Shown: positions 1 to 64,000 of the stretch, piece after piece
How the letters are laid out: the number at the start of each line of letters is the position of its first letter
How positions within the stretch are numbered: position 1 is the first letter of the stretch
Origin: Pirellulales bacterium
Lineage (GTDB): Bacteria; Planctomycetota; Planctomycetia; Pirellulales; Lacipirellulaceae
NCBI GenBank assembly: GCA_039831705.1
Contig: JBDOMT010000215.1
Location: 7,898-71,897 of the forward strand
Direction: 5' to 3'
DNA length: 64,000 nucleotides
Made by a program: the position numbers and the translations under genes
The notes under the pieces: model-generated
What the model was told of the DNA's origin: nothing
The model's input: only the letters and a program-made list of their open reading frames with translations
Database searches by the model: none

Positions 1-110
1 GCGAAGGCCTGGAATGTGGTATCAAGCTATCCGGCTATAACGATGTCAAAGAAGGCGACTTAATGGAAGTGTACCGTGTCGAAGAGAAAAGCCGCAGTTT
101 TGACGATTAA
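1..110 (+). CDS. infB: Translation initiation factor IF-2, extreme C-terminus (partial; gene starts upstream of the window)
   Basis: The frame from nt 3 reads [35 protein letters not shown], then TAA at 108-110. This resembles the conserved IF-2 C-terminal end. It is followed by rbfA, the canonical infB-rbfA order. Confidence 0.7.
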
Positions 111-121
111 AACATTAGCCA

Positions 122-511
122 ATGACATCTAGACGAGTTTTAAAAGCGGCTCAGGCCGTTCGCGAAGTGGTCAGCATGGCCATCTTAACGGACCTGAAGG
201 ATCCGCGCATTGAGGGAGTCACCGTCACCTACGTTGAGGTTTCTGGCGATATGCGCGTCGCCAAAGTTCACGTATCGGTCATGGGAGACGATGCAGCCGG
301 AGAGTTGTGTCTGCACGGATTGCAGAGTGCCGCCGGTTACTTGCAAAAGAAAATTGCACGTCGCATCAATACGAAATATACACCCCGATTACGATTTCAA
401 CTCGACATGGGCGTTAAGAAGTCGATTGCGATCACAAAAATGCTAAACGAAATGCTACCAGAGTCAACTCCTACTTGTCGCTCTACAGACGAAATGGCTC
501 CAGACGAATGA
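122..511 (+). CDS. rbfA: Ribosome-binding factor A
   Basis: 129-aa ORF with an RbfA-like core (RVLKAAQAVREVVS...LKDPRI..VTVTYVEVSGDMRVAKVHVSV...TPRLRFQLD). It lies immediately downstream of infB. Confidence 0.9.
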   Translation: MTSRRVLKAAQAVREVVSMAILTDLKDPRIEGVTVTYVEVSGDMRVAKVHVSVMGDDAAGELCLHGLQSAAGYLQKKIARRINTKYTPRLRFQLDMGVKKSIAITKMLNEMLPESTPTCRSTDEMAPDE

Positions 512-731
512 GCACCGGAGGAACCGCCCCAGTCAGCCGGAACCGATTCACTGCATAAATAAACGTATTAATCCATTCAATCGCCCCCATCCCTCCAATT
601 AGGCTCCCCAAAAGGTTGTCGCATAATAATCCACCTGTGTGTTAGCTAGCCCTATACTTGAGAGCAATAACCAAACTTGGCTGGCAATTCCACAAAATTC
701 ATTCACCACCTTTGATTGAAAACTCCGTACT

Positions 732-1736
732 ATGGCAACATCGAACCGAGCAGCGTTAATCAATAAAATGATTAAGGTTGTCAACAAACATTATAAGTCT
801 ACCCCAGTCCCCAAAGACCGAACACTGTTCGAAAACCTCCTGTATGCATGCTGTCTTGAGAACTCGTTGCACGAATCGGCTGAATTAGTGTTCGAGAAGC
901 TCACACGTGACTATTTTGACTGGAATGAAGTACGTGTCAGTACGGTCCGTGAATTGTCCGAGGTCACGAAGCCGCTCAATGATCCTGAAGCCTCCGCCAC
1001 ACGGTTGAAGCGAGTACTTCAGAGCATCTTCGAAACGCATTATTCATTCGACCTGGAAGCACTCAAAAAACAAAATATTGGCCAAGCAGTCAAAGCACTG
1101 GACAATTACCGTGGGACGACTCCATTTATCGTTTCCTACGTGACTCAAAATTCTCTTAGTGGCCACTCCATTCCTGTCAATCAAGGGTTGCTGGAGTCGG
1201 TTCGGATTGTTGAAATTATATCCGATGCAGAAGCGAACAAGGGTACCATCCCCGGCCTGGAACGGACCATTCCTAAAAGCAAGGGGGTGGACATAGGCGC
1301 CTTACTGCATCAACTTGGTGTCGAACTTCACCGTAAACCCTATGGACCCACCATTCGCAACATACTGCAGGAGATTGCCCCTGAGTGTAAATCGCGATTA
1401 CCCAAACGGCCTGTGAAAAAGAAAGCCGCTACGACCAAGCCAAAATCATCGAAATCCTCGCCTCCAGACAAAAAATCAGCTACCAAGAAACTAACCGAAA
1501 CCAAGCGTGCTAAATCTCAAGTTCAAAAAAAGGCTGCCACGAAGAAAAAACAAGCCGTAAAAAAACCTGGGACTAAAACAACATCAACCTCCCCAAAAAA
1601 GAAGCTGGTAAAGAAAAAGAAAGTCCTCAAAAAAGGCACAAAGAAAAAAGTCGTAAAAAAGAAATCTCGGCTTACCGCAACCAAAAGGAAACATAAGGCT
1701 CCGAATAAACGGCTAGCCAAACGTAAACCAAGGTAG
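732..1736 (+). CDS. HhH-GPD (endonuclease III-like) fold protein with a ~110-aa Lys-rich, histone H1-like C-terminal tail
   Basis: The N-terminal ~210 aa align by eye to the EndoIII/HhH-GPD layout. The GxKTA Lys and the VDTH Asp positions read GTTPF and PVNQG, and there is no C-terminal Cys cluster. The C-terminus is KKKAATTKPKSSK...KKKVVKKKSRLTATKRKHKAPNKRLAKRKPR. Confidence 0.5.
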   Translation: MATSNRAALINKMIKVVNKHYKSTPVPKDRTLFENLLYACCLENSLHESAELVFEKLTRDYFDWNEVRVSTVRELSEVTKPLNDPEASATRLKRVLQSIFETHYSFDLEALKKQNIGQAVKALDNYRGTTPFIVSYVTQNSLSGHSIPVNQGLLESVRIVEIISDAEANKGTIPGLERTIPKSKGVDIGALLHQLGVELHRKPYGPTIRNILQEIAPECKSRLPKRPVKKKAATTKPKSSKSSPPDKKSATKKLTETKRAKSQVQKKAATKKKQAVKKPGTKTTSTSPKKKLVKKKKVLKKGTKKKVVKKKSRLTATKRKHKAPNKRLAKRKPR

Positions 1737-1747
1737 GAAAAGAACAG

Positions 1748-2494
1748 ATGGCAGGCCATTCACATTGGGCGGGAATCAAGCACAAAAAAGCTGCAATCGA
1801 TAATAAACGGGGAAAGTTGTGGAGTAAACTTTCTAAAGCGATTATCGTGGCTGCGCGTGCCGGCGGATCAGATGTCAGCATGAATTTAGCCCTGCGCTAC
1901 GCTATTAATGATGCCAAAGCGGTTAGCATGCCCAAAGACAATATTGATCGGGCAATCAAAAAGGGGACCGGAGAACTTGAAGGAGGATATTTTGAAGAAG
2001 TTATCTACGAAGGATACGGTCCTGGCGGGGTTGCCGTGCTGTGCGACATCCTGACAGATAATCGCAACCGTACTGCTCCTGAAGTGCGTAAAATCTTCGA
2101 AATTGCCGGCGGTAAATTAGGTGCTACGGGATGTGTGGCTTGGATGTTTGATCGCAAAGGTCTGCTGGTCATCGAGAAGTCACAGACCGACGAGGAGGCC
2201 CTGCTGGAATTGGCACTTGAATCTGGGGCAGACGATGTGAAAACAGATGAAGACCGGTTCGAAGTTCTCTGTGAAGTTAACGCATTTACCAACGTGTGTG
2301 CAGCAATCGACGAAGCCGAAATCAAGACGGAAATTCGTGAAATTGCCCGCATTCCCAAGGAGACCGTCGACCTGGATGTGGAAATTGCAAAAAAAGTCCT
2401 CAAAATGATGGACAAACTAGACGATCATGACGACGTGCAAAGCGTAGCCGCCAACTTCAACATTCCTGAAGAACTGGCACAACTAAGCGAGTAG
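1748..2494 (+). CDS. yebC: YebC/PmpR family DNA-binding regulatory protein
   Basis: The N-terminus MAGHSHWAGIKHKKAAIDNKRGKLWSKL and the 248-aa length are typical of YebC/TACO1 family proteins. Confidence 0.9.
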   Translation: MAGHSHWAGIKHKKAAIDNKRGKLWSKLSKAIIVAARAGGSDVSMNLALRYAINDAKAVSMPKDNIDRAIKKGTGELEGGYFEEVIYEGYGPGGVAVLCDILTDNRNRTAPEVRKIFEIAGGKLGATGCVAWMFDRKGLLVIEKSQTDEEALLELALESGADDVKTDEDRFEVLCEVNAFTNVCAAIDEAEIKTEIREIARIPKETVDLDVEIAKKVLKMMDKLDDHDDVQSVAANFNIPEELAQLSE

Positions 2495-2654
2495 GACATT
2501 TTAAAAAACCGCCAATACACGCTAATGACTAGTTGTGCCTTGATAGATTTTCCATTCCACACAATCCACCTTAACCACTACTTTAAAAAACAATCAGTTC
2601 GACAGGGTTTGGCGTCCTATATCTTTTTTATTAGTGTTTATTAGCGGTTCACTT

Positions 2655-4316
2655 TTACTCTTTCCCGTGGTGCTTCACCAGCTCCCAGTATTTCTGGAAA
2701 TCAAAATCTGGACTGTTGTCCGTATCGTGGCACTCGACACACCTCTTTTCGGCCGCCCCCATTTTCTCTCCTGCCGCGGGTTGCAAAGTCAAACGCATAT
2801 TTTTGCGTAATTGCATCTGTTGCTCTTGGGCAACTTCTTTCTCGCCACTTTCCACGGCCACATGAGCTGCCCCGGGACCATGACAATTTTCACAACCGTT
2901 GCCTTGTAGATGATGAGTCGCTCGCAAGCCGAAATATCCCGATCTATACGGAAAGAACCGCTGCGGATCCCAGCCGACCACATGGCAACTGAGACACTCG
3001 GGATCGTAATGCCGAGGAGGCTTCAAATCGACTAAGGTTTGCGTTGCATGTGCATGGGGTGTTCCCTCAAACACCTCAGTCGCTTCCGTGTGGCAATCAG
3101 CACAAACGGCCGAACCAACGAATTGATCACGAGGATGGCCCACTCCGGCTAACTCCAAGCCTTCCAGACCTAACGTTTCTAGCTCATTCTGATATTTAAC
3201 CAATGCCGTTTGCATTTCAGGGGAATCGGTGAACCGATGGTCCAACGGCACCCGTTGATAAAGGATGTTATTTTCTGGAGCGCCATAAAGACCAACCGCA
3301 ATCACATACATGCCTTTGTGCCCCACCTCAATGAGACGCGTATTCGTTCCCTCGATAACCTGAATCCGATCGGGGGGCACCTCCGCGCCACCAGTTGAAG
3401 CCACCAATTGAAATTGCGGATAGAGGCGTGCAAGTTTTGCCGCCTCCTCCAAATCACCATGCACCATCAATACTTGCCAGTCGCAACCTTTGCTGGCCAT
3501 TTTGGGAGCCACTTCATCCAAAGCTGCTACCGGATCGATCCAGGTCACCTCGGAATTATTGGCCATGTCCACCTGGAAGTTCGTCACCAAGACCGAAGTC
3601 ACAGCAATACATTGACCTCCCACTTCAAGCACCCGGTAACGAGAGGATAATCCATACTCAAAACCTAACAGGGCCACATTAGCCGACACGAGTGGATTGT
3701 TTTCCGGATCAAGATTCGCCAGTACAAAAAGCACCGGATCCGTACCGAGCTGTAGATCATGGACTCCCAGCCCAACTCCGGAATAACCAATTTGTAGCAG
3801 CGACTCCATGGCAAAGCGAAATTTGATATTTGCCTGAGGCCCAAACCGGCGAACTTGACCTCCCAGGTCGAGTGCAACCAGAGGCCAACCTTGCTGGCGA
3901 AGATTCTTGATCAACGTATGGCGCCGTTTAAGCCCCCCCAACTGATTTTCCAACCCGGCACAGCCACACGGCTCAAGATAGCCGTTCAACTCACCTGAAA
4001 ACAGGATGGTCGCTTGAGGTTGGGGCCAATTGACAAAGATCGGTCCATTACGTTCTACTGCTTCAGCAGCAGCAAGATTTTCATCTTGATCCCCGTCTGT
4101 TTCTTTTATGCCTGTTTCTTTTACAGACCCCACCTTTCCAGTGAACTGAACTGAATCCGAGATAGTCTCCACACCAACGGACAGAGGGCACTGAATTGCG
4201 AAGTTTATCAAGAATACCAGCAAACCAATCACTCTGGGCAATCGGGCCCACCTACTGTCAATCCCTCTACCAGCCAATTCCTGATGCATGTTTGCCTGCT
4301 TCTCCAATAATATCAC
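2655..4316 (-). CDS. Membrane-anchored tetraheme c-type cytochrome fused to an N-terminal 5'-nucleotidase/metallophosphoesterase-like domain
   Basis: Four CXXCH motifs lie in the C-terminal third (CADCH, CLSCH, CENCH, CVECH). There is an N-terminal hydrophobic helix. The middle region (LNGYLEPCGCAGLENQLGGLKRR..., HGDLEEA) resembles a degenerate UshA-like phosphoesterase fold. Confidence 0.65.
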   Translation of the reverse strand: MILLEKQANMHQELAGRGIDSRWARLPRVIGLLVFLINFAIQCPLSVGVETISDSVQFTGKVGSVKETGIKETDGDQDENLAAAEAVERNGPIFVNWPQPQATILFSGELNGYLEPCGCAGLENQLGGLKRRHTLIKNLRQQGWPLVALDLGGQVRRFGPQANIKFRFAMESLLQIGYSGVGLGVHDLQLGTDPVLFVLANLDPENNPLVSANVALLGFEYGLSSRYRVLEVGGQCIAVTSVLVTNFQVDMANNSEVTWIDPVAALDEVAPKMASKGCDWQVLMVHGDLEEAAKLARLYPQFQLVASTGGAEVPPDRIQVIEGTNTRLIEVGHKGMYVIAVGLYGAPENNILYQRVPLDHRFTDSPEMQTALVKYQNELETLGLEGLELAGVGHPRDQFVGSAVCADCHTEATEVFEGTPHAHATQTLVDLKPPRHYDPECLSCHVVGWDPQRFFPYRSGYFGLRATHHLQGNGCENCHGPGAAHVAVESGEKEVAQEQQMQLRKNMRLTLQPAAGEKMGAAEKRCVECHDTDNSPDFDFQKYWELVKHHGKE

Positions 4317-4385
4317 TTGTTTACAGAGTCCTAAGATCTGAGTGTAGAGCTGAATATTGGTAACACTTTAATCGAATCCAGATTC

Positions 4386-4690
4386 CCTCTCGCAAAGACG
4401 CCAAGATCGCCAAGCCCCTTCCTACCACGCAGGCAAACGGAAAGTCACACCCAGGAAAAATAATACGGACGAATTGAACCACGGAGGCACGGAGAAAAGA
4501 TCCATTGATTAAGCATCTCCCTGTCCTCCGTGACTCCGTGGAAATCCCTACTTCTCACTTCTTTTGCATTCGATTCTTCAAAACACCGAATTTGCAATGC
4601 TTCAGTCCTACCCTAGGAAACCTTTGACAGTTTGGTGGATTTCCGCCTCATCCATTCTTTTCTTTGCGGTCTTGGCGTCTTTGCGAGAGG
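4386..4690. mobile_element. MITE-like non-coding element with 25-bp terminal inverted repeats, enclosing a family-A palindromic repeat (4441-4541)
   Basis: cctctcgcaaagacgccaagatcgc (4386-4410) is the reverse complement of gcggtcttggcgtctttgcgagagg (4666-4690) at 24/25 positions. The interior has no ORF. It contains ccacggaggcacggag...ctccgtgactccgtgg, which recurs at 12282-12392. Confidence 0.45.
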
Positions 4691-4828
4691 CTGTTCTTTG
4701 TAATATTATGGGCAGATTACCAACTTGCCGAGGAATACCGTAAGTTCGTGTGAAGTCTTACGAATATTGTTTGCCCCTCTTACGTTACCAATCGTACTGA
4801 TTACACAATCTCTCCACCAGCGGAACTT

Positions 4829-4863
4829 ACTCCAACTCTAGACTCTAAACTCGTTCACTCAAT
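4829..4863. repeat. Degenerate heptanucleotide tandem repeat (actccaa ctctaga ctctaaa ctcgttc actcaat) at the 3' end of the DUF1573 gene
   Basis: The 7-nt periodicity of the CTC/ACTC core was read directly from the sequence. Confidence 0.6.
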
Positions 4864-6043
4864 CATGTACGGCAAACTCTACCTGGAGCTTGAACTGAGC
4901 CGTTTGTGGGTGGGTCGTGGAGAGGATAATTTCCGCCGCCTCGCCAAATCTCTCTCCGCGTCGGATCATTGTCCTTGTACCGGCAGGGATCTCAACAACC
5001 AAAGGGACATGGACTAACTGCTCGCTCATTTTGCGACTTGGCTCCAAGGTTGCTCGTAATTCTTCAGGCTGGATGGTCTCAACCTTCAATTTGGTAGTGA
5101 CGGCATGTTCGCCACGGATGGCTACAATAAGCCGTACTTTCTTGCCTTTCTCGCTAGGAACCTGACCCATACGGAGCATCCCTTTTTTAGCAATCCACCC
5201 CGGTCCGAAAACTGACATGTCTCCAATCACATTAGCCGCCAGGGGAATGTCTAACTTCGCGACATTCTTAAGGTTGGTTTCCACCGTAAGCCAAGTTTGG
5301 ATTGGTCCCAGGGTATGCCCCGCATGCAACGTCGCCACTAACTTGAGTCCAGCCCGTGCATCAGGCAGAGGCAGTTCGCTCTTTGGACATGGCACCAATT
5401 CTACTTCGATCTGACTTGCTAGCTCAGGATCGCTGAGTTGCTGTGATCGGATCTCGATTTCATCTTGCAGAAATGCCATCAAATAGATCTCTGCCTGTCG
5501 AGTCTCACCCGCGCGAACGTTGCCAAAATAAAACTCGTTTGGCATCACCGAGGTCGATTCGACTACGGCACCTTCCACTTGCAACTCAACGCGTGACTGC
5601 GATGGATCGTTGGTAATTAATGTTGCCCCATGGCGAAATGGACCGGGACTGGTCTTGGCGGTCCATTCCAATGTCACTTCTGCTTGTTCGCCAGGTGCAA
5701 CCTCCTCAGCCGATAAGCCCCCCACCGTACACTTGCAAGTAGTAGACCCTACCTTGATATGCAACGAACTGTCACCCGTGTTGCGGACCTGGAAGGCGTG
5801 TGTCAGCGAGGTTCCCTGCTCCATCGAACCAAAATGGTAAACTTTTTCCTCCACTTGAATCTGAGGAGACTTTGCCATAACGCCTCCCGACGTCCCCGTA
5901 TCCGATACTTGTGTATCCGTAATGGACGTTTCCGATGAAGGTAACGCAACCGCCAACGGAAGTATCTGAAATGCCACCAACAGCGCAGCCAACACGACAC
6001 CGCCAAACAGGGCTATCAAAATGATTCGAATCGTTGATTTCAT
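4859..6043 (-). CDS. DUF1573 domain-containing exported protein
   Basis: It has an N-terminal TM/signal segment. The motif HFGSMEQGTSLTHAFQVRNTGDSSLHIKVGSTTCKCTV matches the DUF1573 signature (FxFG...G....H.F...N.G...L.I......C.CT). Confidence 0.7.
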   Translation of the reverse strand: MKSTIRIILIALFGGVVLAALLVAFQILPLAVALPSSETSITDTQVSDTGTSGGVMAKSPQIQVEEKVYHFGSMEQGTSLTHAFQVRNTGDSSLHIKVGSTTCKCTVGGLSAEEVAPGEQAEVTLEWTAKTSPGPFRHGATLITNDPSQSRVELQVEGAVVESTSVMPNEFYFGNVRAGETRQAEIYLMAFLQDEIEIRSQQLSDPELASQIEVELVPCPKSELPLPDARAGLKLVATLHAGHTLGPIQTWLTVETNLKNVAKLDIPLAANVIGDMSVFGPGWIAKKGMLRMGQVPSEKGKKVRLIVAIRGEHAVTTKLKVETIQPEELRATLEPSRKMSEQLVHVPLVVEIPAGTRTMIRRGERFGEAAEIILSTTHPQTAQFKLQVEFAVHD

Positions 6044-6124
6044 AAAAAATCTCCTGCAAACTCGACTACGTAAACATGCACGCGACTATTCTAACTTACT
6101 CAGACTGAAAACATACAGGAAATT

Positions 6125-6655
6125 TCACAATGAGTGACTTAACCGCTCACGGCAGAGCGTAAAAAAGTGTTGAAAATCCGAACGTCTATAATCCGGGTAG
6201 GTCCAATCGAAGCTTCGCCACGCTCCTTTGCGAAAATTGAGCGTTACTTCAGCATAGATGCCTTTTTGCAGGTAGATACGATGTGCATGGTCCTTCGTCG
6301 ATGCCAACACCAGTTTGGCCTGCGTGATATAACCAGGGTCCAAATTCAATGGCCGAGGTTCTGCATGCTCCGACTGCTCTGCGTACTGAGTTTCCCAAAG
6401 ATTTGTTTGAATCTTGATTGCTGGCAAAGTTGCCGGATCGACCAACACAGCAAAAGCCAAAAATTGCTTGTGAAGGTCTGTACCCATAGACCGTGTATAG
6501 TAGTCTGTCTCTGTGAATGAAAAGGTTTCGCTTTCTAATAACACTTCGCCAAAATAGCGAGTCATCCGTTCATAAGTCCAACAAAAAGCCGCCGCATGTC
6601 GACTGCAAACGGCCACGATCAGCAAAACGGACGAAGAAGATTGAATCTGCCCCAT
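6125..6655 (-). CDS. DUF4416 family protein
   Basis: PLNLDPGYITQAKLVLASTKDHAHRIYLQKGIYAEVTL matches the remembered DUF4416 core (NLDPGY..AK.VLATTKD..HR.Y...GIY.EVTL). The start was moved to ATG 6655 (MGQIQ...) to avoid a 58-nt overlap with proS. Confidence 0.6.
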   Translation of the reverse strand: MGQIQSSSSVLLIVAVCSRHAAAFCWTYERMTRYFGEVLLESETFSFTETDYYTRSMGTDLHKQFLAFAVLVDPATLPAIKIQTNLWETQYAEQSEHAEPRPLNLDPGYITQAKLVLASTKDHAHRIYLQKGIYAEVTLNFRKGAWRSFDWTYPDYRRSDFQHFFTLCRERLSHSL

Positions 6656-6666
6656 GGTAAACAGCC

Positions 6667-8211
6667 CTAATAGGCCTTCGCAAACAGAGCCCGTCGCTTG
6701 CTTGGCTGACCGGTAAAGATACACTTCCCGATTTCCTCCTGTTCTGCCAGTGGCACACAGCGGGCTGTCACTTTCAGTGCTTTGAGTTTTTCTTCCATCT
6801 CAGGCCCATCGGTAAAATGGCAATAGGCCAACCCACCGTGAGCTTCGGGTTGCTGAACATTGTCGGATGTGAAGAAATTTTCAAACTCTTCCCAGTCGTC
6901 TATTCTGACCGTGACCGCGTCGCGAGCTTTCACCGCCCGGTCAAACAGAGTCTGTTGTATTTCGGCAAGTAGAGTCGAGACTTGGGCAACGAATTGATCA
7001 CGCGGAATGCTTGTGCCCTTCCCGCCTCCTCCCTCTTGCTCTGATGGTCTGACTCGCTGGTTGACAAACACTCCACCTGCGGCCACATCCCGTGGACCAA
7101 CATCCACCCTCAATGGCACTCCGCGCTTGACCCATTGCCACTTTTTTTCACCCCCACGCAAATCGCGATCGTCCACCTTGACACGCACTGGGCCGTCATC
7201 AAACTGCTCAGCACTCAGTTGATCTTTTAAAACTTCACAAAACGACAAAACTTCGGCCCGCTCTTCATCATTTCGATAGATCGGCAAAATCACCACATGC
7301 ACCGGAGCCAACTTGGGTGGCAACACCAAACCGTCATCGTCGCTATGGGTCATAATCAGCCCACCAATCAGTCGGGTCGATACACCCCATGAAGTAGTCC
7401 ACGCATAAACTTCCTGGCCTGCCTGATCCTGAAATTTAATTTCCTGTGCCCGGGAAAAATTTTGCCCAAGAAAATGTGAGGTACCGGCCTGCAACATTTT
7501 ACGATCCTGCATCAACGCCTCTATGCTATAAGTGGCGATTGCTCCAGGGAATCGCTCCGCAGCCGTTTTTTCTCCCTTGATCACAGGCATCGCCATCTGA
7601 CTTTCAGCAAATTCCGCATAGACATCCAACATCTGACTCGTTTCGGCACGCGCTTCCTCCTCGCTCGCGTGCACGGTATGCCCTTCTTGCCACAAGAATT
7701 CCGTGGTACGAAGAAACATTCGCGTGCGCAATTCCCAACGCACCACGTTGGCCCACTGGTTGATCAAGATGGGCAGGTCACGATAGGACTGAACCCAACG
7801 GGCAAATGTGGCTCCAATAATCGTTTCACTGGTAGGCCGAACAATGAGAGGCTCCTCGAGCTTTGCAGACGCCGCGGGTTGCAAACCGCCTGCCCCATCC
7901 GGTTCGAGCCGATGGTGGGTTACCACAGCACATTCTTTGGCAAATCCTTCGACATGCTCCGCTTCTTTTTCCAGGAAGCTCATCGGGACAAACAGTGGAA
8001 AATAGGCGTTTTCATGTCCCGTTTCCTTGAACATGACATTCAGTTTTTGCTGAATATTTTCCCAAATGGCATAGCCCCAAGGCTTGATCACCATACAACC
8101 ACGTACGTCAGAAGACTCAGCCAGATCGGCCGCCTTGACTACCTGTTGGTACCACTGGGGGTAGTTTTCCTCACGACTGGGACTGATAGCATTTTTAGAT
8201 TTTTTAGACAT
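6667..8211 (-). CDS. proS: Proline--tRNA ligase (archaeal/eukaryote-like class II type)
   Basis: 514 aa. The N-terminus NYPQWYQQVVKAADLAE.SDVRGCMVIKPWGYAIWENIQ and the class II core are typical of the ~480-510-aa ProRS form. Confidence 0.9.
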   Translation of the reverse strand: MSKKSKNAISPSREENYPQWYQQVVKAADLAESSDVRGCMVIKPWGYAIWENIQQKLNVMFKETGHENAYFPLFVPMSFLEKEAEHVEGFAKECAVVTHHRLEPDGAGGLQPAASAKLEEPLIVRPTSETIIGATFARWVQSYRDLPILINQWANVVRWELRTRMFLRTTEFLWQEGHTVHASEEEARAETSQMLDVYAEFAESQMAMPVIKGEKTAAERFPGAIATYSIEALMQDRKMLQAGTSHFLGQNFSRAQEIKFQDQAGQEVYAWTTSWGVSTRLIGGLIMTHSDDDGLVLPPKLAPVHVVILPIYRNDEERAEVLSFCEVLKDQLSAEQFDDGPVRVKVDDRDLRGGEKKWQWVKRGVPLRVDVGPRDVAAGGVFVNQRVRPSEQEGGGGKGTSIPRDQFVAQVSTLLAEIQQTLFDRAVKARDAVTVRIDDWEEFENFFTSDNVQQPEAHGGLAYCHFTDGPEMEEKLKALKVTARCVPLAEQEEIGKCIFTGQPSKRRALFAKAY

Positions 8212-8458
8212 TGGCTAAATGCGGAGTGGACTAAATGCGGAAATCGGATTACGGAATTATAAAAACAGGGTGGCAATTTGACCGACAATGGAGGGGTGCC
8301 TTCAATAGACCCGCATTCTACGATAAAATGCTCTGCCAGAACATTGGCGAATTGCCAACTTCTTCACCGTAGCCCGTTGCCGCCCATGGTGTGTCCGCAT
8401 AGAATCAGCAACATTCGTTCTATTCCGCAATCCGATTTCCGAATTCTGTATTTCTCCT

Positions 8459-9433
8459 ATGTCTCGCCACTTCGTCAGTCAGCTTGCTCATAACGAACCA
8501 ATCGATCAGGTCTTCATGGCCTCGGATAAACAGTTGCGTCCCAACCGCAATGGTAATCTTTACTTGCAGGTCGATCTGTCCGACCGCAGCGGATCCATCA
8601 ATGCGCGTCTCTGGAATGCAAGCGAAAATGATTACAAGAGCTTTGAAAACGGTGACTACGTGCATGTTGATGGATCAACGCAACTGTTCCAAGGCAATAT
8701 CCAGCTAATCGCCACTCGTATTCGTAAAGCACGACCCGATGAGATCGACGAGTCGGATTATGTCACACTGCAATCAGAAGAGATTCAACAATTTCAACGA
8801 CGACTTATTGAAATCTTGAGAAAGATCCAGTCACGTCCTCTATCCAGGCTCGTGGATGCATTCCTCAGTGATAAAGATTTCATGTCCAAATTCACCCGGG
8901 CACCAGCCGGCATGAAAAACCATCATGCCTACCAGGGAGGATTGTTAGAACATGTCGTCGGGTTGTTGGAACTGGTTTTGGTTGTCACCCCCCGGTACCC
9001 ACAACTCAACCAAGACCAGTTGTTAGTCGGCGCATTTCTACACGACGCAGCAAAGGTAGATGAACTCTCCTACGATCGCGATATTGCTTACACCGATGAG
9101 GGACAACTCCTGGGACATCTGGTGCTGGCCATTTCGATGATCGACGAGAAGGTTCGTCAAATTGTCCAACAAGATGGCCAACCCTTTCCCAAACAATTGC
9201 TCATCGAAATAAAACATCTCATCCTTAGTCACCATGGCCAATATGACTATGGCAGCCCCAAGCTACCAATGACCTTGGAAGCCGTCACACTTCACATACT
9301 GGATAACCTCGATGCCAAACTTGCCAGCTTTACCCAACTGATCAACGATTGCCCCAACCTCGACAGCCAATGGACGCAGTATCATGTCAACTTAGGTAGA
9401 AAGTTATACAAGGGAGGAAGGAGCGCGGATTAG
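8459..9433 (+). CDS. OB-fold plus HD-domain 3'-5' exoribonuclease, YhaM-like
   Basis: An N-terminal OB-fold segment (LYLQVDLSDRSGSINARLWN) is followed by an HD domain (HHAYQGGLLEHV...FLHDAAK...LSHHGQYDYGSPKLPMTLEA). Confidence 0.7.
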   Translation: MSRHFVSQLAHNEPIDQVFMASDKQLRPNRNGNLYLQVDLSDRSGSINARLWNASENDYKSFENGDYVHVDGSTQLFQGNIQLIATRIRKARPDEIDESDYVTLQSEEIQQFQRRLIEILRKIQSRPLSRLVDAFLSDKDFMSKFTRAPAGMKNHHAYQGGLLEHVVGLLELVLVVTPRYPQLNQDQLLVGAFLHDAAKVDELSYDRDIAYTDEGQLLGHLVLAISMIDEKVRQIVQQDGQPFPKQLLIEIKHLILSHHGQYDYGSPKLPMTLEAVTLHILDNLDAKLASFTQLINDCPNLDSQWTQYHVNLGRKLYKGGRSAD

Positions 9434-9594
9434 GGGTGGCCACCGAACATCTTTCGGCTAAAGCAGATTAGGTTATAATCGCTATCTGGCGTACGTTAAG
9501 GAACACTCAATATCAAGCTTCTGTGAAATGGTGGCGTTCAGGTTTCAGTATGAAAGTGAATACATAAACACACTTCCAACATCGGTCACTCCTT

Positions 9595-9657
9595 AACTCT
9601 CTTGAGCCTGGCCTTAACTCTCTTGAGCCTGGCCTCAACTCTCTTGAGCCTGGCCTT
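9595..9657. repeat. Tandem repeat of a 21-nt unit, aactctcttgagcctggcct(t/c), x3
   Basis: Three head-to-tail copies were read directly (one substitution). The unit length is 3 x 7 nt. Confidence 0.9.
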
Positions 9658-9746
9658 ACTTTTGGGGTAGTCGCAGCCGTAAGTACTGGCAAGGTAAAGG
9701 TTTATTTGTGGGTCTACCCAAAAAGACAAGTTTGACAAAGCACTAG
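9653..9746. repeat. Dispersed repeat family D, copy 1 (~94 nt, ends in tttgacaaagcactag)
   Basis: About 85 percent identical by eye to 19181-19274. The core tttgacaaagcact recurs inverted at 45064-45077. An internal stem ttttggggtag/ctacccaaaa is present. Confidence 0.8.
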
Positions 9747-9748
9747 TC

Positions 9749-12148
9749 ATGCCCAACTCCATCCGCGATGCTATCCTCCACCACGTCAATCACCCTGACT
9801 ATCGTGCTGTAAAGCCCAAGGTAATAGCCAAAAATCTGGGTTTACAAGGCAACGACCTGACAAGGGCAAAAAAGACCATCAAGCGATTGGTTAAGGAAAA
9901 TAAGCTTGTTTATGGGGCCAGGCATCTGATCTACCCTGTTCTCGGCGTTTCCAAGAGTAAGAAAAACTGGTCCAAAAGCACGGATGACCCGGAGGCCGTT
10001 CAAGCGGACAAATCCAAAGAGAGCAGCAAGCCTAAACGACCGTTCAAACACACCGTAGGTACGTTCCGCCGCACGGCGAAAGGCTATGGTTTTGTTCGTC
10101 CTGAAGGAACCTTAGCCTCATCGGGTCGCGAGCAAGACCTCTATGTGGCTGCCAAGAACACTGGCGATGCGGCGCATGGTGACACCGTACGAGTGAAGCT
10201 GATATCGGGGCGCCCACGAAAAAGTGACCGCACCGAAGGCCGCGTCATTGACATTGTTCAACGAGCTACCAACCGTTTCGTTGGCACTTACTTTGAACAG
10301 GCTGGGATGGGCCTGGTGCAGATTGACGGCAACCTTTTCAGCAATCCAATCTACGTTGGAGATCCGGGAGCCAAGGGGGCCCATGACGACGACAAAGTCG
10401 TATTGGAGATGGTCCGTTTTCCATCGCAAGTTCGCGACGGCGAAGGGGTCCTCGTACAGATTCTTGGCCAAAGAGGGCAGCCAGGCGTAGATACACTTTC
10501 GATCATTCACCAATACGACTTGCCTGGTGACTTCCCTGAAGATGTACTGGAAAACGCCCGGCAACAAGCGGCAGCCTTCGACCAACTTACTAGTTCGGAA
10601 ATTTGCAATTCGACCGACGCGCGTCGTGACCTTACCGGTGAGACGATCCTCACCATCGATCCCGCCACCGCCCGAGATTTCGATGACGCTATCTCACTAC
10701 AACGTCTTGAAAATGGCCACTGGCGGTTGGGGGTGCATATTGCCGATGTTTCACACTTTGTACAGCCTAAAAGCCCTCTTGACCGTGAAGCGTTCGAACG
10801 GGCCACCAGTGTCTATCTGCCCGACCAGGTTATCCCAATGCTCCCGGAGATCATCTCCAACAATCTGGCTAGCCTGCAACCTGACAAAATTCGCTATGCG
10901 GTAACTTCTCTGATCGAATTCACTGCCGAAGGCGTTCACGTATCGACTGATCTCTTTAAAAGCATCATTAAAAGTTGTCGCCGTTTTACTTATGACGAAG
11001 TGGATCAATATCTGGCCGATCGTCAGAGTTGGCAAGATAGAATCGATCCCGAAGTCCATGCCCTGTTAGCACGAATGCATACCTTGGGCATGCTTCTTCG
11101 TGGACGCCGCATGAAGCGGGGAGCGTTAGAATTGGCGATGCCTGAACTTAAAATCGACTTGGATACCAAAGGTCATGTCTGCGGTGCCCATCTGGAAAAG
11201 AATACGGAAAGCCATCAAATCATCGAGGAGTTCATGTTGGCAGCCAACATCGCGGTAGCGGAAACGTTGGCCACGGAAGGACTGCTATTTTTACGGCGAG
11301 TTCACGGCAACCCAGATCCGCGCAAGCTCAAAGCATTGACCCAATTTGTCAAAGAATTGGGTCTGGAAATTGAAAATTTAGAAAGTCGCTTTGAGTTGCA
11401 AAAGCTACTGCGTGATGTGAAAAACGATCCGCGTGAATACGCGGTAAATTACGCAACGTTAAGATCGATGCAACGGGCTACTTACAGCCCCGAGGAAGAA
11501 GGGCATTACGCACTGGCCAGCGACAACTACTGCCATTTTACATCGCCCATTCGCCGTTATCCGGATCTTACCATCCACCGGTTAATTGGCTCATTAAACA
11601 AGTCCGTGCCACCGCAACAAAAAATGGAAACACTGCTCATTCTGGGCGACCATTGCAGCGATCGTGAACAACGGTCAACCCAGGCCGAACGCGAACTAAA
11701 TAAAGTTAAACTGCTACATTACTTTCAGGACAAAATTGGCACCGAAATGGAGGGCATCGTCACTGGCGTAGAACGCTTTGGCCTATTTGTCCTGGGCACA
11801 GAAATTCCCGCAGAAGGATTCGTCCACGTTAGCTCGCTGGCTGACGACCATTACCGCTACGACCGTGCGGGGCATGTCTTGCAAGGATTCCGTTCAGGTA
11901 ATACTTTCCGACTGGGAGATCAAGTAAAGGTGGTCGTGGTCTCAGTGGATCTGGAACGACGAGAACTCGATTTCCGTCTCGTTAGCCATGCACAGGCAAA
12001 GGGCAAAAACTCTTCAAAAGGCAAGTCCAGACAAAAAACGAGCTCTCGCAAAGAAACAACATCCGCTCGCCAAGAATCCCAATCGGGATCCACTCAAAAG
12101 TCAAAATCCCCCGCCAAAAAAACCAACCGTCGCAAACGGCGCAAATAG
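9749..12148 (+). CDS. rnr: Ribonuclease R
   Basis: 799 aa with an RNB catalytic core (DPATARDFDDAISL, HFTSPIRRYPDL), a C-terminal S1 domain and a Lys-rich tail. Confidence 0.9.
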   Translation: MPNSIRDAILHHVNHPDYRAVKPKVIAKNLGLQGNDLTRAKKTIKRLVKENKLVYGARHLIYPVLGVSKSKKNWSKSTDDPEAVQADKSKESSKPKRPFKHTVGTFRRTAKGYGFVRPEGTLASSGREQDLYVAAKNTGDAAHGDTVRVKLISGRPRKSDRTEGRVIDIVQRATNRFVGTYFEQAGMGLVQIDGNLFSNPIYVGDPGAKGAHDDDKVVLEMVRFPSQVRDGEGVLVQILGQRGQPGVDTLSIIHQYDLPGDFPEDVLENARQQAAAFDQLTSSEICNSTDARRDLTGETILTIDPATARDFDDAISLQRLENGHWRLGVHIADVSHFVQPKSPLDREAFERATSVYLPDQVIPMLPEIISNNLASLQPDKIRYAVTSLIEFTAEGVHVSTDLFKSIIKSCRRFTYDEVDQYLADRQSWQDRIDPEVHALLARMHTLGMLLRGRRMKRGALELAMPELKIDLDTKGHVCGAHLEKNTESHQIIEEFMLAANIAVAETLATEGLLFLRRVHGNPDPRKLKALTQFVKELGLEIENLESRFELQKLLRDVKNDPREYAVNYATLRSMQRATYSPEEEGHYALASDNYCHFTSPIRRYPDLTIHRLIGSLNKSVPPQQKMETLLILGDHCSDREQRSTQAERELNKVKLLHYFQDKIGTEMEGIVTGVERFGLFVLGTEIPAEGFVHVSSLADDHYRYDRAGHVLQGFRSGNTFRLGDQVKVVVVSVDLERRELDFRLVSHAQAKGKNSSKGKSRQKTSSRKETTSARQESQSGSTQKSKSPAKKTNRRKRRK

Positions 12149-12281
12149 GCTTACCCCCTGACGGATTGGGCCCCCTGACAGATTGGGAGAGAACGTCTAA
12201 AATGTGGCCTCCTATAACAGGAGAATTGCAAAGTCAGTATTTTGAAAAATGGACTGATTAAAAGTACGAAGATAGGCCCTA

Positions 12282-12392
12282 CCACGGAGTCACGGAGAAC
12301 ACGGCGTAGCTTAATCAATGGATCTTTTCTCCGTGCCCTCCGTGACTCCGTGGTTCAATTCTTTGTTATGATTTTGGCTGGATGTGACTTTG
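12282..12392. repeat. Palindromic repeat family A, copy 2 (inverted relative to 4441-4541)
   Basis: The reverse complement aligns with 4441-4541 across aaagtcaca.cca...gaattgaaccacgga..cacggagaaaagatccattgattaagc...ctccgtgactccgtgg. Confidence 0.8.
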
Positions 12393-12462
12393 CAGTTTGC
12401 CGGCCTCTCCTATTGGCTTTTTGAGTCCACACGACACGTATGCAACGCAATTGGCCAGTCAA

Positions 12463-13692
12463 ATGACCGCATCATCACAAACCACATCCACCGAACTGGC
12501 CCGCACCGCACTCTATGACTGGCATGTGGCCCACGGCGGACGCATGGTCGATTTTGGCGGTTGGTTGATGCCCATGCAGTATTCGTCCATCATCAAGGAA
12601 CATCAAATAACCCGCACCGCAGCAGGCCTATTCGACATTTCGCATATGGGTCGCCTCCATTTTTCTGGAACAGGTGTCGCTGAATTTCTCGATTCCCTGC
12701 TCACCCGGCGTGTTATCGACATGCATGCCGGCCAGATTTGCTACAGCCTGATCTGCAACCAACAGGGGGGCATACTAGACGATGTACTAATCTACTGCCT
12801 CGATAATTCTAACGGTGATGATTCTGAGCAGCAGTCAATATTCCGACCAAAAGCCCAATTGTCGAGAGAGCAAAACCCAAGCCTCTCATTTCAGATGGTG
12901 GTCAATGCGAGCAATCGCAAGAAAATTGTCGACTGGCTGACGCATCACCTGGTGTCTGGAGAACTTTCCGCTGATTCTCAGATCTTCGATGATGTTCAAT
13001 TCCAAGATTTGACTCACGAGAGTGCTATGATTGCGGTCCAAGGACCGAAGGCCATTGCACTACTCGACCCACTCCTTGATTGCAATCTAAAAGCGATACG
13101 ATATTACCGTGGCATGCCGGGGCAATTCTCCCAATGGCCCTGCTACATTACCCGGACGGGATACACGGGTGAGGACGGTTGTGAATTGATCGTTGCCAAT
13201 GAAGATGGACCTCGGACCTGGGAAACGATATTAGAACGTGGAAATGAGATGGGCATTTCCCCCATTGGGTTAGCAGCACGAGACACGTTGCGTTTGGAAG
13301 CAGCAATGCCACTGTACGGTCATGAACTATCAGAACAAACGAATCCCATTCAGGCAGGACTTGGATTTGCTCTCAACCTAAAGAATCGTGAATTTATTGG
13401 CCGCGATGCCATTGTCAATTTCCAGACGGAAAACCGTCAGCCAATGCGAATAGGTCTGCAATTGGACGGCAAAAGAGTGCCACGTGAAGGACATGTGATT
13501 TTACAAGCAGGCCAGCCAATTGGCGAAGTCACTAGCGGCACCTATTCCCCCACCTTTGAGCGTCCCATCGCCATGGGATATGTCAAAAAGGTTGCAGGAG
13601 CTCCAGGGACGACTCTCTCCATTGATATTCGCGGCAAGCATCACCCAGCAGTCGTGATACCGCTACCTTTTTACACACGTGGAAAACCTTAA
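12463..13692 (+). CDS. gcvT: Glycine cleavage system aminomethyltransferase T
   Basis: TALYDWHVAHGGRMVDFGGWLMPMQY and the DISHMGRL motifs are present. It is the first gene of a gcvT-H-PA-PB operon. The start was taken at ATG 12463 rather than the TTG-extended 12397. Confidence 0.9.
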   Translation: MTASSQTTSTELARTALYDWHVAHGGRMVDFGGWLMPMQYSSIIKEHQITRTAAGLFDISHMGRLHFSGTGVAEFLDSLLTRRVIDMHAGQICYSLICNQQGGILDDVLIYCLDNSNGDDSEQQSIFRPKAQLSREQNPSLSFQMVVNASNRKKIVDWLTHHLVSGELSADSQIFDDVQFQDLTHESAMIAVQGPKAIALLDPLLDCNLKAIRYYRGMPGQFSQWPCYITRTGYTGEDGCELIVANEDGPRTWETILERGNEMGISPIGLAARDTLRLEAAMPLYGHELSEQTNPIQAGLGFALNLKNREFIGRDAIVNFQTENRQPMRIGLQLDGKRVPREGHVILQAGQPIGEVTSGTYSPTFERPIAMGYVKKVAGAPGTTLSIDIRGKHHPAVVIPLPFYTRGKP

Positions 13693-13703
13693 GGAATATC
13701 GTA

Positions 13704-14099
13704 GTGAACCAGGAAGATTTGTTGTTTGCCAAAACCCATGAATGGGTAGCCATTTCCACTGAAGATGGTCAACCGCTGGCCACGCTTGGGCTCAGCGCAT
13801 TTGCCGTAGAAGCACTGACCGATTTGGTATTTATCGAGCTACCAGAAGTTGGTCAGCAAGTGAAAGCTGAGGAACCGTGTTGTGAGGTCGAATCAGTTAA
13901 GGCTGTCAGCGATGTCTATTCCCCGGTGGAGGGAGAAATCATCGCCGTGAACGATGCCTTGCCCGATGCATTGGAAACACTGAGCGAAGACCCCTACGGT
14001 TCAGGATGGATCGCAAAAATCCGCCTCGCCGGCGAGCCTGATCTGACTCACCTAATGGACTACAAGACCTACCAGAAACAGTGTGAGGAAGAGAGTTGA
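13704..14099 (+). CDS. gcvH: Glycine cleavage system H protein (lipoyl carrier)
   Basis: 131 aa. THEWV..., the lipoyl-Lys motif EVESVKAVSDVYSPV and DPYGSGWI are present. The apparent start is GTG. Confidence 0.9.
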   Translation: MNQEDLLFAKTHEWVAISTEDGQPLATLGLSAFAVEALTDLVFIELPEVGQQVKAEEPCCEVESVKAVSDVYSPVEGEIIAVNDALPDALETLSEDPYGSGWIAKIRLAGEPDLTHLMDYKTYQKQCEEES

Positions 14100-14118
14100 A
14101 AGCTGAGAGTTGAGAGCG
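14091..14118. repeat. Degenerate heptanucleotide tandem repeat (gagagtt gaaagct gagagtt gagagcg) spanning the gcvH stop codon
   Basis: The 7-nt period was read directly. It is the same TTGAGAG word class as 36731-36751 and 44931-44944. Confidence 0.6.
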
Positions 14119-14195
14119 ACAATTCTACCTCCCTGCCAACCACGTTGCTTTCTAACACATCGACATTCAAACATCACACATCTAACATCTACCTG

Positions 14196-15575
14196 ATGCC
14201 TTACCTTTACAACACCCCCGCCGATCAAACTGAAATGCTGGCCACCATTGGGGCCGGTTCATTGGACGAATTATTCGACTCGGTACCACAAGATTTGCAA
14301 TTGGCTCGATCACTCGATCTGCCATCGGCAATGTCTGAAATGGAGTTGGAGCAGCACCTGCATCGATTGGCTAATAAAAACCAGCACGCTGGTCAGCTTG
14401 TTTGTTTCCTGGGAGGTGGTAGCTACGATCATTTTGTGCCCGCTGTGGTTGATGCTATCGGTTCACGAAGCGAATTCTACACTTCTTACACTCCTTATCA
14501 GGCCGAGGCGAGCCAAGGCAACCTGCAAGTCGTATTTGAGTATCAGTCGCTCATTACACGACTCACTGGCATGGAAGTATCGAACGCCAGCATGTACGAC
14601 GGCGGAAGTGCCACGGCCGAAGCAGTGCTGATGGCAATCAGCACGACAGGCGGGCGGAGTGCGAAAAAAAGACAGCCCAATGTTGTCCTACCCCATAGTT
14701 TGCATCCCGAATATCGGGCCACAATCGTTACTTATCTCGAAAATCTTGATGTCCAAGTACGGTTTCTGGAAACACCCCAGGGCATCATCGATAGGGAACA
14801 CCTCGCGAACGTCCTTGACGACCAAACAGCCGCCGTTGTGCTTCAGCATCCCAATTTTTTTGGCTGCTTAGAAGATGCGGAAGAAATCACTCGGATAACT
14901 CACGACGCCGGCGCATTATTGATTTCAGTATTCGACCCGATCAGCCTGGGATTGCTCACCCGCCCGGGAGATTATGGCGCAAATATCGCCGTAGCTGAAG
15001 GGCAAGGCCTCGGAACTCCCATGACTTACGGTGGTCCCTATCTGGGTATCATGGCGTGTGATAAAAAATTGGTCCGACGTATGCCTGGTCGGATCGCGGG
15101 ACAAACTGTCGATCGCCGTGGCAATCCATGTTTTGTACTTACGCTACAAACTCGCGAGCAACACATACGCCGCGCCAAAGCCACCAGCAACGTCTGCACT
15201 AACCAGGGCCTATTTGCTTTACGTGCCACGGTCTATCTGGCCCAACTTGGTCCTCAAGGCCTCCGTGAAACGGCCACCTTATGTCTGCAAAAAGCCCATT
15301 ATGCAAGCCAGCAGCTTTGCCGCCATCCACGTTTCTCACGAGCATTCGACCATCCTACGTTTAAGGAATTTGTCATTCGCGACGCAGAAAATCGAGTCGA
15401 TGAGCTACTGCAAGCAGCAACAAACCATGGCTACCTGGCGGGCATTCCCCTGGCACCGTGGTTCCCGGAATTATCAGACTGTTTTCTCGTCGCCGTCACG
15501 GAAAAACGGACTCAAGATGAAATTGACCGTTGGGTTGGCGAATTGACGCGCTGCGGCGCAAAAGTCCACATCTGA
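14196..15575 (+). CDS. gcvPA: Glycine dehydrogenase (aminomethyl-transferring) subunit 1
   Basis: FLGGGSYDHFVPAVVD and YTPYQAEASQGNLQ are typical of GcvPA. The start was taken at MPYLYNT (14196). Confidence 0.9.
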   Translation: MPYLYNTPADQTEMLATIGAGSLDELFDSVPQDLQLARSLDLPSAMSEMELEQHLHRLANKNQHAGQLVCFLGGGSYDHFVPAVVDAIGSRSEFYTSYTPYQAEASQGNLQVVFEYQSLITRLTGMEVSNASMYDGGSATAEAVLMAISTTGGRSAKKRQPNVVLPHSLHPEYRATIVTYLENLDVQVRFLETPQGIIDREHLANVLDDQTAAVVLQHPNFFGCLEDAEEITRITHDAGALLISVFDPISLGLLTRPGDYGANIAVAEGQGLGTPMTYGGPYLGIMACDKKLVRRMPGRIAGQTVDRRGNPCFVLTLQTREQHIRRAKATSNVCTNQGLFALRATVYLAQLGPQGLRETATLCLQKAHYASQQLCRHPRFSRAFDHPTFKEFVIRDAENRVDELLQAATNHGYLAGIPLAPWFPELSDCFLVAVTEKRTQDEIDRWVGELTRCGAKVHI

Positions 15576-15608
15576 CAGTGTATACGTATACCTAAAAATG
15601 CAATTTCA

Positions 15609-17111
15609 ATGAAAAACACTCGAGACACACAACTGCTGTTCGAACTATCCAGGCCAGGCTGCCGAGCGACAAGACTACCCGCATGCGATGTGCCAGAGCT
15701 GCCTCTTTGCGAGTTGCTCCCAACTGCATCGATGGCATCAACTCCACCTAACCTGCCCGAACTATCCGAACCCCAAATCGTCAGGCATTTCGTCAATTTA
15801 TCAACACAGAACATGAGTGTTGATACACACTTCTACCCGCTTGGGTCCTGTACCATGAAGTACAATCCCAAAAGGAACGAACGAATTGCCGGACTACCTG
15901 GCCTGGCAGAGCTGCATCCCTATCAACCAGAAAGTACGTTGCAGGGCATGCTGCAAATACTTTATGAACTTCAGGAAATATTGCAGGAAATCTCAGGACT
16001 GGCAGTCTGCTCATTGCAACCTGCGGCTGGAGCCCATGGTGAATTGACAGCCCTGTTGGTGGCGAGTGCCTACTTTCGTAATCTGGGCCAAAAACGGCCA
16101 ATCGTATTGGTACCCGACAATGCCCACGGCACCAACCCGGCCAGTGCTTCCATGGCCGGTTTTCAGTCCGTAACCCTCAAAACCACGTCCGATGGTTTTG
16201 TCGACATGGACGAATTGGCCACAAAGTTAAACGATCAAGTCGCCGTGTTGATGATAACCAACCCTAGTACGCTAGGTCTGTTTGAGCCTCACATTCGCCA
16301 GATAGCCGATCAAGTACATGCGGTTGGCGCACTTGTCTACTTGGATGGAGCAAATATGAACGCCATCCTGGGAGTTGCTCGTCCGGGAGATTTCGGGGCC
16401 GACATGCAACATTTCAACCCCCACAAAACCTTCAGTGGGCCACACGGTGGTGGTGGCCCAGGAGCCGGACCGATCTGTGTCACCAAAGAGTTGGCCCCAT
16501 TCCTGCCGGCCCCTATCGTCGTTCCATGTGATCGACAGGAACCTTGTGACCACCAGGAAACTGACGAGAAAGGCTCTGGCCCTACCTATCGACTCGATTG
16601 GGATCGGCCTAAATCTATTGGGCGAGTTCGCGCTTTCTTTGGCAACGTCGGTGTGCTTGTACGAACCTATGCCTATATTCGCACTCATGGCCCGGATGGA
16701 TTGCGACGGGTATCGGAAAATGCGGTTCTCAATGCCAACTACTTGCTCAGCCGCATAAAAAAGATACTGCCCGTTGTGCAAGATGATCGCTGCATGCACG
16801 AGTTTGTCGCCACGGCGGCTCAACTCAAAGCAGAAAAAAATATCTCGGCGATGGATATCGCCAAACGGCTGTTGGACTACGGATTCCACGCTCCAACTGT
16901 CTACTTTCCGCTCACGGTCCCAGAAGCGATCATGATAGAACCCACCGAAAGTGAAAGCAAACAAACACTTGATGATTTTACCGATGCTCTCTTCCGTATC
17001 ATCGAAGAAGACCCCCAATTGCTACACGGTGCTCCGCACACGACTTCCATCAGTCGTCCCAACGAAGTCCAAGCCGCTCGTCAACAGATTTTGTCACATC
17101 CTGAGGCGTGA
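15609..17111 (+). CDS. gcvPB: Glycine dehydrogenase (aminomethyl-transferring) subunit 2
   Basis: FYPLGSCTMKYNPK is present, as is the PLP-Lys region FNPHKTFSGPHGGGGPG. Confidence 0.9.
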   Translation: MKNTRDTQLLFELSRPGCRATRLPACDVPELPLCELLPTASMASTPPNLPELSEPQIVRHFVNLSTQNMSVDTHFYPLGSCTMKYNPKRNERIAGLPGLAELHPYQPESTLQGMLQILYELQEILQEISGLAVCSLQPAAGAHGELTALLVASAYFRNLGQKRPIVLVPDNAHGTNPASASMAGFQSVTLKTTSDGFVDMDELATKLNDQVAVLMITNPSTLGLFEPHIRQIADQVHAVGALVYLDGANMNAILGVARPGDFGADMQHFNPHKTFSGPHGGGGPGAGPICVTKELAPFLPAPIVVPCDRQEPCDHQETDEKGSGPTYRLDWDRPKSIGRVRAFFGNVGVLVRTYAYIRTHGPDGLRRVSENAVLNANYLLSRIKKILPVVQDDRCMHEFVATAAQLKAEKNISAMDIAKRLLDYGFHAPTVYFPLTVPEAIMIEPTESESKQTLDDFTDALFRIIEEDPQLLHGAPHTTSISRPNEVQAARQQILSHPEA

Positions 17112-17112
17112 C

Positions 17113-17922
17113 ATGCAACCCACCCCTTGCCGGTACCTGGTCGATCCACCGCAACCGGGTGCGTGGAATATGGCGGCCGATGAAACCATGCTGGATGCGG
17201 CTGTCCAATCTGGGTCGGCAATGCTTCGTTTCTATCAGTGGCAGCAACCCACTTTATCACTTGGTTATTTCCAACCCTATTCACAACGTTCCTGCCATCC
17301 CTCCAGTCAACAGGCAACTGTCGTTAGGCGTCTCAGTGGGGGCGGAGCACTCGTGCACGATCGTGAACTCACCTACTCTCTGGCACTGCCAGCTTCACAT
17401 CCGCTCATCCAGAACCGTGATAATCTGTATGTCCTCGTACACCAAACACTAATCGATACGTTGTCCGACTTTGACATTCATGCCGATGTGCAGCGCGAAC
17501 CTACCGAAGCAGCAGGGCACATTGACTCCAGCAATGCAACCTGTGCATTCATTCCTTCTGCTGAAGCTCCCTTTCTATGCTTCCAGCGTCACTGTCCTGG
17601 CGATGTGCTGATGTCTGACCACCGCCACGGACAACCGGCAAAAATTCTCGGCAGTGCGCAAAGACGCAGGCGTGGCGCCCTACTACAGCATGGTTCGTTA
17701 CTGCTAGCAATATCGCCGGCTGCCCCCGAACTGGCTGGCATTCAGGATTTAACAGGCAAAATACCCAATAACTCTGACTTGCTAGCCCGCTGGAGCACGC
17801 ATCTTCAGGACTGTCTAAAACTCAAACTCATACCTTCCGATTGGAACCCAGCGCAGCACCACAGCATTCAACGGTACCAGCAATCCAAGTATTGCCGCTC
17901 CAGTTGGACTGAGGCTCGTTAA
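17113..17922 (+). CDS. Lipoate--protein ligase / octanoyltransferase family protein (BPL/LPL catalytic domain)
   Basis: AWNMAADETMLDA...LRFYQWQQPTLSLGYFQ...VRRLSGGGALVHD resembles the LplA/LipB-type catalytic domain. ATG 17113 lies 1 nt after the gcvPB stop, so it is operonic with the lipoyl-dependent gcv genes. Confidence 0.7.
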   Translation: MQPTPCRYLVDPPQPGAWNMAADETMLDAAVQSGSAMLRFYQWQQPTLSLGYFQPYSQRSCHPSSQQATVVRRLSGGGALVHDRELTYSLALPASHPLIQNRDNLYVLVHQTLIDTLSDFDIHADVQREPTEAAGHIDSSNATCAFIPSAEAPFLCFQRHCPGDVLMSDHRHGQPAKILGSAQRRRRGALLQHGSLLLAISPAAPELAGIQDLTGKIPNNSDLLARWSTHLQDCLKLKLIPSDWNPAQHHSIQRYQQSKYCRSSWTEAR

Positions 17923-18102
17923 GCTTGAGGCCCGTTCTACCGATACGAATTAAGTGTCCAACGTGATATATTCTGCCACCCAGTAGGAAAGCGTGATATA
18001 TCTGGTGCCAAATTCCTATCTGCCTGCTACAATGACGGTAGCACCGGTCGTGTCGATTATTTAGCAATATCAATTGTTTACTTGAGAAGAAGCCAGTCTC
18101 CC

Positions 18103-18864
18103 ATGGATGTTACCCTCAAAGTACTTAAAGGGGCCAAATCGGGTGGGAAAATTACGATCAAAAAGGAAAAATTCCTGATTGGTCGTAGCAAGAAGTGCAG
18201 TTTGTGTGTCGGTACAGAATCAATCAGCCGCCAACATTGTGTTATCACTCGCTACCAATCACGCGTTACCATTGCGGATCTGGGAAGCCGCAACGGGACC
18301 ATTGTCAACGGCGAGCGAATTGACGAGCCTGTGCCTCTCAAATCGGGTGATGAATTGGACATCGGGCCTCTGCGATTCCTGGTGACTATCAGCAACGGCA
18401 TCAGCAATCTCAAACGCGACAAAGTGAAATCGATTGCTGACGCCGCTCAACGTACAGCCAATACCCACTCTACCGATGTCCTTGAGGATGACATCACTTC
18501 ATGGCTATCGGGTATTGGTGTTAGCTCAGGGTCAACCGTCTCTCCCTCCATTACGGATACGCAGACCATTCGACTGGATGACACAAATGCAGCAGAGATG
18601 AAGCATGCGTTAGAAGAATTTGCTCAACAAGAAGCTCAAACTGAACAAAACCAAAGACCTGCCGAAAAGGAAAAATCGTCGCAGAATAATTCCACCTCAA
18701 GCGATGGAAAATCGGGAACCAGTAAATCAAATCCTAAGATTCAAACTGATTCTAAGATTCAAAAGGGGCTCGGAAAATTACCATCCATTCCTTCAAAACC
18801 TACAGCCAAAAACAGTTGCGAAGCGGCTGCCGAAGCATTGCGATCCTGGGGACGAAGAAAGTAA
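18103..18864 (+). CDS. FHA domain-containing protein with a low-complexity C-terminus
   Basis: FLIGRSKKCSLCV..ESISRQHCVI......VTIADLGSRNGTIVNGERI is a canonical FHA core. Confidence 0.8.
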   Translation: MDVTLKVLKGAKSGGKITIKKEKFLIGRSKKCSLCVGTESISRQHCVITRYQSRVTIADLGSRNGTIVNGERIDEPVPLKSGDELDIGPLRFLVTISNGISNLKRDKVKSIADAAQRTANTHSTDVLEDDITSWLSGIGVSSGSTVSPSITDTQTIRLDDTNAAEMKHALEEFAQQEAQTEQNQRPAEKEKSSQNNSTSSDGKSGTSKSNPKIQTDSKIQKGLGKLPSIPSKPTAKNSCEAAAEALRSWGRRK

Positions 18865-18901
18865 CGTCTGGCGAAAAAGAGTCTGGCTTTAGGAATTTCT
18901 C

Positions 18902-19156
18902 ATGAACAGAAGAATCCCTCACCCAAAATGCTCACTACTCGGCTTGGCTTTCGATGCCGAAGATGGGCAAAAGCGAATAACCCGCGGCCCCAACTTTTTC
19001 CTCGCTGGGGGCACGCAGGAAACTCACGGAATCATGCAAGAAACCGCCATCAAAGTCAACGAACACCTGGATGGCAAGGGAAAACGACTGGAAGATGTCT
19101 CTGATCAGGAATTGCGGCACATTGTGGAAGACATCCAGACTGGCCCGAGTTTATGA
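18902..19156 (+). CDS. Hypothetical small protein (84 aa)
   Basis: ORF only. I recognise no family. It sits in a compact gene context. Confidence 0.35.
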   Translation: MNRRIPHPKCSLLGLAFDAEDGQKRITRGPNFFLAGGTQETHGIMQETAIKVNEHLDGKGKRLEDVSDQELRHIVEDIQTGPSL

Positions 19157-19180
19157 ACATCCAGGCTAGTGTCTGGTCAA

Positions 19181-19274
19181 GCCTTACTTTTGGGGTAGCC
19201 GCAGCCATAACTACTGGCAGGGCAAAGATTTATTTTTGCGTCAACTCAAAAAGATAAGTTTGACAAAGCACTAG
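19181..19274. repeat. Dispersed repeat family D, copy 2
   Basis: gccttacttttggggtagccgcagccataactactggcagggcaaagatttatttttgcgtcaactcaaaaagataagtttgacaaagcactag aligns with 9653-9746. Confidence 0.8.
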
Positions 19275-20020
19275 CTAGTCCACTGGAGGTTTTGTCCTTT
19301 TGTCTCTGATTCTTGAACATCAAAAGGGACAATCGATTCCAACTCCTTCAGGTCTTCTGCTTCTCGATGTTCTGAAAACTCTTCTGATCCAACGGTATCC
19401 GTTCCTGGTTGCTGGCTGCTGTTGCGAGCGGTAATTTCCGCATCGGATAATTTGACGTAGCCCAATTCTCGGATCACTTCCAGAATTTCGCTACAAGTGG
19501 GAAACATTCGGCCACTCTTGCGTTTGTATTCGTCAAGCGCACTCATGAACTCTACTTCTCCAAGCGAATAATCTCGCTCGCATGTGGTGGGATCAATCTG
19601 CCGACGACGTTGTACTTTTTTTCGCCGCTCAAGCTTTGGTTGGTTGCTTCCCTTGGCTGTGTCGCAGGCAGCCTCCTTGCGTCGTCCAGTGGAACGACGA
19701 CGATCGACTTTCACCAGTTCATCTCCCTTACCGGCCTGAGTTGTCTGGTCAGCCTTGACCCTCTGTTTCACTGACTTCTTACTCTTATTGCTCTTCACCG
19801 ATTTTGCAGCCACCGTTTTACTGGTTTTTCGTTTAGTTGAAGCAGACTGTGCCTTGGGTGGGCGCTTCTTAGGCGAGGCTTTCTTGGAAACCACCTTCTT
19901 TTTGGCAACTGCCTGGGTCCGTTTGGTTCGGGTTGACTTCGCTGCGGGCTTTTTCTTCGTGGCCAATGGAACGTTCTCCGTGCTGAATTGCCAAGGGATT
20001 ATGCAGGTCGATGCAAGCAC
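19271..20020 (-). CDS. Hypothetical protein with a Lys-rich (H1-like) N-terminal tail and a conserved-looking C-terminal module
   Basis: The N-terminus is [35 protein letters not shown].... The C-terminal region is [47 protein letters not shown]. No family was recognised. Confidence 0.45.
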
Positions 20021-20240
20021 TCATCGGAATGACGATCAGGCAATATGGAGTTATTGATTAAAATGGGTGGTTTGCGTGACTTTTATGGTTGACGCGATTT
20101 TTATGAATCACGGAAACTTTACGATGATAATCGCTCATTTGGTGTTCTCGCCACGATCAACTGACTCTCCCCGCTATCCGGCTTGTGCCAACTGGTGTTG
20201 CCTGTTACTTTTCCAGCGTATTTTTCCGGAATCATCCTAC

Positions 20241-20271
20241 TAATCCGGATATTTCATAAATATCCGGATTA
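20241..20271. promoter_or_regulatory. Perfect palindrome taatccggatattt-cat-aaatatccggatta (14-bp arms) in a divergent intergenic region
   Basis: Read directly from the sequence. It lies 64 nt upstream of the TPR lipoprotein start (20335) and ~220 nt upstream of the minus-strand gene start (20020). It is a candidate operator. Confidence 0.4.
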
Positions 20272-20334
20272 ATCCTTACCTCCCAATCCTTCGGTCCCCA
20301 AGGGGTATGCCTCACCTGGCATGCCTAGCCGATC

Positions 20335-21072
20335 ATGAAACACTCTACTTACGGTTCCCCCGCTTTGCTGATTGTGGCCTTGACCGTGTCCACCGCGGGC
20401 TGCAATCAAATGAATTCGCAAGCACTCAATGCCGAGGGAGTCCGTCTCTACATGAATGGCAACTATCCCCAAGCGGCAGAAAAGTTTGAGCGGGCTATCG
20501 CTGACGACCCGCGTTCTGCAACCAGCTATTACAATCTGGCATCTTCAAAACACAAAAGTGGCAAACTCTACAATCGCAGTAACGATTTGACTCAAGCCGA
20601 GCAACTTTACAACCAGTGTCTTGATTACGATGCGAACGACGCCGAATGCCACCGTGGACTTGCCGTGCTGCTTTGCGAAACAGGACGGCAGGACGCTGCC
20701 TATCGACTGCTGGAAGGTTGGGCCGAGCGAAGTCCCCAGCTAGCCGACCCCCACATCGAATTAGCTCGCCTCATGGAAGAAACCAACACTCGACAACAGG
20801 CATCCTTACAGTTGGTACAAGCAATTACCATTGAGCCTAACAATACTCGAGCGCTCACGGCATTGGGAAAACTGCGAGAACAGTCTGGAGATCAAACTCA
20901 AGCGTTAGCCAACTACCAGCGCTCGCTGGCGATCAACCGCTTTCAACCAGAAGTCGAAGCGCGGGTCGCCGCTCTCCAAGCGACCCATGGTGGACCTGCC
21001 ATGGCTAACGCCACACCTACTCCCCCCATCGCCCGCACGGTGCAGCAACAACCGCCCCAAGTGCGATATTAA
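20335..21072 (+). CDS. TPR-repeat lipoprotein
   Basis: A signal peptide with a lipobox-like LTVSTAGC is followed by several TPR-like repeats (AEKFERAIADDP, YNQCLDYDAND, NYQRSLAINRFQP). Confidence 0.7.
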   Translation: MKHSTYGSPALLIVALTVSTAGCNQMNSQALNAEGVRLYMNGNYPQAAEKFERAIADDPRSATSYYNLASSKHKSGKLYNRSNDLTQAEQLYNQCLDYDANDAECHRGLAVLLCETGRQDAAYRLLEGWAERSPQLADPHIELARLMEETNTRQQASLQLVQAITIEPNNTRALTALGKLREQSGDQTQALANYQRSLAINRFQPEVEARVAALQATHGGPAMANATPTPPIARTVQQQPPQVRY

Positions 21073-21105
21073 GAGAAACGAGCTCGGCCTCTTTTTTCGG
21101 AGATT

Positions 21106-21729
21106 GTGGATCAAGCATGGTGGAATCTATGGCCCAAAAGGAGCCCGAGGACGTTTCTTATGCTAACTGGTAGGAATCTTCTAGCACTGCTCTTTCTCGG
21201 GGCAGCCATGTGGGGTGCTGCTTGGCTGACTATCGCGTGGCGCCAATACCGTTTGCGGCACAAACTAAAACAGCATGCTCGTCAGGGTCGTCAAGGAGAG
21301 CAGGATGCCTTGCGTCTCCTGCAGCAAAGTGGCTACCGCATTCTTGATACCCAACGAACACAACAAGCGGTAGTCCATGTAGATGGAACCCCCCATTCTT
21401 ATCAAGTTCGAGCCGATTACCTCGTTGAATCCCATCGTGGCTCAACTCAAGGCCAACGCTATGTCGTGGAGGTTAAAACGGGAAATGAGGCAACCCAACC
21501 TACCTCCCGCGCAACCCGCCGTCAGCTATTGGAATACCAACAGGTGTACGATGTCGATGGAGTCCTGCTTGCTGACATGCAATTGCGAAAACTGCATCAC
21601 ATCCGATTTGACAGTCGACAGGAGGAACACCAAATGCCTCCGACAAGCGGCCTATCTACACATGGCAAATTCATCGCAGCACTGCTCATCGGATTTCTTG
21701 CGGGCCTGATGCTCACAGGACAGCGGTGA
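21106..21729 (+). CDS. Membrane-anchored protein with a possible PD-(D/E)XK (YraN/restriction-endonuclease-like) core
   Basis: An N-terminal TM helix is followed by GEQDALRLLQQSGYRILD...VRADYLVE....RYVVEVKTG (an E...D...EVK pattern) and a C-terminal TM helix. An alternative start is ATG 21160. The assignment is tentative. Confidence 0.35.
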   Translation: MDQAWWNLWPKRSPRTFLMLTGRNLLALLFLGAAMWGAAWLTIAWRQYRLRHKLKQHARQGRQGEQDALRLLQQSGYRILDTQRTQQAVVHVDGTPHSYQVRADYLVESHRGSTQGQRYVVEVKTGNEATQPTSRATRRQLLEYQQVYDVDGVLLADMQLRKLHHIRFDSRQEEHQMPPTSGLSTHGKFIAALLIGFLAGLMLTGQR

Positions 21730-21790
21730 GATGAAAGGGGAGTGTTGAACATAAAAAATCTATCGGGGAAATTGGAGTGTACCGTCAGTT

Positions 21791-21846
21791 CAGATTGCAA
21801 ATCAAAATTGGGGGGTTTGGGGAGAACCCCCCTGTATTCTTTCACC
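21791..21846. repeat. Repeat family E, copy 1 (ttgcaaatcaaaattggggggtttgggg + G5/C6 hairpin + ctgtattct)
   Basis: Aligns with 23207-23260 in the same orientation. It lies just 3' of the glycosyltransferase gene. Confidence 0.75.
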
Positions 21847-21863
21847 AATTCACTTCGTGGCCT

Positions 21864-23141
21864 TTATATCTTCCCGGTATCTCTCCCCAGTTCCTCCAAT
21901 AATTTGCATGCAGTGGTCAGTGATGCTTGTCCATCGCACCTTTGAGCCCATTGATCACACTGCTGGCTTGTCTGCTTCGAGGCTAACAACTTTTCTAATT
22001 GACTTGCGACAGCAGGGCCTCGAAATTGTCGCCTACGCAAGTAAGTCCCCACTCCCAGTCGATGCAATCGAACCGCATTGTCCAATTGGTCATAGGCCAT
22101 GGGCATGACTAATTGTGGGCGCCCACTGGCCAAACCTTGCGAACTACTGCCGACACCCCCATGGTGCACAAAGGCGGCCGCTCTGGGGAGCAGACTGCTA
22201 AATGGAACAAAGCCAAAATATCGAACCTCAGGTGGCAATTCTTTGGGTAAATGCTCATGATAACCTGTCAACAAAATCCCACGTCGTCCTAAACGTTGGC
22301 ACGCTTCCACTGCAGCAGCAAAGAACGCATGTCCTTCGGTCATGGCTGAACCGGGAGAAAAAACGATCGGCGCGTCACCCTCATCCAAAAATTGGAGCAC
22401 TTCATCCGACAAACCCACCGGTACTGACGGTCCATCAGCAGCCTGATCCCAAAGGGGGAAACCGGCAAGCGCCGTTTTTGCAGGCCAATCAGGCTGAGGA
22501 GCTGCAAACCATTCAGGAAAAAGGCCAATCACTCGCCGAGGAGAAAAACACCATCGATACAATACTCGTTGGATCGGTGGTAAACCCAACTCCCGCCTAA
22601 AATCATTGACTTCGGGTCGCAACCAGCGATCGATCAGGCACCGATCACCCAACCAAAACTGCATTCGCTTCACCCAACCCGGTGCACTTTGCCCTAACCA
22701 CATTCCAAACATCTGTGGCGATTCTCGCATGCTTCTTAATCCAATAGGCGAATAATGGATACTCGCCAATGGCGCATCAAACTGCTCCTGAAATATTCTA
22801 CTTGCAATATCCAAGGGGTGGGCTCCCAATGCCGTCTCCCCCGCTACGTAGTGTGTTTTGATCAGTTCGTACAGGTCTCGCAACAATTTGACCATACACA
22901 TCTGCAGTACCATTTTTGGACCGCGAAACGGATGCCACAAGTCTCGGTGATGGGCCAGTTCGTCATATTCCTGCTGCGTACCAATTGGCAACAGTTGCAA
23001 CTGAGCAGATTCGACCACCGAGCGAAAATGAGGGTTGGCAATGATGAAAACTTGATGCCCACGCCTCCGCATGACCGCCCCCAGGCCAACCATCGGATGC
23101 ACATCCCCATAGCTGCCCAAGGCTGTCAGTATCAGACGCAT
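21864..23141 (-). CDS. Glycosyltransferase family 1 (MGT/UDP-glycosyltransferase-like)
   Basis: MRLILTALGSYGDVHPMVGLGAVMRRRGHQV is a typical GT1/GT28-type N-terminus. The C-terminal donor-binding region is FVHHGGVGSSSQGLASGRPQLVMPMAYDQ. The start was set at ATG 23141. The 56-codon upstream extension in the ORF track runs through repeat E2. Confidence 0.8.
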   Translation of the reverse strand: MRLILTALGSYGDVHPMVGLGAVMRRRGHQVFIIANPHFRSVVESAQLQLLPIGTQQEYDELAHHRDLWHPFRGPKMVLQMCMVKLLRDLYELIKTHYVAGETALGAHPLDIASRIFQEQFDAPLASIHYSPIGLRSMRESPQMFGMWLGQSAPGWVKRMQFWLGDRCLIDRWLRPEVNDFRRELGLPPIQRVLYRWCFSPRRVIGLFPEWFAAPQPDWPAKTALAGFPLWDQAADGPSVPVGLSDEVLQFLDEGDAPIVFSPGSAMTEGHAFFAAAVEACQRLGRRGILLTGYHEHLPKELPPEVRYFGFVPFSSLLPRAAAFVHHGGVGSSSQGLASGRPQLVMPMAYDQLDNAVRLHRLGVGTYLRRRQFRGPAVASQLEKLLASKQTSQQCDQWAQRCDGQASLTTACKLLEELGRDTGKI

Positions 23142-23206
23142 AGAAGTTCCGCGAGTGTCAACTTGATTCTGACAAAATCGAAAGGTTCGGAGGAGCACTG
23201 TTCGTG

Positions 23207-23260
23207 CAAATTGCAAATCAAAACTGGGGAGTTTGGGGGGGCACCCCCCAATGAATCTCC
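23207..23260. repeat. Repeat family E, copy 2
   Basis: caaattgcaaatcaaaactggggagtttgggggggcaccccccaatgaatctcc. It is a direct copy of E1 and lies just 5' of the glycosyltransferase gene. Confidence 0.75.
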
Positions 23261-23361
23261 GATTCGCCTGCCACTTGATCGAAGCGCATCCCAATTGCCA
23301 GGCCAGCAAGAAGAACCATATATATTCGAGGTGAAAGAGAATGGATAGTTGTTTGATGCTT

Positions 23362-23406
23362 CATTGGGGGGTATTCCCCCCAAACCACCCCTGTATTCTC
23401 TTCCCA
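23362..23406. repeat. Repeat family E, partial/rearranged copy 3
   Basis: cattggggggtattccccccaaaccacccctgtattctcttccc combines the inverted hairpin of E2 with the ctgtattct tail of E1. Confidence 0.6.
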
Positions 23407-23443
23407 GTCATCCTTGAATTCACGTTGGTATCCTAAAATCAAT

Positions 23444-25426
23444 CTAGGAAGCTGCCGGTGTTTCCTCGGTGTCTGATTCAACCGGTGGACTAGCATCTGA
23501 ATCCTGAGGCGTTTCGGTACTTTCTTCCGTTGCAGTTTCAGCGGATGTGCCTGCAGTTTCCTCCGTTGGATTTTCTTCAGCTTTCTCCGCATTGGAAGCC
23601 TCAGTTTCAGCTTTGGGAGTCTCCTTCACAGGTGCCTCTTTGGTTTCCTCTTTGGTTTCCTCAGCTGGCATAGCTGCAGGACTGATTGGAGGATGCCCCG
23701 GAATGCCCATAGGTGGGGCGCCCGGTAGACCCGACAACGGGTTACCCACAGGGTTAGCGGCTGATTCATCGTCTTCTTCCTTCTTCTCACGAACTAACTG
23801 GTCGCGATCCAGGTGAATCTTTTTATAGACATCGTTGGCGATAACATAGTACCAGTCACCAAATCGCTCGTTGAGCTCCTGGACTCGCTTGTTACCGTCT
23901 TCGATTTTCTGATCGTATTCATCTTGACGCCGCTGGTTTTCGGCACGGATCGATTTACGCTGGGCGACAATCTCCTTGAGCTCCGCCGCCTTATCTTCCG
24001 GACTCCGCCCGCCATCATCTGCCTTTGCATCCTCTCCATTCTCCTCAGACTCAGCTTCGGGTGATACGGTCGGTTCACTGTCGCCAGCACCGTCCGCCCC
24101 ATCCTTCTTTTCAGTATCTACGGTTTCTTCCTGCTGTTCGATCGCTTCTTCCGACTCGACACCTTCAGGCAAAGGTGGAAGCGTTTGATCCTCTGGTTTC
24201 TCCAACACGTCTGAATTAAATCGAGTGGTCACAAACAGATAACGATGGATACCCTGATCGGATTCAGAGCTCGCATCAGAATCTTCTGCTGAAGCGTCAG
24301 CTGACTCGGCTTGGTCGTCCAACGAGGCATCCCCTTCACCGTCAATCTTCAAATTACCAAATCGGAGGACATACTCCACACCGTCCTGCAAGGTGCAGGT
24401 CAATTCACCTTCACTGGAAAGAATTTCTGCTTGACCATTGGGTGAAAGTGAAACCGGGGCAAAACCACGTGGAATGAGACTACCAGCCGCTTCGTTTTTT
24501 AGAAAGTCGCCCCCCGCCTTCAGATCGGCACTGAGGCCTTCCGGTTTGCGTTCGACATCGACAATTCGCAAGTCATCAAGGCCATCGCGAAATTCTTGTA
24601 GTACGTCACTATTAAGTTCCTGATTTTCACCCAACGGTTCGTCGGTAAACTTTTTCGTGGCAGCATCGTAACGCTGAAGTGATTCTCCCAACCATTTCGA
24701 ATCGCTATTGTCGTAAACCAACGAGAAATCGCCACGCTGGTCGTATTGGACACGAGGCCCTTGCAGGGTCATCATAAATTCGGCCGAATAGTCTTTGATA
24801 TGTACCTGGCGAATGTCTAACGGATTGATCTTAAGCAGATCTCCCTCAATCCAGTCATCAAAATCTGTAGAGAGTCCTTCGGGATCCAAATTCACCACAT
24901 AGACAATGTCTTGGTCGGTGTTACGCACATAGCGCTGGTCATCCGCATCTTTCACTGGTTTGCCAATAATCATGTCGACGAGAGAATCACCATTCACACT
25001 GGACATCGTCACTCGCACCCCCACTCCCTCCGCTTTGGAATCGAGCTTGCTTGCCGAAGGACTCAGTACGCCCAGGCTTACATGTTGCTCAGCACTCTCG
25101 GCTGCCACTCGAAGTATTTCCAAGTCGGAAATACAGTTAACCGCCTTGGCCAATTGACGGTCTGCATCGGCCGGGTAACCATGCTTGGAGGGGATAACCC
25201 AAGTGCTATCCTGCTCGGCAACTTCAAAGTCACCAGTGGTTGCCGTTTCTGGGTCAAATTTTATAATCTTCAGCCGCTTGGGAGTGTCCAATTCAAATTG
25301 ATTCAGCTTCGCGCCAACCAGCTCTTGCACATCAAAAGTTTCTCCCCTCGGCCCCATTGCGAAAGCAATAAGCAGCGAGGCGGCAGCGGCAGCAACAAAA
25401 AGAACAGTCTTGGTACTTTCGGTCAT
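23444..25426 (-). CDS. DUF4340 domain-containing protein with a long acidic C-terminal region
   Basis: It has an N-terminal TM anchor and is the last gene of an ABC ATPase / permease-GldG operon, the usual DUF4340 context. The N-terminal region resembles DUF4340 by eye. The C-terminal ~250 aa are E/D/S/T-rich. Confidence 0.6.
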   Translation of the reverse strand: MTESTKTVLFVAAAAASLLIAFAMGPRGETFDVQELVGAKLNQFELDTPKRLKIIKFDPETATTGDFEVAEQDSTWVIPSKHGYPADADRQLAKAVNCISDLEILRVAAESAEQHVSLGVLSPSASKLDSKAEGVGVRVTMSSVNGDSLVDMIIGKPVKDADDQRYVRNTDQDIVYVVNLDPEGLSTDFDDWIEGDLLKINPLDIRQVHIKDYSAEFMMTLQGPRVQYDQRGDFSLVYDNSDSKWLGESLQRYDAATKKFTDEPLGENQELNSDVLQEFRDGLDDLRIVDVERKPEGLSADLKAGGDFLKNEAAGSLIPRGFAPVSLSPNGQAEILSSEGELTCTLQDGVEYVLRFGNLKIDGEGDASLDDQAESADASAEDSDASSESDQGIHRYLFVTTRFNSDVLEKPEDQTLPPLPEGVESEEAIEQQEETVDTEKKDGADGAGDSEPTVSPEAESEENGEDAKADDGGRSPEDKAAELKEIVAQRKSIRAENQRRQDEYDQKIEDGNKRVQELNERFGDWYYVIANDVYKKIHLDRDQLVREKKEEDDESAANPVGNPLSGLPGAPPMGIPGHPPISPAAMPAEETKEETKEAPVKETPKAETEASNAEKAEENPTEETAGTSAETATEESTETPQDSDASPPVESDTEETPAAS

Positions 25427-25601
25427 AATTTCCTCTCCCAGAACTTCAAGCTCCAGGCTATTCCAGTAATCTGTGTGGTATGGTTTGATTTTCTTTTAGC
25501 CCCTGAGCACTAGCCCACGGCATTGTCAAGCGATACTTCTCCATCATTCCTTTACTTCAACAATTCTTTATTCTCAACACTCCCTTACCCCAGCACCTCC
25601 C

Positions 25602-28412
25602 TTACCGCAGCCGATCCTGAGCAACACCTTCTCTTTCAGTCTTACGCCGTCCAAAAAAGACATACAACGCCAACAACAAAGGCAAAATGGGTGGGACCAA
25701 AATAGCATACAGCTTGCTTTGGTCCTGCTCTGAGCGTACTTCTTGCTCCAACTGATATTGGATCTGCTTAACCTTACGGCTACGCTCAGCTTCCAAGGCC
25801 TGAATCTGGGCTGTCAATTTGTCCTGCTCTCGTAATTGGACTCGCTGCAGCAATTGCTGACGAGCATTGGCACTGAGCCCCTCGCGTTGTTGCACATCGG
25901 CAACTTTCTTTTCAAACGCTTGCTGTGCATCGTCGATTTCCTGTTTGATATCGTCGACAAACTCATTTTCTTGCTCCAATGCCTTGTCACGATGCTCCAG
26001 GGTAGCCTCGTCGATTTTTGTGAGCGTACGATGCATGCGAGTACGCTTGCGAATTTCGACAAAGCGGTCTTCACCTGCCAAGACATCGATGGTATTGAGA
26101 ATGAACGTAACGTTTTGCGTAGCGGTCAAAAACTGGTTGTCACCACTTTGCCGAATGGCAAAGAAATCTGGGATAATCCAGTCGATGTCGGTGATTAGGG
26201 CCACATTGATTTCTGGCCCTGTCCCCTGACTGGCATCGATCTTATCAGCCGGATCCTCTTTATCCATAGTATTCGCGTCCGTAGTGTCCGCATCCGCCTG
26301 ACTCTTGTCACCGGCAGGCTCGCCCTTGTCTCCTAAAGAAGTGTCTTCCAATGAAGATCCTTTTAAATCCAACAGGTCTTCGGCAGGTAAGGTGCCATGT
26401 ATTTGCGCAGCCAGAACATATGGCTCACGTGTCAATCGGCGCCCATAAACATGCGTGTTAGGTGCACGACGACTCAAAGCAGAGATTTCGACGGTACCCG
26501 AGGCATCGCCCGTAACTGCAAGTTGCTCAAAAGTGAGTGGGCTGTCTTCGACTGGAGCAAGCGAACCTGGGTAAAGTAATAAAAGTTGATTCAGACCCGA
26601 GGAGATCGGATTATCGGGATTGAACGGTTGGATCGCTCCATTGCCATGGTCAATAAAGACCCACTGAGGATCGGCGATGGAACCGACACTCCGATCGGGC
26701 ATGTATTCCTGCCAAACCACTTCGGTTGGATAAGTTCGAACACCCAACAAACGCCAGAGTTGACTGATATCCCCCTTGGGTGGTGGCGGCTGGCCACCTC
26801 CAAACATACTCATCCTGGGATCTTGTTGTTTCGGTTCCGCAGTACCCACAGCGTACTGGGGTGGGTAAAAGTGGGGATACGGATCTTCCAGTATTACCGT
26901 GTGTGTACCCGAACGAATCGCGTCTACTAAATGATCCATCGGTTGCTGCTCCAGCATCGAAGGCTGGACTGCCAACAGGACATCGTAATGGTCTTCAATC
27001 GGCTGTGCCGGACTAACTTCGGAGACATCGTATTGCTTACGCAATTCGGTAATCAGTGGCCAGTCGCGCTGATGGGATCCAGTCGAATCGACCAGGGGAA
27101 TACCCGTATTGATCACACCCAATTTCAGCCGTTTCGGCTCGGAGACAGTGATAATCGAGCGAATGAGTTCGTATTCAACGGGGATCCCTTTACCAAAGAA
27201 TGGAATGATGATCTTATCCAATCCGCTGGTGATCGCAGCTGCCAGAAACAATTCATCTCGCGATTGTGCGTTGCCCTTGGTCACCACGATTTGCTGGGGG
27301 GTGATACCATAGGTTTTTTCGGCAAGCACTGCTTCCGGACCATAACTGTCAATTTTGTGCAGCGCCACTTGAATTTTCCCACCACCCAACGCCTGAATTT
27401 CCTGTAAGGCCGAAACCAGGTTGAGCTGGGTCGCCGTGTACTCCGTCGGCACCTGCCGACTGACATAGGCGTCAATCTTGATGGTGTTGGCTTTTTCGTT
27501 TTCACGGAGCTCGGTTAACAGTTTCAATGTGTCTGGGGAAAGTGAGCTGAGCTGCTCGGTGCTGATATCAATACGCAATCCATTGTGACTGTGAGCATAG
27601 GCGGTAAGGCCCACAGCCAGAGCCCCCAAAGACAGCGTACGAATAATAAAGTGGGGAGTGAGGACTCGACCCTGTTCGCGCGCCTGCCAATGACGCTGAC
27701 CGATCAAGATCATACTGAGGTACAACATGACCACAGCAATCATCACAAAATAAACTATGCCTCCTAGGCTTAAGACACCGCGTTGAAAATCATGAAATTG
27801 TTCCAACGCACTCCATCGACGAATCGATTGGGCCAGGCTGGGATCCTTAATGATCCAATCGGCCACGCCAAACAGGGCCAAAGGTAGATTGAGCAACATG
27901 CCCAGAATAAAGCCGACCGTAAGGTTGGCGGTTACGAACGAGGCCACCATGCCGATCGAGATCATCGATACACCGATGAACCAATAGCCGACGTAGGTGC
28001 TTACAAACAGTCCAAAGTCGGGACTGCCTAAGCCGTATAGGAACACGAGAAAAATAGAAAAGGCTGAAAATAACAGCGATACCGTGAAAATGGCCACGGC
28101 CGCCAGATACTTTCCCAACACCACGTCAAAGTCGCTGGCTGGAATGGTGAGTAGCAGTTCATCCGTTCCCTGGCGGCGTTCTTCCGCCCAAATGCTCATC
28201 GTGATCGCTGGAATGAACACCAACATGATAAAAGGCAGCCATTGGCTCAACTGGTCCAGATTGGCCAGGTTGTTGGAAAAAAACTCTGGCGGCCAAAAGG
28301 TTGCCAAAGCGCTGAGCACTACAAATACGCAAATGAATACGTACCCGGTGGGGCTGGAAAAATAGCTGACAAAATCACGTTTGAAGATCGATTTGAGAAC
28401 GTGCCAGTTCAT
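25602..28412 (-). CDS. Fused ABC-2 type permease (GldF-like) and GldG-like ABC-associated domain protein
   Basis: The N-terminal ~240 aa have six hydrophobic segments with the ABC-2 permease signature (AEERRQGTDELLLT). They are followed by a large extracytoplasmic GldG-like domain, a coiled coil and a C-terminal TM helix. Confidence 0.7.
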   Translation of the reverse strand: MNWHVLKSIFKRDFVSYFSSPTGYVFICVFVVLSALATFWPPEFFSNNLANLDQLSQWLPFIMLVFIPAITMSIWAEERRQGTDELLLTIPASDFDVVLGKYLAAVAIFTVSLLFSAFSIFLVFLYGLGSPDFGLFVSTYVGYWFIGVSMISIGMVASFVTANLTVGFILGMLLNLPLALFGVADWIIKDPSLAQSIRRWSALEQFHDFQRGVLSLGGIVYFVMIAVVMLYLSMILIGQRHWQAREQGRVLTPHFIIRTLSLGALAVGLTAYAHSHNGLRIDISTEQLSSLSPDTLKLLTELRENEKANTIKIDAYVSRQVPTEYTATQLNLVSALQEIQALGGGKIQVALHKIDSYGPEAVLAEKTYGITPQQIVVTKGNAQSRDELFLAAAITSGLDKIIIPFFGKGIPVEYELIRSIITVSEPKRLKLGVINTGIPLVDSTGSHQRDWPLITELRKQYDVSEVSPAQPIEDHYDVLLAVQPSMLEQQPMDHLVDAIRSGTHTVILEDPYPHFYPPQYAVGTAEPKQQDPRMSMFGGGQPPPPKGDISQLWRLLGVRTYPTEVVWQEYMPDRSVGSIADPQWVFIDHGNGAIQPFNPDNPISSGLNQLLLLYPGSLAPVEDSPLTFEQLAVTGDASGTVEISALSRRAPNTHVYGRRLTREPYVLAAQIHGTLPAEDLLDLKGSSLEDTSLGDKGEPAGDKSQADADTTDANTMDKEDPADKIDASQGTGPEINVALITDIDWIIPDFFAIRQSGDNQFLTATQNVTFILNTIDVLAGEDRFVEIRKRTRMHRTLTKIDEATLEHRDKALEQENEFVDDIKQEIDDAQQAFEKKVADVQQREGLSANARQQLLQRVQLREQDKLTAQIQALEAERSRKVKQIQYQLEQEVRSEQDQSKLYAILVPPILPLLLALYVFFGRRKTEREGVAQDRLR

Positions 28413-28497
28413 GGATGGCGACCCTTAGTTTGCTAAAAGCTTAAATGGTAGTTGAATGATTACTCATTGTGAAATAAAGATTAGCCACACCGCAGTC

Positions 28498-29262
28498 CTA
28501 AATCGCTCCGGTCAGCTCCAAGAATTTTTTGTCCAGGTCATGCCCCTGGCCCAACCCGGCGGGCGTGCCGTCGAATACAATGCGGCCTTCGTTGATGAAG
28601 ATAACCCGATTGCACATCGCTTCAACTTCTTGGAGGATGTGCGTGGAAAGCAAGATGGTTTTGGATTCACCCAACTGTCGAATCATCTTCCGTACTTCCC
28701 GAATTTGGTTCGGATCGAGCCCCGCGGTCGGTTCGTCCAAGATCAGAACATCCGGATCGTGGAGGAGGGCCTGCGCCATACCGACACGTTGGCGAAACCC
28801 TTTGGAAAGCTTTCCGATCGGTTTTCCGATGACCGTTTCCAAGCGGCAAAGGGTAATAATCTCGTCCAGTCGTTGCCGCATCAAACGGGCGGACATGCCA
28901 CGAGCGTTGGCAAAGAATGTGAGTAGGCTCCGAGGTGTCATGTCGGGATAAAGGGGGCCATTTTCAGGCAGGTAGCCAAGGCGTTTGGCACCTTGCAAGC
29001 GATCTCCGGCCATATTGAATCCGGCCACACGGGCGACTCCGGTCGAAGGTGCCAGATAGCCGGTGAGCAGCTTCATGGTGGTACTTTTACCTGCCCCATT
29101 GGGACCCAAAAAGGCAGCCACTTCTCCCTGATTGATCGAGAAGGTAACATCTCGTGCTGCGGCAAAATTGCCATAAAATTTCGACAGCTCCACAGCCTCG
29201 ATCATGGGGGTTCCAGCGGCCGACCGAGGGGTAACGTCTTCTTGTGGGGGTTGCTCAAGCAT
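28498..29262 (-). CDS. ABC transporter ATP-binding protein
   Basis: Walker A GPNGAGKST, the signature LSKGFRQR and Walker B ILILDEPTAGLD are present. Confidence 0.9.
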   Translation of the reverse strand: MLEQPPQEDVTPRSAAGTPMIEAVELSKFYGNFAAARDVTFSINQGEVAAFLGPNGAGKSTTMKLLTGYLAPSTGVARVAGFNMAGDRLQGAKRLGYLPENGPLYPDMTPRSLLTFFANARGMSARLMRQRLDEIITLCRLETVIGKPIGKLSKGFRQRVGMAQALLHDPDVLILDEPTAGLDPNQIREVRKMIRQLGESKTILLSTHILQEVEAMCNRVIFINEGRIVFDGTPAGLGQGHDLDKKFLELTGAI

Positions 29263-29325
29263 CTGAAAAATCGGAGGGGGTGATTGGGGAAGGATAAAGA
29301 GCCGACAAGGGAACTGGTGCCGACG

Positions 29326-29373
29326 CTACACTGTTTGGTCTACGCTGTTTGGTCTACGCTGTTTGGTCTACGC
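29326..29373. repeat. Tandem repeat of a 14-nt unit, ctacgctgtttggt, x3.4
   Basis: Read directly. The unit length is 2 x 7 nt. It lies in the 5' region of the ABC operon. Confidence 0.9.
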
Positions 29374-29433
29374 GGGAATGTGTCGTTTGTTCAGACAGCA
29401 AAACATCAGGCTGCCAAGCACATGGGGGGCGTG

Positions 29434-29637
29434 CGTAAACCCGTATATTTCATCCGTTTCGTTGTGAGGCCCAGTAATCTTATAGGAATGGGTTAAGTCC
29501 TTTCGTGGCAAGGCATGTGAGGTTCACGACCGCAGGTGTATTTTTCACACTTTGAGGATCGTGGACCGAAACATAACGCAGCCACGGAAGGACTTGGGAC
29601 GCCGTAGCAGAAACGGATGTAATATGCGGGTAAAACG
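29434..29637. repeat. Long imperfect inverted repeat forming a rod-like ~200-nt hairpin
   Basis: Arm pairs are acccgtatatttcatccgtttc / gaaacggatgtaatatgcgggt, agtcctttcgtggc / gccacggaaggact, and ggttcacgacc / gatcgtggacc. It sits between the ABC ATPase start and the nadB stop. Confidence 0.6.
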
Positions 29638-29736
29638 GGAGGACCGCAGGAGCGGCGAATTCTCGCCATTCTATCAGGCTGAACCGTAGTCTGATATCCC
29701 CGGGAAGAAGGTTTTTTTAGGGCTGGTCACATCTCC

Positions 29737-31425
29737 CTACCCCAGCTCCCGATACTCCCCAGCCGCCAGACGCGATGTGGCCAGCCGTTTTTGCCAGCGA
29801 GAATCGCCTTGGCAAGGGAAATCATGGCGAAAATGGACCCCTCTCGACTCCTCACGCTCAAGTGCCGCACCAATGACAACCTGGGCAATAGTCAACATGT
29901 TTTGCAGTTCCCAGCCGGTAGGGTCGGTAAATTGCCGATCGAGGGCATAACGACACCAGGTATCGACGGTCGTGGACGCCAAGTGGAGTTGCTCCCCAGA
30001 TCGCCGGACACCCACTTGACGCCACATCAGGCTTCGGAGCGAATTACGCACATCCAGCAAATCCAGTCGTTCTTCGTGGGGAGAAGTGGGCTTATTCTCT
30101 AATGGAATGGCCTGATACGAGTCAGGCTGACTCAAGGCGGCTGCCGAAGCGCCCGCGCCCGCGTGCGCCCCATAGACGAGCCCTTCCAGAAGACTATTGG
30201 AAGCTAACCGATTGGCCCCATGCAAGCCACTGCTGGTCGCTTCGCCAGCAGCCCACAAACCGGGCAAAGTCGTTTGCCCCTGTGGGTCAATCGTGACCCC
30301 CCCCACAATGTAGTGGGCACCCGGCCGAACAGGCACCCGATCGGTGGTAATATCGAGCCCAAATTCCTGGCATCTGCGGGTGATACTGGGAAAACGTCTA
30401 CGCACCCAGTCTGCTTCGAGATGGCTCAGGTCGAGGTAGACGCACGGGTGACGCGTTTTCTCCATCTCCTCGACGATCGCCTGACTGACAATATCACGTG
30501 GAGCCAGTTCGGCCCGCGGGTCATGTTCGGGCATAAAACGGTGCCCATGACAATCGACCAACAAAGCGCCCTCACCGCGCATCGCTTCGGAGATCAGACT
30601 GCGACTGCTACCGGCAATGTACAGCACCGTAGGGTGAAACTGCATGAACTCCATGTCCGCCAACTCGACTCCAGCCCGGTAGGCGATGGCATGTCCATCG
30701 CCAGTCGCAACCGCAGAGTTGGTGGTCTCCCGATAGAGTTGCCCTGAGCCGCCCGTGCAGAGGACAGTTTGCTTGGCCCACAGAAACGTTTTCCCGTGAT
30801 GTTGATTCCAAACCAAAGCGCCTCGACAGACGTTGTCGCAGGTAAGCAGGTCGATGGTAAAAGTGTGCCGCCAAATCTGTCGATTCGGCTCCTGGTGAAC
30901 CCGCTCGATCATGGCCCGCATTACCTCTTTGCCGGTAGCATCACCCAGCGCATGGACGATGCGAAACTGGCTATGCCCCCCTTCTCTGCCCAGGACAAAC
31001 TCTCCCAATGATTCACCGGCCTGATGATCGCCCGTTTGCAGATTACCCATTTGCAGATTGCCTGGCGGTTCTCGATCGAATTGTGTGCCCCAGGCAACGA
31101 GCTGATCGATATGCTGGGGCGCTTCGCGAACGACCATTTCAACCACCTCTCGATCGCAAAGCCCCGCCCCCGCAGTCAAGGTGTCGGCCAGGTGCTGATC
31201 GAAATCGTCACAGGAATTCAGCACACTGGCAATGCCTCCCTGAGCATAATTGCTGTTCGATTCTTTCAATCGGTCTTTGGTGACGACCAACACCGACAGT
31301 TGGGGATCTATCTCCAATGCAGCACGGAGTCCGGCAATGCCCCCGCCAATGATTAACACATCGACAAACTGATGCGGAATTTGCTTGGGATGAAATGGCA
31401 CCAAATAACGCGGATAGGAAGACAT
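29737..31425 (-). CDS. nadB: L-aspartate oxidase
   Basis: An FAD motif DVLIIGGGIAGLRAAL, YAQGGIA, and a fumarate reductase/succinate dehydrogenase-type flavoprotein core with a NadB-like C-terminus are present. Confidence 0.9.
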   Translation of the reverse strand: MSSYPRYLVPFHPKQIPHQFVDVLIIGGGIAGLRAALEIDPQLSVLVVTKDRLKESNSNYAQGGIASVLNSCDDFDQHLADTLTAGAGLCDREVVEMVVREAPQHIDQLVAWGTQFDREPPGNLQMGNLQTGDHQAGESLGEFVLGREGGHSQFRIVHALGDATGKEVMRAMIERVHQEPNRQIWRHTFTIDLLTCDNVCRGALVWNQHHGKTFLWAKQTVLCTGGSGQLYRETTNSAVATGDGHAIAYRAGVELADMEFMQFHPTVLYIAGSSRSLISEAMRGEGALLVDCHGHRFMPEHDPRAELAPRDIVSQAIVEEMEKTRHPCVYLDLSHLEADWVRRRFPSITRRCQEFGLDITTDRVPVRPGAHYIVGGVTIDPQGQTTLPGLWAAGEATSSGLHGANRLASNSLLEGLVYGAHAGAGASAAALSQPDSYQAIPLENKPTSPHEERLDLLDVRNSLRSLMWRQVGVRRSGEQLHLASTTVDTWCRYALDRQFTDPTGWELQNMLTIAQVVIGAALEREESRGVHFRHDFPCQGDSRWQKRLATSRLAAGEYRELG

Positions 31426-31585
31426 GGGGAGAAATGATTGATGTTAGATGGTTGATATCGACCTTGTCGAACAATTGCCTTGAACGGTTTTATTTTGACA
31501 GGATAAAACAGGATACACATGATCAACAGGAGTATTTGTACAATTCGACCGTATGGCGTGCATCCCGTTAAATGAAGGATAACCG

Positions 31586-34500
31586 CTAAGGGCTCTCGCT
31601 CTTCGCTCCTCGCTCCTCGCCCTTCGCCGTACCTTTCACGTAGGCACGCATCCGCTCGATAAATGCTGCCGGAACGCGACTGCGATAGGTGTCACGGAGA
31701 TCACGTTGGTTGTCTTGGGTGTGATTCGCTTCATAACTCATCCGACGGTTTTTGCGCAACCCCAGGCTGCGCAGCGCCGCGTTGAGCTCTGTCTGCGCGG
31801 ATTGAGCCTGGCCGTCGGTACTGGCCGCCAACGACTTGAGATTTTTCCAACGCTGCAAAAACCGCTGGAGTTCTTCCTGAGTCCAACCCACTTTGTCGAG
31901 CATTTTTTGGTCGACCTGCCCTCGTTTGAATTGATCGGTCAGACGATTGAGGACCAGGTTGGTTTGCTGACGCGCGTAGTCGAGATTGGCAGCGTCTCCT
32001 TCGGCTGCTTCCTGTTCAGGACCAGGTGGAATGGTACTTGAACTTTGTCCGTCGCCCCCCCCCTCTTGCGCTGATGGCGATCCTTGAGTTGAAGGGGCCT
32101 GAGATGGACGATCTTGTGCTGGAGAGTCTGGTGGCTGAAAATTTGCGTCTGGCTGGCCGTTCGAGTTGGTGGATTCGCCGGGGGTTGGTTCGTTAGCCGA
32201 AGGAGATTCCGATTGCTCGCGGTTAGCCGATGGCGAATTTTCAGAAGAGTTTTCGGATGAATCAGAAGCCGTGTCCGATGGGTCTGGTTGTTGGCCCGAC
32301 GGCTGATGATTCGATTGCCCGTTTGATGGATCACCCGACTTGTTGTCAGCGCCCGTCTGTTTTTGATTCGACCGGCCCTGGTCCGACCGGCCCTGGTCCG
32401 ACTGGCCCTGGTTCGACGGGTCCTGGCCTGGTTTGGACAAATCGCCCTGAGCACCATCCGCTGCCCCTTGGTTATCTCCAGAATTCCCTTGATCACCTTG
32501 AGAAGATGGCGTATCGCCCGGCCGTGACCCGGTTTGGCCCGCGCCTGGTTGCTCTGATTGTCCACTTCCCTCATCGGCCGCCTGGTGTTGTCCGTCGCTG
32601 CCGGTTCCTTTTGAATCGGCCTGCTGACCGGCACCTTGATCCCCGCCACCCGACCGATCCCCACTCTGCCCGCCCTGAGAATCCGACTCCCGTTGATCTC
32701 GCGCCGTGGCCGAATCCTGCTGGTCATCTGACGGTTTACCCGCCTCGCTGTCGCTCTGTTTGTCACTTGGTTTGCGGGCCTGTTCCGAGCTGGCCCCAGT
32801 TTGCTCATCCGATGAGCTCTCGCCAGCACCAGCTTCGCCCTGTTCGGGGGACTTTTCTCCAGATGCTCCCGTAGATTGAGACTCCCTCTCTTCCGATAAA
32901 CCCGTCGAGGGGTCCTCTGGTTGGCTATCTTCCGTGCTGCCTTCGGCGCCGGCCTCGCCCTGTTCGGGCGATTTTTCTGCGGATTCTCCCGTGGATTGAG
33001 ATTCCCCATCTTGCTCTGAGGTTGGGTCTTGGTTGGCTTCTTCTTCAGCAAGATGCTCAAGAAGTCGCTCGAAGGCCGTACCATCGTCGTCTCCTTCGGA
33101 AGAGACCTTTTCTAGAGTCGATCCCTGTTCGTCTGCTGTCGACTCTGGGGATTGCTGATTGCCAGCCTTCTCACTACTTGTACTATTTTCACTTGCGGAA
33201 CTCCCCTGCCCCGTTCCATCTGAATCCGTTCCATCTGACTGATCGCTTTCGCCTCCCGTGTTCTGGTTCCCATGAGCTCCGTCACCCTTCACACGGTCTT
33301 CACTCCCACCACCCTCACCGTTCTCGCCACTTGCAGTGCCGTCACTCTCACCACCCTCGCCACTCGAACTGCTGCCGCTCTCACCACTCTCACCACCCTC
33401 GCCACTCGAACTGCTGCCGCTCTCACCACCCTCGTCACTCTCGCTACTCGAACTGCTACCGCTCTCACCGCTCTCACCACTCTCGCTACTCGAACTACTG
33501 CCGCTCTCACCACCCTCGCCATCGCTTCCTGTCTCGTCGGCCGCACTACCTTCAGAGGTTTGATCGTCTTCTGGACTCTCCGTTGGATCTTGTGGATTCT
33601 CCGGTCGTCTCGAGTCAGGCGACGCAGAAGATTGCGGACGGGTTACGCGTACTCGCCGTGGCAAGGTGACCGAAACGTTGGCTTCCGGAGCTCGATTGTC
33701 ACGTGCTTCTGCCCAGTAAACCAATACATCGCCCTCATGCAGGTTTAACTGTCCAAGAGTAAACATAGTTTGACCAAGAAAACGTCCCGTGTGATTTTTG
33801 GAGAGTAAAACTCGATTCAGCCGGACCGTTTCAGAAGTGAGATTTTCTTGCGGATTCACTCCAACTTGCTCCAAATGGCCCACAACACGCACCTCAGACA
33901 GGGCGAAATCTGGGTCACTCGCTTCCACTTCGACAGTCATTTGCTCATCCATTGGTCGAGCGACTATTTCATCCGCATTCCCCCCGTCGGATTCAGTCAG
34001 TTGGTCGGATTCAGCCAGTTGGTCGGTCTCAGTCAGTCGAATTTCGGGAGCGTAGTCCGGAGTTACAGCAATCCGATATTTTGGCGGCTGGCGATTGGAC
34101 CGTTTCGTCGTGGTAGTAAAACGCAATACATAACTGACATAACTGGGCGTTCGACGATCGGATCGCAAGGTGAGAGGAAATTGAGCCCACACCTGGTCTC
34201 TGGCATTTTGGTCTCCAATAATCTGCATGGGTAAATCGTGACGACCATCCGCATTAAAATCGACAAAGGCTTCCTGGATGGGATGGTTCGAGAGCCCAAA
34301 CAAAGTAACACGAGTTCCTTCCAGCGCATCCAAGTCGCCGGTCGTATTGACTTCTCGAGATGGGTAGCCCGTGTAGGATGGATAATCGTAGCGTACCCGC
34401 TTCACCACGATGGTGGGTCGGGCAAAAACGTAAACCTGATAAGTGGCCGATCGAGCATCACCCGCTTCGATCCAGTAATCGATGTCTTGCTCCATGCCAT

Positions 34501-35341
34501 CGTAGCTTGTATTCGGTAGTTGGCATTGTCGCTCGAGACTCATAGACGTAGCGGGTCCCGACCCTTGCATGAGAATCGAAAGAGGCTCCGAGCGAGCGCT
34601 CAAATCTTTAGTGGGACGGGTTTGGTAGTAGAGTACCGCCTGCTCATCTACGCTCATGCCTTGGATATTGGCTGCAACGGTCAGGCGATCACCACGAGCC
34701 ACAGAAACTTCCCCCGGACGAATGTCGGTAATTTGTACCCGGCTGGGTACGCGACTGGATGACCAGGGGAATAAGACGCGACTTGCTGAAATGATTGGAT
34801 TCTTAGGAGACAATAAGCAGTACAGTGCAAAAGTGGCCGCGACGGCTACCAATACGTATCCCAAACGCAAAACGACCGCCCGATCGACTGCCGTATCGAC
34901 TGGTATCTGCGACAATCGGGTAGCCGCTTGTTGCTCGATCGTTTGATAGACTGAGGCCGATATCTGTTGCCGATGCTTGCGGAACAGAAGCAAGGACAAC
35001 AGACTGTTTTTAAGCGTAGGGCTATTATTCTCAAGAGTCTGCGCGGCATAGATTGGATTGATGGAAGTCTGCAACAGAGGCCAAAAAGTCCGCCAACCAT
35101 ACCAGCCAACGCCAACCATCAACAGCGAGAACAGTACGCTCCTGGCGGTCAAGCTCCAACCTCCAGGAACAATCCAATGTTCCAACAGGGCTGCAATGAA
35201 CAGAAAAACTAGTAGCCCAATAATCAGCGTGAGAAGTCCTGCAAACAGATCAACCAATTTCAATGCACGCCGTGTGGCACTAATTTGCGTGTCGATCAAC
35301 TGCCGACCGCTGATTTGCGATTTTTGCGATACGGTGGACAT
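31586..35341 (-). CDS. Large membrane-anchored protein (1251 aa) with a ~500-aa acidic Ser/Gly/Glu/Asp/Gln-rich low-complexity region
   Basis: Two N-terminal TM helices are followed by a beta-rich region, a disordered region (roughly nt 32010-33600) built from tandem DNA repeats, and a short conserved-looking C-terminal module. The topology is reminiscent of DUF4175-type proteins, but this is not verified. Confidence 0.6.
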   Translation of the reverse strand: MSTVSQKSQISGRQLIDTQISATRRALKLVDLFAGLLTLIIGLLVFLFIAALLEHWIVPGGWSLTARSVLFSLLMVGVGWYGWRTFWPLLQTSINPIYAAQTLENNSPTLKNSLLSLLLFRKHRQQISASVYQTIEQQAATRLSQIPVDTAVDRAVVLRLGYVLVAVAATFALYCLLSPKNPIISASRVLFPWSSSRVPSRVQITDIRPGEVSVARGDRLTVAANIQGMSVDEQAVLYYQTRPTKDLSARSEPLSILMQGSGPATSMSLERQCQLPNTSYDGMEQDIDYWIEAGDARSATYQVYVFARPTIVVKRVRYDYPSYTGYPSREVNTTGDLDALEGTRVTLFGLSNHPIQEAFVDFNADGRHDLPMQIIGDQNARDQVWAQFPLTLRSDRRTPSYVSYVLRFTTTTKRSNRQPPKYRIAVTPDYAPEIRLTETDQLAESDQLTESDGGNADEIVARPMDEQMTVEVEASDPDFALSEVRVVGHLEQVGVNPQENLTSETVRLNRVLLSKNHTGRFLGQTMFTLGQLNLHEGDVLVYWAEARDNRAPEANVSVTLPRRVRVTRPQSSASPDSRRPENPQDPTESPEDDQTSEGSAADETGSDGEGGESGSSSSSESGESGESGSSSSSESDEGGESGSSSSGEGGESGESGSSSSGEGGESDGTASGENGEGGGSEDRVKGDGAHGNQNTGGESDQSDGTDSDGTGQGSSASENSTSSEKAGNQQSPESTADEQGSTLEKVSSEGDDDGTAFERLLEHLAEEEANQDPTSEQDGESQSTGESAEKSPEQGEAGAEGSTEDSQPEDPSTGLSEERESQSTGASGEKSPEQGEAGAGESSSDEQTGASSEQARKPSDKQSDSEAGKPSDDQQDSATARDQRESDSQGGQSGDRSGGGDQGAGQQADSKGTGSDGQHQAADEGSGQSEQPGAGQTGSRPGDTPSSQGDQGNSGDNQGAADGAQGDLSKPGQDPSNQGQSDQGRSDQGRSNQKQTGADNKSGDPSNGQSNHQPSGQQPDPSDTASDSSENSSENSPSANREQSESPSANEPTPGESTNSNGQPDANFQPPDSPAQDRPSQAPSTQGSPSAQEGGGDGQSSSTIPPGPEQEAAEGDAANLDYARQQTNLVLNRLTDQFKRGQVDQKMLDKVGWTQEELQRFLQRWKNLKSLAASTDGQAQSAQTELNAALRSLGLRKNRRMSYEANHTQDNQRDLRDTYRSRVPAAFIERMRAYVKGTAKGEERGAKSESP

Positions 35342-35390
35342 AATGTTGATGTTTGATGTTTGATGTATGATGTGCAGGTGGCAGGTAGGA
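35342..35390. repeat. Degenerate heptanucleotide tandem repeat (aatgttg atgtttg atgtttg atgtatg atgtgca ggtggca ggtagga) abutting the start codon of the 1251-aa gene
   Basis: The 7-nt period was read directly. It is the same ATGTTTG word as 54908-54942. Confidence 0.75.
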
Positions 35391-35691
35391 GATCGCCCTT
35401 CCCCAGAGAAATCCGGGCTAGAGGTCTCACAACTGATGGCTACTTATTCATTATAGGTGTTTTGTTGTAGAAATAAGACGAGCGTTTTCTTCATTTTGTT
35501 CCATTGGGGTGTAGGTATAGGTCGAATATTACGGAAAATCACGATCCGACGATCGCGTGAAGGGGTCAGGTACAAGTTTTCGGCTTTCATGTTCATGGGC
35601 CAAAAGACTCGGTTGGCCGAAAATCGTACCAGACTCCGCCCTCTTGACTACTACCTCAATCAAGCAAACATAAACCTTCAAACAGCAAACC

Positions 35692-36750
35692 ATGTTCTCC
35701 CCCTCAACCTTTCGCGATCTGGTCAGCGGCCGACGTCGTGGCATGAATGCCAGCTTACTGCGCGGGCTACTACGGTTGGCAGAGTTTCCCTATGGCTGGG
35801 TGGTTCGATATCGCAATCGTCGATACGACCGACATTCTGCACCGATTCACACCGTGAATGTTCCAGTGGTCTGCGTAGGCAATCTCACTCTGGGAGGAAC
35901 AGGAAAGACACCACTGGTCGAGTGGCTGGCCCGTCGATATGGTTCCCAGGGCGTACGCGTTGCGATAGTCAGTCGCGGCTATGGGGCTCGCGCTGGTATC
36001 CCTAACGATGAAGCGTTGGAGTTAGCTCAGGCTCTCCCAGGAGTCCCCCATGTACAGAATGCCGATCGCGTATCTGCCGCTGTTGAGGCAATCAACCAAT
36101 ACGCAACCGAACTGATTGTACTGGATGATGGCTTCCAGCATCGACGACTGGGACGCGATTTGGATGTCGTGTTATTGGATGCCAGCGAACCGTTTGGCAT
36201 GGAGCACCTCTTCCCTCGCGGCACTCTGCGCGAGCCACTCGATTCACTCCGTCGGGCCGATGCGGTGGTACTCAGCCGAGCCACATTGCTTGATCAATCA
36301 GGGCGCGATACCATTCGCCAACGAGTCGCCTGCCTGGCTCCTCAAGCGGTGTGGTGTGAAGTCGATCATCAACCCTCTTGTTTAGTCAACCAAAGCGGCC
36401 AGCAAATGCCATTGGAGCACCTGGCCGGGCGGCCCTTGGTCGCCTTTTGCGGCATTGGCAATCCGATCGGCTTTCGACATACACTCACGGCGCTAGGCTG
36501 CCAACCTATCGCCTGGCGCGAATTTGCCGACCATCACGCTTACCCTCGCCACGAGATAAATGCCTTGGAGTCCTGGGCTTCGACAGAAAACTCTGAATTG
36601 GCCGTGTGCACACGTAAAGATTTAGTCAAACTGAAAACAGACCGTTTGGGCACCGTGCCACTCTGGGCACTTGCCATCGAGTTGCAGTTTCTGCGCGGCC
36701 AGAGCGAATTTGAATCGTTGCTGATGACAAAGTTGAGGGTTGAGAATTGA
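35692..36750 (+). CDS. lpxK: Tetraacyldisaccharide 4'-kinase
   Basis: VPVVCVGNLTLGGTGKTPLVEWLAR (the LpxK P-loop) and VLDDGFQH are present. Confidence 0.85.
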   Translation: MFSPSTFRDLVSGRRRGMNASLLRGLLRLAEFPYGWVVRYRNRRYDRHSAPIHTVNVPVVCVGNLTLGGTGKTPLVEWLARRYGSQGVRVAIVSRGYGARAGIPNDEALELAQALPGVPHVQNADRVSAAVEAINQYATELIVLDDGFQHRRLGRDLDVVLLDASEPFGMEHLFPRGTLREPLDSLRRADAVVLSRATLLDQSGRDTIRQRVACLAPQAVWCEVDHQPSCLVNQSGQQMPLEHLAGRPLVAFCGIGNPIGFRHTLTALGCQPIAWREFADHHAYPRHEINALESWASTENSELAVCTRKDLVKLKTDRLGTVPLWALAIELQFLRGQSEFESLLMTKLRVEN

Positions 36751-36751
36751 G
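36731..36751. repeat. Heptanucleotide tandem repeat (agttgag ggttgag aattgag) spanning the lpxK stop codon
   Basis: Read directly. It decays into gtggaat ggtgggg downstream. Confidence 0.6.
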
Positions 36752-36848
36752 AGGAATAGTGGAATGGTGGGGATAGCATGATTTCGCCTTTTCAAGCCTA
36801 AAATCAATGATGGCATGGAAACCGGTGCCTTAGGGGCTTGTTGAATTA

Positions 36849-36926
36849 ATCAGCCGCAGGGCGTTAGCCCCCGGTCCTGACCTCAGAACACGCCACAAAA
36901 CCTGGGGCTAACGCCCTGCGGCTGAT
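36849..36926. repeat. REP-like hairpin family B, copy 1 (26-bp stem)
   Basis: atcagccgcagggcgttagcccccgg (36849-36874) pairs with cctggggctaacgccctgcggctgat (36901-36926) at 25/26 positions. It is related to 44961-45027 and 53461-53526. Confidence 0.85.
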
Positions 36927-36959
36927 GTGATCGTTACCATTGGGCATAATATCAACACC

Positions 36960-37124
36960 CCGCCACTGGTACCCGCCCACTCGCAGCCACTGCGGAAAGT
37001 GAGGCTTGGCTAACAGAAACCCGCCCGCCAAACGAATCTTTCCGTTTGGCCGCGCACAAACGTCCGCCACTGGTACCCGCTCTCCTCGCGGCCACTGCGG
37101 AAAGTTCGGCTTGGCTACCAGAGA
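36960..37124. repeat. Direct repeat of ~60 nt (two copies, 104-nt period) flanking a perfect 8-bp hairpin
   Basis: ccgccactggtacccgc...gccactgcggaaagt..ggcttggcta occurs at 36960-37019 and at 37064-37124. The hairpin gccaaacg-aatctttc-cgtttggc is at 37027-37050. The region lies between the convergent lpxK and BON genes. Confidence 0.7.
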
Positions 37125-37125
37125 A

Positions 37126-37593
37126 TCAGCAGACCATGATATTGTTAACCAATTGCTGGTAGTCCAATACACTCATGGCTACGTGTTGGGCCATCTGCTT
37201 CGTATAGTAGGTGCGACATTCGCCAGTTAGCTCGACCGAATGGTTCGTGATATGTATCGCAAGATTGCGAATACGTCCCGCAAGTCGAATTTGGATGCGT
37301 TTCAAGATCAAGTCAGCCAGCTGCCGACCTTCCTGTTTTGTCAGAAACCCTATTTGAGTTGCTGACCCTGTTTGAGTTGCTCGGTAAGACCCTGTTAAAC
37401 CATCTGACCCTGTTAAACTATCAACCTCTGCTTCAACCTCCGTCCGGTCGTCAAAATAACGCCGGTCGCGCTGATAACGACTTCCACGAAGTTTGAATCC
37501 GTACTGACGCAGGCCAAATAATCGTCCCCGGGGAGTGGCTCCCCGGGGAGCAGTCCGATGAGGTCGTAACTGGCGATGTGCAGGACGATTCAT
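37126..37593 (-). CDS. BON domain-containing protein (Arg-rich N-terminus)
   Basis: The C-terminal IRNLAIHITNHSVELTGECRTYYTKQMAQHVAMSVLDYQQLVNNIMV fits the BON pattern. ATG 37593 is preceded by GGAGG (37601-37605 on the top strand) with a 7-nt spacing. Confidence 0.5.
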   Translation of the reverse strand: MNRPAHRQLRPHRTAPRGATPRGRLFGLRQYGFKLRGSRYQRDRRYFDDRTEVEAEVDSLTGSDGLTGSYRATQTGSATQIGFLTKQEGRQLADLILKRIQIRLAGRIRNLAIHITNHSVELTGECRTYYTKQMAQHVAMSVLDYQQLVNNIMVC

Positions 37594-37879
37594 TTTTCTT
37601 CCTCCCTGATTGCCTCCCCTGGCCCGAGTAAATTCGACGCCAAAGAAAAACTGGCACCACATCATCCGTGACGCTCATCTTGTAATCTATTCCTATTGCC
37701 AAAGGTTCGTCAACAGGAACTTGATAATTGTTTTCTTGTCGCCGATACGCGTGTATTGACACGGCAGCGAATGAACTAAATGCAAGAACAAACAAGCTAC
37801 AAACACAAGTGTGCTAGCTGTGAGACTACGCTCACTCGAGAGATTCTCTGTGTGAACAGAAACGGGGGAAATATGCGGG

Positions 37880-38536
37880 TTAGCTGATGATCTCTTTACT
37901 GATGAGAAATTGGATGACCTCATCGGCTAATTCATCAGGCAACCGCACCCCCGCGTCGAGCCTCAGTTCTGCCTTGTCAGGCGCTTCGTAAGGCGCATCA
38001 AGTCCGGTAAATCCTTTGATTTTTCCGGCTCGTGCCAACTTATAAAGGCCTTTGGGATCGCGCGATTCACAGACTTCCAAAGGCGCATCGACAAAAACCT
38101 CTAGAAAATCGCCTTCTTCCAAGCTATCGCGAACTGCGTCACGATCAGCCCGGTAGGGGCTGACAAAGGCGGTCAGGGTGACAATGCCCGCATCACACAT
38201 CAGATGAGCCATCGCCCCTACGCGGCGAATGTTTTCCTGGCGATCCTGCGGTGAAAACCCAAGACCAAACCGCTCAGCATAAGGCTGGCCATATTGGTCC
38301 GCCAACAGTTGCGGTGTCGCGTTGAGTCCATGGCGAACGTTATCTCCATCGAGTACGTAGCTTCGCACTTTTCGTTGATGCAACTTTTGGTCGACCAGAT
38401 TAGCGACCGTGCTTTTCCCACAACCACTCAGGCCCGTGAACCACACCACACAACCTCGATGGTTACCGAGTTTTTCACGGTCGGCGCGAAGGATGCTATG
38501 TTCATGCCAAACAACAATTGGGTCTTGATCAGTCAT
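37880..38536 (-). CDS. cysC: Adenylyl-sulfate kinase
   Basis: The P-loop WFTGLSGCGKSTVA, LDGDNVRHGLN and FVSPY are typical of APS kinase. Confidence 0.9.
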   Translation of the reverse strand: MTDQDPIVVWHEHSILRADREKLGNHRGCVVWFTGLSGCGKSTVANLVDQKLHQRKVRSYVLDGDNVRHGLNATPQLLADQYGQPYAERFGLGFSPQDRQENIRRVGAMAHLMCDAGIVTLTAFVSPYRADRDAVRDSLEEGDFLEVFVDAPLEVCESRDPKGLYKLARAGKIKGFTGLDAPYEAPDKAELRLDAGVRLPDELADEVIQFLISKEIIS

Positions 38537-38648
38537 AGGATTTTTCTGTTTGAGACGTATGAAGTGCCTATCCTATAACCGCCCAACAGGCTGGAAGCCA
38601 ATGCTACTTTAGCCAGTTATGGGATAAGGTCTAAGCCAATCCATCAAT

Positions 38649-38839
38649 AGTCGCGGAGCGACGGCATGTGATAGCCTTGGGTTTTAACCCAAGGTAGCTA
38701 TCCCCCACAACCTGAGTCTCGGAGCAACGGCATGTGGTAGGGTGAATCCCACATGCCGTCGCTCCGCGACTCAAACCCTTTGCGCGAGTCTTCCTGGGGC
38801 TAAAGTCCCCAGGCTATTCTATGCCACCGCTCCGCGGTT
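38649..38839. repeat. Nested palindromic repeat cluster, family C (units built on gagtcgcggagcgacggcatgtg)
   Basis: There are four units. The outer inverted pair is 38649-38702 / 38794-38839, each with a short ccttgggttttaacccaagg-type hairpin. The inner pair, 38714-38745 / 38746-38772, forms a long hairpin. Confidence 0.8.
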
Positions 38840-38927
38840 AAGACAAAATACAGTTTGCTGCAGTAACCTCAAAATCAAGGATTCACTAGCGCTTTGTCAT
38901 GACAAAATATTATCAAAGCACCAGGGT

Positions 38928-40052
38928 CTAATCCAATATACCAGCCAATTCACACAGATTCGCGTGAACGACCGGTTGTGGGCAGCTCCAGACCAGGAAA
39001 AAGAGCGCTTCTCGGCACCATCGACCGGTTGGGTGGCCCACCTGGTAACCGGTGCCCTTGGCCGCAACTAGGGCAGCTTGCGCGGCACGTAAGACCAAAC
39101 TGTTGGCATGCTTACGCAACTGCTCGTTGGAACAGATGGGATCATCGCAAACTAACGCAAATAATTCGTTATTGATCTGATTGTATTCTGCCTGCAAAGC
39201 CTCTAGGGGAGCCTGCAAATCTTCTCTACGCTTTGCCTCCAGGGCGATAAAATCGATGGCGGCGCGGGCCAGTCCCAGTGCCAAGGTGGAGGTTTGAAGG
39301 CCACCGGTAGTACCACCCTGACCTGAGGTCATCACATTTTCATCAGGCCCGGCAATGACCTGTTGATCTTGGATCTGAGTCTTCGCCAAACACAGTTGGC
39401 CCGTATGGCTGGCCGAAATACCAACCAGTTTGGCCGGCTCGGGCGTCGAAACACCGGGCAGATCGGTTGGCAGAGCGACTAATAGTTGTTCGCCAGTAGG
39501 TTCCAGGCTTGGAGATCCGAGATCTTCCATCTTATCGCCTTTGATCATGCTTGCGGCCACCACAATGGTATCGGCATGCGCCGCACCTGTGACCCACGGA
39601 CTGAAACCATCCAAGACGTAACCATCTGCCACGCGAACTGCACGGAGCACTGGTTTCGACAAGTGCTGCCGACTGGTGGTCAGATGCGAAATGGCGACCG
39701 TGGAGAAAAGTGTTCCGGATGCCAAAGCGGGCAGCAGCCGTTGTTGGAGTCGCCGGTTGGAACTGCCGGCGATCCGACGACAGGCACCGCTGCGCTGGGT
39801 GATGATAAAGGTCGTGGTCAGGCAGGCTGAACTCAATGCCATGTAGCCGCGCAGGATGTCTTCTTCGCTCCAGGCCTGACCACCCCAAGCCGGATCCAGA
39901 AACCATTGGTAAACACCATATTCGCCACAAAGTTTGAGCTGCTCAGCTGGCCAGCCTCCGGTCTGATCCAACTCGTCTGCCAATTCAGCCAACCGCGCAC
40001 ACAGTTCAGCCAAAGCAGGATCGTCAGGAGAAGTGATAATATTGGCGTTCAT
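38928..40052 (-). CDS. Acyl-CoA dehydrogenase family protein
   Basis: 374 aa. The layout and motifs (GWPAEQLKL..EYGVYQWF, ...TTTFIITQ...) resemble the ACAD N-terminal, middle and C-terminal domains. Confidence 0.7.
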   Translation of the reverse strand: MNANIITSPDDPALAELCARLAELADELDQTGGWPAEQLKLCGEYGVYQWFLDPAWGGQAWSEEDILRGYMALSSACLTTTFIITQRSGACRRIAGSSNRRLQQRLLPALASGTLFSTVAISHLTTSRQHLSKPVLRAVRVADGYVLDGFSPWVTGAAHADTIVVAASMIKGDKMEDLGSPSLEPTGEQLLVALPTDLPGVSTPEPAKLVGISASHTGQLCLAKTQIQDQQVIAGPDENVMTSGQGGTTGGLQTSTLALGLARAAIDFIALEAKRREDLQAPLEALQAEYNQINNELFALVCDDPICSNEQLRKHANSLVLRAAQAALVAAKGTGYQVGHPTGRWCREALFFLVWSCPQPVVHANLCELAGILD

Positions 40053-40066
40053 CGTGCCTCAGAAGG

Positions 40067-40122
40067 CTCTCTTAACTCTAGACTCAACACTCTTCCTGCC
40101 TCTGGACTCTCAACTTTCCCTA
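40067..40122. repeat. Degenerate 7-nt-period tract (ctctctt aactcta gactcaa cactctt ...) between the glgP stop and the ACAD start
   Basis: Read directly. It is the complement of the TTGAGAG word class. Confidence 0.5.
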
Positions 40123-42327
40123 CCTCAAACTCATTTCCGAACTTTGCCCCCCTGCGGCGATCAAGTACGCCTTGGTGACATAATCCATCACCATGCGGTG
40201 GGCACTGAAGCGGGCGGTCAAGGTGGCGATGGAATTGGTCATCCGCTCGATCCACTCCAGTGGCAACCCATCGGCATCCCGATGGTAAAATAGGGGAATG
40301 ATTTCATTTTCTAATACACTAAAAAGCTCTTCTGAGTCACGCGCATCGCCCAATTCCTCGTTGGTATGCTGATTGCCATTGCCAATGGCAAATCCGTTCT
40401 TGCCATTGAACGCCTCGGCCCACCAGCCGTCCAGTACCGAACAATTGAGGCCACCGTTGAATACGACTTTTTGCCCGCTGGTTCCCGAGGCCTCCAATGG
40501 TCGCCGCGGATTATTCAACCACACATCCACTCCCTGAATCAAATGGCGGCCCACATTGATGTCGTAATCTTCGACAAATACGACTCGGCCACTGAATCGG
40601 GGGTCATGCCTGAGATTGGCGATCCGCTGGATCAAATGCTTGCCCGGCTCGTCGGCCGGGTGAGCCTTGCCGGCAAAAATAAACTGGACCGGCCGGCTGG
40701 TATCGTTAATCAGTTCGCTCATCCGCTCGAGATTGGACATGAACAGGTCCGCCCGCTTATAGGTGGCAAACCGGCGTGCGAAGCCGATGGTCAGAGCGCT
40801 GGGATCCAAAGCTGAACGGGCGACCTCGATCGCTCCCTGATCTTCGTTACGGCGCCGGCACTGGCGGCTCAGCCGGCGTCGGATGAAATCCAGCAGGCGG
40901 CTTTTCAAAGCATTGTGGGTTTCCCACAATTCGCCCCGATCCACCGAGTAAATGTTTTGCCAAACCTCTGGATCGCCCATATTTTGTTGCCAATCGGCGT
41001 CCAGGTACTTGTCATAGAGCGCCTGCATCGGATAAGCCAGCCACGATGGAACATGCACACCGTTGGTGATATGGCCAATAGGGATTTCTTCCTCCACTCG
41101 CCATGGCCAAAGATGGGCCCACATGCGCCTTGAAACGTGTCCGTGCAAGTTACTCACCGCATTGGCACGCCGCGATAGCTTCAGGCCAATCACCGTCATG
41201 CAGAACGACTCACTCTCGTTTTGCGGCTCGACTCGACCCAAGCCCATCAATTGTTCATAGGTAATACCCAACTCTTTACGCAAAGGCCCCAGATGCTCTT
41301 CTAACAAAGCCCCCTCGAACCGATCGTGACCGGCAGGTACCGGAGTATGGGTGGTGAAAACCGTACGGTGTGCCACTTCGCGCAATGCGTCGTCGAAGGT
41401 CATGCCATCTTCGTGCATACGCTCACGCATCACTTCCAGGGGTGCAAATGCGCTGTGGCCTTCATTGAGATGGTAGACCCCTGGGGTGATGCCCAGTGCG
41501 CGCAGCGCTTTCACGCCACCCACACCCAACACCAATTCTTGACGAATCCGCGTACGCACATCGCCCCCATACAAACGCGATGTCAACTCGCGGTCTTCCG
41601 GCGGGTTGCCCTCCACGTCACAGTCAAGAAGATACAATTTAACGCGACCCACTCGTATCAACCACAGCTTGGCCAGCAGTTGGCCATCGAGCGTATCAAT
41701 CGCCACCGTGATAGGGTTTCCCGCCTTGTCGCAAGCCGGTTCCATGGGTTGAGTTTTGACCTTCGTGTCGACATATTCCTCCAATTGCATCCCGTTGCTG
41801 TCCAGGTGCTGCTTGAAATAGCCCTGATCATAAAACAGCCCGATAGCCACCAGAGGCACATCTAACCCACTGGCACTCTTAATATGATCGCCTGAGAGGA
41901 CTCCCAAACCGCCGGAATAGATGAGCACCGATTCGTGAATTCCAAACTCGGCTGAAAAATAGGCCACGGGTCTGGAGCCCAGCACACCCGCTTCACGTGC
42001 TCCCCAAGTGGTTTGTGTTTTGCTCAGATAGTCTTTCAGCCGTCGGGTCGCCTGGTTGATACGCGTGGTAAGCACCATTTCGGAAGCCCGTTCGGCCAGC
42101 TGCTCGGGGGTCATTTCCGTGAGCAGTGCGATCGGATTATGGCCCAATTGTCGCCAGCGAACCGGATCCAAGTCCCGAAACAGGTTGACAACTTCCGGGT
42201 GCCAGCTCCACCACAGGTTGCGGGCCAAAGTCATGCACTTGTCGTACAGAGCTTGCGGCGTTGTTTCGGTCCAATTCGGTCGCGTCACATTGGCAGATGG
42301 AGCTGCGGGGAGTTCCGTTTGACTCAT
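40120..42327 (-). CDS. glgP: Alpha-glucan phosphorylase (GT35)
   Basis: GGLGVLSGDHIKSASGLDVPLVAIGLFY and the PLP-Lys region EASGTSGQKVVFNGGLN are present. The length is 735 aa. Confidence 0.9.
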   Translation of the reverse strand: MSQTELPAAPSANVTRPNWTETTPQALYDKCMTLARNLWWSWHPEVVNLFRDLDPVRWRQLGHNPIALLTEMTPEQLAERASEMVLTTRINQATRRLKDYLSKTQTTWGAREAGVLGSRPVAYFSAEFGIHESVLIYSGGLGVLSGDHIKSASGLDVPLVAIGLFYDQGYFKQHLDSNGMQLEEYVDTKVKTQPMEPACDKAGNPITVAIDTLDGQLLAKLWLIRVGRVKLYLLDCDVEGNPPEDRELTSRLYGGDVRTRIRQELVLGVGGVKALRALGITPGVYHLNEGHSAFAPLEVMRERMHEDGMTFDDALREVAHRTVFTTHTPVPAGHDRFEGALLEEHLGPLRKELGITYEQLMGLGRVEPQNESESFCMTVIGLKLSRRANAVSNLHGHVSRRMWAHLWPWRVEEEIPIGHITNGVHVPSWLAYPMQALYDKYLDADWQQNMGDPEVWQNIYSVDRGELWETHNALKSRLLDFIRRRLSRQCRRRNEDQGAIEVARSALDPSALTIGFARRFATYKRADLFMSNLERMSELINDTSRPVQFIFAGKAHPADEPGKHLIQRIANLRHDPRFSGRVVFVEDYDINVGRHLIQGVDVWLNNPRRPLEASGTSGQKVVFNGGLNCSVLDGWWAEAFNGKNGFAIGNGNQHTNEELGDARDSEELFSVLENEIIPLFYHRDADGLPLEWIERMTNSIATLTARFSAHRMVMDYVTKAYLIAAGGQSSEMSLR

Positions 42328-42517
42328 GAAATTGGCATCCTATCGATTGGTTGACAACAGCGGGCGATTATAGCGAAATGTCTGCTCATGAAATAGGCGT
42401 CTGCTATCTTTTGTGCAAGAGCCTTGATTGCAGGAAATAGGCCGAACCCGTACAGTAAAAGCACCTGAAACGCTTATCGTTATCAAGATAGGTCCCTCTG
42501 CACACAAATATCAGAAG

Positions 42518-43405
42518 ATGCCCACCCCAATGACCATTGCGAAGTTTTACGGCATGGGCCAATTTGGATTGTCGTTTGAACTATTCCCCCCCAAGACGGC
42601 CATCGGAATGACTCGCCTGGCGGAACAGGCGGACAAACTCGTCAAATACAGCCCCGACTACATTACCTGCACCTATGGGGCAGGAGGATCAACCCAGAAC
42701 CGTACACTCGAAGTGATCGCCGGGGTTCGAAAACAGTACCAACTACCGGTAGCGACCCATATCACATGTGTCGGTAGTACGGTCGAGCAACTGCGAGACT
42801 ATCTTGTCCAAGCATTACAAGCTGGGGTGCAAAATGTAGTGGCCTTGCGTGGTGATCCGCCTCAAGGAGAAACACGATTTACACCGACCGCAGGCGGTTT
42901 CCAATATGCGAATGAACTGGTGGCATTCATACGTAGTGAATTTCCTGAAATGGGAATTGCCGTGGGTGGGTATCCAGAAACCCATCAGGAAGCCGCCAGC
43001 TCGGAATCCGACTTAATCAACCTCCAACGAAAAGTGGACGCTGGGGCTGACCTGATTATCACCCAGCTATTCTACCACAATGATGACTTTTTTCGTTTTC
43101 GCGAGCAGTGCGAACAACGGGGCATCAGAGTGCCCATTGTACCGGGCCTGCTGCCGGTTACCAACCTGGGACAAATACAGCGGATTGCTTCGCTCTGTGG
43201 TGCGAAATTGCCGCAATCATTGATTGCCGACTTGCAGAATTTCCAAGATGATCCCCACGGACAGTTCGAAGTGGGAGTAAAATTCGCCAACCAACAGGTT
43301 CAGGAATTGGTTGCCCAAGATGTGGCCGGCTTACACTTTTACGTATTGAACAAATCGGCTTCCACCGGACGCGCACTGGAAGGAATGCAGTTGCCGGGAC
43401 GATGA
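42518..43405 (+). CDS. metF: Methylenetetrahydrofolate reductase
   Basis: LSFELFPPKT, ITCTYGAGGST and ALRGDPP are present. The start was taken at ATG 42518 (or 42530) rather than the upstream non-ATG start at 42428 used by the ORF track. Confidence 0.9.
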   Translation: MPTPMTIAKFYGMGQFGLSFELFPPKTAIGMTRLAEQADKLVKYSPDYITCTYGAGGSTQNRTLEVIAGVRKQYQLPVATHITCVGSTVEQLRDYLVQALQAGVQNVVALRGDPPQGETRFTPTAGGFQYANELVAFIRSEFPEMGIAVGGYPETHQEAASSESDLINLQRKVDAGADLIITQLFYHNDDFFRFREQCEQRGIRVPIVPGLLPVTNLGQIQRIASLCGAKLPQSLIADLQNFQDDPHGQFEVGVKFANQQVQELVAQDVAGLHFYVLNKSASTGRALEGMQLPGR

Positions 43406-44931
43406 CCGACCCTTCTCTCACGCCCTCTGATCGCGAACAATCCAGTCTCCATCTTGCAGGCAAGGACAGCCTCCACCTTGCTGGCAAGGAATTGGGCGAC
43501 TATCACATTCTGCGCCGTTTGGGTGTGGGAGGGATGGCTGAGGTTTACCTGGCAGAGCAAACTTCTCTCGGTCGTCAGGTGGCGTTAAAGGTACTGATGC
43601 GCGATCTGGCTCGCGATGCAACCTACGTTCAGCGGTTTCAAAACGAAGCCCGCGCAGCCGCCTCTCTGGTCCATGCGAATATCGTACAGATCTACGAAGT
43701 GGGACAAGTGGAGGGCATTCACTTCATTGCTCAAGAATACATCCGCGGCATGAATTTGGGAGAAGTTTTAAAACGCCAAGGTTCGCTGCAACCTCGATTG
43801 GTGTTAGAAATCCTACGGCAAGTGGTTGCCGCCCTGGGCAAAGCGGCTGAGCTGGGAATTGTGCACCGCGACATCAAACCTGAAAACATCATGCTCAGCC
43901 GGTCCGGCGAAGTGAAAGTGGCCGACTTTGGACTGGCGCGGGTGCAAAACGTCGACAGCAAAAGCCTGACCCAAGTCGGCGTGACCATGGGAACGCCGCT
44001 CTACATGAGCCCCGAACAAATCGAAGGTCGATCACTCGATTGGCGCAGTGACATCTATTCTCTAGGGATCACCTGTTATCACTTGCTGGCTGGCTTACCA
44101 CCCCATCGTGGTGATACGGCGCTGGCCATTGCGGTGCAACATTTGAACACGCCACCTGAGCCGTTGGAAAACGTGCGTTCCGATGTACCTGGAGGTATGG
44201 CTCGCATCATCCATCGGCTGATAGCCAAGCGTCCGGAAGACCGATATACCCACCCCAACGAGCTACTGACCCAATTGCGCGAGTTGGCCGAGGGAGCGGC
44301 TCAGCAAGGATGGGGAGATGGGCCCGAACATTGGTCACTGGCAGAGTGGGTGGCACAGGACGAATCACGAAGTCGGGCAACTGCCCAACTTGGCACGCTG
44401 ATGAAGGCCGGCACACGACTCGAGGCGAATCGATGGCAGCGTGGAAAGCTCGTAGCAGCAGCCATGGGCGCATTACTCATGGGGCTCCTGTTGGCTTATG
44501 CAAGTCGGTCGCAATTTTTACTCGGTAACGTGAAAGCTGCTAAACCCGAACCTCGCAATTCCCCCTGGGCGCAGATCTACCATGCGAAGATGACACCCAG
44601 CGAAGAGGCCTGGCTGGCTGTTGAAGAAAATTTCCGCGACGCCGATCTCTACATTCGCCAATTGGCCAAGCAAGGCCTGATTCGCTACTACCTGTTCGTG
44701 GAGCAGGCATTTGCCAATGCCTTGAAACCGTTGCGCCAATTGGATGCAGAAGTGAACTCCCCGTTGTACACTTTTACCCAAGCCGGGTTCTGCATTGCTT
44801 ACCAGCATTTGGACAAGATCAAACAGGCTCGCGAAGCCGCCCATCAGTTGACCAGCGAACGAAAAGACCAATTGCGCCGCAGCGACCCAAGGATGTTCGA
44901 ATTACTACAAAAAGCTCTGAACGAGCTGTAA
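43402..44931 (+). CDS. Serine/threonine protein kinase with a TM segment and a C-terminal extracytoplasmic region
   Basis: The Hanks kinase motifs GVGGMAEVY, VALKVL, HRDIKPENIML, DFGLAR and SPEQ are present. The start overlaps the metF stop (ATGA). Confidence 0.85.
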   Translation: MTDPSLTPSDREQSSLHLAGKDSLHLAGKELGDYHILRRLGVGGMAEVYLAEQTSLGRQVALKVLMRDLARDATYVQRFQNEARAAASLVHANIVQIYEVGQVEGIHFIAQEYIRGMNLGEVLKRQGSLQPRLVLEILRQVVAALGKAAELGIVHRDIKPENIMLSRSGEVKVADFGLARVQNVDSKSLTQVGVTMGTPLYMSPEQIEGRSLDWRSDIYSLGITCYHLLAGLPPHRGDTALAIAVQHLNTPPEPLENVRSDVPGGMARIIHRLIAKRPEDRYTHPNELLTQLRELAEGAAQQGWGDGPEHWSLAEWVAQDESRSRATAQLGTLMKAGTRLEANRWQRGKLVAAAMGALLMGLLLAYASRSQFLLGNVKAAKPEPRNSPWAQIYHAKMTPSEEAWLAVEENFRDADLYIRQLAKQGLIRYYLFVEQAFANALKPLRQLDAEVNSPLYTFTQAGFCIAYQHLDKIKQAREAAHQLTSERKDQLRRSDPRMFELLQKALNEL

Positions 44932-44960
44932 TGTTGAGTGTTGAGCAGCTTAATTTTCGA

Positions 44961-45032
44961 ATTAGCCGCAGGGCGTTAGCCCCCGGTTTTTTACTGCGCA
45001 ACCGGACGCTAACGCGTTTCGGCTGATTTTTT
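44961..45032. terminator. REP-like hairpin family B, copy 2, followed by a T6 run (candidate intrinsic terminator of the kinase gene)
   Basis: attagccgcagggcgttagcccccggt pairs imperfectly with accggacgctaacgcgtttcggctgat, followed by tttttt (45027-45032). Confidence 0.5.
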
Positions 45033-45439
45033 ACAATCCCAATTTTAGTCGAAACGATGCACCAGTGCTTTGTCAAAGCTTAGTATTGGGTTAGCCTCTG
45101 GCGATGTGTGGCACGCTCACTCAACTCTTTTCAGAGCTAATCATAATTTGGCCGACAATGGCCCAGACGGAGACGAAAGCAACAGCTACGGTGATGTGAA
45201 TGATTTGTTCGGGCATGATTACTCTGTTTGAAGATTTCCTATGCGCGGAAAGATGTGGCAATCCATGCCTGCTACAATAAATCGGCAACCTGCGGCAGTA
45301 ATCTCAACCCACCCCTTGATGCCATTACACTTTACCCAATTTCCACAATGTAAATTCGTTGTGATAGCGTCGCTGGACCGAATGTTGTATTGTGTCGATC
45401 AGTTGCCGCGAAATAAGTTCCCACTTTCCGCCCCCGCCC

Positions 45440-48349
45440 ATGACCATCCAACGCATATTCCTGGGCACAAACCGACCCGCCTTGCATTTGGCTACCGATT
45501 ATCTGTTTGGCCGGTTCGCGCAACCTGGGCAGGCCGACTTTCGACAGGTGACCTTGGTGCTGCCCGGTGGTCGTGCGGGAAGGCGATTGCTGGAACGGCT
45601 GATCGATGAATCGAAACGACAAAATGCCCGCTTCACACCACCAAAAATTCTTACCGTAGGCCAACTGCCAGAGCAGCTCTACCAGTCCAAAAAACCGTTT
45701 GCGGACGATTTAGTACAACAACTCGTGTGGTCGGAAACATTGCAAAGTTTCGACCCCAGCGCACTGCAACAAGTCATCGCTGAATTGCCCAGCACTGCCT
45801 CCAACGATTCCTATGCGTGGGAACACTGGCTCGCATTGGGCAAGCTAATGCAAGGGTTACACCGCGAATTGGCCAGCAATGCGCTCGATTTTTCCGACGT
45901 GGTGCAACAACTCGACGCATGGTCCCAGCAGAATTTGGCGGCAGGCGATGTGGCCGCAGGAGCAACTGACCCGACAATCCGAGAAAAGGAACGCTGGGCA
46001 TTGTTTTCCCAACTCCAGCAGGCCTACCTGGCTCGGCTCGATCGACTCGATTTGTGGGACCGTCAGACAGCGCGTCGTATTGCGATTGATCGCAATGAGT
46101 GCCATGCCGCACAGCCTATCCTCCTGGTTGGCACTGTCGACTTGGAGGGAACTTTACGGCAGATGCTGGATCAGGTCAGCCATCAGGTGACCGCGCTGAT
46201 CTATGCTCCATCGCGGTGGGGCAATCGATTCGACAGTCATGGTTGCCTGGAACCGGCGACCTGGCAGGCAGCCAAACTGGACCTTCCCGATCATCAATTG
46301 ATTCGGGCCGACGGTCCGATCGATCAGGCGGAGTCGGTCGCACAACAGATTGCCTCCTATCAGGGACGCCTGCGTGCCGATCAGATTACGGTCGGGCTGC
46401 CCGATGAGCAGATCGTGCCGCAACTCACACGCCAATTGGATGCCTGCAAGTTGCCCAACCGGTTTGGTCCCGGGCTAACACTTGCCCACAGTCGAGTATT
46501 ACGGATGTTGTCCGATCTGTCCGAGTGGTTGGCAACCAGCAGCTATGAGGCTTTCGCCTCGTTGGTGCGGCATCCGGATATCGAAATGTGGTTGCTGGAA
46601 ATGGGGGTACGGCCTGGATGGATTGATGTGCTGGATGCTTATTACCGTGACCATCTGCCGGCAAAAATCGATGGAACATGGCTCAAGAGCGAAGAAAAAA
46701 CCCAATCACTTCGAACCGTCTACCAACGATTGGCTCAACTGACTGCCTCCTTGGCACCCCTGCGGCTAAAACCAGATGGTCCCACACCTGATAACGCCTC
46801 TTCAACAAGCCAGCCATCGGAACGCCAGTCTCTGGATCACCACCTGGCACCGATTGCCCAATTGCTGCAAGACCTCTATGGCCAGCGGACTTTTCAATTG
46901 GATCAGGAAGCCGAACGGATGAGCTGGCAGGCGTGCCGCGAAGTGCAACAGGTTCTGGAGACTCTGGCGGCCATTCCCCCTTCGCTCATGCCACAGATTA
47001 CGGCTGCCGAAGGGCTGCAACTAATAGGCAGACTACTAGATAATGTGCAAGTTCCAGCCCGGTCGGAAAAAGTACCCATTGAATTGGTGGGTTGGTTGGA
47101 ATTACCTCTGGACGATGCGCCAGCGCTAGTCGTGACAAGCTTCAACCAACCATTTGTCCCAACCAGCATTCAGGCGGACCAATTTTTACCCGGGACCATG
47201 CGCACCGCCCTGGGCTTGGAAGATAATCGGCGCCGTTACGCGCGCGATGCCTATGCGGTCAGCACCCTGTTGGCGCCCTGGCGTAACACCAGCTGGATCG
47301 TAGCGAGGCGCAATATGCAGGGGGATCCGCTGGCTCCCAGTCGGTTGTTGTTTGCCACCTCTCCCGAAAAGGTCGCGCTGCGGGCGATGCAATTTTTCGG
47401 CCCGGCAAAGCCTGCCACCGCGCGGACTCCGATGGCTGGCGACTTGATCACCTCTTCCCCACGGGCCACCTCTCCCAATCAGGCTACCTTCGAAGTTCCG
47501 CAACCTCATCCACTGACCGAACCACTCACTTCGATGAGCGTGACCTCCTTTGCCCAGTATATGGCATGCCCCTACCGCTTTTACTTGGAGTACGTGCTGG
47601 GTCTGCGCCATGTGCACGATAGGGCGACTGAATTGGACGGAGCCGCTTTTGGTACACTGGCACACTATGTCTTAGAGCAATTTGGCACCAGCGAACAACG
47701 CGATGCGTGTGCAGTCGACAAAATCACCAAAACACTCAACCAAATTCTCGATCGGCGCGTCAGGCAGCTATTTGGTTCGCACCCGCGTCCAGCGGTGAAA
47801 CTTCAAGTCGAGCAACTCCGACTACGTTTGAAAATATTTTCCACCTGGCAGGCAAACAGACGTTCAGAAGGATGGCAAATTGAACATACCGAATTGGCTT
47901 TTCGTGAGCAGCCGGCAAAACTGATCGTTGATGGTGAACCGATGCAATTGACCGGGCGAATCGACCGGATCGACTTTAACGAAGCCACCGGCAAACGACA
48001 AATCCTCGATTACAAAACGGGCGATGCGGGAGATGAGCCCCAAAAAACCCATCGCCGAAGAGACACCTGGATCGACTTGCAACTGCCCCTCTATCGGCAT
48101 CTAGTGCGAGCATTAGAGATATCCGGACCGGTAGAATTGGCCTACATTCGGTTGCCCAAGAGGATTGACCTATCGGTGTTGGCAAAAGCCAACTGGTCCG
48201 AAGCGGAGTTGGAGTCGGCCGACGAGATGGCCTATCAGATTGTGCGTCAGGTTCGAGAGCAAAAGTTCTGGCCACCGGTCAAACCGGCCCCCCGATACAG
48301 CGAAGACCTGGCAGCAATCTGCATGGATGGGGTCTTTGGAAAAAAATGA
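45440..48349 (+). CDS. AddB-like helicase-nuclease subunit (PD-(D/E)XK nuclease family, degenerate ATPase motif)
   Basis: A C-terminal nuclease module (SFAQYMACPYRFYLEYVLGL ... GRIDRIDF......QILDYKTG) is present. The N-terminus has LPGGRAGRRL where a Walker A motif would be. It is paired with a downstream UvrD-type subunit. Confidence 0.65.
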   Translation: MTIQRIFLGTNRPALHLATDYLFGRFAQPGQADFRQVTLVLPGGRAGRRLLERLIDESKRQNARFTPPKILTVGQLPEQLYQSKKPFADDLVQQLVWSETLQSFDPSALQQVIAELPSTASNDSYAWEHWLALGKLMQGLHRELASNALDFSDVVQQLDAWSQQNLAAGDVAAGATDPTIREKERWALFSQLQQAYLARLDRLDLWDRQTARRIAIDRNECHAAQPILLVGTVDLEGTLRQMLDQVSHQVTALIYAPSRWGNRFDSHGCLEPATWQAAKLDLPDHQLIRADGPIDQAESVAQQIASYQGRLRADQITVGLPDEQIVPQLTRQLDACKLPNRFGPGLTLAHSRVLRMLSDLSEWLATSSYEAFASLVRHPDIEMWLLEMGVRPGWIDVLDAYYRDHLPAKIDGTWLKSEEKTQSLRTVYQRLAQLTASLAPLRLKPDGPTPDNASSTSQPSERQSLDHHLAPIAQLLQDLYGQRTFQLDQEAERMSWQACREVQQVLETLAAIPPSLMPQITAAEGLQLIGRLLDNVQVPARSEKVPIELVGWLELPLDDAPALVVTSFNQPFVPTSIQADQFLPGTMRTALGLEDNRRRYARDAYAVSTLLAPWRNTSWIVARRNMQGDPLAPSRLLFATSPEKVALRAMQFFGPAKPATARTPMAGDLITSSPRATSPNQATFEVPQPHPLTEPLTSMSVTSFAQYMACPYRFYLEYVLGLRHVHDRATELDGAAFGTLAHYVLEQFGTSEQRDACAVDKITKTLNQILDRRVRQLFGSHPRPAVKLQVEQLRLRLKIFSTWQANRRSEGWQIEHTELAFREQPAKLIVDGEPMQLTGRIDRIDFNEATGKRQILDYKTGDAGDEPQKTHRRRDTWIDLQLPLYRHLVRALEISGPVELAYIRLPKRIDLSVLAKANWSEAELESADEMAYQIVRQVREQKFWPPVKPAPRYSEDLAAICMDGVFGKK

Positions 48350-48415
48350 TTCGGATGGACTGTTTGAATTAACACCGTGCTTCAATTGCGAAACGATGAC
48401 ATGCCGTAAAATGAA

Positions 48416-48615
48416 TCCCACATGCCGTCGCTCCGCGACTCAGATTTGGATGGGTTACCAATATATTGGATGTAGTAACCCATATTGAACCACGAAATTG
48501 TGACATGCGGTGGCACCATAATTTGAACCGCAGAGCGGTGGCATGTGATAGCTGGGACTTTAGTCCCAGGGTTATCACACAAATCATTTGAGTCGCGGAG
48601 CGACGGCATGTGGGA
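48416..48615. repeat. Family C palindromic repeat cluster in the addB-like/addA-like intercistronic gap: perfect 26-bp inverted repeats 148 nt apart
   Basis: tcccacatgccgtcgctccgcgactc (48416-48441) is the exact reverse complement of gagtcgcggagcgacggcatgtggga (48590-48615). An internal unit aaccgcagagcggtggcatgtgatagctgggactttagtcccagg lies at 48526-48570. Confidence 0.85.
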
Positions 48616-48669
48616 CTCACCCTGACTAGCTTCACGTTAATGTTTTTTTCGGAAATCGATATCTGAAAA

Positions 48670-51600
48670 ATGGCGAAACCTACCCCCCTAAAGCATGAAC
48701 TAATCCGCGCCTCGGCCGGTACGGGTAAAACGTACCAGTTGACCAACCGTTACCTGCGCCTGCTACGGATGGGAGAACAGCCTCAAGACATCTTGGCGTC
48801 TACTTTTACCCGTAAGGCGGCCGGTGAAATTTTGGATCGGGTGCTGCTGCGACTGGCGGCAGGAGCGACCGATCCGGCCGAGTTGTCCAACCTGCGCAAC
48901 GCACTGGAAGATAAAACGCTGACCCGCCAGGCATGTCTCGATTTGCTGGTAGAGGCTGCTCAAAACTTGCACCGACTGCGAATTGGCACCCTCGATAGTC
49001 TATTTATCCAACTAGCCCACAGCTTTTCACTCGACCTCGGTTTGCCTCCGGGCTGGAACATAGCCGATGAACATGTCGACTTGCGTTTGCAAGACCAGGC
49101 CGTGGATGGGTTGTTGGCCGGTGAACAGACGGCCGACTTGATAACCCTGGTGCACTCCCTGACTCACGGTGAAACAACTCGCAGCCTCGATCGCGAGGTC
49201 CGTGATCGGGTTAAATCGCTGTACGGAATCTATCGAGAGACCGAGGCCAAAGCCTGGCAGCGAGTGCCACGGGGAAAGACACTCACCGAGGATCAACTGA
49301 CGGCAGCGATCGACATTTTGAAATCGGTACAACTGCCAAAAAACAAACATTGGACCAATCAGCATAAGAAAGATGTGCAGGCAGCCGAGGAAGCCAATTG
49401 GGAAAAATTCATTTCCCGCGGAATTGCCGGCAAAGTGGCCGCTGGCGAAGATCGTTATCACCAAAAACCGATCGAAGCACCGGTGGTGGACGCTTACCAG
49501 CCATTGCTTCACCATGCCAAAGGGGTGCTACTGAATCGTCTGGCCGATCAAACGGCGGCCACCTGGCATCTGCTCGACAAATATCATGACCACTACCAAC
49601 GTCTAAAGCGGCAGCAACGGGTGCTGCGTTTCGAAGATGTGACCTTCCAACTGGCCAGCGCGGTGAGCCCGATTGGCGCCGCCCAGGCTGCTTTTCGTCT
49701 CGATGCGCCCATTCGTCATTTGCTGCTGGACGAATTCCAAGATACTTCCCTACTCCAATGGAAAGTCGTGCAACCCTACGTGCGTCAGATCACCCAGGGC
49801 AAGCAGGGACAATCGTTTTTCTGTGTCGGCGATGTGAAGCAGGCAATCTATGGTTGGCGCGGTGGCGTCGCGGAGGTGTTTGGATCCGCCCACGCGGAAA
49901 TACCAGACTGCAAGGAGCAATCGCTGGACGTCAGTTGGCGTAGCGCGCCGGTGATCATCGAAACGGTGAATGAAATCTTTAAACATTTGGACAACCATAC
50001 CAATTTGGGCGACCTGGAAGAACCAGTTACCCAATGGCAGAAAAAATTTCGTCCCCACCAAACGGCCGGACCAATCCAAAAGCACCAAGGCTATGCATGC
50101 ATGCAGGTTGCACGCAGTGCAGGCGAAGATGAGAGTGAAGAGCAGAAAGTGATCACCTTACGGTTTGCAGCCGAGCAGGTAGCAGACTGGAAACGGCAGG
50201 CACCCGGTCAGTCCATTGGTGTACTGGTGCGACGCAACGAGGCCGTACGACGGTTGATTTACGAATTACGCGAATTGGGCATCGAAGCGAGTGAAGAAGG
50301 AGGCAGTTCGCTGGACGATTCGGCAGCCGTACGAGTGGTTTTATCGCTGGTGCATCTGGCCGATCATCCGTCCGACCGGGTGGCCCGTTATCACCTGGCC
50401 AACTCGCCACTGTCCAGTTGGCTGAATTGGTATGGAGGAAGCAAATCGTTGAACCCGAGGGAAATGGCCAGCTCGACTGGAAATTCAATTGCCGGCTGCT
50501 GCGGTCGGGCCGTGCGACAACAATTAATGGACATAGGTTATGGCAAGGCCATCAATGGCTGGGCCAAGCAGCTCGCTCCCGCCTGCAATCAGCGCGAACT
50601 ACGACGGCTGGAAAAGCTGATTGGTTTGGCCTACTTGTACGACACCCATGCCAATTCGCGTCCGGATGATTTTATACGCTACATCGAAACGCAAAAAGTA
50701 CACGATCCGATGGCCGCCGATGTGCGTGTGATGACCATCCACCAGGCCAAAGGCCTGGAGTTCGACATTGTGGTGTTGACCGATCTGGAAGCAAATCTGG
50801 TCGGACAACGAGACCATCTGGTGGTAGGACGTCCCTCCCCCACCGAGCCAATCGAGCACGTTTGCCGCCGCTGCAATGCACAAATCCGGGAATTGCTTCC
50901 TCCAGCATGGCAACACCGATTTCAAGAAACGGATCATCAAAATGTGGCCGAATCGTTATGCGTGCTTTACGTCGCGGTAACCCGTGCAGTGCATGTCCTG
51001 CACATGATCGTCGATCCCTCCAATGCCAATGAAAAATCGCTGCACAAACAGCTCAGTGGCCTGTTGCGGGCGGCACTAACCGATGGACAACGGTTGGAAC
51101 CAGAGCAGATTGTCTTTGAACATGGGCAGCGACAGGCGATTGTTGGGAAAGAGGTAGACCCAGAGATCCCCCAAACCACGAAAAAAGAGAAGAAGGCGGA
51201 GGCCATTTCCCTGGCTCCGTCCAGTAACCACCATCGACGCGGATTGGAACGAGTAAGCCCTTCAGAATTGGAGGGCACCGGTGGCGGCACGACCGTCCGT
51301 TTCACCAATACTTGGAGTCGTAGAAGTCAGGGAAAATCTGACCAAGGGCGAACCGCTGCACTGCAACGCGGCACTCTCATTCATGCCTGGTTTGAACAAA
51401 TCAACTGGCTCGAAGAAGGTTTGCCAGACGAAGCCAGCTTGCGACTCGTGGCGGAGAAGGCCATCACGGGCAGCCTGGACGAATGTGACTGGCCGACGCT
51501 GATCGATGAGTTTCACCAGATGTGCGCACAACCTCAAATTGCCGCCTGTCTGCGCCGCGATGCGTATGCGCAATATGCCACCACCATCGACAACTTCAGC

Positions 51601-51933
51601 AGCCAGGCAGAAAACTTGGGCCCAACAGAAAACTTGGTCGTAGAAAACGAACGCCCCATCGCGATCCGTGATGGAGAACACCTGCTGACCGGCCACATCG
51701 ACCGCCTGGTGACTTGCTACCAGCAAGGCCGTCCGGTTGCTGCAGAAATCCTCGACTACAAAACCGACGCTATTTCCGATCGGACCCAACTGCTGGAAAA
51801 AGTCGAGTATTACCGACCGCAACTGGAAGCCTACCGAAGGGCCGTCTGCCAAACGTTCCAATTGGCCGAAAGTCAGGTGGCCGCAAAATTGCTCTTCGTC
51901 ACCAGCGGCGAAGTGGAGTTGGTCGTAGCTTAA
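48670..51933 (+). CDS. AddA-like UvrD/Rep-family helicase with a C-terminal PD-(D/E)XK nuclease domain
   Basis: Walker A SAGTGKTYQL, LLDEFQDTS, TIHQAKGLEFD, VAVTRA and the C-terminal GHIDRLV.......EILDYKTD are present. Confidence 0.75.
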   Translation: MAKPTPLKHELIRASAGTGKTYQLTNRYLRLLRMGEQPQDILASTFTRKAAGEILDRVLLRLAAGATDPAELSNLRNALEDKTLTRQACLDLLVEAAQNLHRLRIGTLDSLFIQLAHSFSLDLGLPPGWNIADEHVDLRLQDQAVDGLLAGEQTADLITLVHSLTHGETTRSLDREVRDRVKSLYGIYRETEAKAWQRVPRGKTLTEDQLTAAIDILKSVQLPKNKHWTNQHKKDVQAAEEANWEKFISRGIAGKVAAGEDRYHQKPIEAPVVDAYQPLLHHAKGVLLNRLADQTAATWHLLDKYHDHYQRLKRQQRVLRFEDVTFQLASAVSPIGAAQAAFRLDAPIRHLLLDEFQDTSLLQWKVVQPYVRQITQGKQGQSFFCVGDVKQAIYGWRGGVAEVFGSAHAEIPDCKEQSLDVSWRSAPVIIETVNEIFKHLDNHTNLGDLEEPVTQWQKKFRPHQTAGPIQKHQGYACMQVARSAGEDESEEQKVITLRFAAEQVADWKRQAPGQSIGVLVRRNEAVRRLIYELRELGIEASEEGGSSLDDSAAVRVVLSLVHLADHPSDRVARYHLANSPLSSWLNWYGGSKSLNPREMASSTGNSIAGCCGRAVRQQLMDIGYGKAINGWAKQLAPACNQRELRRLEKLIGLAYLYDTHANSRPDDFIRYIETQKVHDPMAADVRVMTIHQAKGLEFDIVVLTDLEANLVGQRDHLVVGRPSPTEPIEHVCRRCNAQIRELLPPAWQHRFQETDHQNVAESLCVLYVAVTRAVHVLHMIVDPSNANEKSLHKQLSGLLRAALTDGQRLEPEQIVFEHGQRQAIVGKEVDPEIPQTTKKEKKAEAISLAPSSNHHRRGLERVSPSELEGTGGGTTVRFTNTWSRRSQGKSDQGRTAALQRGTLIHAWFEQINWLEEGLPDEASLRLVAEKAITGSLDECDWPTLIDEFHQMCAQPQIAACLRRDAYAQYATTIDNFSSQAENLGPTENLVVENERPIAIRDGEHLLTGHIDRLVTCYQQGRPVAAEILDYKTDAISDRTQLLEKVEYYRPQLEAYRRAVCQTFQLAESQVAAKLLFVTSGEVELVVA

Positions 51934-51970
51934 GATCAACACAGTTTCCAAACGTACACCAACTCTGACC

Positions 51971-51999
51971 TTGATTATCATTATAACACATGTTATAAT
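51971..51999 (+). promoter_or_regulatory. Near-consensus sigma70-type promoter (TTGATT-17 nt-TATAAT) overlapped by the palindrome attataaca-ca-tgttataat
   Basis: -35 ttgatt is at 51971-51976 and -10 tataat is at 51994-51999, with an exact 17-nt spacer. The palindrome with 9-bp arms is at 51980-51999. AAGGAG (52070-52075) lies 9 nt before the antitoxin ATG. Confidence 0.55.
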
Positions 52000-52084
52000 A
52001 TTGTAGCCTGGGTTGGTGATGCAAATTAATACAAGCCTGCAGCCTAACGGGCTGTAGATTTAACGCCCCAAGGAGCAAAATGCT

Positions 52085-52309
52085 ATGACTGCTGTAAAAG
52101 TAACGACTGTTGGAAACTCGGTGGGCATTGTGTTGCCCAAAGAGTTGTTAGAGCGGTTGCGCATCAATAAGGGCGACATGCTGCAAGTGATAGAAACGCC
52201 TGACGGCGTGGAACTCACTCCCTACAAAGAAGAATTCGCCCAACAGATGGATGTGGCCGAGCGAGTAATGCGTCAAGATCGCGACGTGCTACGCAAATTG
52301 GCTGAGTAA
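52085..52309 (+). CDS. AbrB/MazE/SpoVT-fold antitoxin (Phd-role partner of Doc)
   Basis: 74 aa. VTTVGNSVGIVLPKELLERLRINKGDML is the SpoVT/AbrB swapped-hairpin motif. It lies 5 nt upstream of a Doc toxin gene. Confidence 0.8.
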   Translation: MTAVKVTTVGNSVGIVLPKELLERLRINKGDMLQVIETPDGVELTPYKEEFAQQMDVAERVMRQDRDVLRKLAE

Positions 52310-52314
52310 CGATT

Positions 52315-52707
52315 ATGTCAGAACCTATTTGGATTACCCTCGAATTAACCCACGCTATCCACAAACGCCAACTTGCCGAGCATGGTGGTATCGCAGGCGT
52401 GCGTGACGAAGGGTTGCTTGCTTCCGCCCTTGCGCGGCCCAAGCATCTAATTGCCTATTCCAAAGACCGCCCCGATTGGGCCAGCTTGGCAGCCGCTTAT
52501 GGTTTTGGCATTGCAAGAAATCACCCTTTTCTCGATGGCAACAAAAGAACGGCTTATGTCGTCTACCGCACTTTTCTAAAACTCAACGATGTCGATATCG
52601 ACGCCTCACAGGAAGAAAAGTACCTGATATTCTTACAACTGGCCGAAGGCACCCTCAGCGAAGAAGAATTGGCCGAGTGGATTCGTTCGCATCTGCAAAC
52701 CGCTTAA
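52315..52707 (+). CDS. doc: Death-on-curing (Doc) family toxin, Fic fold
   Basis: The Doc-type Fic motif NHPFLDGNKRTA is present. The protein is 130 aa and is paired with an upstream antitoxin. Confidence 0.9.
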   Translation: MSEPIWITLELTHAIHKRQLAEHGGIAGVRDEGLLASALARPKHLIAYSKDRPDWASLAAAYGFGIARNHPFLDGNKRTAYVVYRTFLKLNDVDIDASQEEKYLIFLQLAEGTLSEEELAEWIRSHLQTA

Positions 52708-52733
52708 GGGAAGTACCCCAATCGCAACTTGAA

Positions 52734-53311
52734 ATGCCCATGCCGATCCGATTACCATACAGAAAAACCTGGCATTGGTGGGCACTCTTTGCAACCGTGA
52801 GCATGACGGTTGTCGTGCTGCGTAACGAAGGTAGACGCTGGTTTTGCGAATGTGGTCAGCTGCGGTTTTGGGTTGCCGAAGCTCAGAACAATCATACCTC
52901 TCAGCACCTGTTCGACCCCTATAGTTTTTCACACATCCAGCATGGATTAGTACTTTTTTTCTCGTGGGTTGGCTGGCTCGACGCTGGAAATGGCCTTGGC
53001 AATTATGGCTGACGGTTGTGATCGAAGCAGGATGGGAAATTTTGGAGAATACCCCCATGGTGATTGACCGCTATCGCGACGCAACCGCCGCATTGGGTTA
53101 CACGGGCGATTCGATACTCAACAGCCTGGGCGATCTGTTGAGTTGTGCGATTGGTTTTTTACTTGCCCGCCACTTGGGATGGCGTGCTACCTGGGTACTG
53201 TTCTTCTCGATCGAAATGACCATGATCCTGACGATACGAGATAGCCTGCTGTTGAATGTGCTGATGCTGGTCTATCCACTGGAGTTCATCCGGAGCTGGC
53301 AATTGGGGTAA
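52734..53311 (+). pseudogene. DUF2585 (UPF0314) family membrane protein gene interrupted by a frameshift in a T7 run
   Basis: The N-terminal half (MPMPIRL...FCECGQLRFWV....NNHTSQHLFDPYSFSHIQHGLVLFF) is in frame 0 and stops at 53012. The C-terminal half (LVGWLARRW...IEAGWEILENTPMVIDRYRDAT..LGYTGDSILNSLGDLL...IRDSLLLNVLMLVYPLEFIRSWQ) is in the -1 frame to 53311. The junction is at ttttttt, 52954-52960. Confidence 0.65.
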
Positions 53312-53460
53312 GCTGGTCCCACAACCAATACCATTCTACAGCGTTAGAGGTCCCAGCTATTGACGGATAGCCAACTGACCGCGAAGTTGGAGTCAATAGG
53401 TCCGCTCGTAATTAGGCGCTATAGTGTATCATTTCAACTAATATATTGGGGTTGAAAAAA

Positions 53461-53532
53461 ATCAGCCGCAGGGCGTTAGCCCCCGGTTTTTACTCTGCTA
53501 CCGGGTGCTAACACGTTTCGGCTCAATTTTTT
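53461..53532. terminator. REP-like hairpin family B, copy 3, flanked by A7 and T6 runs (candidate bidirectional terminator)
   Basis: aaaaaaa-tcagccgcagggcgttagcccccgg...ccgggtgctaacacgtttcggctca-tttttt. Confidence 0.5.
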
Positions 53533-53630
53533 CCACTTTCCACTTTCCACTTTCCACTTTCCACTTTCCACTTTCCACTTTCCACTTTCCACTTTCCACT
53601 TTCCACTTTCCACTTTCCACTTTCCACTTT
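53531..53630. repeat. Perfect heptanucleotide microsatellite (TTCCACT / CCACTTT) x14.3
   Basis: 100 nt of uninterrupted 7-nt repeat were read directly. The array ends 11 nt before the sbcD-like ATG (53642). Confidence 0.95.
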
Positions 53631-53641
53631 ATTAACCCCCC

Positions 53642-54907
53642 ATGTTCACTTTCCTCCACGCCGCCGACCTGCATCTCGACAGCCCGTTGCGCGGGCTGGC
53701 CCGTTATGAGGGGGCGCCGGTCGATGAAATCAGGGGGGCAACGCGTCGCGCGCTGGAAAATCTGGTCGACCTGGCAATCGAACGGGATGTCGACTTTGTG
53801 CTGATTGCCGGTGACCTCTACGACGGAGATTGGAAAGACCACAACACGGGTCTTTTTTTTGTCGCACAAATGGTCCGGCTGCGGACGGAAAACATTCCCG
53901 TGATCGCCATCCGTGGCAACCATGACGCAGCGAACAAAATGACCAGTTTCTTACAGTTGCCGGCCAACGTCGAGCTGCTTTCCCACCGACGGGCAGAAAC
54001 GGCACAGGCGGAAAAACTTAAAGAATTGGGAGTCGCCGTTCATGGCCGTTCCTTCGCCAAAGCGGCCGAACTGGATAACCTGGCGCTAAACTATCCACCA
54101 CCGCAGACGGGCAAGTTCAACATCGGCTTGCTACACACTTCTCTTTCCGGAGTCGAGGGCCATGAACCTTATGCGCCCTGCACGGTCGACGATTTACGCT
54201 CCGCCGGATACGACTATTGGGCCCTGGGCCATGTCCACACACGCCGGGTCCTGTGCGAAGATCCACCCATTCTGTTTTCAGGTAATCTCCAGGGCCGGCA
54301 CATCCGCGAACCCGGCGCAAAAGGCTGCATGCTGGTAACCGTGGATGATCGGGCCGAGGTGAAATTTGAATTCCAGCCACTGGACGTATTTCGCTGGGAA
54401 TTGTGCCACGTCGATGCGCAAGGTTGCGACGAAATCGATGAGGTATTGGAACAACTGTCCACCGAATTGGCTCCCATAGTACGCGCCAGTGACGGTTTGC
54501 CACTGGCGGTACGGCTAATCCTATCCGGAAGTTGTCAGGCTCACGGTCAACTGATGAGTGCCCCCGAAGAATGGGTCAATCAGGTGCGTGCAATCGGACT
54601 CGATCTCAGTGGCGGTAGTCTGTGGATCGAGAAAGCTGTTTTACGGACCTCTCCCCAGCAAACCACTGACCCAACCCTGCAGACCGATGGCCCAATCGGC
54701 GTCCTGCGTTCCTACCTTAGCGAACTTCGGACCAACGATTTGCAACTGTTGGAACTGGCTGGCGAATTGGATGCACTCCGGCGCAAACTGCCAGCGGAAC
54801 TAAAACGTGGCCCCAACCCGCTGACCTTCGACGATCCCAAACAGTTGCGCACTGTACTCGACGAAATCGAGCCGATGCTGATGGAACAGTTGCTGGGCAA
54901 AGAATAA
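53642..54907 (+). CDS. sbcD: SbcD-family DNA repair exonuclease (YhaO-like metallophosphoesterase)
   Basis: [31 protein letters not shown] and WALGHVH are the calcineurin-like/Mre11-SbcD motifs. Confidence 0.85.
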
Positions 54908-54942
54908 ATGTTTGATGGGTAATGTTTGATTGTTGATGTTTA
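54908..54942. repeat. Degenerate heptanucleotide tandem repeat (atgtttg atgggta atgtttg attgttg atgttta) between the sbcD-like and sbcC-like genes
   Basis: Read directly. It starts 1 nt after the sbcD-like stop. Confidence 0.7.
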
Positions 54943-54958
54943 AACAAGAAGTAACCCT

Positions 54959-57900
54959 ATGAAAATTTTGCGACTCGATCTACTGGCCTTTGGGCCATTT
55001 ACGGATCAGTCATTAGTGTTCGATTCGGAACAAAAAGGCTTGGCAATCGTTTATGGGCCCAACGAAGCGGGCAAGAGCTCGGCGTTGCGCGGCCTGCATC
55101 AATTTCTGTACGGCATTCCACACAACAGCAATGACAATTTTCTCCATGCCAATCCAAATTTGCGCATCGGGGCGCTACTGGAAAAATCATCCAGTGAGCA
55201 GCTCTCGTGCATACGCCGCAAAGGGCGGGTCAACACGCTCCGCGGAGCGGATGACCAAACCATCGTTGAGCAGGAGCAACTACTGGAGTGGCTGGGGCGA
55301 ATCGATGAGCAGGCCTTTGCTCATCGATTTGGCATCGACTATGACGAACTGGTTCGTGGCGGCCGGGCGATCGTCCAGGGAGAGGGAGATCTGGGACAGA
55401 TTTTATTCGCCTCCGGCGCTGGACTGGTCGATTTGCAACCGGTCCAACAGCAGTTGGCAACGGCAGGACAGACCCTGTTCAAGCAGCGTGGTTCGGTACA
55501 GCAAATCAATGTAGCTGTCACTCGACTGGCCGAAGTCCGTAAAACCATCAAGGCAGCCCAGTTACCTTCAGCCCAGTGGGTCGAACGCGACCAGGCTTTG
55601 CAGCAAGCCCAGACACGCAATGAGCAAATTAATCAACAACTGTTGGAACGAGGCGTCCAGCGCAGTGAGCTGGAGCGAATACGTGATGCCCTACCGATCA
55701 TTGCCCGGCTTCGTCACACGCGAAGTCAATACGAAGGAGTGGCTTCGATACCTTTACTACCCGACACGTTTGCTGAAATTCGACGCGAAGCGGTGACCCA
55801 ACACCAAATTACCCAGACGGCAAAGCAGCAGGCATCGGAGTCGGCCGCATCACTGGAGAAATCGATCGGGACACTTGAAGTACCCCAGCGGTTGCTACAA
55901 CATGCGAGTGCGATCGGGCAGCTTAAGGAAGAGTTGGGCAGCTATCGTAAAGCGGCCCACGATCGACCCAGACTGATCACCCAACGGGACCAAATCGAGC
56001 GCGAGGCCAGCACTATTCTCAAAGAACTGGGACGTGAAGCGGCTGGCGAAAAGAATCGAGGAGAACCATTAGAAGAGCGGGACGACTTGCGTGTGAGCAA
56101 ACCACTCCGTTTACGCATCCAGGAACTGGCTCAAGATCGCAACACCCTGGTCAGCAAGCACGAGCAAACCAAGCAGGCAGGCAAGGCCTTGGCACAGGAA
56201 GTCCAACGGACCCAAGCACAACTTGATGCTCTACCTTCGAATTGCGAACCGGACGAATTGCAACGTGTCATCCGCTTCGTGGGACAACAGGGAGACCTTG
56301 AGCGACAAGCGGCCACCTTGGGAAGTGAACTTCAGTTGGCCCAAGAGCAAGCGGCCATAGATCTGAACAAGCTGTCTGATTGGTCTGGATCTCTGGAGGC
56401 CTTGGAACGACTCCCCATCCCGGTGCCCGAAACGGTCTCCCTTTGGATCGAGCAACAAGACACTTTGGAAAGTGCGTTGACCAGTCTGATTCAACGCGAG
56501 GAAGAGCTGCGTCTGGAACTGGCGGAACTGGATCAGCAGATTGAGCAACATCGGTTGCAGCAAGATGTACCCACCGAAGAAGACCTTGAGCATACTCGTC
56601 AAGACCGTGACCAAGGCTGGCAATATGTGTTGCGTGCCTGGCAACAGGGTCTCTGGCAACAGGGCGCCCCTAGTAACGATACGCAGAAACCATTCATTCA
56701 ACGATGGAATCCGGAAGGTGATTTGGCCTCTGCCTACGAAGCCAGTGTTGCGGAGGCCGACCGGGTGGCAGACCGACTTCGCCGAGAAGCCGATCAGGTG
56801 GCGGAAAAAACCGCACGCATGGCGCAACGAGAGAAACAATCCAACCGTTTGCAACGGTTGACAAAGCAACGACAACAAGTGGAAGAACAGCAGCAGCAGT
56901 TACAGCAGCAGTGGCAACTGGCCTGGCAGGAAACCTCCATTCGGCCGCTGGCGCCGCGTGAGATGCGCGACTGGATCGATCGACAATCGGCGCTCATCGA
57001 GGTGGCGGAGTCGATTCGCCGACAGCATACGGCACTGGCCGAGTTGGAGCAGCGCATAGAACAGTTACGAGCAAGCTGTCATCAGGCTCTGGAAAAAATG
57101 TCGCCGAAAGATTCAAAACCAACAAACGGTGAACCGCTGCCAACAGCGGTTGCCCCTTCGCGGAGCGAACTAACGGCCCCGTCGCTGAGCGAACTGGTGG
57201 ATCGGTGCGAACGACGTTTGCTCCAAATTCAATCCGATCTGGATCAACGCAGTACGATCCAGCGTGATCTGCTGAAACTTGCCGAAAAACAGGATCAGGC
57301 CAGCCACTCCATCCTGGACGCCCAAGAACGTCGTCAGGACTGGCATCAGCAATGGGGAACCGCTGTGCGGCAATTGGGATTGGACCAGGAGGCCAGCCCG
57401 ACCGAAGCCCATTCGGTCTTAGAATCGATTGGCGAATGGAACGAAAAACTGGCTGAAATTGAAACGCTCCGCGATCGGATCAAAGGAATCGATCAGGATG
57501 CCAAGCGCTTTCGGACAGCCGTTCACTCGGTTACCAAAAAAGTGGGGACTGACCTGTCGCACGACCTGACTCAACTCGATGTGGCCCAAGCGGTAAGTGA
57601 CTTACACGACCAACTCGCACACGCCCAACGGGCCCAATCTCGACATGAAGAACTTCAGCGTCAGCTCAAGCAAGCGCAACAACAACAGCTTCAGGCGCAA
57701 GCCAAATCCGTAGAGCTGGAGTTAACTTTGGAGGCTTTGTGCCAGGAGGCGGGCTGCCAGTCACCCGAACAGTTGCCCGCAATCGAAGCACAATCGGCGG
57801 AGCGTAAACGGCTTCAAGGAGAACTACGAGAATACGAAAGTCGCCTGCTCGAATTGGCCGCAGGTGAGGAGCTGGAAGCATGGATTGCCCACGCTGAGAA

Positions 57901-58609
57901 GACCAATCCCGATACGATCGAGCCAACCCTTCTGCAGTGGACCGAGGAAATCGAACAATTAGATCACCAGCGGCATGCCGGCTCCGAAGCAATCGGCAGC
58001 CAGCGAACCGAACTTGAACGAATGGATGGTAGTGCGCGGGCGGCCGAGGCTCAGGAGGAGGCGGAGCAACTGCTGGCTCAACTTCGCACCGACACTCAGC
58101 AGTACGCGCGTTTCCATCTGGCTAGCACTGTCCTCCAACGGGCCATTGAACAGTATCGCCAACAATCCCAGGGACCCGTTTTGGAACGGGCCAGTCAACT
58201 GTTCTGCGAACTGACCCAGGGATCGTTTGACGGTTTGCGAGTCGAATCCAACGAAAAAGGAGATGCGGCCCTGATGGGCATCCGCGCCGGTGGCGGACGA
58301 GTGGTTGGTGTGGAAGGCATGAGCGAAGGAACGTGCGACCAATTGTATCTGGCACTGCGAATTGCCAGCTTGGAAACCTACCTGGCCGAACACGAACCGG
58401 TGCCCCTGATCGTGGACGACATCTTGATTCAATTTGATGACCAACGAGCAATCGCTGCCCTGCAAATACTGGCGCAGTTATCGGAACGAACCCAAGTCAT
58501 TTTTTTCACCCACCACCAACACCTGGTTCAGCTGGCCAGAGAGAACCTGACCGAAGATAGCTTCCACCTGCACAACCTCGATTCGCACAAGCGGCTTGCG
58601 GGAGAATAA
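54959..58609 (+). CDS. sbcC: SbcC/Rad50-family AAA ATPase (YhaN-like), 1216 aa with a long coiled coil
   Basis: An N-terminal Walker A (IVYGPNEAGKSSAL) is followed by ~900 aa of Q/E/L-rich coiled coil. The C-terminus has MSEGTCDQLYLALRIA and Walker B PLIVDDILIQFDD. Confidence 0.8.
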   Translation: MKILRLDLLAFGPFTDQSLVFDSEQKGLAIVYGPNEAGKSSALRGLHQFLYGIPHNSNDNFLHANPNLRIGALLEKSSSEQLSCIRRKGRVNTLRGADDQTIVEQEQLLEWLGRIDEQAFAHRFGIDYDELVRGGRAIVQGEGDLGQILFASGAGLVDLQPVQQQLATAGQTLFKQRGSVQQINVAVTRLAEVRKTIKAAQLPSAQWVERDQALQQAQTRNEQINQQLLERGVQRSELERIRDALPIIARLRHTRSQYEGVASIPLLPDTFAEIRREAVTQHQITQTAKQQASESAASLEKSIGTLEVPQRLLQHASAIGQLKEELGSYRKAAHDRPRLITQRDQIEREASTILKELGREAAGEKNRGEPLEERDDLRVSKPLRLRIQELAQDRNTLVSKHEQTKQAGKALAQEVQRTQAQLDALPSNCEPDELQRVIRFVGQQGDLERQAATLGSELQLAQEQAAIDLNKLSDWSGSLEALERLPIPVPETVSLWIEQQDTLESALTSLIQREEELRLELAELDQQIEQHRLQQDVPTEEDLEHTRQDRDQGWQYVLRAWQQGLWQQGAPSNDTQKPFIQRWNPEGDLASAYEASVAEADRVADRLRREADQVAEKTARMAQREKQSNRLQRLTKQRQQVEEQQQQLQQQWQLAWQETSIRPLAPREMRDWIDRQSALIEVAESIRRQHTALAELEQRIEQLRASCHQALEKMSPKDSKPTNGEPLPTAVAPSRSELTAPSLSELVDRCERRLLQIQSDLDQRSTIQRDLLKLAEKQDQASHSILDAQERRQDWHQQWGTAVRQLGLDQEASPTEAHSVLESIGEWNEKLAEIETLRDRIKGIDQDAKRFRTAVHSVTKKVGTDLSHDLTQLDVAQAVSDLHDQLAHAQRAQSRHEELQRQLKQAQQQQLQAQAKSVELELTLEALCQEAGCQSPEQLPAIEAQSAERKRLQGELREYESRLLELAAGEELEAWIAHAEKTNPDTIEPTLLQWTEEIEQLDHQRHAGSEAIGSQRTELERMDGSARAAEAQEEAEQLLAQLRTDTQQYARFHLASTVLQRAIEQYRQQSQGPVLERASQLFCELTQGSFDGLRVESNEKGDAALMGIRAGGGRVVGVEGMSEGTCDQLYLALRIASLETYLAEHEPVPLIVDDILIQFDDQRAIAALQILAQLSERTQVIFFTHHQHLVQLARENLTEDSFHLHNLDSHKRLAGE

Positions 58610-58613
58610 TTCA

Positions 58614-59243
58614 ATGCAACGCGGAGCGATCATTCTTTGTGGAGGCACCAATCGCCGCATGGGCACCGACAAAGCCTGGTTGCCCTTTGGCCCAGGCGAA
58701 GTGATGCTCCAGCGTGTGGTGCGGTTGGTTACCCAAGTGGTACCGGTCGAACGTGTCGTCTGTGTGGCGGCCGCCAGGCAACAACTGCCCCCATTGGCCG
58801 AGGGCGTGCGGGTGGTCCAAGATCAGCATCCTCAGCGGGGCCCGTTAGAAGGCCTGGCGGCTGGCCTGACGGCGCTGACGAGTGAGGTGAACGCGACCCT
58901 GGTGACCAGTTGCGATGTGCCCTTACTGGTACCGGCACTGATCGAGCGGTTGTTCTCGTTGCTGGGTGACCACCAAATTGTCGTACCCCAAGACGGCCTT
59001 TTCTTCCATCCGTTGGCTGCTGTTTACCGACTAAGTGTGTTGCCGGAGGTCGTTCAACGGCTGGCAAAAGATCAGTTGCGATTGCACGATCTGCTGGGTG
59101 CTTGCCAAACCTACGCAGTGCCAGTGGCAATGCTGCGTGACATCGACCCGACTTTGGCATCGTTGGCCGGTTGTAACGATCAAGAAGAGTACCAGCAGGC
59201 CTTACTGCAAGCCGGTTTTACTCAGCATGGGGACCCATGTTGA
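58614..59243 (+). CDS. mobA: Molybdenum cofactor guanylyltransferase
   Basis: GAIILCGGTNRRMGTDKAWL, ...QRGPLEGL... and TSCDVPLL match MobA motifs. Confidence 0.85.
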   Translation: MQRGAIILCGGTNRRMGTDKAWLPFGPGEVMLQRVVRLVTQVVPVERVVCVAAARQQLPPLAEGVRVVQDQHPQRGPLEGLAAGLTALTSEVNATLVTSCDVPLLVPALIERLFSLLGDHQIVVPQDGLFFHPLAAVYRLSVLPEVVQRLAKDQLRLHDLLGACQTYAVPVAMLRDIDPTLASLAGCNDQEEYQQALLQAGFTQHGDPC

Positions 59244-59281
59244 TAATTGCGTCGCAACTGCCATCAGGGTAGAATCAGTCC

Positions 59282-59614
59282 ATGACTAAAAAATTTCTAT
59301 TAAATCCCTCCCGTACCGCCAAACAGGGGGCAAAAATCAACGTTGGCAAGGACGATGAAGAATATAAAAAAATTGTCACAACCTTGACGATTTGTACCAC
59401 CGATATGGAGTTATTGGGAGTGTCCGACGGAGATTCCGTAATTGTGCGTACTGAACAAGGAGAAGCCACCTTTCACTGCGAACAAGGCAATGTGCCCGAG
59501 GGACTACTTTTTGTCCCCTATGGGCCTCCCACTTGCCGCTTGATGAGCGGCAGCACCGATGGCACAGGCATGCCGACTTCGAAAGGCTGGGAGGTGGAGG
59601 TGGAGAAAATTTGA
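59282..59614 (+). CDS. fwdD: Formylmethanofuran dehydrogenase subunit D-like (molybdopterin dinucleotide-binding domain)
   Basis: 110 aa. LGVSDGDSVIVRTEQGEATFHCE..NVPEGLLFVPYGP is the beta-barrel MGD-binding domain pattern of FwdD/FmdD. It is clustered with the B, A and C subunits. Confidence 0.75.
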   Translation: MTKKFLLNPSRTAKQGAKINVGKDDEEYKKIVTTLTICTTDMELLGVSDGDSVIVRTEQGEATFHCEQGNVPEGLLFVPYGPPTCRLMSGSTDGTGMPTSKGWEVEVEKI

Positions 59615-59891
59615 GCCCCGAAGGGGTACGCTGTGAAGGAAAATGGAACTGGAATACTAGCACGAAGCGCCAGCGAGTGAGTCTACGATAGCCGCACTTA
59701 CCCACTCCCTTGCGCGTCGTGCTTGTATTATAAAAAAAGTGCACCAAGACATTAGGAAGGGCGAATATCTCCATACTAGCACGCAGCGCAAGCAAGTGGG
59801 TCACGTACAGTTACCCACTTGCTTGCGCTGCGTGCTTGTATTTTAGAAGTTTCAGCCACTTTAATTGCTTCACTGCGTTACCCTTCGGGGT
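59615..59891. repeat. Nested palindromic element: an outer 23-nt inverted repeat enclosing two tandem ~70-80-nt hairpins
   Basis: The outer arms are gccccgaaggggtacgctgtgaag (59615-59638) / cttcactgcgttacccttcggggt (59868-59891). Hairpin 1 is 59653-59729 (aatactagcacgaagcgccagcgagtgagt / acttacccactcccttgcgcgtcgtgcttgtatt). Hairpin 2 is 59773-59841, with 28/29 pairing. Confidence 0.85.
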
Positions 59892-60231
59892 TGATAAAAT
59901 ACACGGGTGTTAATAACCATAGTATCCAACCGTTGAGCGAATGTTCCTATGACAAAAAAAAACAGCGAACCTGCAGCCAACGATAACCTGAGCTCGGGAA
60001 CCAGCGGTCCCCATTTCAAACTTGAGTCCAACTTGGAATCGGAAAATCACCCGGCCGAATCCTATTCGGCATGGGAAGAAGTGGAATCGGGTCGCTACAT
60101 GCCGCGTCGAGTTCGAGGCAGTTGCACGGGTCGGGCACTCGGATGAACCTTCGTAGTTCCGTCCAGTTCGGACGACCCGCAACCAGAGAATGAGACCCCC
60201 GAAAACTGATCCCTAACCCCGCGGCAACGGC

Positions 60232-61575
60232 ATGAGTGAAACAAGTCTGAATGTGGTGAACAATGCCACCTGCACATTCTGTGGATGCGTCTGCGACGAT
60301 ATTGAATTGCATGCAGACGAAGTCCGCATCCACCAGGCCAAACGGGCCTGTGTCCTTGGAAAAGCCTGGTTCCTGAACCACACCGCCGAGCATAAGTACC
60401 CCGATGCACTGGTCGACGGTAAAGAAGCCAGTTTGGACGACGCCATTGAGACGGCCGCCACCCTATTACACGAAGCCCACATGCCGCTGGTCTACGGCAT
60501 GAGCAACACCACCTGTGAAGCGCAAAAAGAATGTGTGGCACTGGCCGACCTGTTGGGAGGATTGCTCGATAGCCATACCTCGTTGTGACATGGTCCTACC
60601 GAGATCGCCGCTCAGTTGGGTGGCAAAGTTACTTGCACGCTGGGTGAAGTCAAAAACCGGGCCGATTTTATCGTCTATTGGGGTGGCAACCCGGCGGAAT
60701 GCCATCCTCGGCATTTCACCAAATACACATTGATGCAAAAGAGCAAACATTTGCCGCGTGGGCGCAAGGACCGAACCATGGTTCTGGTCGACATACGTCC
60801 CACCAAAAGTGCCAAAGCGGCTGATATCTTTTTGCAAGTCCGCCCCGGCAAAGATTTTGAACTACTGACGATTTTGCGCGCCCTGATTAAGGGACAGAGA
60901 ATTCAGGAGCAGCAGGTTGCCGAAACGGGGCTGACTTTGGACCAATTGACCGATCTGGTTGAACGGATGAAGAAAGCTAAATTCGGCGTGATGTTTTTTG
61001 GCATGGGACTGTCGATGACCCGAGGCAAACATATGAATTCGGCAGCCCTGCTGACATTGGCCGCCGAAATGAACGCCTTCACCAAATTTGTAGCCATGCC
61101 GATGCGCGGCCACGGCAACGTCACTGGAGCCGATGTGATCATGCGTTGGCAAACGGGTTATCCGTTTGGGATTACTTTCAATCGGGGTTACCCGCGTTAC
61201 AATCCGGGCGAATTTTCTACCGTCGATGTCCTGGTTCGCGGTGATACCGATGCGGCTTTCATCATCGGTGCGGACCCGGGTGCCACCATGCCACAACCGG
61301 CCATCGATCATCTGGCGAAAATTCCGACCATCGTCCTCGATCCACACATCACCCACACCAGCCGTTTAGCTCGCGTCCATATCACCACAGCACCCGCTGG
61401 CATCGCAGCTCCGGGCACCGCCTACCGAATGGATGAGATACCCTTGCCCTTGAAACCGGCGCTCAAATCGCCCTATCCGAGTGACGAAGAAGTCGTATCC
61501 CGAATCAAAGATGCGGTTGCCAAGAAGCCCTTTTGGATGCCTGAAAATGGTCAAACCGTATTGACACAGTTATAA
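60232..61575 (+). CDS. fwdB: Formylmethanofuran dehydrogenase subunit B-like, with an in-frame TGA (60586-60588) at the catalytic Cys/Sec position (candidate selenoprotein)
   Basis: Track ORFs 60232-60588 and 60616-61575 share one frame, with no stop in 60589-60615. The N-terminus has the CTFCGCVCDD...AC Fe-S motif. TGA is codon 119 in DSHTSL-TGA-HGPT, matching the CHGP active-site motif of FwdB. The total of 447 codons is the size of FwdB. Confidence 0.8.
60607..60624 (+). promoter_or_regulatory. Candidate SECIS-like hairpin gccgctc-agtt-gggtggc downstream of the in-frame TGA
   Basis: A 7-bp stem (5 Watson-Crick pairs and 2 G-U pairs) carries an AGUU loop and starts 18 nt after the UGA. It was folded by eye only. 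An alternative pairing, ccuaccgag/cucaguugg, also exists. Confidence 0.3.
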
Positions 61576-61583
61576 GGACTGAC

Positions 61584-63218
61584 ATGCTTCGTATTACCGG
61601 TGGCAAAGTTTTTGATCCGGCCAACGGCATCGACGGCGAGGTGCGCGACCTGTTCATTGTCGATGGCCAGATCGCATCTTCGGCCGATGGCGCACGGACC
61701 ATCGATGCTTCGGGGATGGTCGTTTTCCCCGGTGGCGTCGATTTGCACACGCATGTGGCTGGCGGATCGATCAACTTTGCCCGCGCGATGACGCCCGAAG
61801 ATCACCGTCGCACCCAGGCTTTCATCAGTACCCGATCGCGTCGTTCAGGATTGGGCGGGATGGCCCCGACGACTTTTGCCACCGGCTATCTGTACGCCGG
61901 CATGGGTTGGACAACGGTCAACGAAGCGGGGGTTGCCCCTCTGACCGCGCGGCACACGCACGAAGAAATGAACGACATTCCCATTGTCGACAAAACCAGT
62001 TGCCTGTTGATGGCCAACAACGAGATCCTGCTCGAACTGCTGGGACAGGGCGAATACGAACGCGCTAAAAATGTCGTGGCCTGGTACCTGCGGGCGGCCA
62101 AAGTGTATGGCATCAAAGCGGTGAATCCGGGGGGCGTCGCGGCCTGGAAATGGGGTAAAGATGCCAAGCAGATGACCAGCTCCATTGAAGGTCATTCCAA
62201 CCTGACTCCCGGCAAAATCGTGACTCAGTTGGTGCGTATCTGTGATGATCTGGGGCTGCCCCATCCAATGCATCTGCATTGCAACAACCTGGGTGTGCCT
62301 GGCAATATCCGTACGACTCTCGAAACCATGGATCATTTGGAAGGCCATCGGGCCCACATCGCCCATTCCCAATTCCATGCTTACGGTGGCAGCGACTGGG
62401 ATGAAATGTGCTCGGAATCGGTTCAGTTGGCTGAGTACTTTAACACTCACCCCAACTTGACCACCGATGCGGGTGCCGTCTTGTTTGGCGATACGGTAAC
62501 GATCTCCGCCGATGGACCCTGGCAGCACCTGCTGTATCAGTTGACCGGTCGCAAATGGGGCAACCTCGACGTCGAGAACGAAACAGGCTGTGGCATTGTC
62601 CCTTACACCTACAGACCGAGCAACCTGGTCAATGTGGTGCAGTGGGCGGTGGGCCTGGAATTATTGCTATTGATCAAAAATCCGTGGCAGGTATTTATTT
62701 CCACCGATCATCCCAATGGCGGTTGTTTCTGGCGCTATCCCGAAATCATTCAATTATTGATGAGTGCCGATCACCGCCAGGAATGTATGCAAAAAATTTC
62801 CTCCAGGATCAAAAAACGAATCACCCTGCCGCAATTGGATCGCGAGTACACGCTCTACGAAATTGCCACGATCATGTCCGCCGCTCCTGCTCGAGCACTC
62901 GGTCTGCCGCAAAAAGGCAACTTGGGCATCGGTTGTGACGCGGATATCGTGATCTACGAGGAGGAGTCGGACGTGGCACACATGTTTGGTCACCCGAGAT
63001 ACGTCATCAAAAGTGGCCAGATTGTGATCGAAGATGGTGACATTCGCGAAACTCCCAATGGGCACGAATTTATCATCAAGCCCGATTACGACCCGACCAC
63101 CGAAGACTTTATTCGCCCCCTGTTTGAAGATCACTACACGATGTCGTTTGACAATTATCAAGTCGGCATGGACTATCTTGAAAACGCGACGACTCGCGAC
63201 TGCCTGGAATCGCCATGA
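61584..63218 (+). CDS. fwdA: Formylmethanofuran dehydrogenase subunit A (amidohydrolase fold; FwdA/FhcA family)
   Basis: MLRITGGKVFDPANGIDGEV.DLFIVDGQI and the metal-binding FPGGVDLHTHVAGG are present. The length is 544 aa. Confidence 0.9.
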   Translation: MLRITGGKVFDPANGIDGEVRDLFIVDGQIASSADGARTIDASGMVVFPGGVDLHTHVAGGSINFARAMTPEDHRRTQAFISTRSRRSGLGGMAPTTFATGYLYAGMGWTTVNEAGVAPLTARHTHEEMNDIPIVDKTSCLLMANNEILLELLGQGEYERAKNVVAWYLRAAKVYGIKAVNPGGVAAWKWGKDAKQMTSSIEGHSNLTPGKIVTQLVRICDDLGLPHPMHLHCNNLGVPGNIRTTLETMDHLEGHRAHIAHSQFHAYGGSDWDEMCSESVQLAEYFNTHPNLTTDAGAVLFGDTVTISADGPWQHLLYQLTGRKWGNLDVENETGCGIVPYTYRPSNLVNVVQWAVGLELLLLIKNPWQVFISTDHPNGGCFWRYPEIIQLLMSADHRQECMQKISSRIKKRITLPQLDREYTLYEIATIMSAAPARALGLPQKGNLGIGCDADIVIYEEESDVAHMFGHPRYVIKSGQIVIEDGDIRETPNGHEFIIKPDYDPTTEDFIRPLFEDHYTMSFDNYQVGMDYLENATTRDCLESP

Positions 63219-64000
63219 GCATGGTTACTCTCAAACTCAAACGACAGCCTCAGGTTCCATTGGAAGCGGAAGTGTTGTCCCCCGATGTTCTCTCAGAGCT
63301 TTCCAACGAACAGATCCGAGCACAAATCGTTTACCACGGCAAAAGGCAATGCGCCTTGGGTGATTTTTTTGAAGTCGAGGGTGAGCGCAGTGAGCACCTT
63401 GAGATCCATGGAGATCTGCATCGAGTCCGATGGCTTGGCCGCGGCATGTCGCGCGGCCGTCTGATTGTCCACGGCTCCGTTGGCATGCACTTGGGTGCAT
63501 ACATGGCGGGCGGTGAAATCGAAGTGCATGGCGACGCCAGTGATTGGATAGGCGCCGAGATGAAAAACGGCCTGATTCGCGTCCATGGAAACGCCGGCGG
63601 CCAGGTAGGGGCCGCTTATCGGGGCAGCCTGTCCGGCATGCGCAATGGAACTATTTTGATCGGTGGCACGGCCGGCCTGGAAGTTGGGATGCGAATGCGC
63701 CGCGGAACCATTGTCATTGCCGGCGCAGCCAAAGATTTTACCGGATTGCAAATGAAGGGCGGCACCATCGTCTTGCTCAGTGGCGCCGAGCTGCGAACTG
63801 GAGCCTGGATGGTCCGAGGAACCATTCTCACACTCAAGTCAGTGGAACTGATGCCAACGTTCTCCTACGACTGCCGCTTCAATCCAGGCTTTGTAGGATT
63901 GGTGGCAAGTTATCTCAAACCCCTGGGCATCGACCTGCCACATGCGGCCGATCAAGGCGCCTACGATCTCTACTCGGGAGACTCTTCAGTACCCGGCAAA
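63215..64000 (+). CDS. fwdC: Formylmethanofuran dehydrogenase subunit C (partial; runs off the 3' end of the window)
   Basis: My own translation from ATG 63215 (an ATGA overlap with the fwdA stop) gives MSMVTLKLKRQP...IHGDLHRV..LGRGMSRGRLIVHGSVGMHLGAYMAGGEIEVHGDASDWIGAEMKNGLIRVHGNAG. This is the glycine-rich beta-helix repeat of FwdC/GltB-C-like proteins. The frame is open to nt 64000. Confidence 0.85.
   Translation, partial: MSMVTLKLKRQPQVPLEAEVLSPDVLSELSNEQIRAQIVYHGKRQCALGDFFEVEGERSEHLEIHGDLHRVRWLGRGMSRGRLIVHGSVGMHLGAYMAGGEIEVHGDASDWIGAEMKNGLIRVHGNAGGQVGAAYRGSLSGMRNGTILIGGTAGLEVGMRMRRGTIVIAGAAKDFTGLQMKGGTIVLLSGAELRTGAWMVRGTILTLKSVELMPTFSYDCRFNPGFVGLVASYLKPLGIDLPHAADQGAYDLYSGDSSVPGK

Follow-up and report, generated by a model that had tools for sequence, protein, structure and literature searches.

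A candidate selenocysteine codon in planctomycete fwdB, its coding-region hairpin, and a small conserved upstream reading frame with a TGA and hairpin of its own

Selenocysteine (Sec) in the planctomycete FwdB, the catalytic subunit of formylmethanofuran dehydrogenase, is already known from the selenocysteine fmdB reported for Rhodopirellula sp. P2 (Kim et al. 2016, PLoS One; PMC4807772), and, according to a 2026 review, the FwdB selenoprotein family occurs in both bacteria and archaea (PMC13188914, Table 1). An earlier note on the DNA analyzed here had taken Sec-FwdB to be known only from the methanogens, a view that these two sources (PMC4807772; PMC13188914, Table 1) render outdated. Rhodopirellula sp. 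P2 is a planctomycete, like the source of the present sequence, and its genome carries selA, selB, selC, and selD (PMC4807772, S8 Table). It also has the same fmdD-fmdB-fmdA-fmdC operon, in which the fmdB was annotated in two pieces, as it is here, with an in-frame UGA aligned to the Sec or Cys of the homologs (PMC4807772). The conserved hairpin of fwdB and the breadth of the TGA trait, which is found in 79 of 80 related genomes, are documented here beyond the study of that organism. The window referred to below is the whole 64,000-nucleotide stretch of DNA.

The Sec-FwdB/FwuB proteins of the methanogens Methanopyrus kandleri and the Methanococcales belong to the same family (TIGR03129), and have the same U/C-H-G-P motif, FeS motif, and partner subunits A, C, and D. 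In the selenoprotein genes of the archaea, the SECIS is located in the 3' untranslated region, whereas the fwdB of the window has a bacterial-type hairpin within its coding sequence. Escherichia coli fdhF, which encodes a related pterin enzyme, likewise has an in-frame UGA at its Mo-ligand column, with a hairpin directly after it, the loop of which exposes a G and a U. In comparison with this SECIS, the fwdB hairpin has a shorter stem and no bulged U, its loop lies approximately 7 nt farther from the UGA, and the binding of SelB to it is putative.

The FhcB of Methylorubrum extorquens (6s6y_B; E 4.6e-12), a subunit of the formyltransferase/hydrolase complex, is a distant bacterial homolog of FwdB that takes part in C1 oxidation linked to methanopterin, and is not known to have an FeS domain, a ligand Cys, a pterin, or an FwdD partner. 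The match of the window FwdB to this chain begins only at residue 60, and the window protein is unlike FhcB in having the FeS motif, the U-H-G-P motif, and an adjoining fwdD. The ligand column is occupied by Thr or Arg, or is deleted, in three planctomycete paralogs of FwdB (P0014, P0001, and P0008). Given that P0014, the only paralog whose locus was inspected, stands alone in its genome, these paralogs look like FhcB-like, non-redox forms.

The operon of the window has the gene order fwdD-fwdB-fwdA-fwdC, with a mobA-like gene adjoining (Table 1), and the fwd arrangement is kept in the relatives. The comparison set comprised 80 related loci, mostly of planctomycetes, from species-level genomes, in which FwdB is 75-87% identical to that of the window. 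The fwdD gene precedes fwdB in 76 of these 80 loci, and its product in the window aligns to the FwdD chains 2ki8_A, 9sfi_S, and 5t5i_D. The mobA-like gene, which, from its family match, is assigned to the synthesis of the guanine dinucleotide form of the pterin cofactor, is found beside the operon in only one of the 80, and its presence here is circumstantial evidence only of this cofactor in FwdB. The fwdC ortholog of Stieleria marina, a species with a cultured carrier, strain K23_9 (NZ_CP036526.1, locus L061), matches TIGR03122 (6e-79), and no genes for ferredoxin-type or polyferredoxin subunits (FwdF, FwdG) adjoin in the operon.

Table 1. Features of the fwd region (positions in the window).
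Feature	Position	Strand	Details
mobA-like molybdenum cofactor guanylyltransferase	58596..59243	+	NCBIfam MobA models E 1e-24 to 6e-28; Pfam NTP_transf_3 7e-32
fwdD, small pterin-capping subunit	59282..59614	+	NCBIfam FwdD 1.1e-21; Pfam Molydop_binding 1.3e-8
Near-perfect palindrome, 69 nt, 32-nt arms, 5-nt loop	59773..59841	.	fwdD-uORF spacer
Small conserved ORF (uORF) between fwdD and fwdB	59949..60209	+	65 codons, TGA, 20-codon in-frame extension
uORF TGA, candidate second selenocysteine codon	60144..60146	+	
uORF hairpin CGUCC-AGUUC-GGACG, SECIS-like	60160..60174	+	starts 13 nt after uORF TGA
uORF second stop, after extension	60207..60209	+	
fwdB, catalytic pterin subunit	60232..61575	+	TIGR03129 506 bits vs cut-off 327.8
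TGA, codon 119 of fwdB, candidate selenocysteine codon at W/Mo-ligand position	60586..60588	+	
Candidate bacterial-type SECIS hairpin of fwdB, 7 bp, loop AGUU	60607..60624	+	consensus fold, synonymous constraint
fwdA, amidohydrolase subunit	61584..63218	+	TIGR03121 684 bits vs cut-off 392.75
fwdC, 5' part, runs off window end	63215..64000	+	open frame from ATG 63215; FwdC-type G-rich repeats

The list of open reading frames cuts fwdB into two pieces, 60232-60588 and 60616-61575, as the earlier note had pointed out, and translation confirmed its claim that a TGA is the sole interruption of a 447-codon frame, given that the 448 codons of the gene, counted with its stop, contain a single internal stop, at codon 119 (DSHTSL-stop-HGPTEIA). 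The match to TIGR03129 (506.2 bits) spans residues 11-428 of the window FwdB, equivalent to positions 1-420 of the 421 of the profile, and the solved FwdB chains 9sfi_Q and 5t5i_B are matched with E values of 6e-114 and 1.4e-108, respectively. Alignment to these chains bears out the proposal that the TGA occupies the Cys/Sec metal-ligand column, which holds the tungsten-ligating Cys118 in the Methanothermobacter wolfeii FwdB (5t5i_B), and the non-standard residue X in 9sfi_Q, the second solved FwdB. The Cys of this column is found not only in 5t5i_B, but also in 8rja_B, P0003, and P0112, while the codon is TGC in locus L079.

The residues around this column are those of the family. The HGP that follows the TGA directly includes the catalytic His, the Arg of PMRGH aligns to that of IPMRGH in 5t5i_B (residue 288, counted along the alignment), and the N-terminal four-Cys [4Fe-4S] motif (C14-x2-C17-x3-C21...C40) is aligned with the CPFCGTLCDD...NACRIG of the same chain. 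The peptide spanning the TGA would be SL-U-HGPTEIAAQLGGK, if the codon is read as Sec. TGA is the ordinary stop of nine of the 27 other recognized genes of the window, so any recoding at fwdB is local, and requires a local signal.

Codon 119 is TGA in 79 of the 80 related loci and TGC in the other one, the outcome of the comparison of orthologs (TGC/TGT versus TGA) that the earlier note had suggested, and this supports its argument that a stop is unlikely to have landed on this column by chance. The peptide that flanks the TGA, DSHTSL-U-HGPTEIAAQLGGKV, is invariant across these loci, and the codons just 3' of the TGA vary at the third position only, synonymously. Over 76 loci, the mean identity is 75.7% in the N-terminal 118 residues of FwdB and 84.0% in the C-terminal part. 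The best database orthologs of the window FwdB are 85-87% identical over their full length, with values of up to 96% in the gene-caller fragments that follow the TGA. Approximately 100 of the closest database proteins are fragments of this kind, with 315-325 residues, beginning just after the TGA, which indicates that the gene callers have split fwdB in many other assemblies too.

A local signal of the type expected for Sec may be provided by the hairpin described in the earlier note, a 7-bp stem with a GU-containing loop, which is present both in the single-sequence minimum-energy fold and in the RNAalifold consensus of 81 orthologous sequences, where it is the only helix. The hairpin (GCCGCUC-AGUU-GGGUGGC) starts 18 nt downstream of the TGA, and its AGUU loop 25 nt downstream, with a spacing of 16-37 nt being the range of the bSECISearch description. 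That program called no SECIS in the fmdB of Rhodopirellula sp. P2 (PMC4807772, S9 Table). The cells of the alignment at the hairpin are paired in 98.3% of cases, versus 28-56% when the partners are slid. The four-fold degenerate sites of the stem are 97% pyrimidine, versus 59% outside it (Fisher test, with the sequences treated without correction for relatedness), and none of the 76 distinct sequences departs from CAG and TTG at the two loop codons. The synonymous sites of the hairpin are thus constrained, and its pairing is kept.

No two-sided compensatory changes were found in any base pair of this hairpin, only one-sided changes from G-C to G-U, given that the encoded protein allows no change in one partner of each variable pair. 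The peptide forced by the hairpin is AAQLGG, versus the ALQDVG of the archaeal Cys-type enzyme and the AVQDVG of 9sfi_Q, with AFQGVG or ALQAVG at this point in the bacterial Cys-type enzymes. When folded alone, the 65-nt stretch is no more stable than shuffled sequence (z = -0.26). A scan of the window for a TGA followed by a GU-loop hairpin returned the fwdB site and one out-of-frame match only, which is within the range of shuffled sequences, and a scan for frames broken by a single TGA elsewhere in the window gave only spurious overlaps.

On the basis of these sequence comparisons, the UGA at codon 119 is very probably read as selenocysteine, in a single 447-residue subunit of a W- or Mo-pterin formylmethanofuran dehydrogenase. 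This reading draws on the position of the UGA in the ligand column, its retention in the relatives, with one TGC, the in-frame coding beyond it, and the constrained hairpin. The SelB carrying Sec-tRNA(Sec) would bind the hairpin and, competing with release factor 2, bring the Sec to the UGA, and the selenolate of Sec119 would then be a ligand of the W or Mo in the bis-guanine-dinucleotide pterin cofactor. The redox module would consist of FwdB and FwdD, with FwdA acting on the amide bond of formyl-methanofuran, and FwdC providing a putative scaffold. The planctomycete enzyme is most likely oxidative, converting formyl-methanofuran to CO2 in the step that completes the oxidation of formaldehyde via methanopterin. 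No demonstration of selenium incorporation or of enzyme activity was found in the studies consulted for any bacterial FwdB.

The UGA might, alternatively, be read through without Sec, by a near-cognate Trp or Cys tRNA or a suppressor, with the hairpin acting only to stimulate the process. The absence of two-sided covariation in the hairpin would fit this scenario, as would the absence of the Sec machinery from the window, with no selA, selB, selD, or tRNA-Sec, nor, in fact, any tRNA gene, being found in its 64 kb. No tRNA-Sec was found near fwdB in the 60 loci of the relatives that were scanned. The loop of the hairpin bears a GU, however, as in the bacterial SECIS elements, such as that of E. 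coli fdhF, and the only ortholog with a sense codon has Cys. In addition, the column is a metal-ligating Cys in the homologs and Sec in the archaeal isoenzymes (PMC13188914, Table 1), and the related planctomycete Rhodopirellula sp. P2 has selA, selB, selC, and selD (PMC4807772). Read-through by some other tRNA is, then, very unlikely. The window also contains a UshA-like gene and an OS_HP2 gene, which belong to selenoprotein families, although both are Cys forms, and are thus uninformative on Sec decoding here.

It is highly improbable that the TGA is a real stop in a naturally split gene, in which a 118-residue iron-sulfur protein would assemble with a 319-residue fragment restarted at the TTG at 60616. 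This TTG (60616-60618) is invariant in 76 of the 76 distinct sequences, and the 319-residue product is routinely output by the gene callers, but the invariance of the TTG is accounted for by its position in the loop and closing pair of the hairpin. All of the variation in the nine codons that separate the TGA from the TTG (HGPTEIAAQ) is synonymous, leaving the protein unchanged, and these codons are therefore translated in the frame of fwdB. This stretch includes the catalytic His next to the ligand, moreover, and the TGC ortholog is a continuous gene. A pseudogene, or a sequencing or assembly error, as an internal stop in the gene of an enzyme would suggest at face value, is effectively refuted and can be given almost no probability, given the presence of the same codon in 79 of 80 assemblies, which are independent, span many genera, and have differing record names and sequences that exclude a single-source artefact, and the purifying selection on both halves of fwdB, which has no other lesions.

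If the reading of codon 119 as Sec is correct, the Sec- and pterin-dependent formylmethanofuran dehydrogenase would be the standard form of the enzyme in the sampled planctomycete lineages, in contrast with the non-redox Fhc hydrolase of the proteobacterial methylotrophs. The splitting of fwdB into two fragments in the public annotation means that pathway reconstructions and protein databases misdescribe the gene. The coding-region hairpin represents a usable signature for the re-annotation of such genes, and would be a case of a SECIS constraining the sequence of the enzyme itself.

A second TGA followed by a hairpin is located in a small conserved ORF (the uORF) between fwdD and fwdB, which was found in 78 of 81 sequences, that is, the window and 77 of the 80 related loci. 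The first stop of the uORF is always TGA, whereas the second is a mixture of TAA, TAG, and TGA, and the variation is 3-periodic both 5' and 3' of the TGA. The conserved part comprises the approximately 25 residues that precede the UGA, and the peptide spanning this codon would be GRALG-U-TF, if it is decoded as Sec. The uORF matches more than 3000 database clusters, all labelled hypothetical, and none of the best 120 of these contains a homolog with Cys. The matches with Trp or Gly at the TGA were considered as possible sense-codon homologs and rejected, given that the DNA, which was readable for two variants, both with Trp, has TGA, and these Trp calls apparently arose from the use of an alternative genetic code by the gene callers. 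The uORF has no match in Pfam or NCBIfam even at E <= 10, and no relative in the PDB, and no model of a known selenoprotein family matched it. The possibility that it is the lost C-terminal tail of FwdD was also rejected, with no supporting alignment to the solved FwdD chains.

The uORF hairpin has compensatory changes in five of the six pairs of the RNAalifold consensus helix, with 99.3% of the cells paired, and its covariation was matched by none of 500 shuffles. A covariance model of this hairpin (R1) found one site per locus in 77 of the 80 loci, always just upstream of fwdB, and matched the window at 60144-60188 (E 4.7e-10). The second-best match in the window, at 32955-32971, has no upstream TGA, and was dismissed as chance. 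A single model for both hairpins was discarded, as R1 does not match that of fwdB, which indicates that the two share only their general architecture and the RGUU loop motif.

The uORF UGA is somewhat likely to be decoded as Sec. If this is true, the uORF would represent either a new selenoprotein family or, possibly, a Sec-dependent leader gating a selenoprotein operon. In the less radical of these versions, the uORF may encode a small selenoprotein of a new type, acting together with the enzyme. A more speculative and rather doubtful interpretation is that the uORF is a selenium checkpoint, and not an enzyme, in which the UGA and hairpin report the availability of Sec-tRNA. Only the ribosomes that read through the UGA would reach the region before fwdB, which would license the selenium-dependent expression of fwdBAC. 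This interpretation is favored by the conserved residues before the UGA, the lack of a Cys homolog, the predicted disorder, and the proximity of the end of the ORF to the start of fwdB. The predicted structure (pLDDT 63.6) is mostly disordered, and the chain is of low confidence apart from a short beta-hairpin. The extended uORF ends at or near the start of fwdB in many genomes, with a distance that varies from -4 to approximately 300 nt, and one outlier of 1366 nt, which means that simple translational coupling cannot be universal.

In E. coli, a SECIS-like element is found 5' of selAB, and in leaders of the TnaC type, a short peptide ending at a stop is combined with structured RNA upstream of a resource-dependent gene. 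The resemblance of the uORF to these systems is functional only, with no similarity of sequence, and a regulatory role that is putative here. The literature search returned no precedent for a selenocysteine-dependent leader gating a selenoprotein operon, and the uORF, with its TGA and hairpin, appears to be previously unreported. It is not listed in the study of Rhodopirellula sp. P2, a different organism from that of the window (PMC4807772).

The spacer between fwdD and the uORF also contains a 69-nt palindrome, which occurs once in the window, where its own two arms are the sole matches. It is absent from the related loci, and probably falls outside the conserved system. In Rfam, neither a SECIS nor a riboswitch family matched the fwdD-fwdB region, and the only matches there, weak ones to microRNA models, are due to this palindrome.

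Translation of fwdB, together with the mechanical ORF list, bore out the single interrupted frame described in the earlier note: the 447-residue frame contains one internal stop, the TGA at 60586-60588 (codon 119, in the context DSHTSL*HGPTEIA), and the ORF list breaks the gene into 60232-60588 and 60616-61575. With a cysteine placed at the stop, the product scores 506 bits for the NCBIfam family TIGR03129 (formylmethanofuran dehydrogenase subunit B; cut-off 327.8), and it matches the solved FwdB chains 9sfi_Q (E 6e-114) and 5t5i_B (E 1.4e-108), whereas FhcB of the non-redox Fhc hydrolase (6s6y_B) is merely a distant match. In the alignments with the solved chains, the stop shares a column with M. 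wolfeii Cys118 (ASVCHGPS) and with the non-standard residue X of 9sfi_Q (SVxHGPS), as expected from the earlier placing of the TGA in the metal-ligand Cys/Sec column. The alignments also match the histidine after the stop, the PMRGH arginine, and, near the N-terminus, the iron-sulfur motif CxxCxxxC...C.

The genes around fwdB are those of a redox-active pterin enzyme, not those of the non-redox Fhc hydrolase. The operon of Stieleria marina consists of just fwdD, the small ORF, fwdB, fwdA, and fwdC. The mobA-like gene lies directly 5' of fwdD in only one of the 80 related loci, and this adjacency is therefore lineage-specific. The near-perfect palindrome between fwdD and the small ORF (69 nt, with 32-nt arms that are 94% complementary) occurs once in the window and in none of the related loci, and is the cause of weak matches to Rfam microRNA models.

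Coordinates of the fwd operon and of other features of the window
Feature	Position	Strand	Remark
UshA-like gene	2655-4316	-	NF041198
OS_HP2 gene	4859-6043	-	NF041425
Adenylyl-sulfate kinase gene	37880-38536
Acido-Lenti-1 motif	38649-38694	-	RF01687
Acido-Lenti-1 motif	38793-38839	+	RF01687
mobA-like guanylyltransferase	58596-59243		upstream of fwdD
fwdD	59282-59614
Palindrome	59773-59841
Small ORF, extended	59949-60209	+	TGA 60144-60146; hairpin 60160-60174
fwdB	60232-61575	+	TGA codon 119
fwdA	61584-63218
fwdC, 5' part	63215 onward		past window end

The comparison covered 80 related loci (75-87% identical) from species-representative genomes, which are labelled as Pirellulaceae, Rubripirellula, Rhodopirellula, Stieleria marina K23_9, Gemmataceae, and other planctomycete groups, with a few non-planctomycete labels, such as Acidobacteriota. 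The codon-119 column, to which the earlier note had pointed for a check of the orthologs, holds TGA in 79 of the 80 loci and TGC in one (L079, Gemmataceae). The peptide DSHTSL-x-HGPTEIAAQLGGKV is invariant across the 80 loci, and the variation right after the TGA is limited to third codon positions, which indicates that translation covers the stretch from the TGA to the next possible start. Mean identity to the window FwdB is 75.7% in the N-terminal 118 residues and 84.0% in the C-terminal part. Given that 9 of the 27 recognisable genes in the window end in TGA, the genetic code is the standard one, and any recoding must be local. A pseudogene, a sequencing error, and a naturally split fwdB are all excluded by the conserved TGA, the third-position variation, the conservation of both halves, and the standard code.

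The hairpin noticed downstream of the TGA (60607-60624; 7 bp, loop AGUU, beginning 18 nt after the TGA) is present in the sequence, forms part of the minimum-energy fold, and is the only helix in the RNAalifold consensus of the 81 sequences (columns 22-39), while, taken whole, the 65-nt stretch has no folding advantage over shuffled sequence (z = -0.26). In 98.3% of its cells the bases pair; shifting the 3' partners by 1-3 columns lowers this to 28-56%. The 81-sequence comparison contains no two-sided changes in the stem, because in each variable pair one of the bases occupies codon position one or two. It is the synonymous sites that reveal the constraint: at the stem's four four-fold degenerate positions, where the pyrimidines pair with a fixed G, there is a pyrimidine in 295 of 304 instances, compared with 490 of 836 at eleven flanking four-fold sites (odds ratio 23; Fisher p about 1e-44, with no phylogenetic correction). 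In the loop, the codons CAG and TTG are the same in all 76 distinct sequences, while nearby leucine codons and two-fold sites outside it vary freely. The hairpin also shapes the protein sequence: the Sec-type enzymes have AAQLGG where the archaeal Cys-type enzyme has ALQDVG, 9sfi_Q (with X at the ligand column) has AVQDVG, and bacterial Cys-type enzymes have AFQGVG or ALQAVG. The G and U exposed in the loop lie 25-28 nt after the UGA, a spacing that fits known bacterial SECIS elements, the one in E. coli fdhF among them. The sole Cys-type ortholog (L079, 6343-6407) keeps the complete hairpin sequence 3' of its TGC codon, which suggests that its change from Sec to Cys was recent.

The reading of UGA119 as a selenocysteine codon, put forward in the earlier note, is supported and very probably correct, but it is not new, because the fmdB of Rhodopirellula sp. 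P2 had already been reported as encoding a selenoprotein (Kim et al. 2016, PMC4807772). That genome has an fmdD-fmdB-fmdA-fmdC operon and selA, selB, selC, and selD, and according to a table of the paper, bSECISearch detected no SECIS for its fmdB (PMC4807772). What is added here is how widespread the trait is (79 of 80 related species-level genomes), comparative support for the hairpin inside the coding region, and the finding that public gene calls still break fwdB in two.

By the established route of bacterial selenocysteine insertion, SelB with Sec-tRNA would bind the hairpin and decode UGA119. As in the solved Fwd complexes, the selenolate would be a ligand of W or Mo, with electrons relayed by the FeS cluster, while FwdD would cap the pterin, FwdA would act on the amide bond of formyl-methanofuran, and FwdC would be the scaffold. 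Planctomycetes have methanopterin-linked formaldehyde oxidation, and the enzyme thus most likely runs in the oxidative direction, from formyl-methanofuran to CO2. Within the 64-kb window, there are no tRNA genes and no recognisable selA, selB, or selD. The UshA-like and OS_HP2 genes, next to each other, belong to NCBI "(seleno)protein" families, with both scores under the family cut-off, and were rejected as further selenoproteins: both are Cys forms here, the first with PCGC where the family name implies PCGU, the second with no in-frame TGA in its ORF.

In the 618-nt gap between fwdD and fwdB, the block conserved in relatives is the end of the small ORF (59949-60146). The ORF is found in 78 of the 81 sequences (the window and 77 of the 80 loci), two of them recognised by eye, with a conserved (S/G)PHF motif and the core A-W-E-E-V-x-x-G-R-F-M-P-R-R-V-R-G-S-C-x-G-R-A-L-G, followed by the TGA. 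This first stop is always TGA, and the next in-frame stop is a mixture of TAA, TAG, and TGA. Three-periodic variation persists past the TGA, through x-F-x-[VI]-P, in which Phe is TTT or TTC and Pro uses all four codons, and the indels in this part are of 3 nt. The hairpin here (6 bp, loop (A/G)GUUC) has 99.3% of its cells paired and two-sided compensatory changes in five of its six pairs, a covariation that was reached by none of 500 shuffles, and its covariance model matches 77 of the 80 loci once each (including two outside the model-building set), every time just 5' of fwdB. The end of the extended ORF lies a median of 54 nt from the fwdB start, with an ATGA overlap in seven loci, distances of up to about 300 nt, and one outlier of 1366 nt. 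Two loci, L060 (TGA) and L079 (TGC), lack both the upstream fwdD and the small ORF. The TGA of the small ORF is a probable second selenocysteine recoding site, and this element, unlike the fwdB finding, appears to be unreported.

The small-ORF family comprises more than 3000 public protein clusters, all named hypothetical, has no match in Pfam, NCBIfam, or the PDB, and is predicted to form a short beta-hairpin, with the rest of the chain at low confidence. No Cys homolog was found among the 120 best-scoring of these clusters. The database holds a variant called with Gly at the TGA, and Trp variants, which were rejected as sense-codon homologs, given that the two with readable DNA have TGA. The product is a candidate for a new small selenoprotein that acts together with the enzyme, or for a selenium-sensing leader of fwdBAC; a literature search found no precedent for a selenocysteine-dependent leader.

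Among the closest public proteins (84-96% identical to FwdB), about 100 are fragments of 315-325 residues that start just past the TGA, so this stop also interrupts gene calls in many other assemblies. One 417-residue NCBI protein (P0002, 72% identical) lacks exactly 28 residues around the TGA (…DSHTSL/YFIVYWGG…), and it looks as if the gene model had spliced the stop codon out. On two short metagenome contigs with the small ORF and fwdB (L083, 63-281; L084, 434-1151), the public calls give Trp at a codon that is TGA in the DNA, and on L084 the call for fwdB passes straight through its in-frame TGA. Having met two in-frame TGAs, the pipeline apparently switched to an alternative genetic code, and such calls can mimic sense-codon homologs.

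In three full-length FwdB paralogs of planctomycete type (P0014, P0001, and P0008; 65-67% identical), the column of the metal ligand shows Thr, Arg, or a deletion, and in two of them the PMRGH motif is degraded. P0014 (locus L082) stands alone in its genome, without fwdA or fwdC. These paralogs are probably non-redox, FhcB-like forms.

Elsewhere in the window, two Acido-Lenti-1 RNA motifs, which point apart, sit between the adenylyl-sulfate kinase gene and the next ORF, with scores of 51 and 40 bits, both over the gathering score.
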